Below, piece by piece: positions 1 through 64,000 of a stretch of 64,000 nt of DNA. Source of the DNA: an uncultured Pseudomonadota bacterium (GTDB taxonomy: Bacteria > Pseudomonadota > Alphaproteobacteria > Rs-D84); contig CADBBQ010000002.1 in NCBI GenBank assembly GCA_902793005.1, forward strand, positions 33,501 to 97,500, in the 5' to 3' direction. How positions within the stretch are numbered: position 1 is the first letter of the stretch; every line of letters starts with the position of its first letter. Below the pieces are notes generated by a model. That model was not told the origin of the DNA, ran no database searches, and was given only the letters and a program-made list of their open reading frames with translations. A program made the translations under genes and the position numbers.

Positions 1-135
1 GTAATCGAACGCAGTCGACAAACCCAGATCCACGCGGTCTGACGACCGCTTTCGACTTCGCTCAGGATGACAAAACGCGTTTGCGTTTTGTCGGTTTGGC
101 AACAAAAAACAAAAAGAAAGAACGGGAGAAAAACT

Positions 136-1590
136 ATGAGAAAAATATTAAGCCTCATCTTGGGGCTGTTGTGGGCATTGCCTGTGTGGGGTGCGTGCTA
201 TGATTACACATCAGCAACCGGAACTGTCGTGCAAGACGGAACCCCAACACCTACCAATCCAATTTATCCAACATTTTATAAACAGGGTGATATGGTATTA
301 CGCAAAGTTGGCAACATTGCGGATTCTTACGACGCGTCAACGGGTAAAATCACTCGCCGCGTTGGTGAATATATATTTACCGGACGCGAAAGTATTGACG
401 TGCAGTATAATGTTTATGGCGTTACAACCATCCCGTATGATATGAACAAAGTCACCAACGCTTCTTTATGTTCTCATAATAAAACATACATCAACAGCCT
501 GGTAACAAACGACAGAACATTTGATAAGTTTTTATTTTTTACTAATGTGAATAGGGTTGGTTTTGGTGTAAGTGATACACCACCAGAAATTACAGATACA
601 GAGACATTTAAACAATGGCTGGCTGCACAATACGCCGCCGGAACTCCGGTAAAAATTTATTACCCATTGGACACGGAAGTGGTCGAAGATTGGACTGGAA
701 CACGGTGGTGCGATAAAATAGAAATTGCGACTACTAAATACAACGAAACTGCATTCAGTCCGTTGAATACGGCGTTGGCGAATGCGATTTCGGTGGTGGA
801 TACGGTGGTGTCGAACACAATTACTCAGGCGGCGAGCATCGCGACTTTGCAGGCACAAAAGCAAACCCGGCCGAACGACATTGCGGATGACAATGAAAAA
901 TGCCCCGCCGGCAAAAAGTGCCTGCTGGTCGAGGACGCCAGCGGCATCCCCCATTGGTATGAGATTGTGGAAAACGCCTGGGACTTGCCCGTGGGATACA
1001 CACAATTGCAGTATATAGAATCCACCGGGACACAGTATATCGATACGGGGATTATCGCGACAAATTGGGATTGGTCCGTTGAATTTGAAATGTCTGTTCC
1101 ACAAGCTGGTGATATGTTTTTTGGTGCAGGAAGAGGGCTATGGGGTTCTGCAGATTGGGGAGCTCAGTTTGGTTTAGCAAACTCTTCTGGAAATGCGAAT
1201 TGGGGTGCTGGCTCAGGCGGAATGAATGTAGTTATATCTAATTTGGGGGTGAGAACCGATACTTTTTATAACTATAAAATGACCAAAGAAGGATTGTATA
1301 TAAATGGAGAATTAAAATCCCGAAATACTGCTACAGAATCATTCTCAAATTCGGACTTGTCGTTATGGATTTGCAAAACTAATAATCCTGGTGTATCTGG
1401 CTATAACTATAATAGATCAGCTTCTTCTTGGAAATATGTAAGAATATATAATGCTGATAATGCATTGGTGTTTAATGGTGTTCCTGCGAAAAATCCAGAT
1501 GGCAAAATCGGGATGTATGACAAAGTATCGGGTGAGTTCTTTGAAAACAAAGGTACGGGTGATTTTATTGCGGGACCGGTGGCGCAATAA
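136..1590 (+). CDS. Secreted or lipoprotein-like protein. The N-terminal half resembles a phage tail-fibre or receptor-binding protein. The C-terminal domain is Gly/Trp-rich and jelly-roll-like.
   Basis: Long ORF (track 67..1590). The ATG at 136 follows GGGAG. The N-terminus MRKILSLILGLLWALPVWGAC looks like a signal peptide with a lipobox. Motifs GTPTPTNPI and YIESTGTQYIDTG are present. The region upstream of 136 holds a perfect 10-bp hairpin (69-92). Confidence 0.6.
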   Translation: MRKILSLILGLLWALPVWGACYDYTSATGTVVQDGTPTPTNPIYPTFYKQGDMVLRKVGNIADSYDASTGKITRRVGEYIFTGRESIDVQYNVYGVTTIPYDMNKVTNASLCSHNKTYINSLVTNDRTFDKFLFFTNVNRVGFGVSDTPPEITDTETFKQWLAAQYAAGTPVKIYYPLDTEVVEDWTGTRWCDKIEIATTKYNETAFSPLNTALANAISVVDTVVSNTITQAASIATLQAQKQTRPNDIADDNEKCPAGKKCLLVEDASGIPHWYEIVENAWDLPVGYTQLQYIESTGTQYIDTGIIATNWDWSVEFEMSVPQAGDMFFGAGRGLWGSADWGAQFGLANSSGNANWGAGSGGMNVVISNLGVRTDTFYNYKMTKEGLYINGELKSRNTATESFSNSDLSLWICKTNNPGVSGYNYNRSASSWKYVRIYNADNALVFNGVPAKNPDGKIGMYDKVSGEFFENKGTGDFIAGPVAQ

Positions 1591-1675
1591 AATATTTGCA
1601 AATCTGAATTTTGATGTTATAATGCGTGGGCTTTGACAGTTTTGTTTTGTAAAAAATAGTAAAGAAAACAGTTCT

Positions 1676-1752
1676 GGGTGGTTAGCTCAGTTGGCTAGAG
1701 CGTCACGTTGACATCGTGGAGGTCGTTGGTTCGAGCCCAATACCACCCACCA
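1676..1752 (+). tRNA. tRNA-Val (anticodon GAC), CCA encoded
   Basis: The cloverleaf folds by hand: acceptor GGGTGGT/ACCACCC, anticodon loop TTGACAT, T-loop TTCGAGC. Length 77 nt. Confidence 0.9.
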
Positions 1753-1754
1753 CA

Positions 1755-1846
1755 CTTCGCTAAAGCTTCGTGTGGCAGGCCATACTTCGCCAAAGGGCTT
1801 TGGGTGGCAGGTCATATTTCGCCGGGGCTTCGGGTGGCAGACAACA
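1755..1846 (+). repeat. Three tandem ~30-nt copies of the tRNA-trailer element (consensus yTTCGCC-N-GGGCTT-yGGGTGGCAGrc)
   Basis: Direct repeats at 1755-1784, 1785-1816 and 1817-1846, starting right after the tRNA-Val CCA. Related copies lie at 10560, 50799 and 58040. Confidence 0.8.
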
Positions 1847-1912
1847 AGTTTCAAAAATACCGCAATGGCGGTGTTTTTTTATGTTTGGTTGATATGTTTG
1901 ATTTTATGAAAC

Positions 1913-1940
1913 TTGCATATGGGATTTTTTCGGCTATAAT
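1913..1940 (+). promoter_or_regulatory. Sigma70-like promoter for metG (TTGCAT-16-TATAAT)
   Basis: Hexamers at 1913-1918 and 1935-1940, 30 nt upstream of the metG ATG. Confidence 0.45.
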
Positions 1941-1969
1941 CAAATCTGAATAAAAAAGGATTTGGTATA

Positions 1970-3952
1970 ATGGCACAGAAATATTTGATTACATCGGCTT
2001 TACCATATGTGAATGGCGAATTGCATTTGGGACATTTAATTGGATGCTGGTTGCCGTCTGATGTGTATGCGCGTTTTTGTCGCGCGCTGGGCCGCGATGT
2101 GTTATATATTGGTGGTGCCGATGAACACGGAACACCGGCGATTGTTGGCGCAATGCGTGAAAATATGCCTGTATTAGAATATACCAATAAATATTATGAA
2201 AAACAATTGCGGGCGGTGCGGGATTTTAATTTGTCTTTTGATTTATATGGACGCACACACACGGATTTACAAGAAAAATTGATTCACAAATTATTCAATC
2301 GTTTGCAAGACGAGGGACTGATTGAAGAACGCGAAACAATTCAACCGTACAGTGTCGATGACGGTATGTTCTTGGCCGACCGTCAATTAAATGGAACCTG
2401 TCCGAAATGCGGATATGAACGGGCCCGTGGTGACCAATGCGATAATTGCAGTGCGATTTACGAGGCAACCGAATTATTAAATCCGCGTTCGGCTATTTCG
2501 GGGTCAACCAATATTGAAATGCGCAAAACAAAAAATTTGTTCTTTTTGGCGTCTCGCGTCCAAGAAAAATGGCGCAATTGGTTGAAAACTCACGCGCCAA
2601 AATGGTCAAAAACCGCCGCCGCAATTGCAAATGGATGGGCGTCAGATGAATTGATGGATACTTCAATTACTCGCGATTTACCGTGGGGAATTCCGGTAAA
2701 CAAACCCGGATTCGAGGACAAGGTTTTCTATGTTTGGTTTGATGCGCCGTGGGGCTATGTTTCAATATCCCAGGCGGCAACAGACAATTGGGCCGATTGG
2801 TGGAAAAATCCCGATACCCACTATGCGCAATTTATGGGCAAGGATAATGTTAAATTTCACGCCGTATTTTTCCCAGAACAAGAATTGGCAATGGATGACA
2901 ATTGGAAAACAGTTGACCAATTAAAATCTATGAATTTTTTGAATTTTGATGGTGGAAAGTTTTCTAAATCTGAAAATCGTGGAATATTTTTAGACAGTGC
3001 TATTTCCATCGCGCCAAGCGATTGCTGGCGGTATGCGTTGCTGGCATCGGCACCGGAAACAGATGATACCGATTTTACTGTGCAAAAATTTGCGGAAATC
3101 GTGAATAAAGATTTGAACGGTATGTTGGGGAACTTTGTTTCACGCGTTTGCAAACTGACCGAAAAAAATTTTGGATTGACGGTCCCGGCGGCCGGAAAAA
3201 CCTACACCGATTTGGCAGATAAAATAAATGAAAAATTGGCGGATTTGACACGTGCGTTGGATGCTTGCGAATTTCGTGCGGCGATTTTTGCGCTGCGGTC
3301 GATGTATGCGATTGGTAATGAATATATGACGGAAACCGCGCCGTGGGCATTGGTCAAAGAAGGCAAGATGGACGATGCCGCAAATGCGTTGAATAATTGT
3401 TTTCAACTGATTGATTTGTATGCGCGTGTGTCGGCACCTTTTATGCCAACGACCGCAACAAAGATGCAAAATATTTTTGGCGTGACGCACGATTTGTCGT
3501 GGCCAACAAAATTCGAATCCAGAATCGCAAACGGTGAAAAATTTGCCGTGCCGGAAAATCTGTTCGAAAGAATTGACGATGCGCGCGTTGCCGAAATCAA
3601 CGAAAAATATTCGGCGAAACCAAAATCTGTTGCGCCGATTGTCGCGAAAATTTTAGAGGTTAAACCACACCCCAACCGCGAAAATCTGCATATTTTGACG
3701 GTGGATAGTGGCAACGACAAATTGCAAATTGTTTGTGGCGCACCAAATGTGCGTGTGGGATTGGTTGGCGTTCTGGCCCCGGTGGGATGCGTTTTGCCGG
3801 GCACACCTAAGCCTTTGTCGGCGCGTAATGTCGGTGGCGTTAAATCAAACGGTATGATGTGCAGTGCGTGTGAATTAGGCGTGGGTATGGACGCCACAAA
3901 AATTATTGAATTAGATGATACGGTTAAAATTGGTTCTGAATATAAAGGATAA
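1970..3952 (+). CDS. metG: Methionyl-tRNA synthetase with a C-terminal tRNA-binding domain
   Basis: HIGH-type motif ELHLGHL, KMSKS-type motif KFSKS, and a C-terminal KPHPNRENLHILTVD...VCGAPNV tRNA-binding domain. Confidence 0.95.
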   Translation: MAQKYLITSALPYVNGELHLGHLIGCWLPSDVYARFCRALGRDVLYIGGADEHGTPAIVGAMRENMPVLEYTNKYYEKQLRAVRDFNLSFDLYGRTHTDLQEKLIHKLFNRLQDEGLIEERETIQPYSVDDGMFLADRQLNGTCPKCGYERARGDQCDNCSAIYEATELLNPRSAISGSTNIEMRKTKNLFFLASRVQEKWRNWLKTHAPKWSKTAAAIANGWASDELMDTSITRDLPWGIPVNKPGFEDKVFYVWFDAPWGYVSISQAATDNWADWWKNPDTHYAQFMGKDNVKFHAVFFPEQELAMDDNWKTVDQLKSMNFLNFDGGKFSKSENRGIFLDSAISIAPSDCWRYALLASAPETDDTDFTVQKFAEIVNKDLNGMLGNFVSRVCKLTEKNFGLTVPAAGKTYTDLADKINEKLADLTRALDACEFRAAIFALRSMYAIGNEYMTETAPWALVKEGKMDDAANALNNCFQLIDLYARVSAPFMPTTATKMQNIFGVTHDLSWPTKFESRIANGEKFAVPENLFERIDDARVAEINEKYSAKPKSVAPIVAKILEVKPHPNRENLHILTVDSGNDKLQIVCGAPNVRVGLVGVLAPVGCVLPGTPKPLSARNVGGVKSNGMMCSACELGVGMDATKIIELDDTVKIGSEYKG

Positions 3953-3955
3953 AAT

Positions 3956-4306
3956 ATGGGTAAAAAGTTAAGACATAAAATTGAAAATTATTATTCTGTG
4001 CGGGCAACATTGGAAAACGGTCAAAGTGTTATTGTGTCGCAATGGGATGGAAATTTGGATTCTTTGGCGGCGGCCGTAAACAAGTCAACCGGCAATAAAT
4101 GGGAAAAAATTCGCGTGTTAAAATACACCCAATGTGTTGATTTGAATAAGAAAAATGGTTCACCAATTGTTGGTAAAAAACGCGCCTTGTTGAAGATTGA
4201 TAAAATCGGTTGTGGGTCTTTGTGCACCAAGGTTGATGAAAACCTGATGCGGGACGGCGTGATTCCGACAAATATTCGTGCGTTCTTTGGTGAAAATGAA
4301 CGGTAA
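3956..4306 (+). CDS. Hypothetical protein (orphan); C-terminus ends in an FFGENxR motif
   Basis: ORF starts 3 nt after the metG stop. No family recognised. Confidence 0.55.
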   Translation: MGKKLRHKIENYYSVRATLENGQSVIVSQWDGNLDSLAAAVNKSTGNKWEKIRVLKYTQCVDLNKKNGSPIVGKKRALLKIDKIGCGSLCTKVDENLMRDGVIPTNIRAFFGENER

Positions 4307-4336
4307 TATATCATTATAAATTTGGGGGCGTGGCAT

Positions 4337-5029
4337 ATGGCAACAAAATATAAAGCATTGGTTCAAAATGCGGATGGCACAAGAATTTATTTGTTCAATG
4401 GAAAAGATTTTAAAACAAAACTGTTTCTGATTAATCGGATAAAAACCGCGGTCAAAAAACATAAATTAGACGGGTATGAAAAATTCATTCTGGAAGAAAC
4501 CCAATTCTTTGAACGCGGGCCAAACGCAACCATATGGCCGGATGGGCAAAAAAAATTTATCGAATATAATATTGCGCAAATTATGACGGATGAAATTGAT
4601 AATACTTTGGTAAAAAAACGCCCGCGGCGTGAACATGGGGACGTGTCTGTGCGGTATTATTATGAAACACAATATGTATCTGGGGTAAAGCGGAAATATT
4701 TACCGCAAAATGTCAATGCTGCGATATTTGTTGATAAAATTAAAAATGTGGATTTTAATGGCCTGAATTTTGTGCTGTTAACGCGCGAAGCAACAAACCT
4801 GGACGACAGGGTGCAAACTTTTCGGGAAATTATGCTGTATAACCCAGGGTATAAAACATACGATTTGGCAAGTGTTTTTATCGGGTCGAAATATAATAAC
4901 CAACCAAAAGTTCGTCGTATCAATAAACACGATATCCCGTTCACAAAAACTATATTAAATAACTGGGTCGCGGATACAGATAATATTAATCAAAATTTGT
5001 TAAAATTCTTTGGCGAAAATGTGCGATAA
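4337..5029 (+). CDS. Hypothetical protein (orphan); C-terminus ends in an FFGENxR motif
   Basis: ORF track 4322..5029; the first ATG is at 4337. Its 3-prime end overlaps the queH start. Confidence 0.55.
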   Translation: MATKYKALVQNADGTRIYLFNGKDFKTKLFLINRIKTAVKKHKLDGYEKFILEETQFFERGPNATIWPDGQKKFIEYNIAQIMTDEIDNTLVKKRPRREHGDVSVRYYYETQYVSGVKRKYLPQNVNAAIFVDKIKNVDFNGLNFVLLTREATNLDDRVQTFREIMLYNPGYKTYDLASVFIGSKYNNQPKVRRINKHDIPFTKTILNNWVADTDNINQNLLKFFGENVR

Positions 5030-5558
5030 AAAACGATTGGTTTTGATGTCTTGTTGTGCACCGTGCAGCGCGGGTGCAATTCGTCAATTGGCGGACGGCG
5101 CAATACCGGGCGTGGGGGATTTTATCGTTTTGTTTTATAATCCAAATATTTATCCCGATTTAGAATATCAAAAAAGACTCGCCGAACAAATTAAATACTG
5201 TGAAAAACTGGGGGTGAAATACGCGGTCGGCGATTATAACCACGACGCGTGGCGCGAATGTGTGCGTGGGTTAGAGAACGAGCCAGAACGCGGTGCGCGA
5301 TGCAGTAAATGCTTTGCGTTTCGTTTTGCATATGCACGCGAATTTGCCGCACAACACGGATACGATGCCGTTGGGTCTGTGTTTGGTGTGTCGCGTTTCA
5401 AAGACCAGGCTCAGGTTGATGCCGCCGGGCGGGACGCATTGGGCGAAATTATTTATATGCCAATCGATTGGGATTCAACCCTGCGCCAAAAAATCAATCG
5501 TGAATCTGATTTTTACCGGCAAAAATATTGCGGTTGCGAATTTTCCCTGCGCAAATAA
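5019..5558 (+). CDS. queH: Epoxyqueuosine reductase QueH (DUF208)
   Basis: CCAPCS motif near the N-terminus, plus RCSKCF and CGCEFS cysteine motifs typical of QueH. The ATG at 5019 is in frame with the track ORF. Confidence 0.8.
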   Translation: MCDKKRLVLMSCCAPCSAGAIRQLADGAIPGVGDFIVLFYNPNIYPDLEYQKRLAEQIKYCEKLGVKYAVGDYNHDAWRECVRGLENEPERGARCSKCFAFRFAYAREFAAQHGYDAVGSVFGVSRFKDQAQVDAAGRDALGEIIYMPIDWDSTLRQKINRESDFYRQKYCGCEFSLRK

Positions 5559-5606
5559 TAAAAATTTGATTTTTCGCGGATTTTTTCTATAATTCTCTTG
5601 AAAAAT

Positions 5607-6161
5607 ATGGAGTTTTATATGGATTTTAGTTTGGGTGTTGTGTTTGAATATAATATTAAAAAAGGTGCCGTCTGTCAGAAGGGCCGGTTTTCAGATATAT
5701 TTAATCTGCGTGATATTGTGCAAAATTCTTTAAACTATGATTCTTTTGAATTGATTTTAACCAAAACTGTTTTGGCAAAAAAATATGTTCAAGATCAAAA
5801 ACCGGTAGTTTTAGATAGTAAAAAAATTAATATTATTGTTACGGACGAATTAACTTATCCACGTGATATTCGTAAATTCCTGAAACAAAAATATAACAAC
5901 ATATTTGATTTTGATAAATTAAAATTACCAGCAGATGCCCCTGTATATTTTGGTGGTGTTCGAGAAATTGAAGAACTGGGTCAAATAAATCCAAATACTG
6001 GCGACAGGACAACATATACGCGTCGCTATGTTGAATGCCGTAAATTAACAGATAATGATATTGTTGTTGATAAAAATTTACTTAAACATTTACCAGTAAG
6101 CTCAAATTTGGTTCCTTGGCAAATAATCAAGTTTTTAGATACATATATAAACATTCATTAA
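5607..6161 (+). CDS. Hypothetical protein (orphan)
   Basis: ORF track 5598..6161. In-frame ATGs at 5607 and 5619; the latter follows GGAG. Confidence 0.5.
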   Translation: MEFYMDFSLGVVFEYNIKKGAVCQKGRFSDIFNLRDIVQNSLNYDSFELILTKTVLAKKYVQDQKPVVLDSKKINIIVTDELTYPRDIRKFLKQKYNNIFDFDKLKLPADAPVYFGGVREIEELGQINPNTGDRTTYTRRYVECRKLTDNDIVVDKNLLKHLPVSSNLVPWQIIKFLDTYINIH

Positions 6162-6173
6162 AGGATAAAAACT

Positions 6174-7049
6174 ATGTCGTCGATATTTGTATTTCCAGGT
6201 CAGGGCGCACAAATCGTTGGTATGGGTGCGGAACTGTATAAAAACAACGCCGCGGCGCGTGCCACCTTTGATGCGGTGGACGACGCTCTGGGCGAAAAAT
6301 TGACCGATATTATTTTCAATGGTCCGATGGAAGATTTAACACTGACCCGCAATGTGCAACCGGCAATTATGGCGACATCAATTGCAATGTTGCGCGCGGC
6401 GGAATTACCGTTGCCAGAATATGTTGCGGGGCATTCATTGGGTGAATATACCGCGCTTTGTGCGGCGGGTGCCATCAGTTTGACCGACACCGCAAAATTA
6501 TTGCGCGCACGTGGAAATGCAATGCAAACGGCGGTGCCTGTGGGCGCGGGTTTGACATCGGTTGTATTGGGACTGGATATAGATATTGTGCGTGAAATCT
6601 GCAACGAATCCGATGTTGATATTGCAAACGATAATTGCCCAGGCCAAGTTGTGATTTCTGGATTAAAAGAAAATGTTGATGTGGCAAGTGAAAAATTAAA
6701 ATCGGCTGGCGCACGGCGTGTTATGCCCCTTGCGCTTTCTGCGCCGGTGCATTGTCGGGTGCAAGAACCGGCGGCGGCGGCGATGCGTGATGCGTTTGCG
6801 TGTGTGCAAATTCATACGCCACAATCAAAATGGATTTCAAATAAAACCTGTTCGGTGATTGATGACCCGGACGAAATCAAAAATGCGTTGATTTATCAAA
6901 TGACGCATACTGTGCGTTGGCGCGAAAGTGTTTTGGAAATGGTGAATTTGGGTATTACCGATGCCACAGAGATTGGACCAGGAAATGTATTGTCTGGCTT
7001 GATTTCGCGCACAACTGACAAAATAAATGTTAAGAAATTAGAGGATTAA
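6174..7049 (+). CDS. fabD: Malonyl CoA-ACP transacylase
   Basis: FPGQGAQ and GHSLGEY active-site motifs. Confidence 0.95.
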   Translation: MSSIFVFPGQGAQIVGMGAELYKNNAAARATFDAVDDALGEKLTDIIFNGPMEDLTLTRNVQPAIMATSIAMLRAAELPLPEYVAGHSLGEYTALCAAGAISLTDTAKLLRARGNAMQTAVPVGAGLTSVVLGLDIDIVREICNESDVDIANDNCPGQVVISGLKENVDVASEKLKSAGARRVMPLALSAPVHCRVQEPAAAAMRDAFACVQIHTPQSKWISNKTCSVIDDPDEIKNALIYQMTHTVRWRESVLEMVNLGITDATEIGPGNVLSGLISRTTDKINVKKLED

Positions 7050-7052
7050 TTT

Positions 7053-7940
7053 ATGAAACAAGGTTTAAATCAAATATTTCAAGACGATAAAACAAAAACA
7101 TATGAAGTTATCTGGCGCAGTATGTTCAGTGGTCAGGTGGTTGTGCCAAATGCGTCGGATAAACCAATTGATTTTATCGCTTACAGCGGAATAAATATGG
7201 CATATGCACGACAAATCGCATCGTGGTTATATCGTGAATTTAAACGTGATATTTTTATACGAACTGCAAAAAAAAGTGCTTTATTAAAAGCCGAATCTTT
7301 TGAAAAACCGGTTGTTGAAAAAAAGGTTAAAAAAGATGATTTAAACTGGCGTGTGTATAACGCGTATGGCAAACGATACATCGGTAAAGTCGCAGAATTT
7401 AATTACAAATATCAAACCGCGGTTGAATTGCGTGTAAAAAAACGTGGTGCATCCGCAGATGATGTAATTCATTCTGTGCGCAGTTTATTAAAACGATATC
7501 AAACGGTGAAATTAACCACGGCTGATAATGCGGATATATTCGCAAACATCGGCGCAAACTTTGATTTGAGTGTGATTGAATACATTGTAAAAAATAAATT
7601 TGGTTTTAAATCTGAAAGTAAAAAAAGCGTAGAGGAACAAACACCGACACAAAATGCCAATATCGAAAAGTTTATTGCAAAAAATACTGAATATGAAAAC
7701 ACAATTCATATTGACCCGATGGTTTTATCCAAAACATTGACTTTGACAATGAATCCAAAACAAACCGCGGATGCTGCAAAAAAACGCGCACAACAAATGG
7801 CAAACTTGCAATATGTGGCCGTGAAATTGTTAGATTCAAAGGGTAAATTCATATGCAATATATATCCACAAGATGTTGAAAAAATTCGCGCCACACGCAT
7901 TGAAAAAATGAAAGAGTTGGCACACAGAATGGTATACTAA
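7053..7940 (+). CDS. Hypothetical Lys-rich protein inserted between fabD and fabG
   Basis: 295-aa ORF packed tightly between fabD and fabG. No family recognised. Confidence 0.55.
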   Translation: MKQGLNQIFQDDKTKTYEVIWRSMFSGQVVVPNASDKPIDFIAYSGINMAYARQIASWLYREFKRDIFIRTAKKSALLKAESFEKPVVEKKVKKDDLNWRVYNAYGKRYIGKVAEFNYKYQTAVELRVKKRGASADDVIHSVRSLLKRYQTVKLTTADNADIFANIGANFDLSVIEYIVKNKFGFKSESKKSVEEQTPTQNANIEKFIAKNTEYENTIHIDPMVLSKTLTLTMNPKQTADAAKKRAQQMANLQYVAVKLLDSKGKFICNIYPQDVEKIRATRIEKMKELAHRMVY

Positions 7941-7956
7941 AAATATGGAGAAGAAA

Positions 7957-8685
7957 ATGTTTGAATTAAATGACAAAGTTGTTTTGATAACAGGCGCAAC
8001 CGGTGGAATCGGTGGCGCAATTGCAAAACATATGAAAAATGCCGGGGCGACGGTTGTTGTATCGGGACGCAATGTTGCCAAATTAAACTCTGAATTTGAT
8101 GATTCTTATATCAAAATTCCGTGTGATTTGGCGGCGGAAAATGCTGGCGTGGATTTAGTTATGGAAACAATTGAAAAATGCGGACGTGTGGACGTGTTGA
8201 TAAACAATGCCGGAATTACGGCGGATACTTTATTGATGCGTATGACGGACGCACAATTTGATGATGTGATAAACACTAATTTGCGTGCGGCTTTTAAAAC
8301 TTGTCGTGCAGTATTAATGCCAATGATGAAACAAAAATGGGGACGCATTATAAATATGGCGTCTATCGTTGGTGTGGTTGGCGGCGCGGGCCAGGCAAAT
8401 TATGCGGCATCCAAGGGCGCGTTGATTGCGATGACAAAATCTATCGCCGCCGAGGTTGCATCCCGTGGTATTACCGCAAATGCGATTGCACCGGGATTTA
8501 TTAAAACACCGATGACCGATGTTTTGCCCGACGCGTTGAAACAAAAATACCTGGAACAAATACCGGCCGGGCGTTTTGGCGAACCGGACGATATTGCGGC
8601 GGCCTGTGTATTTTTGGCGTCTGACGCGGCGTCATATATCAACGGGCAAACAATTCATATAAACGGCGGTATGGGACGGTTTTAA
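7957..8685 (+). CDS. fabG: 3-oxoacyl-ACP reductase
   Basis: TGATGGIG cofactor motif and YAASKGA (YxxxK). The ATG at 7957 follows GGAGAAG; the track ORF starts at 7945. Confidence 0.9.
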   Translation: MFELNDKVVLITGATGGIGGAIAKHMKNAGATVVVSGRNVAKLNSEFDDSYIKIPCDLAAENAGVDLVMETIEKCGRVDVLINNAGITADTLLMRMTDAQFDDVINTNLRAAFKTCRAVLMPMMKQKWGRIINMASIVGVVGGAGQANYAASKGALIAMTKSIAAEVASRGITANAIAPGFIKTPMTDVLPDALKQKYLEQIPAGRFGEPDDIAAACVFLASDAASYINGQTIHINGGMGRF

Positions 8686-8686
8686 C

Positions 8687-8728
8687 CAAAGTACAAAGTT
8701 CAAAGTACAAAGTTCAAAGTACAAATAT
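8687..8728 (+). repeat. Tandem heptamer repeat CAAAGTW x6 (three 14-nt units)
   Basis: caaagtacaaagtt x2 followed by caaagtacaaatat, directly after the fabG stop. Followed by the GTCCGCC/GGCGGAC hairpin and an inverted copy ttgaactttg at 8765-8774. Confidence 0.85.
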
Positions 8729-8793
8729 CAAATAATGCCGTCCGCCGACGGCGGACACATAAATTGAACTTTGAAAATTAAAAAGGGAACGCA

Positions 8794-10443
8794 GTGACCG
8801 AATATGATGTGATTGTTATTGGTGGGGGACACGCCGGGGTGGATGCCGCGGCGGCCGCTGCGCGTCGTGGGGCACGGACACTGTTGTTAACAATGCGGGA
8901 ATCAGACATTGGCGCGATGTCTTGCAATCCATCAATCGGGGGACCGGGAAAATCACAAATGGTGGCCGAGTTGGCGGCATTGGGTGGCGTTATGCCACGG
9001 GCGGCGGACGCGTCCGGAATACATTTTCGTATGCTAAACGCATCGCACGGCGCGGCAACACGCGCATTACGGGCGCAAATTGACCGCGATTTATATCATA
9101 CGGCGGTAATGAAAATTTTAGACAACACTCCAAACTTAACCGTGGTTTTTGAAAAGGTTTTTGATTTGGATTTGCAAAAAAAGACCGTAAACAATGCATA
9201 CAGCGCGCGCGCAATCATTTTAACCACTGGAACATTTATGCACGGTTTGGTGACGCGCGGCGCGGAAAAAATCCCATCTGGGCGTTTAATGGATAATGGC
9301 GAATACCAAGAAAACGACACACTTATTTCCGGTGTTTTGCGCGCAAGCGGTTTTGATTTAATGAGGCTAAAAACCGGTACGCCGGCCCGAATTTATCGCG
9401 ACTCTATTGATTTTTCAAATTTAGAGGAACAACCGGGCGACACACCACACGATTGGTTTATGTTTGGGGATGAAAATAACAATTATAATGAAAAATGCTA
9501 TATCACGCACACAACGGGCGCGACGCACGACATTATTCGCAAAAACATAGAATCTGCGCCGATGTATAACGGTGATATTCGTGGCACCGGGCCGCGCTAT
9601 TGCCCCAGTTTGGAAGACAAGGTTATGCGTTTTCCCGAACATACTTCGCACCACGTGTTTTTAGAACCCGAGGGGTTAAACAGCGATTTAATTTATCCAA
9701 ACGGCATTTCAACTTCGTTTGGCGCGGATATCCAAGATAAGTGGATTCGCACAATACCGGGCCTGGTAAACGCGCGCATTGCGCGGTACGGATATGCGAT
9801 TGAATATGACGCGATTGATGCGCGGGCATTAAAATCCACATTGGAATCCAAAGATGTTGCAGGTCTCTTTTTTGCGGGTCAAATCAATGGCACATCGGGT
9901 TATGAAGAGGCCGCCGCCCAAGGCATAGTTGCGGGTGCAAATGCCGCCGCATATGCATTGAATCTGGGGAAATTGGTGTTAGACCGAACAAATTCTATGA
10001 TTGGGGTTTTAATCGACGATATAACAACATTGGGCGTGGATGAACCGTATCGTATGTTCACATCACGCGCGGAATATAGGCTGTCCTTGCGTGCCGACAA
10101 TGCGGTTGCGCGTCTTGGGCAAACCGGTGTTGATTTGGGTCTGATATCGCAAAGTGATTTTGAAAAATTATACGCTGTGCACGCCGACGAAATCCGTGAA
10201 AATGACAAAATGTATGCCGGATACATCGAACGCAACGCGCGGGAAATGGCGGCGGCGCGGCGCGATATGGATATAAAAATTCCCAATAATATGGATTATT
10301 CAGGTATGCCGGGACTGACCAACGAATTGATTGAAAAACTGACACGCACGCGGCCGGAAAACATCGCGGCATTGTCGCGCATCCCCGGTATGACCCCCGC
10401 CGGCATAATGGTTGTATTAAGAAAGATTAAATCAAATAAATAA
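8794..10443 (+). CDS. mnmG: tRNA uridine 5-carboxymethylaminomethyl modification enzyme MnmG/GidA
   Basis: GTG start. [13 protein letters not shown] motif and GidA-like sequence throughout. Confidence 0.9.
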
Positions 10444-10444
10444 C

Positions 10445-10473
10445 TTGAAAAATCGCGTGCGGTCGGTTATGAT
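10445..10473 (+). promoter_or_regulatory. Sigma70-like promoter for tRNA-Thr (TTGAAA-17-TATGAT)
   Basis: Hexamers at 10445-10450 and 10468-10473, 10 nt upstream of the tRNA. Confidence 0.45.
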
Positions 10474-10483
10474 ACGCGCATAC

Positions 10484-10559
10484 GCCGGAATAGCTCAGCT
10501 GGTAGAGCATCTCATTCGTAATGAGGGGGTCGCAGGTTCAAGTCCTGTTTCCGGCACCA
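10484..10559 (+). tRNA. tRNA-Thr (anticodon CGU), CCA encoded
   Basis: Acceptor GCCGGAA/TTCCGGC, anticodon loop TTCGTAA, T-loop TTCAAGT. Length 76 nt. Confidence 0.9.
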
Positions 10560-10630
10560 CCATTCGCCCTGCGGGCTACGGGTGGCAAGCCAACCTTTGC
10601 GTCTGTGGTGCTTGCGTCGTGGCAAGCCAC
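10560..10630 (+). repeat. Conserved ~71-nt tRNA-trailer element
   Basis: By-eye alignment shows it is mostly identical to the reverse complement of 58040-58111. Contains GCCC-NNN-GGGC and GCTTGC-N6-GCAAGC hairpins. Confidence 0.8.
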
Positions 10631-10640
10631 AAAAAATTTT

Positions 10641-10672
10641 ACCCCACACTTTGTTGTGTGGGGTTTATTTTT
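10641..10672. terminator. Bidirectional intrinsic terminator (ACCCCACAC/GTGTGGGGT)
   Basis: 9-bp stem flanked by an A-run and a T-run, between the tRNA-Thr trailer and the 3-prime end of the dinD-like gene. Confidence 0.7.
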
Positions 10673-10689
10673 TATATGTCGCGTTATTC

Positions 10690-11535
10690 TTATTTTTTAT
10701 TAAATCCTGGGGCCTCTTTTGCTAATTTTTTATCAGCACTTTTGACTCTGCGTTCAAGTTTTTTTATATCTTCTGCCGGGGGCAAAATCTCTGGTTTGAT
10801 TCCGCGATTAGCCAGCATTCCACGAACAGCCATATTGTTTTGTATATGTTCGTTTGTTATTGGTCGTTCGCCATATAAATCACTAGCACGCACATTGTGG
10901 TTTGTCATTTCTGTGGCCAAATTTTTAGCAGCAATAACAACCGTCGGCATAAAATCTGCAAGAGGTCTGTATTCTGGCGAACCGTATTTACGTTTCATTT
11001 CCAATGTGTTTTTACCACCAAACAATGCCATATCGCCCTTTGAACGAATTCTGGCAAAACCAGCGTCATCCACACCGCGTTCATATATTAATTTTGATAA
11101 TTCTGTTTCTGATGCAGTTAATTTAGCCCTAGCCTCCATACGTTCTGCCAAGGCAAGCCGTTCTTCAAGCACTTCTTGTTTGCGGGTTTGGATTGCAAAA
11201 TACGTTTGCGCAAAGGCAATTTCTTCTTTCCTGGGGTCTCCGTTTTGAGCAATTAAATAACAAGCATAACGAGTCAAAACAACATCTTCTATTGCTCTTT
11301 CAGAACCAGAACCTAACTTGACCATTTTGCTGACGTCAGCAAAATGGTTTTCCACTTGGATGCCGCTGTTTTGGCAAGATAATTTTGCTTTTTCTATAAT
11401 CTCATAAAAATTACGCCATTGAACGTATCCTAATAATATTTGCAATTCACGCGCAGACCAGCATTCAACACCTTGGTATTCAAATGCCGCGTCTTCAAAT
11501 TTTTTGTTTAAAAAGCTTACCAAACTTCTATCCAT
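10690..11535 (-). CDS. DNA-damage-inducible protein D (DinD)-like, with a KilA-N/Bro-N-type N-terminus
   Basis: The sequence pattern WSARELQ..LGY..W..F, the central coiled region and the C-terminal ...RGIKPE resemble the DinD family. Confidence 0.75.
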   Translation of the reverse strand: MDRSLVSFLNKKFEDAAFEYQGVECWSARELQILLGYVQWRNFYEIIEKAKLSCQNSGIQVENHFADVSKMVKLGSGSERAIEDVVLTRYACYLIAQNGDPRKEEIAFAQTYFAIQTRKQEVLEERLALAERMEARAKLTASETELSKLIYERGVDDAGFARIRSKGDMALFGGKNTLEMKRKYGSPEYRPLADFMPTVVIAAKNLATEMTNHNVRASDLYGERPITNEHIQNNMAVRGMLANRGIKPEILPPAEDIKKLERRVKSADKKLAKEAPGFNKK

Positions 11536-11589
11536 ATTTACACCTTTCTATAAGATATATGCGACAAAAGACGATTCTGTGCAAGATTT

Positions 11590-11706
11590 TTATACACACC
11601 CCAATAATTTTTCTAAACCAGAATCATTTAGTAATATAACATTGGCGGCTTCGGCGGCAAAACGCAAAAATTTGTTTATAAAAAACCATTGGGGTCCTGT
11701 TTCCAT
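11590..11706 (-). CDS. Possible 38-aa small ORF (METGPQWFFINKFLRF...)
   Basis: ATG preceded by AAAGGAG at good spacing. Absent from the ORF track because it is shorter than 60 aa. No homology evidence. Confidence 0.25.
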   Translation of the reverse strand: METGPQWFFINKFLRFAAEAANVILLNDSGLEKLLGCV

Positions 11707-11727
11707 TTTTCTCCTTTACATAAAAAA

Positions 11728-12123
11728 TTAAAAATAGCAAAATTCCGGGATTGCAGTATAATAGCTACAGCATTTTTCAATTCCAGAAATTTGCACAAAG
11801 CCATTTGTACGAGGAATATACGTAAAACAACCGTGTGAATATTCTGGCATATTATCAAAAGCCAAATTAGGGTTGTAAAGATGGTTTTTAAACTTAACTC
11901 TACATATCGGAGTGCCATACCGTTTGTCTATAAGGCCTGTATTTTTAACTTCTGCAACAAAATTTTTTATAATGTATTTTAAACTATAGTTACGCATATC
12001 AATGTCGTTGTACATTTCTATGTGGTATGCAATATAAAACTCTGCCGCTTTTTCTGGAGAACATGGATCATCACACCCTGTTAACCCCACCACCATTAAA
12101 AACAAATAAAAAAACTTTCTCAT
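11728..12123 (-). CDS. Putative lipoprotein
   Basis: MRKFFYLFLMVVGLTGC signal peptide with lipobox. The ATG at 12123 lies inside track ORF 11728..12147. Confidence 0.6.
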   Translation of the reverse strand: MRKFFYLFLMVVGLTGCDDPCSPEKAAEFYIAYHIEMYNDIDMRNYSLKYIIKNFVAEVKNTGLIDKRYGTPICRVKFKNHLYNPNLAFDNMPEYSHGCFTYIPRTNGFVQISGIEKCCSYYTAIPEFCYF

Positions 12124-12222
12124 TTTTTCTCCTTTATTAAATATCACCGATTAATAGGTAACAAATACCGTGTATCTTGTAAGTAACAAAACAAGAAAAA
12201 TAGCAACAACAACCCATCCATT

Positions 12223-12498
12223 TTATTCATCGTATTCTGCATAAGGTGAACCTATGGCGCGTTCTTTGCCATAAAACACTTCTAATGCTTTAACATGCGC
12301 CTCTGTTATAAGTGCTTTTAATCCTAAAATATCCAACACAACCGCTGGAATAAAGATTAGTAGACCAAAAGTATATTGGGCATAATCATAACCGGCTGTA
12401 GTTACTAAAAATCCAGCCAAAGCGCCTATAAAAAAGGAAATAATAAACCACACATACCACTGTATTGGTTCCGTAATATTATTTTGTCTTTTTGCCAT
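12223..12498 (-). CDS. Small membrane protein with two TM segments (91 aa)
   Basis: The ATG at 12498 follows GGAGGA. The upstream extension of the track ORF would run through a terminator hairpin. Confidence 0.6.
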   Translation of the reverse strand: MAKRQNNITEPIQWYVWFIISFFIGALAGFLVTTAGYDYAQYTFGLLIFIPAVVLDILGLKALITEAHVKALEVFYGKERAIGSPYAEYDE

Positions 12499-12519
12499 GT
12501 TTTCCTCCATTCGTTCAAC

Positions 12520-12712
12520 ACAAAAACAAAAAACGCTCGTTGAAAAGCGAGCGGTTGGAGGTTCAGAACTATTGTAAGGTATAGTGTGTTTATTTTGCCA
12601 AAAAACGGCATTATTCACAGCCCTCCAACCACAATAGTTGGAGGATTTTACGTCCCCTCAGGACGCCTTACCCAGAGTTCTGACACTCAACAACGAAACA
12701 CCCGTTGTCGAT
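12520..12712 (-). ncRNA. Structured leader RNA, copy A: multi-helix junction, triple CUCCAACC/GGUUGGAG motif and an intrinsic terminator
   Basis: Long-range helices pair 12563-12570 with 12676-12683 and 12574-12579 with 12666-12671. Hairpins at 12622-12644 and 12651-12665. Terminator CGCUCG/CGAGCG plus a U-tract at 12520-12553. A paralogous architecture lies at 61299-61480. Confidence 0.55.
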
Positions 12713-12716
12713 TCCT

Positions 12717-12745
12717 ATTTTATCAAAAAAAATGATTATTTCCAA
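12717..12745 (-). promoter_or_regulatory. Sigma70-like promoter for leader RNA A (TTGGAA-17-TAAAAT)
   Basis: Hexamers read on the minus strand at 12745-12740 and 12722-12717. Confidence 0.4.
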
Positions 12746-12750
12746 TAAAT

Positions 12751-12781
12751 AAAAATCCCGGTGGGGCCGGGGTTTATTTTT
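12751..12781. terminator. Intrinsic terminator hairpin (CCCGG/CCGGG) flanked by A and T runs
   Basis: Immediately downstream of the stop of minus-strand ORF 12774..13070. Confidence 0.55.
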
Positions 12782-13070
12782 GTTTTCCGGTATATTTTTT
12801 TAATCTTTGTTCGGCGTTGGCCTTGGCAGATATATATGCATCCATTGGCATTTGCGCAATACGATACACATTTGAATCATATGCATCCGGGAAACATTCA
12901 AAAAACGAACGCGATGAATTATGCGATACTTTTCGCGCATCACAAATACTGCGCATTGGGACAACAATCCACGACGACAAAAACGCCAATACGGACACAC
13001 CCAATGTTTTCCCAGATATTAATAAAAAGTTTTCTATTTTTATTTGTTGCAGATTTTTATCTTTATTCAT
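12774..13070 (-). CDS. Hypothetical small membrane protein
   Basis: 98-aa ORF with one hydrophobic segment, followed by a terminator. No family recognised. Confidence 0.4.
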   Translation of the reverse strand: MNKDKNLQQIKIENFLLISGKTLGVSVLAFLSSWIVVPMRSICDARKVSHNSSRSFFECFPDAYDSNVYRIAQMPMDAYISAKANAEQRLKKYTGKQK

Positions 13071-13173
13071 ATTTTTGCCTTAGATTTCTTTAACAATAGC
13101 AATTTTTTGTATGATGTCAATTTTTTATAAAAAAAACTGGAAATAGGCAAAAACATATACTAATATTTGAATT

Positions 13174-13206
13174 ATGAACAAAAAAGAAATAATTATTATT
13201 AAATAA
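13174..13206 (+). CDS. Candidate ileS leader peptide MNKKEIIIIK (four consecutive Ile codons)
   Basis: Reads ATG AAC AAA AAA GAA ATA ATT ATT ATT AAA TAA. Lies 27 nt upstream of a terminator hairpin and 73 nt upstream of ileS. No SD, but TAATAT sits 7 nt upstream of the ATG, so it may be leaderless. Confidence 0.4.
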   Translation: MNKKEIIIIK

Positions 13207-13232
13207 TTGGCTCTGCGCTTTGGCGTATGGCC

Positions 13233-13255
13233 CGGGCGCGTATGCGCCCGTTTTT
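13233..13255 (+). terminator. Intrinsic terminator/attenuator hairpin CGGGCGC-GTAT-GCGCCCG followed by TTTTT
   Basis: 7-bp GC stem plus a T-run, ending 24 nt before the ileS ATG. Confidence 0.6.
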
Positions 13256-13278
13256 AATATAACTAAAAGGTATAAAAA

Positions 13279-16200
13279 ATGGCATATCCAAAAACCGAAC
13301 CCAAGGCTGACTTTACTGCAATCGAACATAAAGTTATGGAATTTTGGCGTGATGATGACACATTTCATAAATCTTTGAATAAAACAAAATTGGGACATCC
13401 GTTTTCTTTCTATGACGGGCCACCGTTTGCAAATGGTTTGCCGCACTGGGGGCACCTTGGGGTATCTGCGGTCAAAGATATGGTGTCGCGTTTCCACACT
13501 ATGCGTGGGGAATATGTTGAACGCGCGTTGGGTTGGGATTGCCACGGATTGCCGGCCGAAAATTCGGTTGAAAAAAAGCAAGGTCGCAGTGCCAAAGATA
13601 TTGTGGCATCGGACGGTATTGCGCATTTTTGTGATTTATGCGGGCGGGATGTTATGACATATTCGAACGAGTGGCTGCGTTATTTCGAACGTATGGGGCG
13701 TTGGGTTGATGGTGGCGATGATTTTGGTTATCGCACAATGGATAAAAATTTTATGGAATCTGTGATTTGGTGTTTGAAACAATTATATGACAAAGGTTTA
13801 TTATATAAAGATTTCAAAGTTAATCCATACGACTGGAAATTGGGAACGGTTCTGTCTAATTCCGAGGCGTCAAGTGAATACCAAGATATTGTCGATGATA
13901 CGGTGACGGTTTGGTTCGAACTGGAAAATGGCGACCGCGCGATTGCGTGGACAACAACACCGTGGACATTGCCGGCGAATTCTGCGTTGGCGGTGAATAA
14001 AAAAATGAAATATGTGCGCCTGCGCCACGATGATGGGCATATCTATGTTTTGGCAGAATCGCGCGTCAAAGCATATGAAAAGATTTTTGCAAATTCAGAA
14101 AATTTGGGAACGGTGATGGGTGCCGATTTGGTGGGAATGCACTATACGCCGATTTTCCCGTACTATACCGATTTGGCGACGGCGGGACACGGGCTGTACA
14201 CTGTGATTTCGGGCGATTATGTGTCCGATTCTGACGGTACCGGTATCGTGCATATTGCGCCAGCGTATGGTGAAGATGACTATATCGTTGCCAAGGCAAT
14301 CGACCCGCAATTCCCGATTATTTTAAATGTTGATGATTATGGTAATTTCGACAATACCGTCACAGAATGGGCGGGCGAAAATATTTTTGTCGCAAACCCA
14401 AAAATTATCGATTGGTTGCGCCAAACAGGTCGCTTGGTTCAAAAATCACAACACAAACACAGTTATCCGTTTGGCCCACGCAGCCACGAAAAACTGATTT
14501 ATCGTGCAACGGATTCGTGGTATATTGATGTGCCAAAGATTCGTGCGCGCTTGGTTGAAATAACAAAAAATGACACAACATGGACATCGGCCGGTAATCG
14601 GTTTATGTCGTGGATTGAAAACGCGCGTCCGTGGGGAATTTCACGCAATCGATTCTGGGGCGTGCCTTTGCCGATTTGGGAAAGAAATGGCGAGTATAAA
14701 ATATTTGGTTCTATCGCCGAATTGGAAGAATTTTTTGGCGTAAAAATCAATGATTTGCATCGCCCAACATTGGACAGGTTGGAACGCGACGGTTGGCACC
14801 GCATAACCGATGTTTTGGATTGCTGGGTGGAATCGGGTTCTATGCCGTTTGCGTCATTGCATTATCCGTTTGAGAATAAAGATTTGTTCGAAAAAACTTT
14901 CCCGGCGGATTATATTATCGAAGGCCAAGACCAAACACGCGGTTGGTTCTATGCGTTGATGGTGATTGCGGTTGCGTTGTTCGACAAACCTGCGTTCCGT
15001 GTTGTATCGGCAAACGGTATGATTGTTGATGAAAATAAACGCAAGTTTTCAAAATCATTGCATAACTTTGTTGACCCGACCGAGCAAATCGAAACATACG
15101 GTGCGGACGCAATTCGTTTGTTTATCTTGGGCAGTAATTTTATGAAGGCCGAACCCGTCAGTGTTGATAAAGAGGGCCGCGTGTTTAATGATACAATTAA
15201 AACAATATTAACACCGTTGTGGAACGCGTATCATTTTTGGACACTGTATGCAAACGCCGGAAATATTACGGCGGTGGCGGATGCGATATCAACAAATCCA
15301 CTGGATAAATACATTGTTGCCGAATTGAACGAAGTTATTCGCATAACAACAAACGCGTTGGATGAATATAAACCTGATATTGCCGTCAAAGAATTTGTTC
15401 GATTCTTGGATGTGTTAAACAATTGGTATATTCGTCGCGGACGCGCGCGTTTCTGGGACGAAGAACAAGACGCGTTTAACACACTGTATTATGTGTTGAC
15501 GGAATTTTGCAAGATATTGGCACCGTTCGCACCGTTTATTTCCGAACACATCTATAAAAATTTAACTGGTGCGGAATCGGTGCATTTGGCGGATTGGCCG
15601 GTGGCACAAGATATTGACCGCACTATTGTCAATGATATGCGCCGCGTGCAATCAATTGTGTCGGTTGGAAAACAGTTGCGCGAACAATATAAATTGCGTA
15701 ATCGTTTGCCATTAAAATCTGTGACAATTGCCGGGGCTGACGCACAACAATATGCAGATATTATTCGTGATGAATTAAATGTCAAAGATGTGAATTTCAT
15801 CAAAGATATTAAATCTGTGGCGGATTCATTTGTGTATTTAATCACACCGAAAATAGGTGCGCGCCTGGGTGCGGCGTTGCGTGAAATTGTGCCGGCCGTG
15901 AAACAGGGCAATTACAAAATCGATGGCGAAAAATTAGTTGTCGGCGAATATACATTGAACGCGGATGAATTTGAAAATCGTCTGACGGTGCGTGATGGTG
16001 TCACCGGTGCGGCGTTGCCGGACAATACAACCGTTGTTGTGTTGGATACCGAAATCACACCTGAATTGGTGCAAGAGGGTCTGGCAAATGACGCGTTGCG
16101 CTTTATCCAAGATTCACGCAAAAGCGCCGGCCTGGATGTGTCGGACAGAATAAAAATGGTCTATTCGGGTGATGATGAAATCGTTGCGGCGGTGGATGTG

Positions 16201-16317
16201 CATAACGCCCGCATTAAAAACGACGCGTTGATTGTTGAATTGGCGCGTGGTGCGGCCGCACAATTTACAACCGAAATCGAAGGTCATCCATTCGCAATAG
16301 ATATCAAAAAAGCATAA
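13279..16317 (+). CDS. ileS: Isoleucyl-tRNA synthetase, type 2 (eukaryote-like)
   Basis: YDGPPFANGLPHWGH (HIGH region), KFSKS, and 1012 aa length. Confidence 0.95.
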   Translation: MAYPKTEPKADFTAIEHKVMEFWRDDDTFHKSLNKTKLGHPFSFYDGPPFANGLPHWGHLGVSAVKDMVSRFHTMRGEYVERALGWDCHGLPAENSVEKKQGRSAKDIVASDGIAHFCDLCGRDVMTYSNEWLRYFERMGRWVDGGDDFGYRTMDKNFMESVIWCLKQLYDKGLLYKDFKVNPYDWKLGTVLSNSEASSEYQDIVDDTVTVWFELENGDRAIAWTTTPWTLPANSALAVNKKMKYVRLRHDDGHIYVLAESRVKAYEKIFANSENLGTVMGADLVGMHYTPIFPYYTDLATAGHGLYTVISGDYVSDSDGTGIVHIAPAYGEDDYIVAKAIDPQFPIILNVDDYGNFDNTVTEWAGENIFVANPKIIDWLRQTGRLVQKSQHKHSYPFGPRSHEKLIYRATDSWYIDVPKIRARLVEITKNDTTWTSAGNRFMSWIENARPWGISRNRFWGVPLPIWERNGEYKIFGSIAELEEFFGVKINDLHRPTLDRLERDGWHRITDVLDCWVESGSMPFASLHYPFENKDLFEKTFPADYIIEGQDQTRGWFYALMVIAVALFDKPAFRVVSANGMIVDENKRKFSKSLHNFVDPTEQIETYGADAIRLFILGSNFMKAEPVSVDKEGRVFNDTIKTILTPLWNAYHFWTLYANAGNITAVADAISTNPLDKYIVAELNEVIRITTNALDEYKPDIAVKEFVRFLDVLNNWYIRRGRARFWDEEQDAFNTLYYVLTEFCKILAPFAPFISEHIYKNLTGAESVHLADWPVAQDIDRTIVNDMRRVQSIVSVGKQLREQYKLRNRLPLKSVTIAGADAQQYADIIRDELNVKDVNFIKDIKSVADSFVYLITPKIGARLGAALREIVPAVKQGNYKIDGEKLVVGEYTLNADEFENRLTVRDGVTGAALPDNTTVVVLDTEITPELVQEGLANDALRFIQDSRKSAGLDVSDRIKMVYSGDDEIVAAVDVHNARIKNDALIVELARGAAAQFTTEIEGHPFAIDIKKA

Positions 16318-16331
16318 AAAAGGAGAGAGAA

Positions 16332-16646
16332 ATGCCAAAGAAAAAACAAGATAAATCAAATTTGCTTTGGTGGATTGTTGGTGCGATTGTTTTAATTGTT
16401 GTTGCAACAATTATATTCAGTCGCAAAAGCGGCGTTGATATTGGTGCAGTCGGTGATGTTGTATATAAAACATCGTCTGAGTGTCGTGTCTTAGATTCAA
16501 CAAAAATTCAATGCAATTGTGATGTTGTTATTGGTGGCGATACCGAACATCATAATTTCAGCAATACTATAAATGCGACATCGTGTGATAATGATATATG
16601 CGCGAATTTATGCACAAATTATGCTGATGAATTGGTGAATAAATAA
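16332..16646 (+). CDS. Small membrane-anchored Cys-rich protein
   Basis: Strong AGGAGAG SD, an N-terminal TM segment and a Cys-rich C-terminal part. Confidence 0.55.
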   Translation: MPKKKQDKSNLLWWIVGAIVLIVVATIIFSRKSGVDIGAVGDVVYKTSSECRVLDSTKIQCNCDVVIGGDTEHHNFSNTINATSCDNDICANLCTNYADELVNK

Positions 16647-17297
16647 ATGATAACACCGCAAAAGTTTTTTGAAATCGTTCCGCAAAATATCAATATGGAT
16701 ATTCGGTCGGAACTGTATTCGATAAACGAATTTACTTTTGCGGTGGCGGTAATACTGTCTGCCCAGGCAACCGATAAAAAAGTGAACGAGGTCACACCGG
16801 AATTATTCCGTGTTGCACCAACGCCCCGTAAAATGTTAGAACTGGGGATTGACGGGTTAAAGCAACACATACGGGTTATTTCTTTTTTTAATAACAAAGC
16901 AACCAATATTATTAAATTGGCAGAAATATTGGCAGACGGGCAGGGCGATAATTGGAAATTTCCGGACAAATATCACAATCGCGATGCATTGATTAAATTA
17001 CCCGGGGTTGGTCAAAAGACCGCAAATGTTATAACAAATGTTTTGTGGGGCGCGCCAAACATCGGGGTTGATACGCACGTGTTTCGATTGGCTCATCGGT
17101 ATGGATGGGTTGGGACGGCGGACAATACGCCCGACAAAGTCGAAGAAAAATTACGCAAAAAAATACCCACAAAATATCACGCAATAGTTAACCACGTAAT
17201 GGTTTTATTTGGGCGATATACTTGCACGGCACTGCGCCCAAAGTGCGAAAAGTGCCCATTGTTTGATATTTGCAACGCAGCAGATAAAAAGATATAA
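16647..17297 (+). CDS. nth: Endonuclease III
   Basis: HhH motif LPGVGQKTANV and a C-terminal Cys cluster, CTALRPKCEKCPLFDIC. Confidence 0.9.
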   Translation: MITPQKFFEIVPQNINMDIRSELYSINEFTFAVAVILSAQATDKKVNEVTPELFRVAPTPRKMLELGIDGLKQHIRVISFFNNKATNIIKLAEILADGQGDNWKFPDKYHNRDALIKLPGVGQKTANVITNVLWGAPNIGVDTHVFRLAHRYGWVGTADNTPDKVEEKLRKKIPTKYHAIVNHVMVLFGRYTCTALRPKCEKCPLFDICNAADKKI

Positions 17298-17305
17298 AAA
17301 AAAAC

Positions 17306-17334
17306 ACACCACGGAAATCCGTGGTGTATTTTTA
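17306..17334. terminator. Bidirectional intrinsic terminator (ACACCACGG/CCGTGGTGT)
   Basis: 9-bp stem with flanking A and T runs, between the convergent genes nth and pheT. Confidence 0.75.
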
Positions 17335-17349
17335 ATATTTTGATTTATT

Positions 17350-19668
17350 TTATGCGCGAAGGGTTGCGTGGCATTTTGTTGTCACGGCCGCAATTACTTT
17401 GTTTTGTAATTCGGTCAATTCTGCATCGCCCATATTTGATGTTGGATAAATCGTGATTGTAAATGCCACAGATTTATTTCCGCCACCCATATCAAACGAG
17501 TCAAAAATCACAACATCGCCAATGCGATTATCCGCACTGCGCGCCGTCGCAACCAATTGTGCCGCCGGGAATTTAGATTCCACAACAAACGCAAAATCAC
17601 GCGTAATTGGTTGAAATTCTGTGATTGGTGTTTTTGCGCGCTTTGGCGTATCCGGCAGATTTTTTATATCATCAACAATCGCAATAACCGTTGGTGATTT
17701 TATATGCAATTTGTGCGCAATACTGGGGTGTAATTCGCCAAATTCCGCAATCTGTTTTGGGCCTTGTTTTACCCGGCCATATTTATATGGATGCGCCCAC
17801 TTTGGTGCGTCGGTTGTTTCAATCGTGTATTTCTGATTTCCAATCAAATCCAGAATATCAGATTTTACATCAAACACATCAACATCGCGGTTGCGGTGCA
17901 TCCAATGTTTTGGCGATGTTGCGCCCGAACGCACTATACAAATTTGTGTGTGTTCGTCGCCCGGCATATCGCCATCAAACACCGTTCCCAATTCATACAT
18001 TGCGACATTTGGATAACCACGTTTGATATTGCCCGTCAATGCAATCAGCAAATTGCCCAACAAACTGTTTCGCATACAATCAAAATCAACCGTGATTGGA
18101 TTTGAAATTTTTATAATTGGTTTAGTCGATAACATACTTTCAATTTTAGAATTACCAAAACCAAACGATATGTTTTCATTTAATCCCATATTTGCCAAGC
18201 GACGTTTTAAACCAACACACCCGCGTGATTCTATTTTATCAGCGTTTTCTGATTTTGTTTCAACAACACCATTCAGGCCAACTTTGTCATAACCATAAAT
18301 TCTGATTAAGTCAGACACGATGTTTTCAGGTGCGGTCATATCAACACGCGCACTGCGTGGGGTAACGGTCCAAATACCGCCTTTGCCAGTCGCAACATTA
18401 AATTGCAAAGATTCCAAAATTTCGCGTTGTGTATCAATCGGCATATCAACACCTGTTCGTTGCAGGCAAAATGCCGGATTGTATGCGATTTTGTTCGGTG
18501 TAAATTCTGTGCGGCCGGCATTTACAACCGCCACAATTTCGCCACCACACGCATCCATTATAATTTCCGCCGCCGCCGCCAATGCGGGTCCCGACACATT
18601 TGGGTCAATACCGCGTTCATATCTGTATGATGCATCCGTTGATAATCCCAATCGTTTTGCGGTTTTACGAATGCCAACCGGTTCAAAATATGCAGATTCC
18701 AAAATAATATTTTTTGTGTCGTCCGTGGTCATCGCACGCGCACCACCAATAATTCCCGCCAATGCCAAAATACCCGACATATCGGCAATAACCAAATCTT
18801 TGTCGGTCAATTCGTGTGTGGCACCAAACAAGTCGGTAAATTTCTCGCCATTTTGTGCCGTGCGAACAATAATCGGGCCATTGACTTTGTCTGCATCAAA
18901 ACAATGAAGCGGTTGCGACATATCATAACAAATATAATTCGTTGCATCCACACACGCATTTTTCGGATTTATACCCGCCGCAGACAACCGACGCGCAATC
19001 TTGTCAGATGACGGTGCATTTTTAATACCGTGAATTTCCGCCATACGGTATGTCGGACAACGGTCAGACATTATTTGCACACTGCGTGCGCCCGGTTTTT
19101 CCGCCAAAATTTTTGGTGTTTTTGCAATATAACGCCCCGCGCCAGATGCCGCCAAATCCAGTGCAATCCCACGCACCGCCAAATAATCCGGACGGTTTGG
19201 TGTAATACCGGTATCAAATATCGCCGATGTGGCGCATCCCGCAATCTGTGTTCCGGGATTGGTGTCAGAATCCAATTCCATAATGCCATCATCATCTGTG
19301 CCGATGCCCAATTCTTGTTCACTGCACATCATACCGTTTGACATAACACCACGCAATTTCCCAGGTTCAATTTTATGTCCGTCAATTATGCATCCCGGAC
19401 GCGCCAATGCAGATACCATACCCACACGAACATTTGGTGCACCACATACAATCTGGCGTAATTTACCCGTCCCATCATCAACCATCAACACGTGCAAGTG
19501 GTCAGAATTTTCGTGCGGTTTGCACTCAATAATTTTTGCCGCAATTGGTGGCACAGGGGACACAAAATCTTCGACCTCTAATCCTGTGCGATTTAATGTA
19601 TCACAAATTTCTTCGGCAGAATAATCCGTATCCAGATATTCGCGCAACCATTCATATGTCCATTTCAT
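17350..19668 (-). CDS. pheT: Phenylalanyl-tRNA synthetase beta subunit
   Basis: N-terminal tRNA-binding domain (KPHENSDHLHVLMVD...VCGAPNV), B3/4 and B5 regions, 772 aa. Confidence 0.95.
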   Translation of the reverse strand: MKWTYEWLREYLDTDYSAEEICDTLNRTGLEVEDFVSPVPPIAAKIIECKPHENSDHLHVLMVDDGTGKLRQIVCGAPNVRVGMVSALARPGCIIDGHKIEPGKLRGVMSNGMMCSEQELGIGTDDDGIMELDSDTNPGTQIAGCATSAIFDTGITPNRPDYLAVRGIALDLAASGAGRYIAKTPKILAEKPGARSVQIMSDRCPTYRMAEIHGIKNAPSSDKIARRLSAAGINPKNACVDATNYICYDMSQPLHCFDADKVNGPIIVRTAQNGEKFTDLFGATHELTDKDLVIADMSGILALAGIIGGARAMTTDDTKNIILESAYFEPVGIRKTAKRLGLSTDASYRYERGIDPNVSGPALAAAAEIIMDACGGEIVAVVNAGRTEFTPNKIAYNPAFCLQRTGVDMPIDTQREILESLQFNVATGKGGIWTVTPRSARVDMTAPENIVSDLIRIYGYDKVGLNGVVETKSENADKIESRGCVGLKRRLANMGLNENISFGFGNSKIESMLSTKPIIKISNPITVDFDCMRNSLLGNLLIALTGNIKRGYPNVAMYELGTVFDGDMPGDEHTQICIVRSGATSPKHWMHRNRDVDVFDVKSDILDLIGNQKYTIETTDAPKWAHPYKYGRVKQGPKQIAEFGELHPSIAHKLHIKSPTVIAIVDDIKNLPDTPKRAKTPITEFQPITRDFAFVVESKFPAAQLVATARSADNRIGDVVIFDSFDMGGGNKSVAFTITIYPTSNMGDAELTELQNKVIAAVTTKCHATLRA

Positions 19669-19683
19669 TTTATTTCCCCCAAA

Positions 19684-20634
19684 TTAAAAACCACTATTTT
19701 TCAACCAGCGCACATCGCCATCATAAAATTGCCGTATGTCGTTCAGGCCAAATTTCAACATTGCGAGTCTATCCCAACCAAAACCAAATGCAAAGCCTTG
19801 GTATTCATCGGGATTCACACCACAATTACGCAACACATTTGGATGCACCATACCCGCACCCATTATTTCCAACCATTTATCACCCCATTTGATATCAATT
19901 TCTATTGATGGTTCGGTGAACGGAAAATACGATGGACGAATACGCATTTCTAATTTTTTTTCAAAAAACCGTTCCAGCATTGTGCGGATTGTCGCAACCA
20001 AATCAGACATTGTTATATGGGCATCGATTTTATCAACATATAAACCCTCTATCTGGCCGAACATAGGAGAGTGGGTTGCGTCCATTTCTTTGCGATATGT
20101 GCGTCCCACACCAAACATTTTAATTGGCACACCGTGCGTTTCCATTGCGCGAATTTGAATCGCCGATGTTTGTGTGCGCAACACATTACCATTATCCAGA
20201 AAGAAAGAATCTTGCATATCACGGGCCGGATGATATGACGGCGTATTCAATGCGGTAAAGTTATGCCAATCATCTTCGACCTCGGGTCCGGTCCACATTT
20301 CAAAACCCAGCGATTCCAAAATTGTCCCAATTTGCAATAATGTTTGGGTTAATGGATGAATTGTACCACAATTTTTTGGCGCTATATCCAATGTGACATC
20401 AACAAATTCGGTTTTTAATTTTTGATTCAATGCCGCCGTTTCTAATTCGGTTTGACGGATTTTAAACGCTTCACGCAGGGCCGCATTTTCCTTGTTCAAT
20501 TCGGCGCGGGCGGACGGTTCCATTTTTGACATTTCTTTTAACCGCAATGTCATTGACCCGTTTTTACCAAATACAGATGTATATAAAGATTGCAATTCTT
20601 CCAAACTGTTTACATTTTTAATTTGTTCTTGCAT
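19684..20634 (-). CDS. pheS: Phenylalanyl-tRNA synthetase alpha subunit
   Basis: Class II motifs (HPARDMQDSFF, FPFTEPS, GFAFGFGWDRLAM). Confidence 0.95.
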   Translation of the reverse strand: MQEQIKNVNSLEELQSLYTSVFGKNGSMTLRLKEMSKMEPSARAELNKENAALREAFKIRQTELETAALNQKLKTEFVDVTLDIAPKNCGTIHPLTQTLLQIGTILESLGFEMWTGPEVEDDWHNFTALNTPSYHPARDMQDSFFLDNGNVLRTQTSAIQIRAMETHGVPIKMFGVGRTYRKEMDATHSPMFGQIEGLYVDKIDAHITMSDLVATIRTMLERFFEKKLEMRIRPSYFPFTEPSIEIDIKWGDKWLEIMGAGMVHPNVLRNCGVNPDEYQGFAFGFGWDRLAMLKFGLNDIRQFYDGDVRWLKNSGF

Positions 20635-20716
20635 AACATAACCTTTGATTAAATATAAAAAGCCGCCAAATACTTGACGGCTTTATTATTACAAAACAAA
20701 ACACCACCGCCAAGGA

Positions 20717-21085
20717 TTATTTTGCATCCTTTGCGTTAAATCGTTTTGCAGTATCAATCAATTTTGTGAAGTTTTCATCACCCGCAAATGCCATTTCGGC
20801 CAAAACCTTGCGGTCCAGGGCGACGCCAGCCTTGCGCAGGCCGTTCATAAATTGAGAGTATGTTAAACCGTTATTACGCACCGCGGCGTTAATACGGACA
20901 ATCCATAAACCACGAAATTCGCGTTTTTTGACGCGACGGTCGCGATATGCATATTGACCCGCTTTTTCGGTTTTTTCACGTGCGGCACGGTATGTCGAAT
21001 GATGACGACCCAAATAACCCTTGGCACGTGCCAAGATTTTATTATGTTTTTGTTTAACTGTTGTTCCACGTTTTACTCTTGCCAT
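20717..21085 (-). CDS. rplT: Ribosomal protein L20
   Basis: [18 protein letters not shown]... is a typical L20 sequence. Confidence 0.95.
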
Positions 21086-21097
21086 AATTGCCCCCTA

Positions 21098-21301
21098 TTA
21101 TTTCAAACCGTATGGAGCCAAGATTTTGGCCTGACCCATCATATTATCGTTCAAATACTGTGGCTTGGATCCCGCGTTATTCGCGCGTTTGGATTTATGA
21201 CGCAGTAATTTTTTGTGAGCATTTCTGGCAACACGGATTTTCCCAGTTGCAGTCATCGACGCACGTTTTTTTAAATAAGACTTTGTCTTTAATTTTGGCA
21301 T
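21098..21301 (-). CDS. rpmI: Ribosomal protein L35
   Basis: MPKLKTKS start at 21301, inside the longer track ORF 21098..21517. Confidence 0.9.
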   Translation of the reverse strand: MPKLKTKSYLKKRASMTATGKIRVARNAHKKLLRHKSKRANNAGSKPQYLNDNMMGQAKILAPYGLK

Positions 21302-21444
21302 TTTTAATCCTTTTGTTTTATATCCTGATGGCAATGCCTGGGATGCCATTTTGGACGGTTTATGCCCATATTTTGGCATATAAAAAAGAAAAATCAAGTT
21401 TTTATTGAATCTTGGGATTTTAGTGTTTAGACTGGGGGGTGAAA

Positions 21445-22266
21445 ATGAATAAAAACAGTTTATCTTTACGGGCAACAAAAATGCTGAAATCGGCGATTGC
21501 CGCCGCCGCAGTACCATTGATTTTTATATTTGTGTTGGTTGCAAAACCGGATTTTTACCTGATAAACTGGGCCGGACATATTGTTTTACCGGTGGCACAT
21601 TTTATTGGCGATGTTATTACTTGGCCGGTACGGGCATTGGGGGAATCGGTTGAAAACATCTATGATTTGGCCAGTCTGCGCGCCGAAAATGAAAAATTAC
21701 GCAATGAATTAGATGCGTTGCGCGAAAATCAAAATGCTTGTACCGTCGCAATTGCTGAAAACAAGCGATTGGAATCAGAATTAGATATCGTGCGTGCAAC
21801 ACCACAAAATGTTATTATGGCGGATGTTATCTTTGATACGGTCGCAATGCATCACAGTAATTTTTTAATAAACAAGGGTGTGTTTGACGGTGTAAAAAAA
21901 GGTATGGTCGTTGTATCAATTGACGGTGTTTTGGCCGGAATTGTCGCGGATGTTGGTGGCGATTTTTCCCGTGTGCGTGCACTGAACGATGCCGACAGTA
22001 ATATTGCCGTGCGTATTGCCGGGGACGAGGTTTATGGTTTTTTATCGGGGGATGGAACAAAAACACCGGAAATTGGTTTATTCAGTCGGCCTGAATTTAA
22101 ACCGGCCCGTGGTATGACCATTATAACCAGTAATATCAGCGGGGTTTTGCCAAACGGTATTTTGGTTGGCACAATGAAAAACGAACGCGATGTTAATGTG
22201 TTGTTGCCTGATGCGGTTTCCCGTGTAAAAGTGTTGGAATTTGATAATAATAATGAATATAAATGA
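21445..22266 (+). CDS. mreC: Rod shape-determining protein MreC
   Basis: N-terminal TM segment, coiled LRAENEKLRNELD, C-terminal beta domains, and its position upstream of mreD-mrdA-rodA. Confidence 0.85.
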   Translation: MNKNSLSLRATKMLKSAIAAAAVPLIFIFVLVAKPDFYLINWAGHIVLPVAHFIGDVITWPVRALGESVENIYDLASLRAENEKLRNELDALRENQNACTVAIAENKRLESELDIVRATPQNVIMADVIFDTVAMHHSNFLINKGVFDGVKKGMVVVSIDGVLAGIVADVGGDFSRVRALNDADSNIAVRIAGDEVYGFLSGDGTKTPEIGLFSRPEFKPARGMTIITSNISGVLPNGILVGTMKNERDVNVLLPDAVSRVKVLEFDNNNEYK

Positions 22267-22721
22267 TACGAAATATATTATCTTGGTTATGTGATATATC
22301 GCCGTTTTTGGCGGTGATTATATTATGGCGATTACAGATGCCTGTTTTTAATCCGGCCGGCATTTTGGCGATTATACCGATGTTTTATTATTCTTTTGTG
22401 CGGCCTATAAATTGGATGCCATTAATGTCGATAATATTTTGTTTTTTAATTGATTATAATATGGATACGAAATTATATTGGGTTGGTGTATATTTGGTTG
22501 CGTATGCGATAAATGGATTTCAATACTTTATTGATTTACCACGCGCAGATAAAAATGCAATTGTGCCTTTTATGATTTTTTTTGGTGCGGTGATGTTTGT
22601 GTTAATGATTGCAAATTTATCGTGGATTGTAATTGGGCGGGGAATATGGATGTTTATATGGATTACGGCACTGTATTTTCCAATAACAAAATTATTAAAC
22701 AGGATACACGGCGATGATTGA
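22263..22721 (+). CDS. mreD: Rod shape-determining protein MreD
   Basis: Polytopic 152-aa membrane protein lying between mreC and mrdA. Confidence 0.7.
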   Translation: MIRNILSWLCDISPFLAVIILWRLQMPVFNPAGILAIIPMFYYSFVRPINWMPLMSIIFCFLIDYNMDTKLYWVGVYLVAYAINGFQYFIDLPRADKNAIVPFMIFFGAVMFVLMIANLSWIVIGRGIWMFIWITALYFPITKLLNRIHGDD

Positions 22722-24489
22722 TATCGAGGTTGGACATACATTTGACCGACGCAGCGCACTGTTTTTAACAACAGGCGCGGTTTTGACATCTGTGTTGGTT
22801 TTGCGTATGTTACAGATGCAGGTTTTTAATTATCGTGATTATAAAAAGAAATCTGAAAATAATTCATTTCGTATTCAAATCAATATGCCAGAACGCGGAA
22901 AAATTTTATCAACCGAGGGGATTCCTATTTCGCGCGATACACCAATTTACCGTATTTATATCGTCCCCGAAGAAACAGAAAACCTGGATGAATTGTTAAA
23001 CACTTTGACAACCGATTTAAAATTGCGCGAAAAAACAATTAAACGCATTTGGGCCCAGATTAGAAAACAACAAAAATTTCAACCGGTATTAATTTCGGAA
23101 CATACCGATTGGAAAAACTTGGCCCGGGTTCAGGCAAAAAATTTACCCGGTGTTCATATTTCATCTGGGTTTGCGCGTGTATATGAAATGGGTGAATCGG
23201 GCGCGCATATTTTCGGTTATGTTGGTGCACCAAAAAATCCGGTTGCAAATGCGCCTTTCTTTACAACGGGTATTTTGGGTTTGGAAAAACGATTTAATGA
23301 TGAAATGGCCGGGACCCCGGGACAAACCGTTATGTTATCTAATGCGGTGGGGCGCATTACCGGCGAAGATGAAGACCAATATATTAAACCGGTGGCCGGA
23401 AACGATATAAAAACAACTGTGCGGTGGGATGCGCAACGCGTTTTATATGATGCTTTGATTCAACACCAGGCCGGATGTGGCGTGGCATTGGATATTGAAA
23501 CCGGTGATATTTTGGCAATGACATCGGCACCTGGGTTTGATGCCGGCAAATTTACATCGGATGACGCCGAAGATTATATGGATGGATTGCTGCACGATTA
23601 TACAAAACCGTTTGTGAACAAAACCGTCGAAGGATTGTTTCCGCCGGGTTCTACATTTAAAATTGTTGTTGCGTTGGCGGCGTTGGAATCGGGTGCAATT
23701 ACCCCCGATGAACAGGTCTATTGCCCGGGATATTGGGATTATGGCGACCGCAGATATCATTGCTGGGAACACAAAGGACACGGGCACGTAAATTTGGCCG
23801 GCGCATTGGCACATTCGTGCGATATTTATTTTTATCGCCTGGCATTAAAAATTGGAATTGATGCGATACGAAAAATGGCACTGCGTTTGGGATTGGGTGA
23901 AAAATATATGACCGACATTTTTCCAAAAGAAATGGCCGGTGTGATTCCTGATAAATATTGGAAGGAAAAACACGTCGGGGCCAATTGGGTGCACGGGGAC
24001 ACGGTGATTTCCGGAATTGGCCAGGGTTTTATTTTAACAAACTGTTTGCAATTGGCGGTTATGATTGCACGCGCAGTATCAAATAAAATTGTTGTTCCAC
24101 GATTAATTTATGATGATAAAAAACCAAAATTTAAATCGCTGGGGCTGATGGATAAAAATATTAAATTTGTGCAACGGGGGTTGGAACAGGTGACACAACC
24201 CGGGGGCACCGCCGCGGGCAGTGCAATAAATGTTGATGGTGCAAAAATGGCCGGGAAAACCGGCACATCCCAGGTGCGAAATATATCACGCGCCGAACGC
24301 GCAACGGGTGTGTTGTCTGCATCACAATTAGAGTGGAACAAACGAAACCACGGTTTGTTTGTGGGATATGCACCATTGGACAAGCCAAAATATGCGGTAT
24401 GCGTTATTACCGAACATTCCGGCGGCAGTGGCCCCGCCGCACGAACTGTCGCGGCGGTAATGAAAACTTTATTACAAGGTGATAAATAA
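22714..24489 (+). CDS. mrdA: Penicillin-binding protein 2 (elongasome transpeptidase)
   Basis: Motifs STFK and KTGTSQ, plus a PBP dimerisation region. Confidence 0.9.
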   Translation: MIDIEVGHTFDRRSALFLTTGAVLTSVLVLRMLQMQVFNYRDYKKKSENNSFRIQINMPERGKILSTEGIPISRDTPIYRIYIVPEETENLDELLNTLTTDLKLREKTIKRIWAQIRKQQKFQPVLISEHTDWKNLARVQAKNLPGVHISSGFARVYEMGESGAHIFGYVGAPKNPVANAPFFTTGILGLEKRFNDEMAGTPGQTVMLSNAVGRITGEDEDQYIKPVAGNDIKTTVRWDAQRVLYDALIQHQAGCGVALDIETGDILAMTSAPGFDAGKFTSDDAEDYMDGLLHDYTKPFVNKTVEGLFPPGSTFKIVVALAALESGAITPDEQVYCPGYWDYGDRRYHCWEHKGHGHVNLAGALAHSCDIYFYRLALKIGIDAIRKMALRLGLGEKYMTDIFPKEMAGVIPDKYWKEKHVGANWVHGDTVISGIGQGFILTNCLQLAVMIARAVSNKIVVPRLIYDDKKPKFKSLGLMDKNIKFVQRGLEQVTQPGGTAAGSAINVDGAKMAGKTGTSQVRNISRAERATGVLSASQLEWNKRNHGLFVGYAPLDKPKYAVCVITEHSGGSGPAARTVAAVMKTLLQGDK

Positions 24490-24490
24490 A

Positions 24491-25636
24491 ATGATGCGTC
24501 AAACACGTGTTTCAAATGCAGATATGATGACGATACCTGAAAAACTGTCGCGGTTTTTGTGGGGGTTATTTTTACCTATGTGCATTGTTTTGGCCATTTC
24601 CATTATGGTATTGTATTCGGCGGGTGGTGGACATTGGCAACCGTTTGCCGGGCCACAGTTGATAAAAATATTACTCGGGTTTGGTGTATTTTTCTTTGTT
24701 GCGTTTTCCAGTATTAAATTATGGTTAAAGTCTGCGTATTTAATTTATGCAATTGCGTTTATTATGATTGTGTTGGTGACATTTGTTGGCGATGTTGGTA
24801 TGGGTGCACAGCGATGGTTAAATTTGGGATTTATGAATATTCAGCCGTCTGAATTTATAAAAATCGCATTGGTGTTGGCGTTGGCGCGTTATTTTGCGTG
24901 GATGAATTCAGTAGAATTAACAATTGCAAAAAATTATATTGCGCCGGTATGTATGACACTTGTCCCATTTGCATTGATTGTTGCGCAACCGGACCTGGGC
25001 ACGGCGTTATCGATGTTGATGATTATGTTTGGTATGTTTTATATTGTTGGTGCACAAAAAAAATGGTTTATTATCGTTGCGATTTTGGGTGTTATGGCCG
25101 CACCGGTTGTATGGTTTGGGGGACTGCACGATTATCAACGGGACCGAATTATTACTTTTTTAGACCCCGACCACGATGCAAAAGGCGCCGGCTATCAAAT
25201 AAACCAGGCGAAAATTGCGTTTGGTTCGGGCGGTATTTTCGGCAAAGGTTATATGTCTGGCACACAATCACAACAATCATTTTTACCAGAAAAACAAACG
25301 GATTTTATATTTACTATGCTGGGTGAAGAGTTTGGATTTATTGGTGCGTTTATGTTGTTGGTGATATATACTTGGATTATATTGGTACTGTTTTGGTGTG
25401 CAAAAACCTGTAAAAATCGATTTGGGCAATTGGTGTGTTTTGGTTTTATGTTGAACTTTTTTGTTTATTATTTTATAAATATTTCAATGGTGTTGGGTTT
25501 ATTACCAACCGTTGGTGTGCCGTTGCCATTGATGTCTTTTGGTGGCAGCAGTCTGTTATCACTGATGTTTGGGTTTGGTTTGTGCCAAAACGCACATATA
25601 AATAAAGATCAACAATTATCTGCAAAAGGAAGTTAA
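24491..25636 (+). CDS. rodA: Peptidoglycan glycosyltransferase RodA (SEDS family)
   Basis: FtsW/RodA/SpoVE-like polytopic protein. The ATG at 24491 comes just after the mrdA stop. Confidence 0.9.
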   Translation: MMRQTRVSNADMMTIPEKLSRFLWGLFLPMCIVLAISIMVLYSAGGGHWQPFAGPQLIKILLGFGVFFFVAFSSIKLWLKSAYLIYAIAFIMIVLVTFVGDVGMGAQRWLNLGFMNIQPSEFIKIALVLALARYFAWMNSVELTIAKNYIAPVCMTLVPFALIVAQPDLGTALSMLMIMFGMFYIVGAQKKWFIIVAILGVMAAPVVWFGGLHDYQRDRIITFLDPDHDAKGAGYQINQAKIAFGSGGIFGKGYMSGTQSQQSFLPEKQTDFIFTMLGEEFGFIGAFMLLVIYTWIILVLFWCAKTCKNRFGQLVCFGFMLNFFVYYFINISMVLGLLPTVGVPLPLMSFGGSSLLSLMFGFGLCQNAHINKDQQLSAKGS

Positions 25637-25639
25637 ACG

Positions 25640-27910
25640 ATGAATTTATTGATTGTGGAATCTCCGTCCAAGGCGAAAACAATTGAAAAATATCTGGGTG
25701 CACCGTGGCGCGTTGTCGCATCTGTTGGTCATGTGCGTGATTTGGTACCTGAAAATGGCAGTGTTGATACAAACAACAATTTCAAAATGAAATGGCAAAT
25801 TATGCCCGGCAAAGAAAAACAATTAAAATTAATTATCGATTTGGTGAAAAAAGCCGATGCAGTATATTTGGCAAGCGACCCTGACCGCGAGGGCGAGGCA
25901 ATTGCCTGGCATTTGTTGGATATATTAAAATCCAGACGCGTTTTGGGTAAAACGCCTGTTTATCGTGTGGCGTTTCACGAAATTACAAAAAATGCGGTTA
26001 TGGCGGCTATAAAAGAGCCCAGGGAAATTGATTCTAATTTGGTTGATGCATATATTGTGCGCAGGGCCCTGGATTATTTAATTGGATTTAGTGTGTCGCC
26101 TTTGTTGTGGCGGCGAAACCTGGGGCGCAGCGCGGGTCGTGTGCAATCGGTTGCGGTAAAATTGGTTGTTGACCGCGAACGCGAGATAGAGGCATTTCGC
26201 CCCCAAGAATATTGGTCTTTACAAGCACAATGCAGTGTCGATGATGCAAAATTTAATAGTAATTTAATAAAATATAAAAATGAAAAAATTGATAAACAAA
26301 CCATCAAAGACAAAGAAACAATTGATAAAATTTTGGCGGATTTGGGTGAACCGGAAATTGGTGCCACGGTTATAAGTGTTGAAAAAAAGAAAACTTCGCG
26401 GCGTGCATTTGCACCGTTTACAACCAGTACACTGCAACAAGAGGCTGCACGTAAATTGCGTTTTTCATCCAAGCAAACTATGTCGGTTGCACAACATTTA
26501 TATGAACAGGGTTTAATTACATATATGCGAACCGACGCCACAAATTTGTCGGCTGAGGCCGTTGGTGAAATTCGCAAATATATCGAAAAAACATACGGGG
26601 AAAAATACCTGCCGAAAACACCAAATGTTTATGTGACGAAATCCAAAAATGCCCAAGAAGCGCACGAGGCAATAAGACCCACGCATTTTGATAAACCTGC
26701 AACCGGATTGGATACAAATGCGCAAAAATTATATGATTTAATTTGGCAACGCACGGTTTCTTGCCAAATGGTAAACGCGGAATTTTACTCGGTCGTTGTT
26801 GATATTAAACCGGACACCGCGGATGCCATTTTCCACAGTGTTGGGACAACTTGCACTTTTGATGGTTTTATGCATATTTATAATGAATCGCGTGATGATG
26901 ATGCGGCGGATGATAATGAAAAATTACCACCGTTAAATGTTGGCGATAAATTAAATATTGTGAATTTTATCCCGGAACAACATTTCACAACACCGCCCGC
27001 CCGATTTACCGAGGCTACATTGGTTAAAAAATTAGAAGAATTGGGAATAGGGCGTCCATCAACATATGCAACAATTATGTCCACTATTGTTGACCGCAGT
27101 TATGTCGAACAAGATAAGCAACATCGTTTTCATCCGACATCGGCTGGATGGATTATTTCGGCGTATTTATCAAAATATTTTACCGAATTGGTTGATGTGA
27201 ATTTTACCGCAAAAACCGAAGATACCTTGGACGATGTTTCAAATGGAAAGACGACAAAATTAAATGCGTTAAATGAATTCTGGACACCAACAAATGAAAC
27301 GATTGAGGCAGCACGCGGTGTTAAAACATCGGAAATTATTGATGTTATAAATGAATTTATGGCGCATCACTTGTTCCCGGACGGTAATACAAAATGTCCA
27401 AAATGTGGTGGCGCGTTAGGAATCAAACTGTCTAAATATGGTGCATTTATTGGGTGCAGTAATTATCCCGACTGTGATTATACTTTGAAAATTGGAACAA
27501 CAGAATCGGCGGAAATACCAAACGAAAATGATTCTGAAAAAAAACCAAACACACCAATTGATTTGGACGAAGGTATTGTTTTTTATCCGGTTGGAAAATT
27601 TGGACCATATGTTTCAAACGGTAAACAGAACGCATCCGCCAAGGGTTATACGGCCGACACAATGACGGTTGATATTGCCAAAGATTTATTGAATAAAAAA
27701 TCATCTGGGAAAACATCGGTTGAATTGGGAATTAACCCCGCAACTAAACAACCGATTTTATATTATGCAACCGGTCGATATGGCCCATATATTTCCAGCA
27801 ACAAGGTTAATGTTTCGGTAAAATCACAACCGGATTTGAAAACTGCGATTGAATTGATAAATAAAAAATCGCCGCTGAGTGCACGAAAACCGGCAAAAAA
27901 AGGAAAATAA
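25640..27910 (+). CDS. topA: DNA topoisomerase I
   Basis: LLIVESPSKAKTIEKYLG Toprim start, one C4 zinc ribbon and C-terminal Lys-rich repeats. Confidence 0.95.
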   Translation: MNLLIVESPSKAKTIEKYLGAPWRVVASVGHVRDLVPENGSVDTNNNFKMKWQIMPGKEKQLKLIIDLVKKADAVYLASDPDREGEAIAWHLLDILKSRRVLGKTPVYRVAFHEITKNAVMAAIKEPREIDSNLVDAYIVRRALDYLIGFSVSPLLWRRNLGRSAGRVQSVAVKLVVDREREIEAFRPQEYWSLQAQCSVDDAKFNSNLIKYKNEKIDKQTIKDKETIDKILADLGEPEIGATVISVEKKKTSRRAFAPFTTSTLQQEAARKLRFSSKQTMSVAQHLYEQGLITYMRTDATNLSAEAVGEIRKYIEKTYGEKYLPKTPNVYVTKSKNAQEAHEAIRPTHFDKPATGLDTNAQKLYDLIWQRTVSCQMVNAEFYSVVVDIKPDTADAIFHSVGTTCTFDGFMHIYNESRDDDAADDNEKLPPLNVGDKLNIVNFIPEQHFTTPPARFTEATLVKKLEELGIGRPSTYATIMSTIVDRSYVEQDKQHRFHPTSAGWIISAYLSKYFTELVDVNFTAKTEDTLDDVSNGKTTKLNALNEFWTPTNETIEAARGVKTSEIIDVINEFMAHHLFPDGNTKCPKCGGALGIKLSKYGAFIGCSNYPDCDYTLKIGTTESAEIPNENDSEKKPNTPIDLDEGIVFYPVGKFGPYVSNGKQNASAKGYTADTMTVDIAKDLLNKKSSGKTSVELGINPATKQPILYYATGRYGPYISSNKVNVSVKSQPDLKTAIELINKKSPLSARKPAKKGK

Positions 27911-27913
27911 TAA

Positions 27914-29530
27914 TTGGCAAAATTTGATAATAATTTTGTTGATGAACTGCGGATGCGCCTGTCGATTGTTGACATTGTTGGGCGGCGGGTGCCTTTGGTT
28001 AAAAAAGGTCAAAATTATTGGGGATGTTGCCCATTTCATAATGAAAAAACACCGTCTTTTTCTGTTGCCGAAGAAAAAGGTTTTTACCATTGTTTCGGTT
28101 GTGGCGCACACGGCGATATTATTTCGTTTGTAATGAATACCGAACATTTAGAATACCCGGCGGCAATACGCGAATTGGCCGATATGGCGGGGATGAAAAT
28201 GCCGGAATACAAACCAAAATCGCCGGCACGACAAAAAATGGAAGATTCTTATTTTGAAATTATCGAAAATGCAACAAAGTTATACCAACAATTATTATTC
28301 GAACCCGCGGGTGCTGACGCATTGAATTATGTGCGGGGCCGCGGGTTTACCGATGATATGATAAAAAAATACCGCATTGGTTATGCACCGAAAAATAATA
28401 TTATTACGAACAAATTTTCTAATCTGAATCAATCGAATTTGTTGGCGACGGGACTTGTTCGGCGTGGCGAATATGGGATGTATGATTTTTTCCGTCATAA
28501 ATTAATGTTTCCAATTTTTGATGCACACGGCAAAGTTGTCGCATTTTCTGGACGTAGTTTAGACGGGTCGGAACCAAAATATATAAACACAACTGATACA
28601 GAATTATTCCATAAACGCCAAACTATATTTGGGTTTAATTTTGCCAGGGATGAAATTTATAAAAAAAATCGCAGTATCGTTGTCGAAGGTCAAATTGATG
28701 CAATTCAAATGCAAATGCACGGTTTTGGCGAAACGGTTGCGCCATTGGGAACGGCACTGACCGAGGACCATATCGCAATTTTATGCAAATCAAATCGTAA
28801 TATTATTTTTTGTTTTGATGGCGACAATGCTGGGCAAAAGGCGGCGGCGCGTGCGGCATCCATTGTATTGCCGTTTGTGCGCGATAATTCCGATGTGCGA
28901 TTTGCGTTTGTCGTGGGTGGCAAAGACCCGGACGAGGTTTTAAAAACCGGGGGTGTGGCCGCTATGCATAAAATTATTGATGATGCAACACCATTGATTG
29001 ATTTTTTATGGAATTGGACAAATCAAAATTTCTTAGTATCAACACCGGGTGGACGTACACAGGCAGAAAAATTTTTAGATACCGAATTAAAGAAAATCAC
29101 CGACAAAAAATTACAATATGAAATTGAACAAGAATATAAAAAACGCGAATTTCAACAGTGGCGTTCTTGGAAAAAAACAGATGCGCCAAAAATCAAATTA
29201 CCCGATACTGATTTGGTTACAAAAAATACATTGGTTTACATTGTGAATAATTTTCCCGATATCGCCAGTCAATATGCGGATTTTTTATCCAGTTTAAATA
29301 TTTCATTTGATGTAGATGCACCTGATTTGGGTTGGGATGCGCGCGCGGCGGAAAAATTTATTGTGTCATTAAAACTGCAACGGTATCGGGCTGCATTGGA
29401 ACAAGAATTAAAAATAAAAATGCAAGGTATGATTAACGGCGAAAATTACACAAATGAAGAATTGGGTGATATAAAGAAAAAAATTAATGATGTGAATCAA
29501 AGATTAGAAAAATTATTATATATGGAATAA
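27914..29530 (+). CDS. dnaG: DNA primase
   Basis: TTG start. Zinc finger CCPFHNEKTPSFSV...CFGCGAHGD and Toprim motif EGQIDA. Confidence 0.9.
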   Translation: MAKFDNNFVDELRMRLSIVDIVGRRVPLVKKGQNYWGCCPFHNEKTPSFSVAEEKGFYHCFGCGAHGDIISFVMNTEHLEYPAAIRELADMAGMKMPEYKPKSPARQKMEDSYFEIIENATKLYQQLLFEPAGADALNYVRGRGFTDDMIKKYRIGYAPKNNIITNKFSNLNQSNLLATGLVRRGEYGMYDFFRHKLMFPIFDAHGKVVAFSGRSLDGSEPKYINTTDTELFHKRQTIFGFNFARDEIYKKNRSIVVEGQIDAIQMQMHGFGETVAPLGTALTEDHIAILCKSNRNIIFCFDGDNAGQKAAARAASIVLPFVRDNSDVRFAFVVGGKDPDEVLKTGGVAAMHKIIDDATPLIDFLWNWTNQNFLVSTPGGRTQAEKFLDTELKKITDKKLQYEIEQEYKKREFQQWRSWKKTDAPKIKLPDTDLVTKNTLVYIVNNFPDIASQYADFLSSLNISFDVDAPDLGWDARAAEKFIVSLKLQRYRAALEQELKIKMQGMINGENYTNEELGDIKKKINDVNQRLEKLLYME

Positions 29531-29766
29531 ATCCATATAAACTGCCCCGTCTTGCGACTTTGTCGCAATCCACCCCTTCTTTTTCGCTAACACGATAAAA
29601 GACGGGGAATTTTTCCCGGCTTTTTTTAACATTTTTATTAAAAAGGCCGGTCCGTCTGCGTTCGTTTCACTCGCTCCGTCGCGATTTTACTGTATAAAAA
29701 TAAAAAATCCCGGCCTTTTTGATATTTTTTATCGTTTTGGCCGGGAATTTTTTAACAATTTTATTT

Positions 29767-30846
29767 TTACACATTAAACAAGAAATGGCAAATGTCGCCG
29801 GGTTGCATTACATAATCGCGACCAACAGTGCGCATTTTACCGGCCTCCTTTACTTTTACCTCGCCACCGTATTCGATATAGTCCGCGGGCGTTATAATTT
29901 CGGCACGAATAAATCCGCGTTCAAAATCGGTGTGGATTTTACCCGCCGCCTGGGGCGCCGTCATACCACGCGTTATTGTCCAGGCGTGCGCCTCTTTTGG
30001 TCCGACCGTATAAAATGTTTGCAGACCCAATATTTCGTATCCGGTTTTTATAACCTGGTCCAGGCCAGATTGAACAAGTCCCAAATCATCCAAGAACATT
30101 TTTCTTTCATCCGGATTTACAATTTGCGCAATTTCCATTTCGATTTTTGATGAAATTATCAAAACTGGGTTTGTTGCGCCAAATTTTTCCACAACCCGAT
30201 TTGAAAACTCATTACCGGTTGCGGCAGATGCCTCGTCCACATTACAAACATAAATCACCGGTTTGGCCGTCAATAAATTAAATGGTTTTGCATCCACATC
30301 CAATTTTCGCGCCGGCACACCAGATGATAAATTTTCACGAATTGTTTCCGCGTCAGCCAGCAATTTTACCGCCTCTTTATCCAATCCGTGCGCTTTTTTG
30401 GTTAAATTTTTAATTTGTTTATCCAAACTTTCTAAATCCGCCAGCGCAAGTTCGGTTTCAATTGTTTCAATATCTGATAATGGGTCAATTTTGCCGTTCA
30501 CGTGCACAATATCATCGTTTTCAAAGCATCTGACCACGTGAATTATCGCGTCGGTTTGTAAAATATTACCCAGGAATTTGTTCCCCAGCCCTTCGCCCGT
30601 GGATGCACCACGAACCAGGCCCGCAATATCAACAATTTCCAACTGGGTCGGTATAATTTTTTCCGAATTATCCACAGCCGCCAATTTTAACAATGTTTCG
30701 TCCGGGACGACAACACGGCCGGTGTTCGGTTCGATTGTGCAAAATGGATAATTTTGCGCGTCGGCCGCGGCACTTTGTGTTAATGCATTAAACAGGGTTG
30801 ATTTACCCACATTTGGCAAACCAACAATTCCACAATTGAATCCCAT
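29767..30846 (-). CDS. ychF: Ribosome-binding ATPase YchF
   Basis: GIVGLPNVGKSTLFNA P-loop and a C-terminal TGS-like region. Confidence 0.95.
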   Translation of the reverse strand: MGFNCGIVGLPNVGKSTLFNALTQSAAADAQNYPFCTIEPNTGRVVVPDETLLKLAAVDNSEKIIPTQLEIVDIAGLVRGASTGEGLGNKFLGNILQTDAIIHVVRCFENDDIVHVNGKIDPLSDIETIETELALADLESLDKQIKNLTKKAHGLDKEAVKLLADAETIRENLSSGVPARKLDVDAKPFNLLTAKPVIYVCNVDEASAATGNEFSNRVVEKFGATNPVLIISSKIEMEIAQIVNPDERKMFLDDLGLVQSGLDQVIKTGYEILGLQTFYTVGPKEAHAWTITRGMTAPQAAGKIHTDFERGFIRAEIITPADYIEYGGEVKVKEAGKMRTVGRDYVMQPGDICHFLFNV

Positions 30847-30873
30847 AATAAAATCCTTTATAATAGTGGTAAT

Positions 30874-31557
30874 ATGTCATACATCTGGCAAGATTTCAAT
30901 ATAAAAACATTTCCCGCGGAGACTGTTGTTTTCCGGGATGGCGTGTTTTGTCCCGAAATTTCAACACTGGGTTCGCCGGTCATAGATAAAAATTACGATT
31001 TACCCGTTCATATTATATATGTTGGAGAATTGTCTGGAAAAAATAACCTGGATATAGAAATCAAAGAAAATGTTAAAAACCAGGCTGTGTTTTTATCTGT
31101 TCGGGTAAATGTTAATTCATTGGCAGATTTTTCCGTTTCTGTTAAAAACAATGGAATTGGTTCTGATTTACGTGGTTTTGTTGTTATTCAAAATCAAGGA
31201 AATGTGAAATTTAATGCTGATGCGTATCATTTGGCGGTAAACACCGGTATTTTTATAAAATCGCGTCTGGTCGCATATAAAAATTCAACATCTGAATTAA
31301 ATGGTGTGGCACATATTTACAAGTATTGTGAAAATGCGCGGTCTGATATTCAAATGTCGGCAATTGCGGAAGAGGGGGCAAAAATTATTTTCAGACCTGT
31401 GCAAAAAATATCGGCGGTCCCAGAATCAGCGGCACACAGTGCAAATATTGCACATTACAGTGCACCGCAAATTCAATATTTACACGAATCCGGATTGGTC
31501 GATTATGAAATTCGTGATGTGTTAAAAGAAGCATTTATGAATAATATTGATTGGTAA
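30874..31557 (+). CDS. SufB/SufD-family protein (short, stand-alone)
   Basis: A C-terminal beta-helix-like region and the IQYLHESGL...EIRDVLKEAF motif resemble SufBD. No sufBC genes are adjacent. Confidence 0.45.
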   Translation: MSYIWQDFNIKTFPAETVVFRDGVFCPEISTLGSPVIDKNYDLPVHIIYVGELSGKNNLDIEIKENVKNQAVFLSVRVNVNSLADFSVSVKNNGIGSDLRGFVVIQNQGNVKFNADAYHLAVNTGIFIKSRLVAYKNSTSELNGVAHIYKYCENARSDIQMSAIAEEGAKIIFRPVQKISAVPESAAHSANIAHYSAPQIQYLHESGLVDYEIRDVLKEAFMNNIDW

Positions 31558-31562
31558 AAGAT

Positions 31563-31596
31563 GGGGAATAAAAAATACCCGCAAAAATGCAGGTAT
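31563..31596 (-). terminator. Intrinsic terminator after rpmJ
   Basis: Hairpin at 31575-31596 with a U-tract on the minus strand. Confidence 0.55.
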
Positions 31597-31624
31597 TAAA
31601 TTTATTGGCCGAAAATAATAATTA

Positions 31625-31756
31625 TTATTTCTTGAAACCCTGTTTAGCCTTTAACTTAGGATTTTTAGGGTCAATCAATATAACCTGTTTACCACGACGA
31701 ATTTGTTTAATATCACCGCGTTTTTTCCAAGCCTTTAAAGAACTTAAAAATTTCAT
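31625..31756 (-). CDS. rpmJ: Ribosomal protein L36 (non-zinc, YkgO-like type)
   Basis: The minus strand translates to MKFLSSLKAWKKRGDIKQIRRGKQVILIDPKNPKLKAKQGFKK. Too short for the ORF track. Confidence 0.8.
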   Translation of the reverse strand: MKFLSSLKAWKKRGDIKQIRRGKQVILIDPKNPKLKAKQGFKK

Positions 31757-31786
31757 ATCAAATCCTTTTTACGGGTCAATTATAAA

Positions 31787-32040
31787 CGGTTTTTAACAAA
31801 AATCAAATAAATAATATATATTTGTTGTTGTTGTTGGGGCTGTTGAAATTGTTGAAAAGTGAAAATTTTGGATTTTTTCCACCGGTTTTTAACAATTTTT
31901 TCTTGGTTTTCTGGGGAAAATGTTTGATTTTTAATAATTTGATGAAATTGTTGAAAACTTGTTAAAAAAAACATCAGTTTTCAACAGTTTTAACAATTTT
32001 GTCGGTTTTATTTTTCTGCTTGTTAAAAAATGTTGAAAAG
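31787..32040. promoter_or_regulatory. Iteron-like array of about 10 copies of TTGTTRAAA in both orientations, upstream of virB3
   Basis: CGGTTTTTAACAA at 31787 and 31883. TGTTGAAA at 31841, 31851, 31950 and 32031. TTGTTAAAAA at 31959 and 32020. Inverted copies at 31977-31996. (TTG)5 at 31822-31836. A possible TTGTTA-18-TATAAT promoter ends at 32049. Confidence 0.6.
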
Positions 32041-32070
32041 TGGTATAATTATTAACAGGATAGGAAAGAG

Positions 32071-32361
32071 ATGAAACAACAGGTTTTAAAAGCTTTGGCG
32101 AACCCGCCACGTATATTTTACGTGCCATATTATTTGGCGGTGTTGAACTTTGTTGTGCAATTCATTGTTTTTATTGCAATTTATGTGGCATCTTTATTGT
32201 TTTGGAATTTTGAAATTCAACCGTTATTTTTTCTGATATCGGTGATTGTTGTGCATATGTTTTTGGCGGTTTATTCAAGAACAGACCCACAAATCGGTCA
32301 AATCGTTTTGGCACGTTTTCAATTGTTAAAAAGAAAAATCCCACGGAGACTGGCGGCATAA
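32071..32361 (+). CDS. virB3: Type IV secretion protein VirB3-like
   Basis: 96-aa two-TM protein immediately upstream of virB4, with a VirB3-like N-terminal pattern. Confidence 0.7.
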   Translation: MKQQVLKALANPPRIFYVPYYLAVLNFVVQFIVFIAIYVASLLFWNFEIQPLFFLISVIVVHMFLAVYSRTDPQIGQIVLARFQLLKRKIPRRLAA

Positions 32362-34785
32362 ATGAATACGAATTCTGGATTTTTTGATTATTTTGCAGGC
32401 AGTTCCGATTTTCCAATAACTGTTACGGTGTTGGTTATGCTGGTTGTGGTGGTTTTTATTGCATTAATGTTGTATTTGCCGATTTTAACACGCAAAATTT
32501 TTCCAAAATTTGGTTATGCACGGTATTCTGAATACTTGCCGTTTAGTGGTGTTAAAAAAGATAATGTTTTACAAATTTCTGATGGGTCATATGTGCGGGT
32601 GTATCAATTGGATGGTGTACAAACCAGTATGCAAGATGACACAACACGTGAACAATTTTTAGATTTACGCGCCAGTTTATTTAATCAAATTCGCGACCCA
32701 AATGTTATACTGCGGTTTTTTACAACCCGGGATGCGGTAAATGAAAATATGAATTACGAATTTCATCAACCAACATTACAGGCTATTTTTAATAAATGGA
32801 AAAATCAGGGTTTAAAGATTTTTAACAATAATTATTATATTGTGATGTCTGTGGGTGGAAATGATGCAATGGAAAAATTAAATCAATATTCAACATATAT
32901 TGAATCGATTTTTGCACCATATAAACCAAAATTGTTGAAAAATGACAGTCCGAATAATATGGCACGGTTTTTTGGACGGATTTTGTCCCCGATTACTAAA
33001 CCGGAACCGGGGGTTTGTAATAATGATATTGCGGAATTGGTTACCGTTGATGATGTCGAATTTATGCATAATGGATTTATTAAATATGAAAGTGGTGGTG
33101 TTAAAAAATATGCCGCAACAATTTCTTTTAAAATTGCACCAGATTATTTAGATGAAGATTTCTTTATAAATATTTCAACAATTCAATGTGAAATGATTTG
33201 TATGAACGGTTTTCGTATTATGGGTGTTGCCGATGTTGCAACGGCATTGCGGCAAACACAATCAACCGTGGATGAAAAAACCGAAGATTCTACGATGGAA
33301 CAAATGGAAGAGGCACAAACTATTATGGATGAAAATGTGTCTGGGAATCAAAATATGGTGAATTATTATCCATTGTTTATGTTGTTTGGTGATACCCCCG
33401 AAGAATTAGAAGGATATATAAAAGAATTTAAAAAGATATCTGCATCATTTGGTGTTGCACCGATTGTTGAAACATTTGCCGCGCGGGTTTCGTGGTTTTC
33501 GGTTATTCCGGGATTTGATGTTTTCCCACGCAGTTTTAAATTGTTATCACGCACCGCGGCGGTATCAATTCCGATGGATGCGTCGCCACGTGGTTTTGCA
33601 AATTCTGATTGGGGTCCGGGGCCATTGGTTGTATTTCCAACCGCGTCTGGCACACCGTATCAATTCCAATTTCACGTGTCTGATAAACCGGTGGCGGTTG
33701 GACATACATTGACAATTGGTCCAACAGGTGGCGGTAAAACAACACTGTATTCATTTTTAATCGCGCAATCGTTGCGTCATCAAAAGTTAAAAGCATTTTT
33801 CTTTGACAGAAATAAAGGTGCAGAAATTTTCACTTTGGCCGTTGGTGGAAAATATATCACTATGCAGGGTCGTGAAAAAAATAAAGATGATGGAAATCAA
33901 TCGTTTGAAACACATTTAAATCCGTTTAAAATGGCGGACACGGTTGCAAATCGCGCGTTCTTGCGTCGGTGGTTGGCAATGATTTCGGGACAAACAGACC
34001 CGGTATCGTCTGATGAAATTGCGCGTGCGGTGTCGGTCAATTTTGATTATTTGGCGGATAAAGACAGAAAGTTGAAAAATTTATGGGAAAGTTGTTTTTC
34101 ATCAAATGGAAATATGCGTCCGGCATTGAAAAAGTGGGTTGATGACTTGCAATACGGCGATATGTTTAATGAAGATTCTGATACATTGGATTTACAGGCG
34201 AGACTTACCACTTTTGATTTTACCGATATTTTGCAAGATTCTGAATTGGCGCCGGCGGTGATTTCGTATATTTTACACAGAATAAATAATACAACAGTCG
34301 CGGGTGGAAATCCGTCGTTGATTATGATTGATGAAACCGCGCCAATGTTGGAAAATAAAATGTTCCGTGATAATTTTATCAAAGGTCTGCAAGAAGGACG
34401 CAAAAATCGCCAGGCATATATGGCGGCGTTTCAACGCGCAAATGTTTTGGATAAATTGGGAATTGGTGATGTTGTTCGTGGCCAGGCACAAACGGTTCTG
34501 TTTTTCCGTAATCCGGGTGCAAATGTCGCCGATTATGAACATTGGAATTTAAATCCGTTGGAAATGGCGTTTATCCAAGGCAAGGCGTATCCAAACCTGA
34601 AACGGGCGGTGTTATTGTCGCGGCCGGTGAATAATGAATCCGTGATTTTAAATACTGAATTGGGTGGTTTGGGCAGTTTGTTGCGGTTATTTGAATCTGG
34701 GCGGCCGTCGGTGTTATTGGCCGAAGAATTGTATAAACAATATGGGAGTTCGTTCGTAGAAGAATATTTAAAGAAAAATGTTTAA
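32362..34785 (+). CDS. virB4: Type IV secretion ATPase VirB4
   Basis: 807 aa, Walker A GPTGGGKTT, and a CagE/TrbE/VirB4-like layout. Confidence 0.9.
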   Translation: MNTNSGFFDYFAGSSDFPITVTVLVMLVVVVFIALMLYLPILTRKIFPKFGYARYSEYLPFSGVKKDNVLQISDGSYVRVYQLDGVQTSMQDDTTREQFLDLRASLFNQIRDPNVILRFFTTRDAVNENMNYEFHQPTLQAIFNKWKNQGLKIFNNNYYIVMSVGGNDAMEKLNQYSTYIESIFAPYKPKLLKNDSPNNMARFFGRILSPITKPEPGVCNNDIAELVTVDDVEFMHNGFIKYESGGVKKYAATISFKIAPDYLDEDFFINISTIQCEMICMNGFRIMGVADVATALRQTQSTVDEKTEDSTMEQMEEAQTIMDENVSGNQNMVNYYPLFMLFGDTPEELEGYIKEFKKISASFGVAPIVETFAARVSWFSVIPGFDVFPRSFKLLSRTAAVSIPMDASPRGFANSDWGPGPLVVFPTASGTPYQFQFHVSDKPVAVGHTLTIGPTGGGKTTLYSFLIAQSLRHQKLKAFFFDRNKGAEIFTLAVGGKYITMQGREKNKDDGNQSFETHLNPFKMADTVANRAFLRRWLAMISGQTDPVSSDEIARAVSVNFDYLADKDRKLKNLWESCFSSNGNMRPALKKWVDDLQYGDMFNEDSDTLDLQARLTTFDFTDILQDSELAPAVISYILHRINNTTVAGGNPSLIMIDETAPMLENKMFRDNFIKGLQEGRKNRQAYMAAFQRANVLDKLGIGDVVRGQAQTVLFFRNPGANVADYEHWNLNPLEMAFIQGKAYPNLKRAVLLSRPVNNESVILNTELGGLGSLLRLFESGRPSVLLAEELYKQYGSSFVEEYLKKNV

Positions 34786-35404
34786 AAAAATTTTATTTTT
34801 AATACCTTTGTTCTTGATGGCTTCTGCGTTTGCCAATGATGTTTGTGTCGCTTATAAAACTCGCCCGGGGGTTCGGATAAATAAACCTGATTGGGTGAAA
34901 AAAGTTGGACAACCGTTAAAGGTTATGGATTTATATCACGGTAATGTGACCGCAACATTGGTTGATGAATATGATATTATCGTTAATATCGATGAATTGC
35001 CGGATAAAAGTGGATATTGTGTCGGTATCAAGGATATAAATGCAACAATCGGATATAGTGATTTTTTAATCAAAATTGATATGCGACATAAATTGGATTC
35101 TTGTTCATACCAGGCCGTTTTGGCGCACGAAGGTGAACATATAAATGCATATTTGTCGGTGATTGATGATTTCCAAGATGATTTGAAAAAATCTGTATAT
35201 TCGGCGGCGAATTCTATTATACCTATTTATGTTAAAAACGAGTGGGATATCAGTTCCGCAATTGATGATTTAAATACAAAATTGCAAATGCATCCGGATT
35301 TGATTTTGGTTAAACAACAAATTTCTGCGGCCGAGGAAATCAGAAATTCTAAAATCGATGAAGATGATGGTAAATATCAAGAATTAGCAAAGTGTAATGG
35401 TTAG
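34778..35404 (+). CDS. Secreted protein with an HExxH motif (LAHEGEH); paralog 1
   Basis: Signal peptide MFKKILFLIPLFLMASAFA. Start overlaps the virB4 stop by 8 nt. Paralogous to 35397..36065. Confidence 0.65.
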   Translation: MFKKILFLIPLFLMASAFANDVCVAYKTRPGVRINKPDWVKKVGQPLKVMDLYHGNVTATLVDEYDIIVNIDELPDKSGYCVGIKDINATIGYSDFLIKIDMRHKLDSCSYQAVLAHEGEHINAYLSVIDDFQDDLKKSVYSAANSIIPIYVKNEWDISSAIDDLNTKLQMHPDLILVKQQISAAEEIRNSKIDEDDGKYQELAKCNG

Positions 35405-36065
35405 AAAAATTTTTGGTTTTTTGTTGTTAATTGTGTTCGAAAATAATGGATTCGCCGGCGATTGCGATAAGTATAAACAAAATGTTAATACCGATTTAAT
35501 ACGCGCAGAACAAACGGTTAAAATTATGCCGTCTGACCGTGATTTGTGGCCGGTTGGTGGATTTATTCGTGTGTCGCCTTTTTATAATTTGGAACCAAAA
35601 ATCGGTTATATGTTTAATGGAAAATATTATTGTGTGTTTTTGGATTCTGTGCGGGCAACAGTTGGTTTTCGCGATTTTGAAATTGTTATTGATAAAAAAT
35701 ACCCGGTTGACAGTTGTGAATATAATGCCGTGTTGGCACACGAAAAACACCATATGGCGGATTCTGAACACGCGTTGGATTTGGTGTTTGATGATGTGTC
35801 GGCGGCGTTAAATGATGCCGCAAATAAAATTGAACCGATTTATGTTGAAAAAACTGATGATGTGCCGGTAGCTTTTGAAAAAATTCAAAATCAATTAATA
35901 GAAAATGAAAAATTAAAATCTGTGGTTGATAAATTCAAAGAACAAACTGCGCGCGATGCAGAACATTTGGATGGTGTGCCGGATGAAAATTTAAAAAAAT
36001 GCGAACAAGATAAATTGGATGCCGCATTTGAAAAATATTATAAAAACAAAAAGGTGAAAAAATGA
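35397..36065 (+). CDS. Secreted protein with an HExxH motif (LAHEKHH); paralog 2
   Basis: N-terminal hydrophobic signal. Shares the block DSCxYxAVLAHExxH with the upstream gene. 8-nt start/stop overlap. Confidence 0.65.
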   Translation: MVRKIFGFLLLIVFENNGFAGDCDKYKQNVNTDLIRAEQTVKIMPSDRDLWPVGGFIRVSPFYNLEPKIGYMFNGKYYCVFLDSVRATVGFRDFEIVIDKKYPVDSCEYNAVLAHEKHHMADSEHALDLVFDDVSAALNDAANKIEPIYVEKTDDVPVAFEKIQNQLIENEKLKSVVDKFKEQTARDAEHLDGVPDENLKKCEQDKLDAAFEKYYKNKKVKK

Positions 36066-37054
36066 TTTTGGTGACGGGTGGGGCCGGCTATATCGGCAGT
36101 CATTGTGTTATGGATTTGTGCAAAAATGGTATGGATGTCGTTGTGTTTGATAACCTGAGTACGGGACATATTGAAACGGTTGAAAAATTAAAACAATTTG
36201 GAAATGTTGAATTTGTGCGTGGGGATTTGCTGAATTTTGAAGATATATCTGGCGTTTTTAAAAAATATAAAAATATCGATGCGGTGATTCATTTTGCGGC
36301 TTTTTCCCAGGTTGGTGAATCAGTGGAAAATCCACAAAAATATTATATAAATAATGTCGGTGGAACATTAAATTTGCTGCGCGCGATGTTGGAAAATAAA
36401 GTTTTAAAAATTGTGTTTTCTTCGACGGCGGCAACATATGGTGAACCAAAATATATCCCTATTGATGAGTTGCATCCGCAAATACCTATTAATCCATATG
36501 GGCAAACAAAATTGATGATTGAACATATTATGGATGATTATAATCGCGCGTATGGATTGCGTTCTGTGCGGTTGCGGTATTTTAATGTGGTTGGTGCCGA
36601 TGATGATATTAATATTGGCGAGTGGCATAATCCGGAAACTCATTTGGTGCCGAATATTTTGAAATCTTGTTTTGGTGAAGGCAAAGTTTTCAATTTGTTT
36701 GGTGATGATTATGATACACGGGATGGAACCTGTGTGCGTGATTATGTTAATGTTGTGGATTTGGCAAATGCACATATATTGGCGTTGAAATATCTGGAAA
36801 ATGGCGGCGAAACGAATTTCTTTAATATTGGGACAAATAATGGAAATACCGTGCGTGAAATTTTTGATGCGTGTGAAAAGACAACTGGGAAAAAAATTGC
36901 ATTGGATGTAAAACCACGTCGCGCAGGTGATCCGGCAACATTGGTTGCAGATAATACCAAGGCAAAAAATATTTTGGGATGGACGCCAAATCATACTTTG
37001 ATGGACAGTATCAAAACGGCGTATGATTGGGAGGTTAAATTACAAAATAAATGA
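36062..37054 (+). CDS. galE: UDP-glucose 4-epimerase
   Basis: TGGAGYIGSH and YGQTK motifs. ATGA overlap with the upstream gene. Confidence 0.9.
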   Translation: MILVTGGAGYIGSHCVMDLCKNGMDVVVFDNLSTGHIETVEKLKQFGNVEFVRGDLLNFEDISGVFKKYKNIDAVIHFAAFSQVGESVENPQKYYINNVGGTLNLLRAMLENKVLKIVFSSTAATYGEPKYIPIDELHPQIPINPYGQTKLMIEHIMDDYNRAYGLRSVRLRYFNVVGADDDINIGEWHNPETHLVPNILKSCFGEGKVFNLFGDDYDTRDGTCVRDYVNVVDLANAHILALKYLENGGETNFFNIGTNNGNTVREIFDACEKTTGKKIALDVKPRRAGDPATLVADNTKAKNILGWTPNHTLMDSIKTAYDWEVKLQNK

Positions 37055-37401
37055 AAGATAAAATTGTAAATTTTATAAAACAAGAATATGGAGTGAAACC
37101 TGAATATTTATGGAAAAAATATCCGACTTTTTGTGTGTTTCGGCATATTGGTAATAATAAATGGTTCGCGTTGGTTGCGACATTACCGCGAAAATTTTTG
37201 AGTGTGCCGGGGGACGGCGAGGTTGATTTTATCAATGTTAAATGCGATAAAGAAAATATCGATTTTTTACGCGGTGTGCCCGGTGTCTTGCCAGCCTATC
37301 ATATGAATAAACAAAATTGGATAACTGTATTATTAGACGGCACAATGCCAATTAAAAATGTAAAAAAACTGTTGCAAGATTCATTTGATTTAACAATGTA
37401 A
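37051..37401 (+). CDS. MmcQ/YjbR-family protein
   Basis: YjbR-like pattern (KPEYLW..YP...VFRH..N.KWFAL...AYHMNK.NWITV). Confidence 0.75.
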   Translation: MKDKIVNFIKQEYGVKPEYLWKKYPTFCVFRHIGNNKWFALVATLPRKFLSVPGDGEVDFINVKCDKENIDFLRGVPGVLPAYHMNKQNWITVLLDGTMPIKNVKKLLQDSFDLTM

Positions 37402-37472
37402 AAACATATTGATTTTACGAGAAATTATAATATAATATGATTATATATTTTTATAAAAAAGGAATAAAACCG

Positions 37473-37484
37473 ATGCGTATGTAA
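37473..37484 (+). CDS. 3-codon upstream ORF (MRM-stop) in the ABC-F leader
   Basis: AAGGA lies 9 nt upstream. The stop codon overlaps the 5-prime arm of a 10-bp leader helix. Confidence 0.35.
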   Translation: MRM

Positions 37485-37550
37485 TATTGTAATTTTTTAT
37501 AAGTTTGCGGGTGAATCCGTTTGTTTAATTACAATAGCAAAGGTTTTGTT

Positions 37551-38933
37551 ATGGCTTTGATTTCTTTATCAAATGTATTTTTTGGGTATGGTGACAATAA
37601 TTTACTAGATGGTGTTTCGATTGTGTTTAATACACACGAACGCGTGGCAATTATTGGCGATAATGGGTGTGGAAAAACAACATTGCTACGGTTGTTGGCG
37701 GGGGATTTATTGCCGGATTCTGGTAATATTGTGATAAATGCTGGGGTGTATATGTTGAATCAAATAAATATATCTGATTCAAAAAGTGGCGGTGAACAAC
37801 AGATGTTCGCACTGATGCGGGCGTTTGATTCTGGGGCGGATATTTTGTTATTGGATGAACCGACGAATAATTTAGACAGGGATGCAAAACAAAAATTTTT
37901 TAATCGGTTAAATTCTTATTCAAATGGTGTTGTGGTTGTATCGCATGACCGTGAATTGTTGCAACAGGTTGATAAAATTATTGAATTAAATAATGGCACA
38001 TTGCGTGTGTATGGTGGAAACTATGATTTTTATTTGGAACAAAAACGTATTGAAAACGAAAATATTGTTTCCAGATATACAGATGCACAAAAATCGATTG
38101 CACGATTAAATAATACAATAAATATTGCACAAAATACTCGGCAACATCACGAGGCAAAACAAGCAAAAGATATTGCTAATTCCAAACGTAGCAGATTAGA
38201 AGCAAACGCACTGAAAGGCAAAAGTCAACAGACAGAAGCCAAAAAACGGGCAGTTATCCAAAAGAAACTAACTCAACAAATGGATTTGCAACAATCTTTG
38301 TCTGAACAAATGCGAAACGAAACAATAAAAATTCCTATGCCAAACAAACCTTTTTATAGCAAGGAATTGGTGCAAATATCAAATTTGTGTTTTGCTTATG
38401 GTTCTAAACAGATTTTTAATAATTTTGACTTTACAATGTATGGTGGACAACGTGTTCGTATTGTTGGAAAAAACGGTGCCGGAAAATCAACATTGTTAAA
38501 AATTATTTGTGGTGAATTAAAACCGCAATCTGGGGTTGTTAAAACATTTGGTAAAATCGCATATATAAATCAAGATTTATCTGTGTTGGATAAAAACAAA
38601 ACGGTTGTTGAAAATATTATGGAAATATCGGGTTGTCTTAAACACGATGCACATATGATTGCGGCAAATTTTGGTTTTCGTGGGGATGCGTCGCAACAAA
38701 AATGCGGGACTTTGTCCGGTGGTGAATTGTTAAAGGCGACTTTGGCGGCAATATTGGGTGGTGATAGTCAGCCAGATTTGTTGATTTTGGACGAACCGAC
38801 AAATAACCTGGAAATAAAAAGTATATCCGTGTTAGAAGATGCGTTGAATCAGTATCGTGGCGCGATATTATTGGTATCACACGACGAAATGTTTGTGAAA
38901 AATATAAAAACAGATAAAGAGGTAAATATTTAA
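37551..38933 (+). CDS. ABC-F family ATPase (two ABC domains, no TM segments); compact, like the antibiotic-resistance type
   Basis: Two Walker A motifs (GDNGCGKTT, GKNGAGKST), signature SGGE in both halves, and a charged inter-domain linker. The ATG at 37551 lies inside the track ORF. Confidence 0.85.
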   Translation: MALISLSNVFFGYGDNNLLDGVSIVFNTHERVAIIGDNGCGKTTLLRLLAGDLLPDSGNIVINAGVYMLNQINISDSKSGGEQQMFALMRAFDSGADILLLDEPTNNLDRDAKQKFFNRLNSYSNGVVVVSHDRELLQQVDKIIELNNGTLRVYGGNYDFYLEQKRIENENIVSRYTDAQKSIARLNNTINIAQNTRQHHEAKQAKDIANSKRSRLEANALKGKSQQTEAKKRAVIQKKLTQQMDLQQSLSEQMRNETIKIPMPNKPFYSKELVQISNLCFAYGSKQIFNNFDFTMYGGQRVRIVGKNGAGKSTLLKIICGELKPQSGVVKTFGKIAYINQDLSVLDKNKTVVENIMEISGCLKHDAHMIAANFGFRGDASQQKCGTLSGGELLKATLAAILGGDSQPDLLILDEPTNNLEIKSISVLEDALNQYRGAILLVSHDEMFVKNIKTDKEVNI

Positions 38934-38948
38934 TTACTTGGTGTTTTT

Positions 38949-39749
38949 TTATTTGTGTTGGATTTTTATCCAATCATCACAGATTATTTCGTCTTGCGTA
39001 TTTAACCACGGGGATGGTGCGCAAACAATGTGGTTTTTGTTTCCTTGTAAATATGCACCCCACCAAGAAAATGATGAGTTTGCAATAATCGCGTGTTGGC
39101 ACAAAGACATTAATTGCATATCCCTGAAACTTTGGTTTGTGTCGTTGTTGTGTGTGCCAATGTATTTGTATTCGCAACCTATATCAAATTTATTTTTTAT
39201 GTAATCGGCGTGTGCATCACTGAACACGAAAAATGTTGGATTTTTTATGTGTGATAAAATGTATTTTACCGCGCGTTTGTAATAATCCATACTCAATAAC
39301 CATCCGTCCAGGCTTTCATAATCGCCACGGCGTATGTGGATAAAAACAGAGTTTTCGGAGTTCTGTATTTCGTTTGCCCAATGGGTGTTAAATTCATCAT
39401 TTATTTTAGGAAATTGAAATGCGTCACGAATATCGGATTCGATGTTGTTAAAATATTTTTCGTTTTGAAAATACCCAGACCAATATTCGTTCAGGTGCGC
39501 ATTAAAAAAATCTGGGTTGAAACTAAACGGATTTTTTTCGTTCGTTTTATGAAATGGAATAAGTTTTGGCCGATTGCGAATCTTTATTTTTATGTTTGGA
39601 AACAGCCCCAATTCATATTGGCGCAATTTGTCGGATTTATAATTTTTTATATCAAAATATACGCGTTTGTATTTTTTGGATAATGCCAGGCCAAATGCGT
39701 AAATAAACATTTGGTTGCCCAGGCCACCGGCAAGTTTTACTATTTTCAT
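38949..39749 (-). CDS. Glycosyltransferase family 11 (alpha-1,2-fucosyltransferase-like)
   Basis: N-terminal GGLGNQMFIYAF and the HIRRGDY motif. Confidence 0.8.
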   Translation of the reverse strand: MKIVKLAGGLGNQMFIYAFGLALSKKYKRVYFDIKNYKSDKLRQYELGLFPNIKIKIRNRPKLIPFHKTNEKNPFSFNPDFFNAHLNEYWSGYFQNEKYFNNIESDIRDAFQFPKINDEFNTHWANEIQNSENSVFIHIRRGDYESLDGWLLSMDYYKRAVKYILSHIKNPTFFVFSDAHADYIKNKFDIGCEYKYIGTHNNDTNQSFRDMQLMSLCQHAIIANSSFSWWGAYLQGNKNHIVCAPSPWLNTQDEIICDDWIKIQHK

Positions 39750-39894
39750 CGCGCCACCTTGGGTTTTATATAAATATCATAACATATATACATATATAAT
39801 GAAACAGAAAAAAGGCGGGCGGGGGCGGGCCAGGAACCTGCTTGATTTTTTGCGGGTTTTTATCTAAAATTTTTTACAAAACAAAGGTGTTTTT

Positions 39895-40428
39895 ATGAAA
39901 GTTTATTTTGATATGGATGGGGTTTTGGTGAACTTTGGCGCGATGTGTCCAAACGACAGATATTTAAATCATCCAAGTGAAACTTTGTCAGATGAAAAGC
40001 GGGCTGCGAAAAAATTATTTTGGCAAAATATAGAAAAACAACCGAATTTTTGGCGGGATATTCCAGTGATGGCGAATATTGAATATTTGTTAACAACGGC
40101 TGCCGATATTGGTGAAATATTCGTTCTGAGCAAGGTGCCAGGTGCCGAAAAATTTATTGGTGGTCAAAACTATGTCGATTTTGTTGCAGGCGAAAAACGC
40201 AAATGGATTGCAAAACATATGAATAAATTTTTTGACGCGAAACATATAATTATTTGTGATGGTCCAAAAGGCAAATTAATCCGTCCAAACAAAACAGATG
40301 TGCTGATTGATGACAGGCAAGAAAATATAAACGAGTGGGAATCTGTGGGAGGCCGGGGTATTTTATTTAATGACGCATTTTCCGCAAAGAAACAATTGAT
40401 TTGTATAAACAATATGCGGGAAAAATAG
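39895..40428 (+). CDS. HAD-superfamily 5-prime(3-prime)-deoxyribonucleotidase-like protein
   Basis: N-terminal FDMDGVLV motif and the size typical of the NT5C family. Confidence 0.55.
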   Translation: MKVYFDMDGVLVNFGAMCPNDRYLNHPSETLSDEKRAAKKLFWQNIEKQPNFWRDIPVMANIEYLLTTAADIGEIFVLSKVPGAEKFIGGQNYVDFVAGEKRKWIAKHMNKFFDAKHIIICDGPKGKLIRPNKTDVLIDDRQENINEWESVGGRGILFNDAFSAKKQLICINNMREK

Positions 40429-40572
40429 TTTTTTGTTGCGGGGGATGTGCAGTTCGCGAGCCGAATTGTTGGAATTTGACGAGAGATTGATGATTTAAAC
40501 AATTTGAAAGATTTGCATTGTATTTAGTGAAATACAATTTATAATATAACTACTGTAATAAAAGGTTTTTTT

Positions 40573-40824
40573 ATGAAATATGTTAAACAGGGTAGTTTTA
40601 CAACAAAACAATTAAGTATATCAGAAACTATAACAGAAATATCTGATGTAATTAATATCGCAAAAGATATTATTCAAAAAGTCAAAAACGATGATTCTAA
40701 AGAGCTAGATTTAGCTTTAACTAATTTGAATCAATCTGCACATTATTTAGAATATATTCAAAAAAAAGCAAATATTGCTTTGAAGTATGTCCCTATAAAT
40801 ATACAAGAAAAAGAATATTTATAA
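40573..40824 (+). CDS. Hypothetical small protein (83 aa)
   Basis: ORF followed by a clean terminator. No family recognised. Confidence 0.45.
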   Translation: MKYVKQGSFTTKQLSISETITEISDVINIAKDIIQKVKNDDSKELDLALTNLNQSAHYLEYIQKKANIALKYVPINIQEKEYL

Positions 40825-40840
40825 AATAAATAGTTCAAAA

Positions 40841-40864
40841 GTGGCGAAAATTTGCCACTTTTTT
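40841..40864 (+). terminator. Intrinsic terminator (GTGGC/GCCAC plus T-run)
   Basis: Hairpin and T6 directly after ORF 40573..40824. Confidence 0.7.
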
Positions 40865-41246
40865 AATTGGGTTTATAACGAGGGTGGGGGATGGGGTTCG
40901 CGAAAATTATATTTTCGCGGAAACTGCGGATTTTTGCCTTATGGCAAACCGGCGTGTTCCCACCCGCCTAATCCTTGTTTTGAACCAACTTTCCTCGTTG
41001 GTAAAGTTTATTTCCAAGAACGTCGGCGGGGGATGGAATTCGCTCGACACGTTGTGTCTGCGCGCAAATTTGTAGTTATTCGAACTTCGCCAAGGCTCGT
41101 TCTCATATACAAATTTTGAACCAAGGCAACATTTGTTGCCGTGGCCACAAACCGCCGACCAGAATTATATAGTAAAGGGATGGAGTTCGCGAAGGGTAGA
41201 ACAGCCCGTCACCGCAAGCGGTGCCGCGGCACTGAATTTTCTAAAT

Positions 41247-41273
41247 AAAAATACCGCTAACGCGGTATTTTTA
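41247..41273. terminator. Bidirectional intrinsic terminator (ATACCGC/GCGGTAT)
   Basis: 7-bp stem flanked by A and T runs, 10 nt downstream of the tRNA-fMet 3-prime end. Confidence 0.7.
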
Positions 41274-41282
41274 GAAAATTCG

Positions 41283-41359
<77 letters not shown>

Positions 41360-41372
41360 ATAAACAGGGTGT

Positions 41373-41400
41373 ATTATATACTAATTTTATGTAATGTCAA
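41373..41400 (-). promoter_or_regulatory. Consensus sigma70 promoter for tRNA-fMet (TTGACA-16-TATAAT)
   Basis: Read on the minus strand at 41400-41395 and 41378-41373. The tRNA starts 13 nt downstream. Confidence 0.65.
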
Positions 41401-41525
41401 ATAAAAATATGATTTTTTGTGAAAAAATTATCTAAAAACCGTGTGTTATTTTGTGTCCCCGTTGGGTCTTGCATTGTTTTTTTATTGTTGCTATGATTTG
41501 TCCATATTGCAAATGGTGGTTTTTT

Positions 41526-42311
41526 ATGGCAAGAAGTAAATTTAGAAAATTTGTGTTAGACCCGTTTTTGGGACTGGATATCGTGCAATGGTGTATTGCG
41601 GTGCCGGTCGCGATTATTATGTGGCTGTTTTTTATCACTTGTTGCACGCACGTGCGGGGAAAACATATTTTAAAAGAATATCGTAAACGCCCGGCGGTGT
41701 TCGTGTTATGGCACGGGCGGACGATGATTCCGTCGGTGGTTATGGCGTTGTATCGTATGCGGTCTTGTGCCGTCGCGTCGCGCAACAAAGACGGGAGACT
41801 GATGGCGAAAATTCAACATTTGTTTGGTGCGCGTGCCGTTTATGGCAGTACATCAAGCGGCGCGGTGTCTGTATTGCGGGCGGGATTGCGCGTATTACAG
41901 AACGAGAAGCGTTGTATTGTTATGTGTCCTGATGGGCCCAGTGGACCGTCTTTGCGCCTGCAAGAGGGGGCAATGTATTATGCGCGTATGGCCGGTGTGC
42001 CAATTATCCCGGTGTGTTTTTCTTCGTCAAAATCGTGGTTTCAAACCCGGTGGGACCGGTATTTGATTGCTTTGCCGTTTTCAAAAAACATTATGGATAT
42101 AGGCGAACCTATTTTTATAAAATCTAAAATTAAATCGCCAGGGTTTGAAAAAGAACGCGAAAATATTGAAAAAATCTGTATTAAACAAATGCGCGATTTG
42201 GACAAGTTGTTTAATTTAATGCAAGTGGAAGAGGGTTTGACCGCGGGCGAGTTTAAACAAAAAATGCGCGAGGCAAAAAAATTACAAAAACAAATAAAAG
42301 AAAAAAAATAA
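41526..42311 (+). CDS. DUF374-type lysophospholipid acyltransferase-like protein
   Basis: WHGR...CPDGPSGP pattern and linkage to lpxK. The ATG at 41526 lies inside the track ORF. Confidence 0.65.
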   Translation: MARSKFRKFVLDPFLGLDIVQWCIAVPVAIIMWLFFITCCTHVRGKHILKEYRKRPAVFVLWHGRTMIPSVVMALYRMRSCAVASRNKDGRLMAKIQHLFGARAVYGSTSSGAVSVLRAGLRVLQNEKRCIVMCPDGPSGPSLRLQEGAMYYARMAGVPIIPVCFSSSKSWFQTRWDRYLIALPFSKNIMDIGEPIFIKSKIKSPGFEKERENIEKICIKQMRDLDKLFNLMQVEEGLTAGEFKQKMREAKKLQKQIKEKK

Positions 42312-43231
42312 TGAAAACACCAAAATGGTTTTTGAAAAAAAATATAATTGCGTGTGCTTTGTTGCCGTTCGCGGGGATGTATTATGTTGTGTCGCGTGGG
42401 GTGTTTCGTATGCGTGCGCGTCATCCGCTGCAATCGCGGCGGCCAATTATTTGTGTTGGTAATATTTTGGCGGGGGGTGTTGGTAAAACCCCAATCGTTC
42501 GTCAAATCGCAGAATTTTTTGATGCACCGGTGGTTATGCGCGGATATAAAAAATCGAATGCCACAAATAATATTGGGGACGAGGCTTTGATGTTGGCGCG
42601 GGGTGGGTTAAATGTTCATACCGGCGACCGCAAGAGTAATATTATATTGTTAAATAAACAAAAACAGACAACACCAATTGTAATGGATGACGGATTTCAA
42701 AACCCGTCTATAAAAAAAGATATTTCTGTGATTGTGGTGGATTCAGAATTTGGTTTTGGTAATGGGTTTTTGTTGCCGGCCGGACCAAAGCGGGAACCGG
42801 TGTCGGCGTTGCGTCGGGCGGATGCGATTATTGTAATTAAATCGAATAATGAAAAAAATCTATTGTTGCCGGCCGGAATCCCGGTGTTTTATGCGGAAAA
42901 TACAACGGTGTCGCCGTATGAGGTTGGTGAAAAATTGGTTGCGTTTGCCGGAATTGGGTATCCGGAAAAATTCTTTCGTCGGTTGCAAAATGTTGTGGCA
43001 CGCGTACCGTATCCGGACCATTATCAATATACGGATGCGGATATAAAAAAATTGTTGGATTTGGCGGCGCGGCATAATGCAAAATTGGTGACGACGGAAA
43101 AGGATTGGGTAAGGCTGCCGACAAATGTGCAGAAAAAAATAAAATATGCACCGCTGGAAACAAAAATAGGAGATAGATTTTTTGTTTGGTTAAAGGAGAA
43201 ATTAAATGGCGACTTTCAAGAAAAAAATTGA
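42311..43231 (+). CDS. lpxK: Tetraacyldisaccharide 4-prime-kinase
   Basis: VGNILAGGVGKTP P-loop typical of LpxK. Confidence 0.9.
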   Translation: MKTPKWFLKKNIIACALLPFAGMYYVVSRGVFRMRARHPLQSRRPIICVGNILAGGVGKTPIVRQIAEFFDAPVVMRGYKKSNATNNIGDEALMLARGGLNVHTGDRKSNIILLNKQKQTTPIVMDDGFQNPSIKKDISVIVVDSEFGFGNGFLLPAGPKREPVSALRRADAIIVIKSNNEKNLLLPAGIPVFYAENTTVSPYEVGEKLVAFAGIGYPEKFFRRLQNVVARVPYPDHYQYTDADIKKLLDLAARHNAKLVTTEKDWVRLPTNVQKKIKYAPLETKIGDRFFVWLKEKLNGDFQEKN

Positions 43232-44144
43232 ATTTCGTGGTGTGGGAATTCATCGTGGAAACCTTGTGCGGATGGTGATAAAGCCAAAGCAAACACCGGG
43301 TATTGTTTTTCGTCGTGTTGATTTAGATAAAAATTTCGATATACCGGCGATTTATTCTAATGTTGGTGAAACAAAATTCAGAAATACCACAATTGGTGAT
43401 ATGGCCGGGCCACACGTGCAAACAATTGAACATTTAATGGCGGCGTTAATGATTGTTGGTGTGGATAGTGCGTTTATTGAAATTAATGGGCCCGAGACGC
43501 CAATCTTGGATGGCAGTGCGTATAAATTTTTGGATAAATTTTTATCTGTGGGGGTTGTTGGTGCCAAACCAAAACGCATTGTTGTTAAACGCGATGTTAT
43601 TGTTTTTTCAAAAGATGCCAAGAAAAATGTCCCGATGTTTGAAAGAATAAAGTTTTGGATTTTGAATAAATTGGCTGGCCGGAAAACTGATGGTTTTGTA
43701 AGGTTGTCGCCAAACGGGGGGCGCAGGTTAAGTGTTTTGGCAACATTGGAATATCCGGAAAAAATTATTGGATCGCAAAGTTTTGCTTATTCTTTTGATG
43801 GAACAAAAAAATCGCGTGATGCGTTTTTGAAAAATATTGCCCGTGCAAGGACGTTTGGAAAAATTTCAGAGTGGGAAACTTTGAAAAAACACGGTATGGG
43901 ACGCGGTGCAAATGAAAATAATGTTATTGCGGTAAATGCCACGGGTGATGGTGTGTTGAATAATATTTACTGGCCGGACGAATTTGTGCGGCATAAATTG
44001 ATTGATGCGATTGGTGATATGTGGACATCGGGTGGTTTTATCGTTGGTGATTTGGTGTCGTTCAAGGGTAGCCACGCGTTGAATAATTTAGTGTTAAGAA
44101 AATTATTTTCAGACCCGGAAAATTACGAAATCGTTGATAAATAA
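43206..44144 (+). CDS. lpxC: UDP-3-O-acyl-N-acetylglucosamine deacetylase
   Basis: GVGIHRG, EHLMAAL and HKLIDAIGD motifs. Overlaps lpxK by 26 nt. Confidence 0.9.
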   Translation: MATFKKKIEFRGVGIHRGNLVRMVIKPKQTPGIVFRRVDLDKNFDIPAIYSNVGETKFRNTTIGDMAGPHVQTIEHLMAALMIVGVDSAFIEINGPETPILDGSAYKFLDKFLSVGVVGAKPKRIVVKRDVIVFSKDAKKNVPMFERIKFWILNKLAGRKTDGFVRLSPNGGRRLSVLATLEYPEKIIGSQSFAYSFDGTKKSRDAFLKNIARARTFGKISEWETLKKHGMGRGANENNVIAVNATGDGVLNNIYWPDEFVRHKLIDAIGDMWTSGGFIVGDLVSFKGSHALNNLVLRKLFSDPENYEIVDK

Positions 44145-44199
44145 AATAATAAAAAAAGGAACTCACTTTGCCAAGGCTTTGTGGGACAAGGAGGAAAAA

Positions 44200-44529
44200 A
44201 TGAAAAAAATTATTTTGTCTGTATTATTGTTGTCGATGGCGGCGTGCACAAACACCGTAAAGGTGGATGATGGTGCGGATGCGCTGGTGCAACTAAATAA
44301 TAAACCAAACAATTGTGTGTATTTGTATAAATTAGATGCCGAAGCGTCATTATATTCGCACGATGATGCAATTCGTTATTTGAAAAATCGTATTGTGGCG
44401 CAAAATAAATCTGGGAATGCGTTTTGGTTGGAACGCGATGAAACCGTTCAAAATTCGTGGGTTATGTTTGGACCGGAACATAAATATTTAATGACGGCGC
44501 GTGTGTATGATTGTGGCAATAAAAAATAA
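44200..44529 (+). CDS. Small lipoprotein (DUF4156-like)
   Basis: GGAGG SD and MKKIILSVLLLSMAAC lipobox. The pattern C..LY....A....A...LKN.....N...W......YDC is present. Confidence 0.6.
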   Translation: MKKIILSVLLLSMAACTNTVKVDDGADALVQLNNKPNNCVYLYKLDAEASLYSHDDAIRYLKNRIVAQNKSGNAFWLERDETVQNSWVMFGPEHKYLMTARVYDCGNKK

Positions 44530-44615
44530 TTAAATTTTTGGCAAATGACACATTATCTGTTTGCCAAAGATTGTATTTTTTTGTTATAATTTGATTCAAG
44601 GAGAGATGAAATAAA

Positions 44616-45941
44616 TTGATAGACACGGTTATCAGCGCTTTTTTCAGTTTTGTTTTTGGCAAATTGTTCAGAATCAGCGACAATACTTTGTCTGATTTGT
44701 TGCGTGTGAATAAAAAACGATTTGCGGCTGGTTTGTTTTGGCAACCGGTGGCGGTGGGTTATACGCCACGCAAATACGCATACGCGTTGGCTCGTAATTC
44801 AAAAGGGCGGGCAAATTTATATGTTGAATATCGTTCTATGGTTGGATTGGCATCGCGTCGGCGTGGGTATATCGCCGGTATGCCGTCGGTCGCGGCCGAG
44901 GTTGTTGATGCGTTAAGTGAATATTCTTCGTTTTTGGCGGTGTTTGCGGTTGATGGAAAATATTATTTGTTGGCTGTGCGTAATGGGATTATTTTGGCCG
45001 ATAAATTATTCAATGTTGAAACAGATGCACGTGCAGAATATGCAAAATTTTCAAAAATTCCTGATTGGTCCGCATTTATTGCACCGGATTCGTGGGCAAT
45101 ACCGCGTGCGGTGGAAAAGAATTTAAATACTTTGTTGCCGCACAAGGCAAAGTATAAATTGCGTGCGATAAATTTGTGGCGGTCGCGGATTTTTTCCGCG
45201 GTGTTGTTGATTGCTTTTTTCACAGGGATTTATTTCTTGTTTAATGAACCAATTCATAAAATGACACAACCAAAACCACGCGAAATAGACCAGGCCGTCA
45301 TTGATGAATATAATCGGTTGGTCGATGAGAAAAATAAAGAATTGGATGCGGAATTTAATATCCAAAAACAAGAACCGGTAAAACCGTTGGTGTTGCCGTA
45401 TAACTCTTTGCCGGAACCATCTGCGCGTGCAAAACAATGTTATCAGGCTATTGGATTTTTAATGCAGCCTATTACCGGGTGGGTGCAATCAAATGTCGTG
45501 TGTGATGAAACAACTGCTACGGCGGAATTTAACAGAAAGTATGGTTCGTTGGATGTGTTTTATTCGTTGGCGGCGGATTTTTTACCGGGTGCAACAATTA
45601 CCGAAATAAACGATGATATATTAAGTGTGTCTGTGTCGTTGCCGGATATTGCGCGTATTGCATCAATCGATGAACGCGATGCCGCAACCGTTGAACGCAA
45701 TGTTATCAGTTTGTTCCAGGCAATGAATATGGATGCAAAAACAGAAGTTGTTGTTGATACATTGACCAATGGTGTTGATGTCGCAAATTTAAATATTGTA
45801 GAAGTTGCCGTTTCTTCAAAATTGTTGCCAATGCAATTTACAAAAATGTTTGAAGATTTTGGCGGGTTCTATATCACACGGTGTGTGTGGAATGCAGTGT
45901 CAAGAAATTGGAACTATGAGGTTATAATCTATGCAAAATAA
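44616..45941 (+). CDS. Type IVb pilus accessory protein, PilO-like (R64/PAPI-1 PilO2 type)
   Basis: RFAAGLFWQPV N-terminal motif, a central TM segment, about 440 aa, and its position upstream of the PilP-like, ATPase and platform genes. TTG start. Confidence 0.6.
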   Translation: MIDTVISAFFSFVFGKLFRISDNTLSDLLRVNKKRFAAGLFWQPVAVGYTPRKYAYALARNSKGRANLYVEYRSMVGLASRRRGYIAGMPSVAAEVVDALSEYSSFLAVFAVDGKYYLLAVRNGIILADKLFNVETDARAEYAKFSKIPDWSAFIAPDSWAIPRAVEKNLNTLLPHKAKYKLRAINLWRSRIFSAVLLIAFFTGIYFLFNEPIHKMTQPKPREIDQAVIDEYNRLVDEKNKELDAEFNIQKQEPVKPLVLPYNSLPEPSARAKQCYQAIGFLMQPITGWVQSNVVCDETTATAEFNRKYGSLDVFYSLAADFLPGATITEINDDILSVSVSLPDIARIASIDERDAATVERNVISLFQAMNMDAKTEVVVDTLTNGVDVANLNIVEVAVSSKLLPMQFTKMFEDFGGFYITRCVWNAVSRNWNYEVIIYAK

Positions 45942-46671
45942 ATTTAAAATGTTTGGTTTGTTGGTTTCGTTGTTTGCTGTTATGTGTGTGCCAAATGCAT
46001 ACGCGTTGGATGACGAGGTTTTAACCGAAGAATTCGTCGAGGATGTTGCCGATGATATTGAATCTGATGTGGCGGATGATTTGTCGGCGATGGCGGTTGC
46101 GGATTATAATGTTGATGGAACCGTGTTTCAACAAATTACTGATTTGGAACAAGAAAAGGTTTTGATGGAATTGGAAAAAGAACGCGCACAATTGGATTTG
46201 GATTTGGACAGATTGGCCGCAGAAAAAATCAAATTGCAAATGGAAATGGACACGCTGTCTGGGCGCGCCGAACAAGAACAACAAATTTTGCAAAATGAAA
46301 AAGCCAGATTAGAGGCCGAGGCTGCAAAAATCGAACAAGAAAAACGCGCAATTGCCGCCGCCGCCGAGGCCGGTGATTATAGTGCGGTTGCGCAAAATTC
46401 TGATACGGCAAAAAAGAAATCTGCACCAAAAAAACAAGCGCGTGAAGATTTGGACGAAGAAGATATTTCAACAATGTATAAATTGGTTAATGTTATGGGT
46501 GCTGGAAATCAATTACAGGCGACATTGTCGGATTTGGAAACCGGGCAAACTAAACGCGTTAGTGTTGGTAAAAAAATAAATGGGTTTACTGTGAAATCTA
46601 TTTCATTGGAAGACGGTGTCGTTTTCAGTAAAGATGGGGAAACACAAAACTTGAATATATCCAGTCGGTAA
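45931..46671 (+). CDS. PilP-like type IVb pilus biogenesis protein with an acidic/coiled-coil insert
   Basis: Signal peptide, long coiled coil, and a C-terminal block YKLVNVMGAGNQLQATL....VSVGKKINGFTVKSISLEDGVV. Confidence 0.5.
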   Translation: MQNKFKMFGLLVSLFAVMCVPNAYALDDEVLTEEFVEDVADDIESDVADDLSAMAVADYNVDGTVFQQITDLEQEKVLMELEKERAQLDLDLDRLAAEKIKLQMEMDTLSGRAEQEQQILQNEKARLEAEAAKIEQEKRAIAAAAEAGDYSAVAQNSDTAKKKSAPKKQAREDLDEEDISTMYKLVNVMGAGNQLQATLSDLETGQTKRVSVGKKINGFTVKSISLEDGVVFSKDGETQNLNISSR

Positions 46672-46675
46672 AATT

Positions 46676-48304
46676 ATGAATAAAGATAATAATAATTTTG
46701 AAAATATATCAAAAAAATCTTCGGTGCCGGCCGCTTTGTCCAATGCGGCGGCCAAAGAGATTGTTGATTATTTGTATTCTAATGGTAATCGGTTGTTGAC
46801 GGCGACGGGCGCAAAAATGGAACTGTCGCGGGATGTCCAAAGTTTAATTGCGTATTTTGCCGGCGGTGAAATTGTTATATCGCGAACACATAAATATGAT
46901 GGGCGTGTGTTGGCGTTTTTGGATTTACTGCGTGAACGTGGTATGCCGATGCGGACACCTTTTTATTCGGATTTGGGTTTGGTGTCGTTGATTTACAAAA
47001 CGTATGAAGAACGTTTGGGTGGTGATGTTCGTGCGCGCGCGGATTTCGATAACCAAATGCAAAAAGATTTTGTTGATATTATCGCACGCGCCGCGGCGCA
47101 AAAAGTGTCGGATGTGCATATCGAGGTTTCTGACCAGACAACAATTTATTTTCGTATCGATGGCAGTATGCAACCTGTGTTGGAATATAATTCGGGGTGG
47201 GGTGAATCGTTTGTGCGTGCCGCGTTTGCATCTGCCGATATTTCAAATTCAAACTATGCACAAAATGAATATCAATCGGCCCAGAAAGATGGACGCACGC
47301 CTTTGCGTGGAACGCGCGATTTGTATTTGCCTGATGGTGTGACCAGTATTCGTATGCAATTTAATCCAATTGCATATGGAACGCGTTATGTTGTAATGCG
47401 TTTGTTGTATGATAATCCGTCCGAGGGTATAAAAACTGAACAAGAATTTGGTGAATATGAACGCAAATTGTTGGAACGGTTGCGTTCTTTCCCGACGGGA
47501 TTGGTAATTGTTGCAGGTCCAACCAGTTCAGGTAAGTCAACAACATTGGTGCGAAATATGTCTCTGATGTTGAAAGAACGCAATTACGAAATAAATATGA
47601 TTACGGTGGAAAATCCGGTCGAACAAAAAATTTTCGGTGCACACCAGATGCCGGTTGTAAATGCAATGAACGAAGAACAGCGCGATGAAAAATATACCGA
47701 GGCGTTGGCCGCCGCATTGCGCAGTGACCCGGATACAATTATGGTTGGTGAAATTCGAACATTGGCCGCGGCACAATTGACGGTGCGTGGTGCGTTGTCG
47801 GGACATAATGTGTGGACGACATTGCACGCGAATTCTGCGATGGCGGCATTGACGCGTTTGCTGGATATGGGGGTTGAAGCATTCAAGTTAAAAGAAGAAA
47901 CGCTGATGCGCGGTTTGGTATCTATGCGGTTGTTTAAAAAATTGTGTCCGCATTGTCGCGAGGCGTTAATTAATCATCCGGAACATCCGGCGTATCGTCG
48001 CGTTATGGATGCGTTTGGCGAAATCGGATTAAAGCAAGTGTTTGTCCGTGGCCCTGGGTGCAGCGAGTGTAATGGTTCCGGTACATTTGGACGAATCAAG
48101 GCTGGCGAAATCATTATCACAAACAGTGAATTTTTAAGACTTGCACTTTCCGGTAATACAGATTTGGCGGTAAAGTATTGGTTGGAAGAAATGGATGGAC
48201 GCACACTAAAAGAATCTGCGGCGGAATTGATGTTGCAGGGTATTATTGGTGTTGATGAATTGGAACGGTGGGTTGGATTACTGGATAGACCCGGGGAATA
48301 TTAA
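46676..48304 (+). CDS. GspE/PilB-family secretion ATPase (R64 PilQ-like)
   Basis: Walker A GPTSSGKST, Asp/His boxes (GEIR..., TTLHAN) and a tetracysteine motif CPHC...CSEC. Confidence 0.9.
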   Translation: MNKDNNNFENISKKSSVPAALSNAAAKEIVDYLYSNGNRLLTATGAKMELSRDVQSLIAYFAGGEIVISRTHKYDGRVLAFLDLLRERGMPMRTPFYSDLGLVSLIYKTYEERLGGDVRARADFDNQMQKDFVDIIARAAAQKVSDVHIEVSDQTTIYFRIDGSMQPVLEYNSGWGESFVRAAFASADISNSNYAQNEYQSAQKDGRTPLRGTRDLYLPDGVTSIRMQFNPIAYGTRYVVMRLLYDNPSEGIKTEQEFGEYERKLLERLRSFPTGLVIVAGPTSSGKSTTLVRNMSLMLKERNYEINMITVENPVEQKIFGAHQMPVVNAMNEEQRDEKYTEALAAALRSDPDTIMVGEIRTLAAAQLTVRGALSGHNVWTTLHANSAMAALTRLLDMGVEAFKLKEETLMRGLVSMRLFKKLCPHCREALINHPEHPAYRRVMDAFGEIGLKQVFVRGPGCSECNGSGTFGRIKAGEIIITNSEFLRLALSGNTDLAVKYWLEEMDGRTLKESAAELMLQGIIGVDELERWVGLLDRPGEY

Positions 48305-48307
48305 ACA

Positions 48308-49378
48308 ATGGAAAAATTGGAATTATTATATGCAAAAATGGTGTTCCGATTGAACACAGATCGTCGGTTGGCGTTGATACGAAAACTGGCGTCGTTGTTG
48401 CGTAATAATTTTTCCTTGATGGATGCGTTAAGACGCATTGAACAAATTGAATCTAAAAATGGAACAAAACCGGATGAACCGTATGCAATCGCAATGCGTG
48501 CCTGGCAACACGGGTTGGAACGCGGATTGTCTTTTTCGGATGCAACACGCGGATGGTTGGTTGGTGTGGAAAATTTATTACTGACATCGGCAAATGTTTC
48601 GGATTTGACCCGCGCATTGGAAAATATGGAAACGGTTGTCAACAGCATAACGAAAATTAAACGCGCAATGAGAAATGCAATTGCGTATCCGTTGTTTTTG
48701 CTGGTGCTGACATTTGCAATTATCATTATGGTTGGTATGTATTTGGTGCCGCCGTTGGCCGCGGTTGCGGGTCCAAATGTTGTGTGGACGGGTGCGGCAA
48801 ATTTGTTGATATTGGTGTCTGAATTTTCAATAAAATATTGGCATATTATTGCAGGTGTATTTCTGGGGTTGATTTTGTTGGTTTGGGTTTCTTTGCCGAA
48901 TTGGACCGGTGCGTTGCGCGCAAAGTTTGATAATATCGCACCGTGGAGTATTTATAAAATTCACATATCGGTTGGTTGGCTGATGTCGTTGTCGGCGTTT
49001 GTTGCGGCGGGTGTGTCGGTGCCGGATGCAATGCGAACATTGGCGGATAATTCAAACAGATATTTACGCGATATTTTGGAATCGACTTTGCGGTATATTG
49101 CAAATGGTGATAATTTGGGTGTGGCGTTGGCAAATACAAAACGCGATTTCCCAAATGCCGAGATGATTGGCGATTTAACAATTTATTCGGATATGAACGA
49201 TTTTGCCCAAAATATATCAAATGTTGCCACGGATTATTTACAGAATTCTGTGCGGAAAATGGAATCGTTGTCGGGTGCGTTAAACAGTTTTGGTATTTTG
49301 TTGGTGTCGGCAATTATTGCCTGGGTTGTGTTGGCAACATTTCAAATGCAAGACCAAATTACAATGATGTTGGGGTGA
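48308..49378 (+). CDS. GspF/PilC-family inner-membrane platform protein (R64 PilR-like)
   Basis: Two GspF-like repeats with three TM segments, immediately downstream of the ATPase. Confidence 0.8.
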   Translation: MEKLELLYAKMVFRLNTDRRLALIRKLASLLRNNFSLMDALRRIEQIESKNGTKPDEPYAIAMRAWQHGLERGLSFSDATRGWLVGVENLLLTSANVSDLTRALENMETVVNSITKIKRAMRNAIAYPLFLLVLTFAIIIMVGMYLVPPLAAVAGPNVVWTGAANLLILVSEFSIKYWHIIAGVFLGLILLVWVSLPNWTGALRAKFDNIAPWSIYKIHISVGWLMSLSAFVAAGVSVPDAMRTLADNSNRYLRDILESTLRYIANGDNLGVALANTKRDFPNAEMIGDLTIYSDMNDFAQNISNVATDYLQNSVRKMESLSGALNSFGILLVSAIIAWVVLATFQMQDQITMMLG

Positions 49379-49476
49379 TGCCTACGAAATTCTGGGTGAT
49401 TTTGGTAATAGAATCTCTTTGTTTTTATGTGCGATTTATGATATAATATGTCGCGTAAATAGAATGGGAGTTGCCA

Positions 49477-50751
49477 ATGGCGGATTTTAAATTTGATTTG
49501 GAAAATTTTGTTCGAGTGTATTTGGATTTGCAGAAAGAAAAAGGATGGGATGGCAATGTAGAAGAGAATTACTGGGCGGGTGCTGTTTATACGATTTTAG
49601 ACCAAGGCAGGGGCTTGGATGAATTTTTGCAAGAGCATACAAAAGTAAATTCGCAATCTGTCAAAGATGTATTAAATTTTTTGTCTGGGGTGCAAAAAAA
49701 TCAAAATGTTGATGATATTAAAAATACAATAAAGTTTGTCGCAGAACAGGTTTTTTGCCCAAAAAATAATGGGAATTCGCGTGGATATGGTAATACACCG
49801 TATGTGCAAATGTTTTTAAATCGGTTGAATCAATTCAAAGATAAAGATTTGGTTTACGAGGCGTTAAAAAGTTTGAAGTCGGTATCTGATTATAAACGTC
49901 CGGGTGCTGAACAATATGGTCTGCCGATGTCTAAACAGCGTATGTCTGTGTATAAAGATATTGCAACAATGTTGGCGAATAATCAAAATGCAACCATAGA
50001 TGATATTTTGGAAATGATTTATTTTGCTGATACACCAGATGCGGCAATGAAAATAATAAACGATGTCTTTGCAAAAACAGATGATGATTTAGATATAGAG
50101 TTAAATAAAGATGTTCCAGGAACGGATGTGGTTGGTTCTATCTTGAATAAACCAAGATTTGTTATCAGAACGGTTTTAGATAGACAAGATTTAAATCCGG
50201 AATTGTCTAAACAGATGGGGGCAATTGATTCTGCGCCGATTAAAGAGTTTTATAAACAGTTGGCACAATGGGAAAAAATCGCAACTGAAAAATATGATTT
50301 TGATAAAGTTATTGGGTCGGGTGATACGCAATATGTGACCAATTATGAAAATACTTTGGAAGAACAAAATATTGGTTTGGTAAATACAAATGAAAGATTG
50401 TCTGCGGATAATTTCAGATTGACACAATCGCGTGACCAATATCGTGAAAATTATGAACACGAAAAAGAACTGCGTGCCAGATTATTGAAAAAGTTTGAAG
50501 ACGAACGCGCGGCGGTTTCTTCGTTGAACGAAATGTTGCAAAGTGCGCTGGCGGTGATTGCGGCATATGAAAATGGTGAACGCGATGTTGACAAGGCCGG
50601 GGTGTTTAACAAGGCGGCGGCCAAGGTTAAAATGAAAGAGCAGGTTGAAAAAGCAAATGCCGATTTGAAACGCGCCCGCGAACGCGAAGAAAAACGCAAG
50701 GCGGCGTTGGCGGCACGACAATTGAAAGAAGGCCAAGCGATTAGCATATAA
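49477..50751 (+). CDS. Hypothetical soluble protein with a C-terminal coiled coil
   Basis: ORF track 49471..50751 with an ATG at 49477. Last gene before a strong terminator. No prepilin-like N-terminus. Confidence 0.55.
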   Translation: MADFKFDLENFVRVYLDLQKEKGWDGNVEENYWAGAVYTILDQGRGLDEFLQEHTKVNSQSVKDVLNFLSGVQKNQNVDDIKNTIKFVAEQVFCPKNNGNSRGYGNTPYVQMFLNRLNQFKDKDLVYEALKSLKSVSDYKRPGAEQYGLPMSKQRMSVYKDIATMLANNQNATIDDILEMIYFADTPDAAMKIINDVFAKTDDDLDIELNKDVPGTDVVGSILNKPRFVIRTVLDRQDLNPELSKQMGAIDSAPIKEFYKQLAQWEKIATEKYDFDKVIGSGDTQYVTNYENTLEEQNIGLVNTNERLSADNFRLTQSRDQYRENYEHEKELRARLLKKFEDERAAVSSLNEMLQSALAVIAAYENGERDVDKAGVFNKAAAKVKMKEQVEKANADLKRAREREEKRKAALAARQLKEGQAISI

Positions 50752-50777
50752 AAAAATCCCCATTTGGGGATTTTTTA
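50751..50777. terminator. Intrinsic terminator (TCCCC/GGGGA with A/T arms)
   Basis: aaaaaatccccatttggggatttttt directly after the stop at 50751. Confidence 0.75.
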
Positions 50778-50798
50778 TTAAAATTACAAAGTACACCC

Positions 50799-50828
50799 CG
50801 TCGCCCGTTGGGCTATGGGGCGCAGGCA
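50799..50828 (+). repeat. Isolated copy of the tRNA-trailer element, not next to a tRNA
   Basis: cgtcgcccgttgggctatggggcgcaggca matches the GCCC-NNN-GGGC...GG(T/C)G(G/C)CAGGC unit seen at 1785, 10562 and 58081. Confidence 0.55.
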
Positions 50829-51039
50829 GAGTACAGTTGATGAATTATAAACAATACAATAGGTTATTGTTTTTTTACCACCCCGCTGTTTATATGCTTT
50901 TTGCCCGCCTGCGCTAGTTTTTAATTTCAAAGAACAAATTATTTCAAATTATAAATATTTTTTGTTGAACGCGTTTGCTACGGCGCGGCACTCAATTTTC
51001 AGCCCTTTGGCTACGCCTCGGTGAAAATTGGTGGGGAAC

Positions 51040-51609
51040 TTACACTATAAATGGTAAATTTTCCAATGTTCCGGTTGTGACACGGACATTTACATCAATC
51101 AACATAAATATTGAATCCGGGGTTGGGTCAAATCCGTTTGGAAACATATCTTGGGCCAACAAGTGCGATGTGTTGACCGTCAATTTCGTCACCAAATGGT
51201 CGTCGTCCAATAATGTATAAATTGGTCCAATGTTGTTTGGTGTGTTTGCACCTATTTCGTGTTCGTTTTGTGGACAACGCAGGCCGTCCATTAATGTTTT
51301 TACACGGTTATCGATATCCGTGTGGGCAACACCAACAATTTCCGGATGCAACATTAAAATATCCAGTTCCGCAATCATATTCAGGTTTGGTGTTATAATC
51401 GGATTCCAATCAATACCGCCAACGTGGCGTGTAATCAGGGGACTTTTGGATGCGTTTGGCAACATATATTTGGTTAAATTGTCCCACGGGCTGTGTTCCA
51501 GTAATTTTTTTAATTGTGGGTGAAACTGCATACGAATATCGGCAATGTGTTGTGCGCGTTTTTTAGGGTTGACAAAAATATCACCAAAATAAATAAGTTT
51601 GAATTTCAT
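51040..51609 (-). CDS. RusA-like Holliday-junction resolvase-family protein (extended, 189 aa)
   Basis: DIDNRVKTLMDGL followed by LLDDDHLV matches the RusA DxDNxxKxxxDxL ... DD..V pattern. Assignment made by motif only. Confidence 0.4.
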   Translation of the reverse strand: MKFKLIYFGDIFVNPKKRAQHIADIRMQFHPQLKKLLEHSPWDNLTKYMLPNASKSPLITRHVGGIDWNPIITPNLNMIAELDILMLHPEIVGVAHTDIDNRVKTLMDGLRCPQNEHEIGANTPNNIGPIYTLLDDDHLVTKLTVNTSHLLAQDMFPNGFDPTPDSIFMLIDVNVRVTTGTLENLPFIV

Positions 51610-51615
51610 AGGTAA

Positions 51616-54101
<2,486 letters not shown>

Positions 54102-54102
<1 letters not shown>

Positions 54103-54749
54103 TGTTTGACGCAGAATGGTTTTGGGGGTTGGAGAAAACTTTGCGTGCGCAAGGTTTGGATTCTGATGATCAATCGTTTGATGAAATACGCGAAATGTTG
54201 GCGGCGCCAAAACGGTTGCCGCCTGAATCTTTTGCGGATGCGTGTGCGTATGTAATTTTGGCGGGTGGTTTTTCACAAAAGACTGCAAAGAAAATTCATA
54301 CTGTTATTTGTGAAGCGTTGCGTGCGGGGGCGGATGCGGACGCGTTGTTTCAAATTTTTCATAATAAAAATAAAATAAATGCTATTTATAAAATTTGGAA
54401 TAATCGACAAAGTATTTGTGATGATTTTTATGCGTGTAATGGCGATTTAGAAAAAATAAATTATTTGCAAAAATTGCCACACATTGGAAAGATTACTGCA
54501 AATCATTTGGCGCGAAATCTGGGGTGCAATGTTGTGAAATATGATGTTTGGATTCAAAGATTAGGCGTGCTGTATGCAGGAAATCCGGCGTTTTTTGCGT
54601 TGGTTGATAATAAAAAATTAAATCCACAGATTAAAAAATATTGTGATGCGATGTTTGCGCAATTGGAACAAGAAACAAATTTGCCACGCGGATATATTGA
54701 TGTTGTGTTGTTTCGTGCGGCACAAAATCATTTGATAGAAGGTTTATAA
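54102..54749 (+). CDS. HhH-motif protein, possibly DNA glycosylase-like
   Basis: LPHIGKITANHLARNLG helix-hairpin-helix motif. The start overlaps the gyrB stop (TAATG). Lies directly upstream of ung. Confidence 0.5.
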
Positions 54750-54750
54750 A

Positions 54751-55413
54751 ATGGATGTGAAAATCGAAGAATCTTGGAAACGCGAATTGGCGACGGAATT
54801 TGATAAAGATTATTTCCGTAATTTGACCGATTTTGTGCGGGCGGAATATTTGTCGGGGCGTGCGATTTACCCCAAGGCGAAAAATATTTTTAATGCGTTC
54901 AATCTGTGTCCGATTGACAATGTGCGTGTTGTGATTATTGGCCAAGACCCATATCACGAACCAGGCCAGGCGATGGGGTTGTGTTTTTCGGTGCCAACGG
55001 GTGTGGCAAATCCACCGTCGTTGCAAAATATTTATCGGGAAATTGAATCTGATTTGGGCCGGCCCAGTTCCACAAATGGTGATTTAACACATTGGGCACA
55101 GCAGGGTGTGTTGTTATTAAATTCAACATTGACGGTGCGTGCACATTTGGCGGCATCACACGCAGGGCGGGGTTGGGAACAATTTACCGATGCGGTGATT
55201 GCGGCATTGGCGACGCGCAAAAATATTGTTTATATGTTGTGGGGGGCTTATGCACAAAAGAAGGCCGCGTTGGTTGATGAAAAAAATAATCTGGTTTTGA
55301 AATCTGTGCATCCGTCGCCGTTATCGGCGTATCGTGGATTTTTTGGATGTAAACATTTTTCACGCGCAAACGAGTATCTGGTTGCGCACGGATTTAATCC
55401 GATTGATTGGTAA
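54751..55413 (+). CDS. ung: Uracil-DNA glycosylase (family 1)
   Basis: GQDPYH and HPSPLS motifs. Confidence 0.95.
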   Translation: MDVKIEESWKRELATEFDKDYFRNLTDFVRAEYLSGRAIYPKAKNIFNAFNLCPIDNVRVVIIGQDPYHEPGQAMGLCFSVPTGVANPPSLQNIYREIESDLGRPSSTNGDLTHWAQQGVLLLNSTLTVRAHLAASHAGRGWEQFTDAVIAALATRKNIVYMLWGAYAQKKAALVDEKNNLVLKSVHPSPLSAYRGFFGCKHFSRANEYLVAHGFNPIDW

Positions 55414-55414
55414 T

Positions 55415-55987
55415 TTAAAAATTATGCGTTATGCCCAATCCGTAAAACGCGTAAGAGTGGTTGTCGTCCGCAGTGTTGGCGTTTGAAAAATGTTGAATAA
55501 ATATTTCAGTTGCCCATTCCTTGGTAATGTTATAACCGAAAGTCACCTTGAATTGGAAAACCAATTTTGCACCCAGACGCTTGTTCTCTTTGGCCTGTAA
55601 TCCGGCACCCGCACCAAGTCCGGCGTATAACCGTTTGTATCGGAACAGGGCGATATCCTCGGTCGCATAGACGATTGGAATTGTATAATTTTGCCATTTC
55701 CAACCATATTTTTCGTATAATCCCAATGTTTGCGAAATGTTTAAATTGCGACGCGCAGGAATTCGGAAAAATGTCGTCGGTTGTGAATATGTGATTGTTC
55801 CAATGTAAAAAGGCACAGGTCGCACCGGTGGTGGTAATAAAATGCCGGTGTCAAAACCCTGGCCAATGCCGTAAAACATTTGGTTTTGATATGTGCCCAT
55901 AAATGGATTTTTTTCTGGTAAAAAACAAGATTCCGCCATTGCCATCGATGGCATAATAATCGGTAATAAAAATAAAATCTTTTTCAT
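55415..55987 (-). CDS. Acyloxyacyl hydrolase / PagL-like outer-membrane lipid A deacylase
   Basis: Signal peptide MKKILFLLPIIMPSMAMA, beta-barrel-like alternation, and a C-terminal HFSNA...YGLGITHNF pattern. Confidence 0.55.
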   Translation of the reverse strand: MKKILFLLPIIMPSMAMAESCFLPEKNPFMGTYQNQMFYGIGQGFDTGILLPPPVRPVPFYIGTITYSQPTTFFRIPARRNLNISQTLGLYEKYGWKWQNYTIPIVYATEDIALFRYKRLYAGLGAGAGLQAKENKRLGAKLVFQFKVTFGYNITKEWATEIFIQHFSNANTADDNHSYAFYGLGITHNF

Positions 55988-56066
55988 CATAGGCATAATA
56001 GTATCACATTTTATGTATAAATACAAATCGAATAAAAAATCCCACGGATTCCGTGGGATTTGATTC

Positions 56067-57089
56067 TTATTTTATATTTTCGCGGATGAAATTTTCGATT
56101 TTATCAAATGGTATTTTTTCCATATTATCGTATAAATCAGTGTGTGTCGCGTTTGGCACAATTACCAATTCTTTGTTTTTGCCAGTTAATTTTTTGAACG
56201 CATCTTCACTGAAATAGCGACTGTGTGCGTTGGCACCGTGCACCAATAATACGGCACTGCGTATTTCACCGGCGCGTTGCAGAATTGGCATATTGATAAA
56301 TGACAAAGAACTAGTTTTATTCCAACCGCCATTTGAATTTAACGAACGGCGATGATATCCGCGTGGTGTTTTATAGTATGCGTGATAATCGCGAACAAAT
56401 TGTGGTGCGTCATCCGGTAATGGGTCAACAACACCGCCCGCCAATTCTGCTGTGCCGCGCTTGTAATCAATTGTGCGTTGATTGTTTAATGCAACCAATG
56501 TTTTGTGGCGCGCATCTGCGTTATCATCGGCATCAAAATATCCATTGGCCATAACGCGTGTCATATCATACATTGTTGATGCGACCGTTGCACGAATGCG
56601 AGTATCCATCGCCGCCGCATTGATTGCCATACCACCCCAACCACATATTCCAATTATACTGATTTTATCAGCATCAACATCGTTGCGGTTTGATAAATAG
56701 TCAACCGCCGCGGAAAAATCTTCGGTATTAATATCGGGGGATGCGACAAAACGCGGGTTGCCGCCACTTTCGCCGGTGAATGACGGGTCAAACGCCAATG
56801 CGATAAATCCACGGGATGCCATTTCTTGGGCGTACAGGCCAGACGATTGTTCTTTGACCGCGCCAAATGGGCCCGATATCGCGATTGCAGGTAATTTTTT
56901 TTCAGATTTATTTTTTGGCATATATAAATCGCCCGCCAACATTATGCCATAACGATTTTTGAAATGAACGCGCGATACAGAAACCGCATCATTTTTTGGA
57001 AATGTTTTATCCCAACGACAGGTGTTCCACGCAAAATATAAAACCAATACAGATAAAATAACCGATATGACAATGGCAATTGTTTTCAT
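56067..57089 (-). CDS. Alpha/beta hydrolase of the dienelactone-hydrolase type (Cys nucleophile elbow GICGWGG) with an N-terminal TM anchor
   Basis: G-x-C-x-G elbow, and His near the C-terminus (NATHTDLY). The ATG at 57089 comes before the TM segment. Confidence 0.65.
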   Translation of the reverse strand: MKTIAIVISVILSVLVLYFAWNTCRWDKTFPKNDAVSVSRVHFKNRYGIMLAGDLYMPKNKSEKKLPAIAISGPFGAVKEQSSGLYAQEMASRGFIALAFDPSFTGESGGNPRFVASPDINTEDFSAAVDYLSNRNDVDADKISIIGICGWGGMAINAAAMDTRIRATVASTMYDMTRVMANGYFDADDNADARHKTLVALNNQRTIDYKRGTAELAGGVVDPLPDDAPQFVRDYHAYYKTPRGYHRRSLNSNGGWNKTSSLSFINMPILQRAGEIRSAVLLVHGANAHSRYFSEDAFKKLTGKNKELVIVPNATHTDLYDNMEKIPFDKIENFIRENIK

Positions 57090-57206
57090 AAAATCTCCTT
57101 TTCTTTTGTGCGTAGTAAATATATCACGGATGCCCCCAAGGTCAAATGATTTTTTATTGGTTTTTTTACGCAATTTGGTATAATTTTTGTGACAAGGAAT
57201 TACAAT

Positions 57207-58013
57207 ATGGCGAATATAAAATTATTTGAAAATCAAAATATCAGAACCCATTGGGATGAAGAAAAAGAAAAGTGGTATTTTTCTGTGGTGGATGTTATTG
57301 CAGCGTTGACAGGGACAGAAAGACCAAGAAAATATTGGTCTGATTTAAAAAGTAAGTTAAAACAAGAAGGAAGTGAGTTGTCCGAAAAAATCGGACAACT
57401 GAAAATGCAATCGTCGGACGGTAAATTTTATATGACCGATATAGCGGATACCGAACAAGTTTTACGGTTGATTCAATCAATACCATCAAAAAAAGCCGAG
57501 CCGTTCAAAATGTGGTTGGCGCGTGTTGGAAATGACAGAATTGATGAAATTGCCGATCCAGAACAGGCTATTCAACGTGCGTTGCGATACTATCAAAAAA
57601 TGGGATATTCGAACGAGTGGATTGCCCAACGGTTAAAGTCAATCGAAATACGCAAAGATTTAACAAACGAGTGGGACAGGGTGGGTATTAAACAAGGTTT
57701 GGAATATGCGTTATTGACCGATGAAATTACGCGTGCTTGGTCAGGGATGAAAACAAAAGATTACAAAAAATTAAAAGGTCTGCACAAAGAATCTTTGCGC
57801 GATAATATGACAAATGCGGAACTGGTTTTGAATATGTTGGCGGAATTATCGGTTACGGAAATATCGAAAAAAGAAAACCCGGTTGGTTTAAAACAAAATA
57901 TGCGCGTTGCAAATCGTGGTGGAAATGTTGCGCGTGCCGCCAGATTACAATTAGAATCCGAAACCGGAAATCCTATTGTTACGGGACGCAATGCAAAATT
58001 GTTAAAAAAATAA
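57207..58013 (+). CDS. Bro-N/DinD-like protein; paralogous in architecture to 10690..11535
   Basis: Bro-N-like N-terminus (FENQNIRTHWDEEKEKWYFSVVDVIAAL) and a DinD-like C-terminal region. The ATG at 57207 follows AAGGAA. Confidence 0.7.
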   Translation: MANIKLFENQNIRTHWDEEKEKWYFSVVDVIAALTGTERPRKYWSDLKSKLKQEGSELSEKIGQLKMQSSDGKFYMTDIADTEQVLRLIQSIPSKKAEPFKMWLARVGNDRIDEIADPEQAIQRALRYYQKMGYSNEWIAQRLKSIEIRKDLTNEWDRVGIKQGLEYALLTDEITRAWSGMKTKDYKKLKGLHKESLRDNMTNAELVLNMLAELSVTEISKKENPVGLKQNMRVANRGGNVARAARLQLESETGNPIVTGRNAKLLKK

Positions 58014-58039
58014 TCAAGATTTGTTGATAAATTAAAATC

Positions 58040-58111
58040 GGTGGCTTGCTATGGCGCAAGCGTCACCGACGCAAATGGTGGCCTGCCACCCGAAGCCCTT
58101 TGGGCGAAGGA
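58040..58111 (-). repeat. Conserved ~72-nt tRNA-trailer element; counterpart of 10560-10630
   Basis: The reverse complement aligns with 10560-10630 along its whole length. Lies immediately 3-prime of tRNA-Thr(GGU). Confidence 0.8.
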
Positions 58112-58112
58112 T

Positions 58113-58186
58113 GGTGCCCTAAGCAAGAATCGGACTTGCGACTCGTCCTTACCAAGGACGTGTTTTACCACTAGACTATTAGGGCG
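58113..58186 (-). tRNA. tRNA-Thr (anticodon GGU), CCA encoded; unusual T-loop TCCGATT
   Basis: Acceptor GCCCTAA/TTAGGGC, anticodon loop TTGGTAA, weak D-stem (3 of 4 pairs), and C at the position normally occupied by U55. Confidence 0.7.
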
Positions 58187-58234
58187 ATTGCGCACATTAT
58201 AGTGGTTTTGACACAAAAATCAACAATTTTGTGG

Positions 58235-58867
58235 TTATAAAAATTCTTTTGGTTGTCGGATGTCCCAACGGGCGTTATGGCGAACGACGCGCGCCGGATT
58301 TCCGGCAATTATACAGTTTGGTTCGGTGAATTTACCACTGACCACGGCACCGGTGCCAACAATGCATCCGTCGGCGATTTCGGTGTTTTTGCAAATTGTC
58401 ACGTTCGCGCCCAGCCACACGTGATTACCAATTTTTATAAATTTACCAATATTGCGAACGCGGTCGGTTTCATCAAATATGGCGTGTGAATCAGACGGCA
58501 AAAATTTTATTCCAACCGAAAACATACAATCGTCGCCAATTTCAATTTTCATACCGTCTTCTTGGATTGGGGTGACGAATTCCAGACTGCCTATGTGCAG
58601 GTTTTTTCCGATTTTTATTTCGCAATTATGGGTTGCGCCACCTGTGCCGATTTTCAGCGTGGCGTGCGGGTTATATGTCGTATCCGCCATAGTTATTTTA
58701 TTATTATTGCCAACAATATTGATTTTAAAAGCCGCGTTTTTCGGGATGTCGATAATGTTGTTTTTGCCGTTTATGAATTGTTCGGGTTTATAAGACATAA
58801 TTTTAATTCCGCACAAATAAACATACATATGTCCGTTGCCGTGTGGGCGTGATTCCAAGATTTTCAT
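58235..58867 (-). CDS. Hexapeptide-repeat (left-handed beta-helix) acetyltransferase
   Basis: IGNHVWLGANVTI...IADGCIVGTGAVV...IIAGNPARVV hexapeptide repeats. Confidence 0.8.
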   Translation of the reverse strand: MKILESRPHGNGHMYVYLCGIKIMSYKPEQFINGKNNIIDIPKNAAFKINIVGNNNKITMADTTYNPHATLKIGTGGATHNCEIKIGKNLHIGSLEFVTPIQEDGMKIEIGDDCMFSVGIKFLPSDSHAIFDETDRVRNIGKFIKIGNHVWLGANVTICKNTEIADGCIVGTGAVVSGKFTEPNCIIAGNPARVVRHNARWDIRQPKEFL

Positions 58868-58954
58868 TTGAATTTTCCTTTGTTTCCTGAATAAAACTAA
58901 AACGAATTAAAAATAATTGCAATTAAAAAAAACTCTGTTATAATGGCATCACTT

Positions 58955-59031
58955 GGCGGGATAGCTCAGCTGGTTAGAGCAGCGGAATCATAATCCGCGT
59001 GTCGGGGGTCCGAGTCCCTCTCCCGCTACCA
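58955..59031 (+). tRNA. tRNA with a CAU anticodon (elongator Met or lysidine-dependent Ile2; cannot tell by eye); T-loop TCCGAGT
   Basis: Acceptor GGCGGGA/TCCCGCT, anticodon loop ATCATAA, 77 nt with CCA. Confidence 0.8.
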
Positions 59032-59038
59032 AGATAAT

Positions 59039-59063
59039 GACCGATTTTGGCGGTCTTTTTTTT
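59039..59063 (+). terminator. Intrinsic terminator (GACCG/CGGTC plus T8)
   Basis: Hairpin and T-run 8 nt after the tRNA. Confidence 0.7.
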
Positions 59064-59131
59064 ATAAATATCAGTTGACAATTTTTATTTTTGGTGTATA
59101 TTAGGTTGGAAATTGTCAAATGGAGGTTTTT

Positions 59132-60883
59132 ATGCTGAACGAAACAGAACGCAAAGAAATTTTGACTATGTTGAAAAAATATGAATACGCCCACGATTGG
59201 CTGTCGGGCCATTATGGTTCGCGTCGTGCGCATATCGTTTGTGATAAATGTTATAATTTGGCGGGGCGGTATCTGCGTAAAATGAAAGATAATATGGACG
59301 CGATTTCTTCGTCGGATGTTAAATATTTTGCGTTAATCGTTGATACATTTGAACCAATGCGCAAAAACAGTTTGTTTGCCGAATTGCAAAAACACGCAGA
59401 TTTCGATGTTGTTGCGTTTGTCGATGGTTGCAATCGTGTTGGTGCTAAACGGATGTTGAAAAATAAAACGGACAGTGTTGTTGAAAAACGCGTCAAAGAT
59501 ATGGAAAAATCACGCGAAAAATACAAGTCTTTGTGTGAAAATATTTCCAAAGGCAATGGCATTGTTCGTAATTCCAGATTGGCCGAAAAATACAGACATG
59601 ATGCGTATGCATATGCACGCGCAATTGTTAAGGATGAAGTTTTGGTGTCTGATGAAAATTTGGATGCAACATATCATTATTTGAAAACAATTTGTTTCCC
59701 GTATGTTGATGGTGATGTTGCCGATTTGGCCAAGAAAAAGTTAGAAGACAGAATTAAAAACAAGTCAGATTTGGTGGATGTGAAAAAAACAGATAAAAAA
59801 GAAAAATCTGAGGTTCGCGGTTTCAAATTGGGATTGGGTGCAATGAAACAAAAATTTGCGGCACGTGCGAAATCTGTGTTTGATTCTGTTGTGGAAAATC
59901 GCAATAAAAAATCAGATGCGGATAAAAAATGGGACGAATTGGCCGCACAACAACACAAAGCACAACGCGATTTTGAACGCAGTTATAAAAAGCAAGAACG
60001 CGATCAGAAAAAACAAGAACGCGTCGAAAATCGCAAACAGAAAAAACAAAAAATTGTTAATTCGGTGTTAAATGGATATGGTGTTGTGGTAATCGGTCTG
60101 CAAAATTTACAAGACGAATTTAACAAAAAACGGGATGCGCGTCGTGCACAAAGATTGGCGCGTGAAACCGCAGAACAAAAACGCAAATCGGATGAAACCA
60201 AAACACAGCCAAAATTAAATGGAAAACATTGGTATCGTAATGTTATTCGCGTTGCGGTGCCGGTTGTTGGTTTGTTGGCAATTGGTTTGGGATTAAATGC
60301 GTTGAATGATAATATGGATAAAAAACAGCAAGCGCAGAAAAAAGAAGTCAAAGAAGTAAAAGCTGTTAAACAGACGCCTGTGGTTGTGAAAAATGATGCA
60401 AACAAAACAACCCAATCGTATGCGGCACCGATTGCGTATGACACGGCGTATATGACGGCGATGAATAACTATTGCAATTCGGCAATGGATGTTATTGCGG
60501 GCGAAAAACGCAAAAATGATGTTATGACAAAATTAAATAACCAAATTCAAAATGGTAATTTAGTGTTAAATGACACAATCAGTGTTGAACGCGTCGCATA
60601 TACGTATTTCATTTATCGCGAATATGGGTTTAATATCGATGTGTTGAATTTGGCCGTAAACGGTAATGAAAAATTGTCTGATGCACAACAGGCAGAATTG
60701 GTCAAGGTTATTCAAGATGCCGGTGAACGGGGCCGGGGTGTCCAAAAAATGGCGCGTGAACGTGTGGAATCGCGTGGTGGCAATTTAGGACATCACAGCA
60801 AATTTGAACACGCTACAAAAAAACAACAGCGTGCACTTTTGGTTAATCGCGGTGTGTTGAAAAAAGTGCAACACAACAGATAA
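59132..60883 (+). CDS. Large Lys/Glu-rich hypothetical protein with a single central TM segment
   Basis: ATG at 59132 after GGAGG. Highly charged K/E/R tract (KKQERDQKKQERVENRKQKKQK) and TM segment VAVPVVGLLAIGLGL. Confidence 0.6.
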   Translation: MLNETERKEILTMLKKYEYAHDWLSGHYGSRRAHIVCDKCYNLAGRYLRKMKDNMDAISSSDVKYFALIVDTFEPMRKNSLFAELQKHADFDVVAFVDGCNRVGAKRMLKNKTDSVVEKRVKDMEKSREKYKSLCENISKGNGIVRNSRLAEKYRHDAYAYARAIVKDEVLVSDENLDATYHYLKTICFPYVDGDVADLAKKKLEDRIKNKSDLVDVKKTDKKEKSEVRGFKLGLGAMKQKFAARAKSVFDSVVENRNKKSDADKKWDELAAQQHKAQRDFERSYKKQERDQKKQERVENRKQKKQKIVNSVLNGYGVVVIGLQNLQDEFNKKRDARRAQRLARETAEQKRKSDETKTQPKLNGKHWYRNVIRVAVPVVGLLAIGLGLNALNDNMDKKQQAQKKEVKEVKAVKQTPVVVKNDANKTTQSYAAPIAYDTAYMTAMNNYCNSAMDVIAGEKRKNDVMTKLNNQIQNGNLVLNDTISVERVAYTYFIYREYGFNIDVLNLAVNGNEKLSDAQQAELVKVIQDAGERGRGVQKMARERVESRGGNLGHHSKFEHATKKQQRALLVNRGVLKKVQHNR

Positions 60884-60884
60884 T

Positions 60885-60916
60885 AAAAAAGGTTGGTTTA
60901 AACGCCAACCTTTTTT
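60885..60916. terminator. Bidirectional intrinsic terminator (GGTTGG/CCAACC)
   Basis: Stem flanked by A6 and T6, between convergent ORFs. Confidence 0.7.
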
Positions 60917-61278
60917 ATAACTTTGTGTTCGTGTACAAATTCATAAACATTTTTTACGGCGATTGCGTTTATTGTATCCAAGTCATTAAAAATTGTTTTG
61001 CTTTTGATTTTTTGTTTTTTTTCGGCGACGACGGTTATGATAAGCATATTTAATTGAAATGGAAATTCGTCTGTCATTTCACGCAGTTTGAACGGATAAA
61101 ATATTAAAAATTTTTTTATAATTTCATCACGCATTTTATCAAATCGTGTTGCCGCAGATGCGTTTGGAATTTGTGCGCGAATTTCGGATAAATGTTTATT
61201 CATTATTTTTAATGGTTCTTGGTTTGCGGGGTCGGTAATTGTGTCGCCTTGGTAAAATATTTTTGGTAAACGTCGCAT
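60898..61278 (-). CDS. Hypothetical protein (126 aa) downstream of leader RNA B
   Basis: ORF with its ATG at 61278, about 20 nt after the leader terminator U-tract. No family recognised. Confidence 0.55.
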   Translation of the reverse strand: MRRLPKIFYQGDTITDPANQEPLKIMNKHLSEIRAQIPNASAATRFDKMRDEIIKKFLIFYPFKLREMTDEFPFQLNMLIITVVAEKKQKIKSKTIFNDLDTINAIAVKNVYEFVHEHKVIKKVGV

Positions 61279-61298
61279 AGTTGTACTCTTGGTTTTTA

Positions 61299-61480
61299 GA
61301 AAAATAAAAAACCACTATGAAAAACATAAGTGGTTGGAGTTTTACATCTATGTCAAACGAAATAGCGTGCTTATTCAAATATATCACACACTCCAACCGA
61401 GGTTGGAGTGTTTTCAGTCCCTCCGGACTCGTTTGACGTGGAGTGTAAATCTCCAGCCCGGGAACTCCCCGTGCATAAGT
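61299..61480 (-). ncRNA. Structured leader RNA, copy B; same architecture as 12520-12712
   Basis: Helices pair 61336-61346 with 61444-61454 and 61452-61460 with 61429-61437. Hairpins at 61391-61408 and 61416-61429. Terminator CCACUUAUG/CAUAGUGG plus a U-tract at 61299-61332. Confidence 0.55.
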
Positions 61481-61741
61481 ATGCTATATTAATAAACATA
61501 AAAAATCAAGTGGGTTGTAATTTATCTTGCAAATGGGGATTTTTGATTATATCATAAATACATATTTTAAGGGCGCGATACCGATGAAGTGACTGACAAC
61601 CACGGAGGCATCAAAACCCAAAAACAAAAGTGATAAATTCGGGTGGCACCGCGCGGAAACTTCGCGCCCCGAAAATGAAAATTGTGGGTGCCAAAAATTT
61701 CATATTTTGTTGGTGCCCTGAGAATATAAAGGGTGTAAAAA

Positions 61742-63520
61742 ATGTTATCTTTGAAATCAAAATACAGAACGCATACTTGCGGTGAATTAAACATCAGTAA
61801 TGTTGGCGAAACTGTGACTTTGGCCGGGTGGGTGCATCGTAAACGCGACCACGGGTCTTTGTTGTTTGTGGATTTGCGCGATAATTATGGTATTACGCAA
61901 TGCGTGTTTGACGGGGGCGATGAAGTGTTGGAACGCATTCGTCCGGAATCTGTGGTGCAAATTACTGGCAAAGTTGTTGCGCGTGATTTGGATGCAATTA
62001 ATGAAAAAATCCCAACCGGACATATCGAAATCCAGGCAAAGGCGGCGGACGTTAAAATTTTAACAAATGCCGAGGTTTTGCCTTTCCAGGTGTTTGGCGA
62101 TGAAGAAACATCCGAAGAATTGCGGTATAAATATCGGTTCTTGGATTTGCGCCGTGAACGGTTGCACTATAATATTTTGATGCGCAATAAAATGATGAAG
62201 TGGTTAAGGGACAAAATGTGGGATTTGGGTTTTTCGGAATTCCAAACACCGCTGTTGACCGCGGATTCGCCCGAGGGCGCACGCAGTTTCTTGGTGCCGT
62301 CGCGTCTGCATCACGGTAAATTTTATGCGTTGCCCCAGGCACCACAGATGTTTAAACAATTATTACAGGTGTCTGGATTTGACCGGTATTTCCAAATTGC
62401 GCCGTGTTTCAGAGATGAAGATTTGCGCGCCGACAGATTGTTGGAATTTTATCAGTTGGATATGGAAATGTCTTTTGTTGATGTCCCAGATATCCAGGCC
62501 GTTGGCGAGGCAATTATGCCGGAATTGGTTAAAACTTTTGCGCCGGACGCCAATGTGTATCCAACAATTCCACATATTTCGTATGATGACGCAATGTTGA
62601 AATATGGTTGCGATAAACCGGATTTGCGTAATCCTATTTTAATTTCGGATGTGACGGAAATTTTCCGTGGGTCTGAATTTGGAATCTTTGCAAATGCGAT
62701 TGAATCGGGTGCGGTGGTGCGTGCGGTGCCGGCGCCAAAAACGGCCGATAAACCGCGTTCTTGGTTTGATAAATTGGGCGAATATGCAACCCGCGAATTG
62801 GGGTTGGGGGGATTAGGCTATATCATTTTTGCCGATGAAGCCAAGGGCCCGGTTGCCAAAAAATTGGATGCGGCGCGCATTGCAAAATTGAAAGACATTG
62901 CGGGCGATAATGCGTCTATATTCTTTATTTGTGATACGGTGGATAATGCGGCACGTGCCGCGGGCAAATTGCGTAATAAATTGGGTGCAGATTTGGGATT
63001 GGTCAATCCGCGTGATTTTGCATTTTGCTGGGTCGATAATTTCCCGTTCTTTGAACCGGATGAAGACCGTGGTGGTGCGCCGAAATTTACGCATAATCCG
63101 TTTTCGTATCCGATTATTGATTCGGTTGAAGAATTATCAACGCGCGACCCATTTTCTATCAAGGCGGCACAATTCGATATGGTGTTGAACGGTATCGAAA
63201 TTTGCAGTGGTGGATTGCGCAACTATAACCCGGATGTGATGAAAAAATGTTTTGAAATCGCCGGTTATCCATTAGAGGCCGTCGAGAAAAACTTTTCTGG
63301 ATTATACACTGCGTTTCAATATGGTGCGCCACCACACGGCGGTTGTGCGTTCGGTATTGAACGCGTGGTGTCGGAAATTTTGGGCATCGGCGACAGTGTT
63401 CGTGAAATCGTTGCGTTCCCGGCAAATCAACGCGGTCAAGATTTGTTGATGGGCAGCCCTAACGAGGTTTCCGAACAACAATTGCGTGATGTGCATATTC
63501 AAATCCGCAAGAAAAATTAA
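61742..63520 (+). CDS. aspS: Aspartyl-tRNA synthetase (bacterial type)
   Basis: Class II motifs FQIAPCFRDEDLRADR and GGCAFGIERV, with a GAD insertion domain. Confidence 0.95.
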   Translation: MLSLKSKYRTHTCGELNISNVGETVTLAGWVHRKRDHGSLLFVDLRDNYGITQCVFDGGDEVLERIRPESVVQITGKVVARDLDAINEKIPTGHIEIQAKAADVKILTNAEVLPFQVFGDEETSEELRYKYRFLDLRRERLHYNILMRNKMMKWLRDKMWDLGFSEFQTPLLTADSPEGARSFLVPSRLHHGKFYALPQAPQMFKQLLQVSGFDRYFQIAPCFRDEDLRADRLLEFYQLDMEMSFVDVPDIQAVGEAIMPELVKTFAPDANVYPTIPHISYDDAMLKYGCDKPDLRNPILISDVTEIFRGSEFGIFANAIESGAVVRAVPAPKTADKPRSWFDKLGEYATRELGLGGLGYIIFADEAKGPVAKKLDAARIAKLKDIAGDNASIFFICDTVDNAARAAGKLRNKLGADLGLVNPRDFAFCWVDNFPFFEPDEDRGGAPKFTHNPFSYPIIDSVEELSTRDPFSIKAAQFDMVLNGIEICSGGLRNYNPDVMKKCFEIAGYPLEAVEKNFSGLYTAFQYGAPPHGGCAFGIERVVSEILGIGDSVREIVAFPANQRGQDLLMGSPNEVSEQQLRDVHIQIRKKN

Positions 63521-63537
63521 AATCGTGCTAAACAAAT

Positions 63538-63565
63538 ACCCCGGTAATTCCGGGGTGTTTTTTTT
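63538..63565 (+). terminator. Intrinsic terminator (ACCCCGG/CCGGGGT plus T-run)
   Basis: Hairpin 18 nt after the aspS stop, followed by T8. Confidence 0.75.
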
Positions 63566-63580
63566 GTCTTGTTTTTTATG

Positions 63581-64000
63581 TCAGAATTTATTGTTGCTGC
63601 GTGTGAATGCGCGCATATATCCAATGTCCAGATTGTTTATGATTTCGGCAATTGAATATTTGCGTTGGCCTGATTCGATAATTTTCATTTCAACAGATGC
63701 GGGCTTGGGCGCGGTGCCACGCATAACGAATTCAAATGTGCCGGTCATAATGCGATTGTTGATAAACAGTGCGCCAACACCGTCAATATGGGGCAGGGAT
63801 ATAGTCAAAGGTTTTGTCGTTTCAAAATTTCCGTTGTTGTATATGCCGCTGATTTTTAATTTCTTTAATCGGGTTTTGCCGGATTCCAATGCCGCGCCCA
63901 ACATATATTCGGCGTTTAATATTGTGATGTTGTCGGCCGATGAATAAAATGCATCAAACCCCAGGCCTGATACATATCCGCCGGTAAATACCGCATCGAT
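63581..64000 (-). CDS. Hypothetical protein, C-terminal part; the gene continues beyond the window edge
   Basis: The minus-strand frame stays open from 64000 down to the stop at 63581. The track ORF from the internal Met is 63581..63904. Confidence 0.5.
   Translation of the reverse strand: MDAVFTGGYVSGLGFDAFYSSADNITILNAEYMLGAALESGKTRLKKLKISGIYNNGNFETTKPLTISLPHIDGVGALFINNRIMTGTFEFVMRGTAPKPASVEMKIIESGQRKYSIAEIINNLDIGYMRAFTRSNNKF

Follow-up and report, generated by a model that had tools for sequence, protein, structure and literature searches.

A structured leader RNA on the minus strand of the window (the whole 64,000-nucleotide stretch of DNA analysed here) is, with a probability of roughly 0.8, a cis-acting transcription-attenuation switch that is OFF by default and represents a large, previously undescribed family. 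This reading draws on comparative sequence analysis and structure prediction, from which we infer termination, read-through and the ON fold. Far from being an isolated pair linked to a small membrane protein, the two copies in the window, referred to as copy A and copy B, belong to a family of at least 136 copies located ahead of very diverse genes. Among terminator/antiterminator leaders, a mechanism already known in kind, the family very probably constitutes a new class.

Base-by-base inspection of the minus strand at copy A located all features of the original prediction at their claimed coordinates, and the MFE fold contains every helix that it had listed (Table 1). The 193-nt stretch folds with an MFE of -68.2 kcal/mol (z = -5.1), a value not equalled by any of 200 shuffles. 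Promoter and terminator scans, the MFE fold and the strand scores of the covariance model agree with the proposal of a structured minus-strand leader with its own promoter and intrinsic terminator. Several segments of copy A have two possible partners. Hairpin Hx, formed by X1 and the nearby CUC, places the 5' strand of P1 in its loop, and X1 finds an alternative partner in the CCUC of the 3' tail. Hairpin H surrounds the 3' strand of P1b, so that H and P1b are mutually exclusive. The tail Y2 is the antiterminator partner of X2, and its 3' end provides the first base(s) of the terminator stem. This overlap is 1 nt in copy A, compared to 4 nt (AACC:GGUU) in most family copies; an antiterminator would therefore weaken the copy A terminator less than most. 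In addition, P4 of copy A carries an additional hairpin insert, UGCC...GGCA. The U-tract ends at 12522, 23 nt before the ATG of a 91-aa protein, for which no Pfam match above the cut-off and no PHROG match were found. The identical protein, with the same leader upstream, occurs on 12 metagenomic contigs. Originally taken for a two-TM protein, it has one obvious hydrophobic stretch.

Table 1. Coordinates of the two leader copies, their structural elements and the genes downstream (window positions)
Feature	Position	Strand	Sequence or description	Basis
Copy A leader RNA	12553-12712	minus		covariance model, 105.6 bits, E about 1e-23
Copy A promoter	-35 12740-12745; extended -10 12717-12725	minus	-35 TTGGAA; extended -10 TGnTAAAAT	promoter scan, sequence
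Copy A P0	12687-12711	minus	5'-terminal hairpin, 10 bp, loop GUGUU	MFE fold
Copy A X1 and local partner (hairpin Hx)	12686-12688 with 12675-12677	minus	GAG with CUC	sequence, family covariation
Copy A P1	12676-12683 with 12563-12570	minus		sequence, MFE fold
Copy A P1b	12666-12671 with 12574-12579	minus		sequence, MFE fold
Copy A P2	12651-12665	minus	hairpin CGUCC-UGAGG-GGACG	sequence, MFE fold
Copy A P3 (putative anti-antiterminator)	12622-12644	minus	Y1 CCUCCAAC 12637-12644 with X2 GGUUGGAGG 12622-12630	sequence, MFE fold
Copy A P4	12585-12619	minus	stem UGUG/CACA; conserved GAAUA...AAUAA loop sequences	MFE fold, model match
Copy A hairpin H	12581-12584 with 12569-12572	minus	CUAU with AUAG	family covariation
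Copy A Y2 (tail)	12553-12561	minus	CCUCCAACC; abuts CGCUCG/CGAGCG hairpin	
Copy A intrinsic terminator	12534-12553; U-tract 12522-12533	minus	CGCUCG-CUUUUCAA-CGAGCG; U6-G-U5	terminator scan, MFE fold
Copy A putatively regulated gene	12223-12508	minus	SD GGAGGA 12503-12508; ATG 12498; 91-aa protein	
Copy B leader RNA	61332-61478	minus		covariance model, 94.2 bits, E = 5e-21
Copy B P0	61459-61471	minus		
Copy B X1 and local partner	61451-61455 with 61439-61443	minus	UGGAG with CUCCA	
Copy B P1	61444-61449 with 61341-61346	minus		
Copy B P1b	61429-61437 with 61352-61360	minus		
Copy B P2	61417-61428	minus		
Copy B P3	61389-61410	minus	X2 GGUUGGAGU 61390-61398	
Copy B H	61362-61365 with 61348-61351	minus	CUAU with AUAG	
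Copy B Y2	61332-61340	minus	A-CUCCAACC	
Copy B intrinsic terminator	61306-61333	minus	CCACUUAUG-UUUUU-CAUAGUGG + U6	sequence, fold
Copy B putatively regulated gene	60898-61278	minus	ATG 61278; 126-aa orphan protein	

A second locus of the same architecture with different helix sequences had also been proposed, and the sequence, fold and model match of copy B all bear this out. Its MFE has a z-score of -6.4, the last two bases of its Y2 are the first two C of the terminator, and its ATG lies 27 nt downstream of the U-tract. The 126-aa protein encoded there was not assigned to any Pfam or PHROG family. At the covarying pair of the antiterminator, copy B belongs to the U:A class. An exhaustive model search of the 64-kb window with the filters off returned exactly these two copies. 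The element strand scored 105.6 bits against 10.7 for the opposite strand in copy A, and 94.2 against 20.5 in copy B, which makes the strand assignment unambiguous. The motif CTCCAACC occurs six times in the window compared to 0.96 expected, and the two loci account for five of the six occurrences. Neither the sixth, at 54127, nor a CTCCAAC at 31021 is accompanied by the architecture; both are located in coding sequence and were set aside as chance matches. On the plus strand next to copy B, the window also contains a T-box-like leader ahead of aspS.

A search pattern derived from copy A, copy B and L004, a diverged variant of copy A, matched at least 120 stretches in the species-representative genome collection. 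The covariance model was built from 20 sequences of other genomes, with both window copies deliberately excluded; in about 1 Mb of DNA fetched around the matches listed, it recognized 136 copies (110 + 26), including several that the pattern had missed. One pattern match (L094) was rejected by the model and is ascribed to chance.

The family element is a structured RNA of about 170 nt, and the unit including promoter and terminator spans about 175-190 nt. Its first half consists of P0, X1 (GRGG), the 5' strands of P1 and P1b, P2 and an A-rich joiner, followed in the second half by P3, P4, CUAU, the 3' strand of P1b, AUAG, the 3' strand of P1, a single A, Y2 and the terminator. Across the family, P3 is composed of Y1 (CUCCAAC), a loop and X2 (GGUUGGAGG), Y2 reads CCUCCAACC, and P4 conserves GAAUA...AAUAA. 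The -10 box, TATAAT in 54 copies and TAAAAT in 27, sits 27 +/- 1 nt upstream of X1, a spacing that would start the RNA at hairpin P0. Positions conserved in at least 90% of the sequences cluster in the switching segments and helices and in the 3' half. P2 is dispensable, being absent from a subclass ahead of XRE genes, and P4 tolerates large insertions.

The helices of the OFF fold vary in sequence and remain paired. In a structure-aware alignment of 110 copies, 97.6% of 3652 cells are paired compared to 71.7% in shuffles. Double-sided changes number 968 (254 in shuffles), and the covariation score, 0.681 compared to 0.185 for shuffled sequences, drops to 0.09 or less once the partners are slid by 1-3 columns. 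As this alignment was fitted to the OFF structure, these pair counts are inflated; an anchor parse of the raw sequences, independent of the fit, found full complementarity of P1 in 121 of 123 copies with 49 different sequences. All modelled pairs covary in P0 (7 of 7, 95.1% of cells paired), P1b (6 of 6, 97.6%) and P2 (4 of 4), and so do six of the seven pairs of P1 (99.6%). In P4, the two loop-proximal pairs covary, and only two pairs were modelled since the register of its stem differs between copies and subclasses. P3, in turn, is nearly invariant in sequence across the family. The compensatory changes originally read from two copies thus extend to 110 sequences with overwhelming covariation. 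RNAalifold on a raw MAFFT alignment of 123 copies recovered the invariant X2:Y2 duplex alone, since MAFFT misaligns the variable helices; this analysis was superseded by the anchor-based parse and the covariance-model alignment.

The pattern of variation also bears on whether the conserved unit is an RNA at all. A repeated DNA element of the MITE or REP type, or an operator array for XRE regulators, would account for the multiple copies, for XRE-family HTH genes being the commonest annotated cargo and for the location of some copies near tRNA genes and integrases. We consider it extremely improbable: the helices of paralogous copies vary freely yet stay paired, with many G:U pairs whose counterpart on the opposite strand would be A:C, the model scores are strongly strand-specific, position and orientation are fixed relative to promoter, terminator and gene, and none of the copies read showed terminal inverted repeats.

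Three further pairings, Hx, H and the antiterminator X2:Y2, are incompatible with P1, P1b and P3, yet conserved. In these ON-fold helices, 98.2% of cells are paired, and the covariation is 0.133 against 0.057, a score that none of 500 shuffles reached. In the family, Hx pairs X1 with a CCYC that follows the 5' strand of P1, and its covarying position is A:U in 25 sequences, G:C in 74 and G:U in 22, with no A:C. H is a UAU...AUA hairpin around the 3' strand of P1b, whose pair 282:306 is U:A in 72 sequences and A:U in 32, with four exceptions. The ninth pair of the unbulged GGUUGGAGG:CCUCCAACC duplex that makes up the antiterminator is G:C in 95-108 sequences and U:A in 11-12, with three exceptions, and the equivalent position in P3 is often mismatched. 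On a rough NJ tree, these changes correspond to about 47 independent events for Hx, about 18 for H and about 11 for the antiterminator, with just one or two covarying pairs in each alternative helix. Moreover, the three segments have changed in concert at locus L069 (7576-7778), where Y1 reads CUCCUGA, X2 UCAGGAGG and Y2 CCUCCUGACC: CAAC became CUGA twice and GUUG became UCAG, with the promoter, terminator, SD and signal-peptide gene intact. The ninth-pair covariation and this triple change lend direct comparative support to the suggestion that GUUGGAGG can pair with either CCUCCAAC copy, the logic of a switch, which two further conserved local hairpins (Hx and H) and the 5' G-rich X1 now join. 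Of the 95 copies that fold cleanly, 93 have the start of the terminator 5' arm within the Y2 AACC, and the antiterminator could be extended by 1-4 bp into this arm in 82 of 123 copies. Altogether, these comparisons argue for an alternative helix that is exclusive of the terminator and evolutionarily maintained.

Folding of the leader through the U-tract gave the OFF fold, with closed junction, P3 and terminator, as the MFE structure in all 113 copies, and this structure usually pairs X1 with the CCUC of the tail as well. Forcing the antiterminator cost a median of 12.9 kcal/mol (IQR 10.2-15.9), and the optimum under this constraint formed Hx and H unprompted. OFF would accordingly be the predicted thermodynamic default, and the ON fold, about 13 kcal/mol less stable, may be rare.

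We propose that in the OFF state the 5' half zips onto the 3' half, and P1 and P1b would close a junction with P2, P3 and P4, while X1 would pair with the CCUC of the tail and stack on P1. P3 (Y1:X2) would sequester GGUUGGAGG and leave the AACC end of the tail free to begin the terminator hairpin, and RNA polymerase would halt about 30 nt upstream of the start codon. In the ON state, each half would fold upon itself, with Hx taking X1 and the 5' strand of P1, and H taking the 3' strand of P1b, and X2 (GGUUGGAGG) and Y2 (CCUCCAACC) would form an antiterminator of at least 9 bp. Since this helix takes away the 5' arm of the terminator, polymerase would continue into the gene. The choice between the two may be a kinetic one between closure of P1/P1b and invasion by the tail. 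Once P1/P1b is closed, X1 would lie beside the tail and block the invasion of P3, leading to the terminator; with P1/P1b open, the emerging tail would displace Y1, using the unpaired ninth base of X2 as a toehold.

An OFF fold that is the MFE structure in every copy could also belong to a constitutive attenuator or insulator that has no dedicated effector and gives low, perhaps stochastic read-through or responds only to polymerase speed in general, NTP levels or Nus factors. The accessory, surface or island-like genes downstream and the empty searches for an effector, as partner RNA or linked protein, fit this explanation. However, selection keeps a specific alternative fold comprising Hx, H, the antiterminator and the triple compensatory change, which would be difficult to account for were the ON state never actively occupied, and a conserved structure of about 170 nt far exceeds the need of a simple attenuator. 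We therefore regard an effector-free attenuator as rather improbable.

For the switch that we favour, a role in cis is indicated by the position of the leader. The attenuator layout, consisting of promoter, structured leader, hairpin with U-tract and co-directional gene, was found in both window copies and in 121 of the 124 members. A U-tract of at least four U within 70 nt is present in 121 of 124 copies, the terminator hairpin has a median energy of -9.7 kcal/mol, and the median distance from the end of the U-tract to the co-directional start codon is 32 nt. Judging from this spacing, the downstream gene would be expressed by read-through only. Strand-agnostic gene calls placed the nearest downstream gene on the same strand in 84 cases and on the opposite strand in 21 (p = 4e-10), most of the exceptions being uncalled cargo genes of less than 80 aa.

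A stand-alone sRNA acting in trans, whose anti-Shine-Dalgarno-like CCUCC would target mRNAs and to which the downstream genes would be incidental or separately expressed, meets difficulties at this point: a co-directional start at a median of 32 nt leaves no space for another promoter, and the orientation bias is strong. In its support, each element forms a self-contained unit of about 175-190 nt that has its own promoter and ends in a strong terminator, and every RNA carries two motifs containing CCUCC. In other bacteria, terminated riboswitch transcripts can act in trans, a precedent for such a role. Nevertheless, the CCUCC motifs are base-paired in the MFE fold, and a conserved, covarying antiterminator that overlaps the terminator would be purposeless in a pure sRNA, so we consider this explanation very unlikely compared to the cis-acting switch.

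Most downstream genes code for secreted or surface orphans, small XRE regulators or DNA methylases, and the set forms no metabolic pathway. The 121 downstream proteins form 56 clusters; an N-terminal hydrophobic signal is present in about 58% of the proteins. Most of the 114 downstream proteins searched against Pfam had no match. XRE-type HTH domains are the commonest annotated cargo (HTH_31 in 12, HTH_19 in 7 and HTH_3 in 4), followed by Listeria-Bacteroides surface repeats in five proteins; other matches include EcoRI-type and N6/N4 DNA methylases, a UvrD helicase, a RecF/AbiEii-like ATPase and an outer-membrane beta-barrel.

Against Rfam 15 at the gathering score, the window yielded five tRNAs and nothing else, and 18 additional loci carrying family members yielded tRNA and rRNA alone. 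When both window loci were scanned permissively (E <= 10), the element was matched at chance level only, for instance by Bacilli-1 at 12.7 bits against a cut-off of 55.6, in agreement with the original impression that the leader belongs to no known RNA class. A full-text literature search of incomplete coverage found neither the motif in a relevant context nor RNA elements of this clade. The leader lacks the defining features of every named family tested.

In logic, the closest analogues appear to be the T-box and protein-dependent antiterminator leaders. Similar to the family, T-box leaders (RF00230) have a long 5' leader, several copies per genome and a default terminator more stable than the competing antiterminator; we also count as a likeness that their read-through needs a macromolecular effector that stabilizes the antiterminator. 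In contrast to T-box leaders, the family has no T-box sequence (GGGUGGNACCGCG), no UGGN bulge and no specifier-like position that varies with the gene, and none of the 114 downstream proteins is amino-acid-related. The T-box covariance model gave no signal on the element of copy A or copy B, and the window has a single T-box core GGUGGNACCNCG, located in the plus-strand leader of aspS (61642-61653) and outside both elements. A T-box relative was thus rejected.

The BglG/SacY-RAT, ANTAR, PyrR and LoaP leaders share with the family a sequence-conserved antiterminator whose 3' part overlaps the 5' arm of the terminator, and protein-dependent antiterminators are likewise intrinsically weaker than the terminator. 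The targets of LoaP, RfaH and UpxY can be accessory or surface-structure operons. Compared to these leaders, the family element is much larger and employs its entire 5' domain as a putative anti-antiterminator, and no cognate protein is encoded in the neighbourhoods. As antiterminator it has a long-range helix of 9 bp, with two hairpins inside, in place of a single RAT hairpin or a dual hexaloop hairpin. An ANTAR target was rejected as well, the terminator-overlapping segment being a strand of the 9-bp long-range helix and not a hexaloop hairpin.

The family also resembles the trp/his-type attenuators (1:2, 2:3, 3:4) in its series of exclusive pairings leading up to an intrinsic terminator; in the family, this series runs from X1:Hx or X1:Y2 through Y1:X2 and X2:Y2 to Y2:terminator. 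It differs from them in the covarying multi-helix junction and in lacking a leader peptide. X2 and the tail lie 65, 66, 67, 68, 69 or 70 nt apart, and such differences of 1-2 nt between copies leave no conserved reading frame, which led us to reject a leader peptide. The G-rich 5' segment X1 is not consistently a start codon.

Turning the switch ON would require an input from outside; what this is can be weighed only by judgement, and the following ranking of inputs is a guess. A trans-acting macromolecule, most likely an RNA-binding antiterminator protein, comes first at somewhat less than even odds; such a protein would hold either the 5' domain or the three-way domain formed by the antiterminator, P4 and H. 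A small ligand or second messenger is a tentative second, and the lack of any dedicated effector is unlikely. The conservation of the switching segments, the dispensable P2, the insertions in P4 and the accessory or surface genes tilt the balance slightly towards a macromolecular antiterminator. Searches in about 1 Mb for a trans-acting partner RNA found the motif and its complement outside the leaders at or below chance. Among the clustered ORFs of the neighbourhoods, no recurrent RNA-binding gene was found; those that recur are cargo families, XRE genes, an integrase in seven loci and housekeeping genes.

The absence of a linked protein gene would also suit a riboswitch for a small molecule, ion or second messenger, in which the junction is the aptamer and the ligand shifts the balance between P1/P1b closure and the antiterminator. 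Its architecture is suggestive: P1 closes a three- or four-way junction, the purine-rich joiners (AAAA, G, CUAU) are conserved, and a terminator serves as the putative expression platform. The host genomes are smaller than 1 Mb (PMC12306168), a size at which protein-free regulation would be economical. On the other hand, a junction pocket is not where the positions conserved in at least 90% of the sequences concentrate; they cluster in the switching helices and the 3' half. The family can do without P2 and accommodates large insertions in P4, the OFF fold has an advantage of about 13 kcal/mol even with no ligand present, and the downstream genes indicate no metabolite. A riboswitch is therefore somewhat unlikely in our view. 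The many copies per genome ahead of heterogeneous surface and secreted genes nevertheless recall the c-di-GMP riboswitches and speak in its favour. Riboswitches of the c-di-GMP-I (GEMM) class occur in many copies per genome ahead of diverse, often uncharacterised surface, secreted or regulatory genes, frequently with terminator platforms. The family is similar in the genes that its copies precede; by contrast, the GEMM model of Rfam had no match, and the architecture and conserved nucleotides are unrelated.

It is conceivable, at odds clearly below even, that a new regulatory system senses its input through this leader, which would be a riboswitch of a new class responding to a global signal or else the site bound by a new RNA-binding antiterminator. 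As a master ON switch, it would then govern the surface proteome together with the accessory genes, some 10-30 genes in all, by an unusual four-segment "frozen" mechanism that exchanges inter-domain for intra-domain pairing. In any case, the effector, once found, would mean a new ligand class or a new antitermination factor. For RNA biology, a well-supported orphan family with comparative evidence for both switch states is rare.

Among the matches listed, we counted about 80 assemblies, and all real matches come from gut, rumen or termite MAGs. Nearly all hosts are labelled Ca. Enterousia, Alphaproteobacteria or "Rickettsiales" (order Rs-D84), and two bins labelled Muribaculaceae and B. fragilis are probably contaminated. 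The Rs-D84 hosts have genomes of less than 1 Mb without TCA cycle or respiration, and Rs-D84/Ca. Enterousia lack standard transporters and encode many unexplained or hypothetical membrane proteins (PMC12306168). The leader hosts are ultra-small, probably partner-dependent gut Alphaproteobacteria. Up to six copies per MAG were seen among the matches listed; together with two copies in 64 kb, this suggests about 10-30 leader-controlled genes per genome. One RNA device ahead of so many genes would be a major share of the regulatory repertoire of Rs-D84, and the leader would offer a handle on cell-surface control in the uncultured Ca. Enterousia/Rs-D84 of gut and rumen. A scan of 2.9 million viral contigs gave three pattern matches, two of them real and mutually identical, and a phage element was rejected on this rarity. 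At locus L107, where two copies lie in tandem, the tail of the upstream copy is mutated and its terminator is missing; a functional tandem arrangement was thus rejected, and this copy is probably decaying.

Several members of the leader family, recovered in loci from other assemblies (L-numbers), depart from the common architecture in defined parts. A distinct 5' hairpin P0 (GCAUUGGGAAACCGGUGU) marks a subclass of leaders that precede one small XRE-like protein family of ~70-78 residues. About half of this subclass (L025, L031, L037, L038, L048, L050, L065 and L114) also lacks the enclosed hairpin P2, so that the junction is three-way there. A different change is seen in the second leader of L069, in which the CAAC/GUUG core is replaced by CUGA/UCAG in all three switch segments, giving CUCCUGA for Y1, UCAGGAGG for X2 and CCUCCUGACC for the terminator-overlapping tail Y2. 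This leader carries a large insertion in P2, together with a normal promoter, terminator and signal-peptide gene.

In L107, two leaders follow one another in the same orientation. They have the P1 and P1b sequences in common; in the upstream copy the tail is mutated (CUCCAGCC) and a terminator is lacking. The upstream copy probably arose by recent duplication and is in decay, rather than being part of a functional tandem switch.

Among the 122 leaders listed, 11 have a tRNA gene 70-125 nt upstream, compared with ~2.4 expected; the loci following this tRNA/island pattern include L004, L024, L041, L078 and L121, among others, and in the window a tRNA-Thr gene is present. Moreover, a tyrosine-integrase family recurs in seven leader neighbourhoods among the loci listed, and a Bro-N/phrog_8036 gene lies near copy A, one of the two leaders of the window. 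Altogether, the tRNA proximity, the recurrent integrase and the Bro-N/phrog_8036 gene suggest that many leader-plus-cargo units are located in island-like or integrated regions.

An identical leader is present on two IMG/VR contigs classified as viral. In L126, the one whose neighbourhood was read, it precedes a 316-residue homolog of a leader-associated surface-protein family, and the neighbouring genes code for an EcoRI-like methylase and a nuclease of the PLD type. These contigs may represent prophage or misclassified host DNA. Bona fide copies also occur in a MAG labelled Muribaculaceae (L007, 102 bits) and in a bin labelled Bacteroides fragilis (L021, 105 bits), and the L021 copy is nearly identical to those of L010 and L073, both of them MAGs of Alphaproteobacteria. 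For both, binning contamination is the likeliest explanation, rather than presence in Bacteroidota.

Coordinates of leader variants and neighbouring features
Feature	Location	Strand	Remark
XRE subclass	L020, L025, L031, L037, L038, L048, L050, L054, L065, L069:199-351, L084, L098, L110, L114
Leader with altered switch core	L069:7576-7778	-
Tandem leaders	L107:3394-3534 and 3587-3735	+	Both ahead of a single XRE gene
Leader on viral-classified contigs	L126:12019-12172, L127:767-920		Full score, 121 bits
tRNA-Thr	window 10484-10559
Bro-N/phrog_8036 gene	window 10690-11535
Candidate attenuator region	window 13085-13282	+	Upstream of ileS (13279-16317)
587-aa protein gene	window 59120-60883	+
Palindrome	window 60883-60918		Near-perfect, 14-15 bp
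T-box-like leader	window 61488-61674	+	Upstream of aspS (61742-63520)

Both window copies have further putative regulatory elements nearby. Divergently oriented from copy A, the region upstream of ileS contains a GC-rich hairpin followed by U5 (13233-13250) that ends 28 nt upstream of the start codon, which suggests a further attenuator; its fold z-score is modest (-2.4), and an Rfam search of the region gave no match. The T-box-like leader of aspS is transcribed divergently from copy B. It matches RF00230 at 33.4 bits (E = 8.6e-6), far below the gathering score of 93, and contains a perfect T-box core, GGUGGCACCGCG, at 61642-61653. T-boxes are uncommon in Alphaproteobacteria.

Downstream of copy B, the regulated 126-residue gene converges with the gene of a 587-residue protein, which is rich in lysine and glutamine, has a central hydrophobic segment and belongs to no family in Pfam or PHROG; this genome encodes many orphan proteins, of which this one is typical. 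The palindrome separating the two genes (AUAAAAAAGGUUGG...CCAACCUUUUUUAU) looks like a bidirectional terminator.

Follow-up and report, generated by a model that had tools for sequence, protein, structure and literature searches.

A multi-copy leader RNA family in gut and rumen Alphaproteobacteria appears to alternate between terminator-permitting and antiterminator folds

Why should two genes for unrelated proteins in one bacterial genome be preceded by the same structured RNA, and what might such an RNA do? The 64-kb stretch of contig CADBBQ010000002.1 analysed here (hereafter the window) raises this question at positions 61299–61480, where a reading made from the letters alone had proposed the second copy (copy B) of a structured leader, upstream of a 126-aa gene. 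The host is a gut-dwelling, uncultured alphaproteobacterium of Rs-D84, the order that contains Enterousia, whose genomes measure 0.75–1.0 Mb; members of Rs-D84/Enterousia are frequent inhabitants of human and animal guts, uncultured, and carry genomes below 1 Mb (PMC12306168). The computational analysis demonstrates that copy B is a genuine member of an undescribed multi-copy family of structured leader RNAs. The family appears to switch between a terminator-permitting and an antiterminator fold and to control mostly secreted proteins and small regulators. Our main reading of copy B, to which we assign a probability of roughly 0.6, is a self-contained transcription unit in which two exclusive RNA folds control read-through into the downstream gene.

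Copy B occupies positions 61300–61509 of the minus strand, as do all of its parts listed here, and comprises a promoter, a leader of ~175 nt and an intrinsic terminator. The promoter (61481–61509) can be read directly as a −35 box TTGATT (61504–61509), a 17-nt spacer and a −10 box TAGCAT (61481–61486), which would place the transcript start at about 61474. In the minimum free energy (MFE) fold, the 5′ end of the transcript forms hairpin P0 (61459–61471, CGGG-GAGUU-CCCG). Block a (GGAG, 61451–61454) can pair with block a′ (CUCC, 61440–61443) into a local hairpin, Pa, whose loop holds the 5′ strand of P1b (UUUACA, 61444–61449). The 5′ strand of P1c (GUCAAACGA, 61429–61437) is followed by hairpin P2 (AGUCC-GGAG-GGACU, 61416–61429; direct reading and fold), by block b ((A)CUCCAACC, 61401–61409), which is the 5′ arm of P3, and by block c (GGUUGGAG(U), 61390–61398), the partner of either b in P3 or the distal block d in a putative antiterminator. 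Fold and alignment then define P4 (61365–61389), with a GUGUG/CACGC stem and a conserved A/U-rich loop AUAUAUUUGAAUAAG. Hairpin P5 (61348–61365) pairs CUAU (61362–61365) with AUAG (61348–61351) and encloses the 3′ strand of P1c (UCGUUUGAC, 61352–61360). The 3′ strand of P1b (UGUAAA, 61341–61346), which shows compensatory changes among homologs, precedes block d ((A)CUCCAACC, 61332–61340), with which c pairs in the alternative fold, and the 3′ nucleotides of d begin the predicted terminator (61300–61335; stem 61311–61335, AACCACU-U-AUG / CAU-AGUGGUU; U-tract to about 61300). The 126-aa open reading frame (ORF, 60898–61278) starts at 61278 behind a weak Shine–Dalgarno (SD) sequence, AAGAG (61286–61290). 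Its protein is predicted to be a helical bundle (AlphaFold model, pLDDT 81), and searches of Pfam, NCBIfam and PDB folds returned nothing informative for it.

The sequence-only reading had captured much of this layout, with several corrections of detail. Its first long-range helix, GGAGAUUUACA (61454–61444) with UGUAAAACUCC (61346–61336), indeed makes 10 of 11 pairs. The second makes 9 of 9, as claimed, with a partner at 61352–61360, where 61452–61460 had been given through a typing error. The hairpin at 61416–61429 is present; its loop had been read from the plus strand as CUCC and is GGAG in the transcript. The CUCCAACC-UC-GGUUGGAG hairpin (61391–61408), the third CUCCAACC (61332–61339) and the terminator beside it were found as described, and the U-tract ends ~22 nt before the ATG at 61278, close to the 20 nt estimated earlier. 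Pa, P5, P0 and the promoter are parts of the element beyond those named in that reading. Copy B folds at −66.5 kcal/mol, compared with −42.8 kcal/mol for shuffled sequences (z = −6.0). The octamer CTCCAACC occurs 6 times in the 64-kb window against 0.96 expected, and the CTCCAAC-loop-GTTGGAG hairpin, with zero occurrences expected, is found in the window only at copies A and B.

Copy A is a second complete unit (12528–12745, minus strand), established by its model R1 score and by direct reading, with a promoter read directly (−35 TTGGAA, 12740–12745; −10 TAAAAT, 12717–12722), P0 at 12688–12710, blocks b (12637–12644), c (12622–12630) and d (12553–12561), and a terminator stem at 12534–12553 followed by a U-tract at 12528–12533. 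On the same strand, an SD sequence GGAGG (12504–12508) precedes a 91-aa ORF with two hydrophobic segments (12223–12498). The leader region (~12528–12712; folding z = −5.1) adopts the multi-branch shape of copy B, and model R1 scores the two copies at 115.3 (A) and 108.9 bits (B). A search of the whole 64 kb with this model and its filters off returned copies A and B only; plus-strand matches at the two sites are echoes of the palindromes. The 91-aa and 126-aa proteins are unrelated to each other, as had been suggested.

To place the two copies in a family, we assembled two data sets. The first relied on a degenerate pattern for blocks b, c and d, with which species-representative genomes were scanned; it matched at least 120 stretches, against ~4 expected by chance. 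Among the matches listed, nearly all came from metagenome-assembled genomes (MAGs) of gut, rumen or termite origin labelled Alphaproteobacteria, Candidatus Enterousia or Rickettsiales, and up to four contigs of a single MAG carried the pattern. Viral contigs gave zero matches to the pattern. The second data set was a metagenome scan anchored on the P4 loop and P5 alone, with b, c and d unused, and the covariance model upheld ~90 matches among the first 100 loci listed. Invariance of c and d is imposed by the search pattern in the first set, whereas the second set and the matches found by the model only are unbiased in this respect. In total, MAGs of gut and rumen Alphaproteobacteria (Candidatus Enterousia, order Rs-D84) yielded more than 200 members of the family. 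Orthologs of the 126-aa gene (64–92% identity) are preceded by this leader too, in versions that differ by numerous compensatory substitutions; the leader is also kept by orthologs of the copy A gene, and in one lineage it precedes a different first gene.

The genomic context is that of a leader. In 135 of the 139 pattern matches the unit lies 5′ of a co-oriented ORF or of another unit, with the ORF start a median of 48 nt past d, and a U-tract is present in 136 of the 139. Among the 90 assessable members of the P4/P5-anchored set, 77 precede an ORF, nine another unit and four neither, so that 86 are leader-like. A stringent sigma-70 promoter match occurs in 70 of 129 units, compared with 15 of 339 control windows, a twelve-fold enrichment, and its distance is sharply peaked, the −10 box ending 70–79 nt upstream of b in 52 of the 70. 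Across the helices, G.U occupies 247 alignment cells and A.C 53. Like the pair counts given below, these figures exceed the independent events behind them, because the copies are related by descent; the excess of G.U over A.C indicates that the structure belongs to the sense-strand RNA. The idea of a regulon, in which one structured leader serves unrelated genes, is thereby borne out: more than 200 instances stand ahead of diverse genes.

Sequence conservation within the family is limited, with a mean column identity of 45% in the 45-sequence seed. The earlier claim that only two block types (CUCCAACC/GGUUGGAG and GUCC/GGAC) are conserved proved incomplete: the P4 loop (GA…AAUA), the CUAU/AUAG pair of P5 and an A-rich linker between P2 and P3 are conserved as well. 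All 45 seed sequences, chosen without regard to the P4 loop, share the GA…AAUA ends of this loop.

Two folds can be recognised in these sequences. The first, which we call nested, consists of P1b, P1c, P2, P3 (b:c, CUCCAACC/GGUUGGAG) and P4, and is the MFE structure of copies A and B and of 120 out of 127 truncated leaders. The proposal that the enclosing helices change in sequence while keeping their pairing was confirmed by strong covariation in P0, P1b and P1c. P0 shows compensatory changes at all 8 pairs and is 95% paired on alignment A6, and P1b shows them at 7 of 7 pairs. For P1c, the duplex energy is −8.6 kcal/mol between cognate strands and −3.1 kcal/mol between non-cognate strands, and 108 of 129 instances do better than 95% of non-cognates; the difference is smaller for P4 (−7.0 versus −5.2). 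The b:c helix is 88.7–93.8% paired, with many G.U pairs, the lower figure coming from the unbiased alignment. P2 varies among homologs as GUCU/AGAC and GUCA/UGAC and is missing in some members, for example L009. The outer GGAG:CUCC part of the first long-range helix (a:d) could pair as claimed; it shows no cognate advantage, since d hardly varies, and has no covariation support of its own, whereas the competing hairpin Pa has it.

The second fold became apparent first from the alignment. Here the partner of block c is the distal block d, P4 and P5 lie between the two, and Pa forms locally on the 5′ side. The c:d helix is paired in 99.3% of cases on seed alignment A3 and 96.1% on the unbiased alignment A6, and model R1 had left d unpaired. 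On the unbiased alignment, compensatory changes affect 5 of its 9 pairs. At the ninth pair of the seed alignment, where the d side was not fixed by the pattern, G-C occurs 32 times, U-A 4 times and U-G 4 times, copy B carrying U-A. When Watson–Crick pairs are counted, c:d exceeds b:c in 80 out of 96 cases. Concerted replacement of b, c and d is seen in 19 leaders, where CUCCUGACC, CUCCUGCC or CUCCUGGCC stands alongside GGUCAGGAGG or GGCAGGAGG; CUCCUGACC/GGUCAGGAG is a natural variant block set, and standard and variant versions of the blocks are found on the same contig. P5 is 96–99% paired, and its second pair is A-U in 43 sequences and U-A in 43 (CUAU/AUAG versus CAAU/AUUG), a flip seen even within the ortholog set of copy B. 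In Pa, an A in strand a stands opposite a U in a′ in 32 of 32 cases, with zero instances of A opposite C. Stepwise folding shows Pa forming early, and forcing c:d in silico makes both Pa and P5 appear.

Covariation thus supports both folds, and the two are mutually incompatible, since block c cannot pair with b and d together. The 3′ strand of P1c also overlaps the 3′ strand of P5 by 1–4 nt in 107 of 124 instances. In addition, the linker between the 3′ strand of P1b and d is one nucleotide long and cannot span P1b; by standard pseudoknot geometry, we infer that P1b and c:d should exclude each other. Folding and covariation analyses, either of which could have failed to support the helices shared by the two copies, both support them.

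How does this choice bear on transcription? In 92 of 108 parsed units, block d supplies 3–4 nt (ACC or AACC) of the terminator stem. The sequence-only reading had noted that d overlaps the terminator and put the overlap at 2 nt; the overlap is real, typically 3–4 nt, and 4 nt in copy B, where the predicted stem starts at A61335. Across the family, the terminator has a median energy of −9.6 kcal/mol, which weakens to −2.7 kcal/mol if d is blocked; what is left of the stem then stops, in most cases, 3–5 nt short of the U-tract. Since d is shared with the terminator stem, c:d has the properties of an antiterminator, the role suggested earlier for the distal CUCCAACC, which pairs with GGUUGGAG, shows compensatory changes and contributes to the stem of the terminator. 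In copy A and its orthologs this stem takes a single nucleotide from d, so that c:d would be a weak antiterminator in these leaders. The features looked for in this class of leader, namely an own promoter, a covarying structure, a terminator near a co-oriented ORF and a helix that shares nucleotides with the terminator, are all present. Separately, CAGGAG follows variant leaders in 6 of 17 cases and other leaders in 4 of 121, the six looking orthologous to each other, and standard leaders show no excess of UGGAG behind them; pairing of d with the downstream gene's own SD sequence is at most suggested by these counts.

The nested fold is the more stable one, by 8.7 kcal/mol in the median, and its helices can form in the order of their synthesis, so the default state would be termination (OFF). 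At 15, 37 and 42 °C the computed energy gap between the folds is 9.6, 8.4 and 8.1 kcal/mol, and at 70 °C it still amounts to 4.5 kcal/mol. Because of this stability gap, some protein, ligand or kinetic effect would have to favour c:d, and unless such a factor exists the alternative fold may be rarely populated. We therefore propose the following switch. In the nested state, P1b and P1c would form, c would be locked in the b:c hairpin and d would stay free, so that its ACC or AACC could join the terminator stem and transcription would stop. In the alternative state, c:d, P4 and P5 would build a three-way junction, with Pa on the 5′ side; c:d would remove the base of the terminator stem, and the polymerase would read through. 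A trans-acting factor that binds the emerging P4–P5/c:d junction could in this way turn the gene ON. What the sequences show is how the unit is built, covariation behind both folds, the sharing of d with the terminator and the position ahead of genes; which way the switch operates, and whether there is an effector and of what kind, we infer.

The downstream genes outline a possible regulon. Most of the 119 distinct downstream proteins lack a Pfam family. The largest recurring group consists of small XRE-type helix-turn-helix (HTH) proteins (HTH_31 in 9; HTH_3 and HTH_19 in 4 each), and others include Listeria-Bacteroides repeat proteins (6), an outer-membrane beta-barrel, a UvrD-type helicase and AAA proteins. 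Two have N-terminal sequences that begin like restriction or nuclease-type enzymes, and for one of these two NCBIfam gives only weak matches, to a restriction-enzyme family and the endonuclease NucS, which lie far below cut-off. By a rough heuristic, 69 of the 119 carry a signal- or membrane-type N-terminus, and 53 are no longer than 100 aa. Among the 119 proteins there is no metabolic or transport theme that points to a ligand.

Some contigs carry the element in unusual arrangements. Complete units stand in tandem on L156 (four) and L215 (two), the latter without an ORF. Such tandem and ORF-less units would also fit autonomous small RNAs, and a minor trans-acting role is possible. On contig L160, a promoter is followed by five c–P4–P5–d half-modules and then by two complete leaders and an XRE-type gene, and in each of the five half-modules c matches its own d. 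This array looks like a decoy, a likeness that concerns a single case, as a scan for core-only modules returned no clear example besides L160.

Several other readings of the family deserve to be weighed. The most serious is a metabolite or second-messenger riboswitch, whose ligand would bind either the c:d/P4/P5 junction (ON) or the nested four-way junction (OFF). The family does have a complex, conserved multi-helix domain joined to an expression platform, it occurs in more than one copy per genome ahead of unrelated genes, and a gap of 8–9 kcal/mol is within reach of tight ligand binding; its regulon of surface or secreted proteins and regulators also resembles the regulons of c-di-GMP riboswitches. 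Yet the downstream genes give no metabolic or transport clue, the conserved unpaired positions lie mainly in an A/U-rich hairpin loop and not in a purine-rich junction, P2 is dispensable in some members, and the five aptamer-like half-modules of L160, which have no expression platform, are hard to explain. We consider a riboswitch possible, at a good deal less than even odds. Within our main reading of a two-fold leader, we lean slightly towards an RNA-binding protein over a small molecule as the effector. A macromolecular partner is slightly favoured because the A/U-rich P4 loop is the only strongly conserved unpaired region, because hardly any junction nucleotides of the three-way junction are conserved, and because L160 carries the decoy-like array. 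Such a paucity of conserved unpaired junction nucleotides is unusual for a ligand pocket.

A different function altogether would be that of a mainly trans-acting small RNA (sRNA) of ~175 nt, in which the CCUCC blocks (a′, b and d) act as anti-SD seeds or titrate a protein and read-through into the ORF is incidental. Each unit has its own promoter and terminator, tandem units and units without a following ORF exist, the L160 array is driven by a promoter, d sits directly 5′ of the terminator in a typical seed position, and multi-copy sRNAs with anti-SD motifs are known from Alphaproteobacteria. On the other side, ~86–97% of the units stand a median of 48 nt 5′ of a co-oriented start codon, with no space for a separate promoter, and the CUCC blocks are paired in one fold or the other and covary with their intramolecular partners. 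A gene-sense GGTTGGAG occurs outside the leaders at one site of the window only (54127–54134), ~25 nt inside a coding region and not at a ribosome-binding site, and standard and variant d sequences share one contig. A mainly trans-acting role is therefore unlikely. Temperature could in principle move the RNA from the A-U-rich P1b and P1c to the G-C-rich c:d, and host-associated bacteria often control surface proteins by temperature; however, the gap hardly moves from 9.6 kcal/mol (15 °C) to 8.1 kcal/mol (42 °C), and we reject an RNA thermometer, which we judge very improbable, on this nearly flat profile. Least credible of all is a dispersed repeat (MITE, REP or integron attC-like) or mobile promoter cassette without any switching. 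Its multiple copies, internally repeated 8-mers and tandem arrays would suit such an origin, and CTCCAAC and GTTGGAG both agree with the integron core-site consensus at 6 of 7 positions. Against it stand a fixed orientation and distance to ORFs, pairing that is kept by compensatory changes in seven helices at 45% mean column identity, the strand-specific G.U excess, the lack of matches on viral contigs, and a position 5′ of genes, with promoter and terminator, instead of 3′ of cassettes. Position, orientation and strand-specific covariation rule out the integron attC/MITE reading. A MITE-like repeat lying on both strands and outside leader contexts would have counted against the leader proposal, and orientation and leader context turned out to be fixed.

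Comparison with known systems places the element within a familiar type of mechanism. Searches of Rfam 15 with L160, copies A and B and the whole window, at gathering and permissive thresholds, gave nothing relevant and only noise-level matches over the element, and we found no description of the element in the literature on Enterousia, Rs-D84, the block sequences or riboswitch candidates. In layout, it most resembles the ON-type purine riboswitches. In the pbuE/ydhL adenine ON-riboswitch, the 3′ strand of the helix that closes the junction otherwise starts the terminator stem, and stabilising the junction leads to read-through; in the leader, the three-way junction is closed by c:d, and d is otherwise in the terminator stem. 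Unlike pbuE/ydhL, the leader has no similarity in sequence or to the Rfam model, no conserved junction core and no loop–loop kiss, and its extra 5′ half (Pa, P1b, P1c, P2 and b) would actively dismantle the junction. T-box leaders also occur in more than one copy per genome, sometimes in tandem, with competing terminator and antiterminator helices between which a trans-acting macromolecule decides. The family shares the multiple copies, the tandem cases and the competing helices, but lacks a specifier loop and T-box sequence, and its downstream genes are not aminoacyl-tRNA or amino-acid genes. The T-box model RF00230 gave no minus-strand match at E ≤ 10; its sole match lies on the plus strand (61488–61674), in the opposite-strand leader of the neighbouring aspS.

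Substrates of ANTAR proteins consist of two tandem short hairpins with hexaloops, the second overlapping a terminator, and EutV is known with the EutX/Rli55 decoy. P4 and P5 likewise lie side by side immediately before the terminator, where a protein might capture them, and the L160 array might serve as their decoy. They differ in that the P4 loop has 15–16 nt or an inserted hairpin and the P5 loop is variable (5–14 nt); no ANTAR protein was identified, and the decoy-like array was seen once, on L160. As with the c-di-GMP riboswitches GEMM-I and GEMM-II, the leader stands in more than one copy per genome ahead of surface, secreted and regulatory genes, but its architecture is different and it does not match those models; the c-di-GMP-I and -II, PyrR site and alpha-r sRNA models gave noise-level matches only over the element. 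The alphaproteobacterial anti-SD sRNAs (cuckoo/alpha-r14, AbcR and NfeR1) are multi-copy RNAs of ~150–200 nt with CCUCC-type motifs and an own promoter and terminator. The leader shares its multiple copies, CUCC motifs, promoter and terminator with them; in contrast, its CUCC blocks pair intramolecularly and covary, its units lead co-oriented ORFs, and it has no Rfam match. Since the leader failed the tests for membership of the purine riboswitch, T-box and ANTAR families and matched no other Rfam 15 family, it is a family of its own, new in itself but using terminator/antiterminator control, a mechanism of a known kind.

To our knowledge, almost nothing is known about gene regulation in Rs-D84/Enterousia. 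Genes for many secreted proteins, for small HTH regulators and for some nuclease- or helicase-like products, all preceded by one RNA module, would amount to a regulon with a signal worth finding. Both conformations of the proposed switch are independently visible by covariation, including the concerted three-way change of b, c and d, so the family offers a clean natural case on which ideas of bistable RNA design, and methods for detecting alternative structures, can be tested. Should the effector prove new, a novel ligand or RNA-binding antiterminator would add a regulatory class. As a tentative suggestion, which we hold with clearly less conviction than the two-fold leader itself, a new riboswitch or protein-responsive antiterminator may be the main conditional control of these reduced-genome bacteria; it could respond to a second messenger or to a signal from the host or community and control secreted and surface proteins along with a set of small XRE-type regulators, and some genomes may deploy decoy RNAs made of the antiterminator domain alone.

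For the gene controlled by copy A, one of the two leader RNA units in the window, the automatic ORF list (12223–12618, minus strand) put the start at a GTG at 12618, within the leader itself. Its true start is the ATG at 12498 (minus strand), which is preceded by the Shine–Dalgarno (SD) motif GGAGG at 12504–12508; homologs of the gene product begin with MAKRQNN, in agreement with this start. A Bro-N domain protein gene lies at 10690–11535 (minus strand), and such proteins recur near leader-controlled genes at several related loci (L001, L006). Five tRNA genes are found in the window, at 1676, 10484, 41286, 58115 and 58955.

The gene downstream of copy B, the second unit, shares a bidirectional terminator (60883–60918) with a convergent 587-aa ORF (59120–60883), which is rich in lysine and glutamate and belongs to no family. 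On the opposite strand, the copy B promoter directly adjoins a T-box-like leader (61488–61674, plus strand), a covariance-model match upstream of aspS (61742–63520, plus strand). This match reached 33.4 bits, below the gathering score of 93, with E-values of 1e-5 locally and 1e-3 window-wide. The leader contains the GGGUGGCACCGCG box, carries a GAC (Asp) codon within the candidate specifier region, and is ~92% conserved across two related contigs. Since T-boxes are unusual in Alphaproteobacteria, it may represent a diverged or horizontally acquired variant.

Elsewhere in the family, a leader match (L033) was located in contig CAVGNU010000003.1, from a bin named Bacteroides fragilis. Both the leader and the gene that follows it are close matches to their counterparts at L022, which comes from a Pseudomonadota MAG; the contig was probably mis-binned, and the match is unlikely to be a genuine case outside Alphaproteobacteria.

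Locus L156 (120–1000, plus strand) holds four complete promoter-leader-terminator units in tandem, followed by one small gene, and L215 (1650–2090, minus strand) two tandem units with no ORF before a convergent terminator; some units are therefore orphans. At L160 (165–560, plus strand), on metagenome contig OFFG01023649.1, a promoter precedes a tandem array of five c-P4-P5-d half-modules, lacking the 5' half and an ORF, in which every CCAACC block also serves as the hairpin partner for block c of the next unit. Two complete leaders and then an XRE-type HTH gene lie 3' of this array, which may be either a decoy or a multi-domain RNA.

Just 3' of leaders in which block d is CUCCUGACC, the SD region reads (A/U)CAGGAG and is complementary to that block. 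CAGGAG-type SD regions followed 6 of 17 variant leaders (L097, L105, L182, L198, L220 and L253), compared with 4 of 121 standard ones (p = 2e-4). This complementarity could reflect mere orthology of the genes, or the variant d could also mask the ribosome-binding site.
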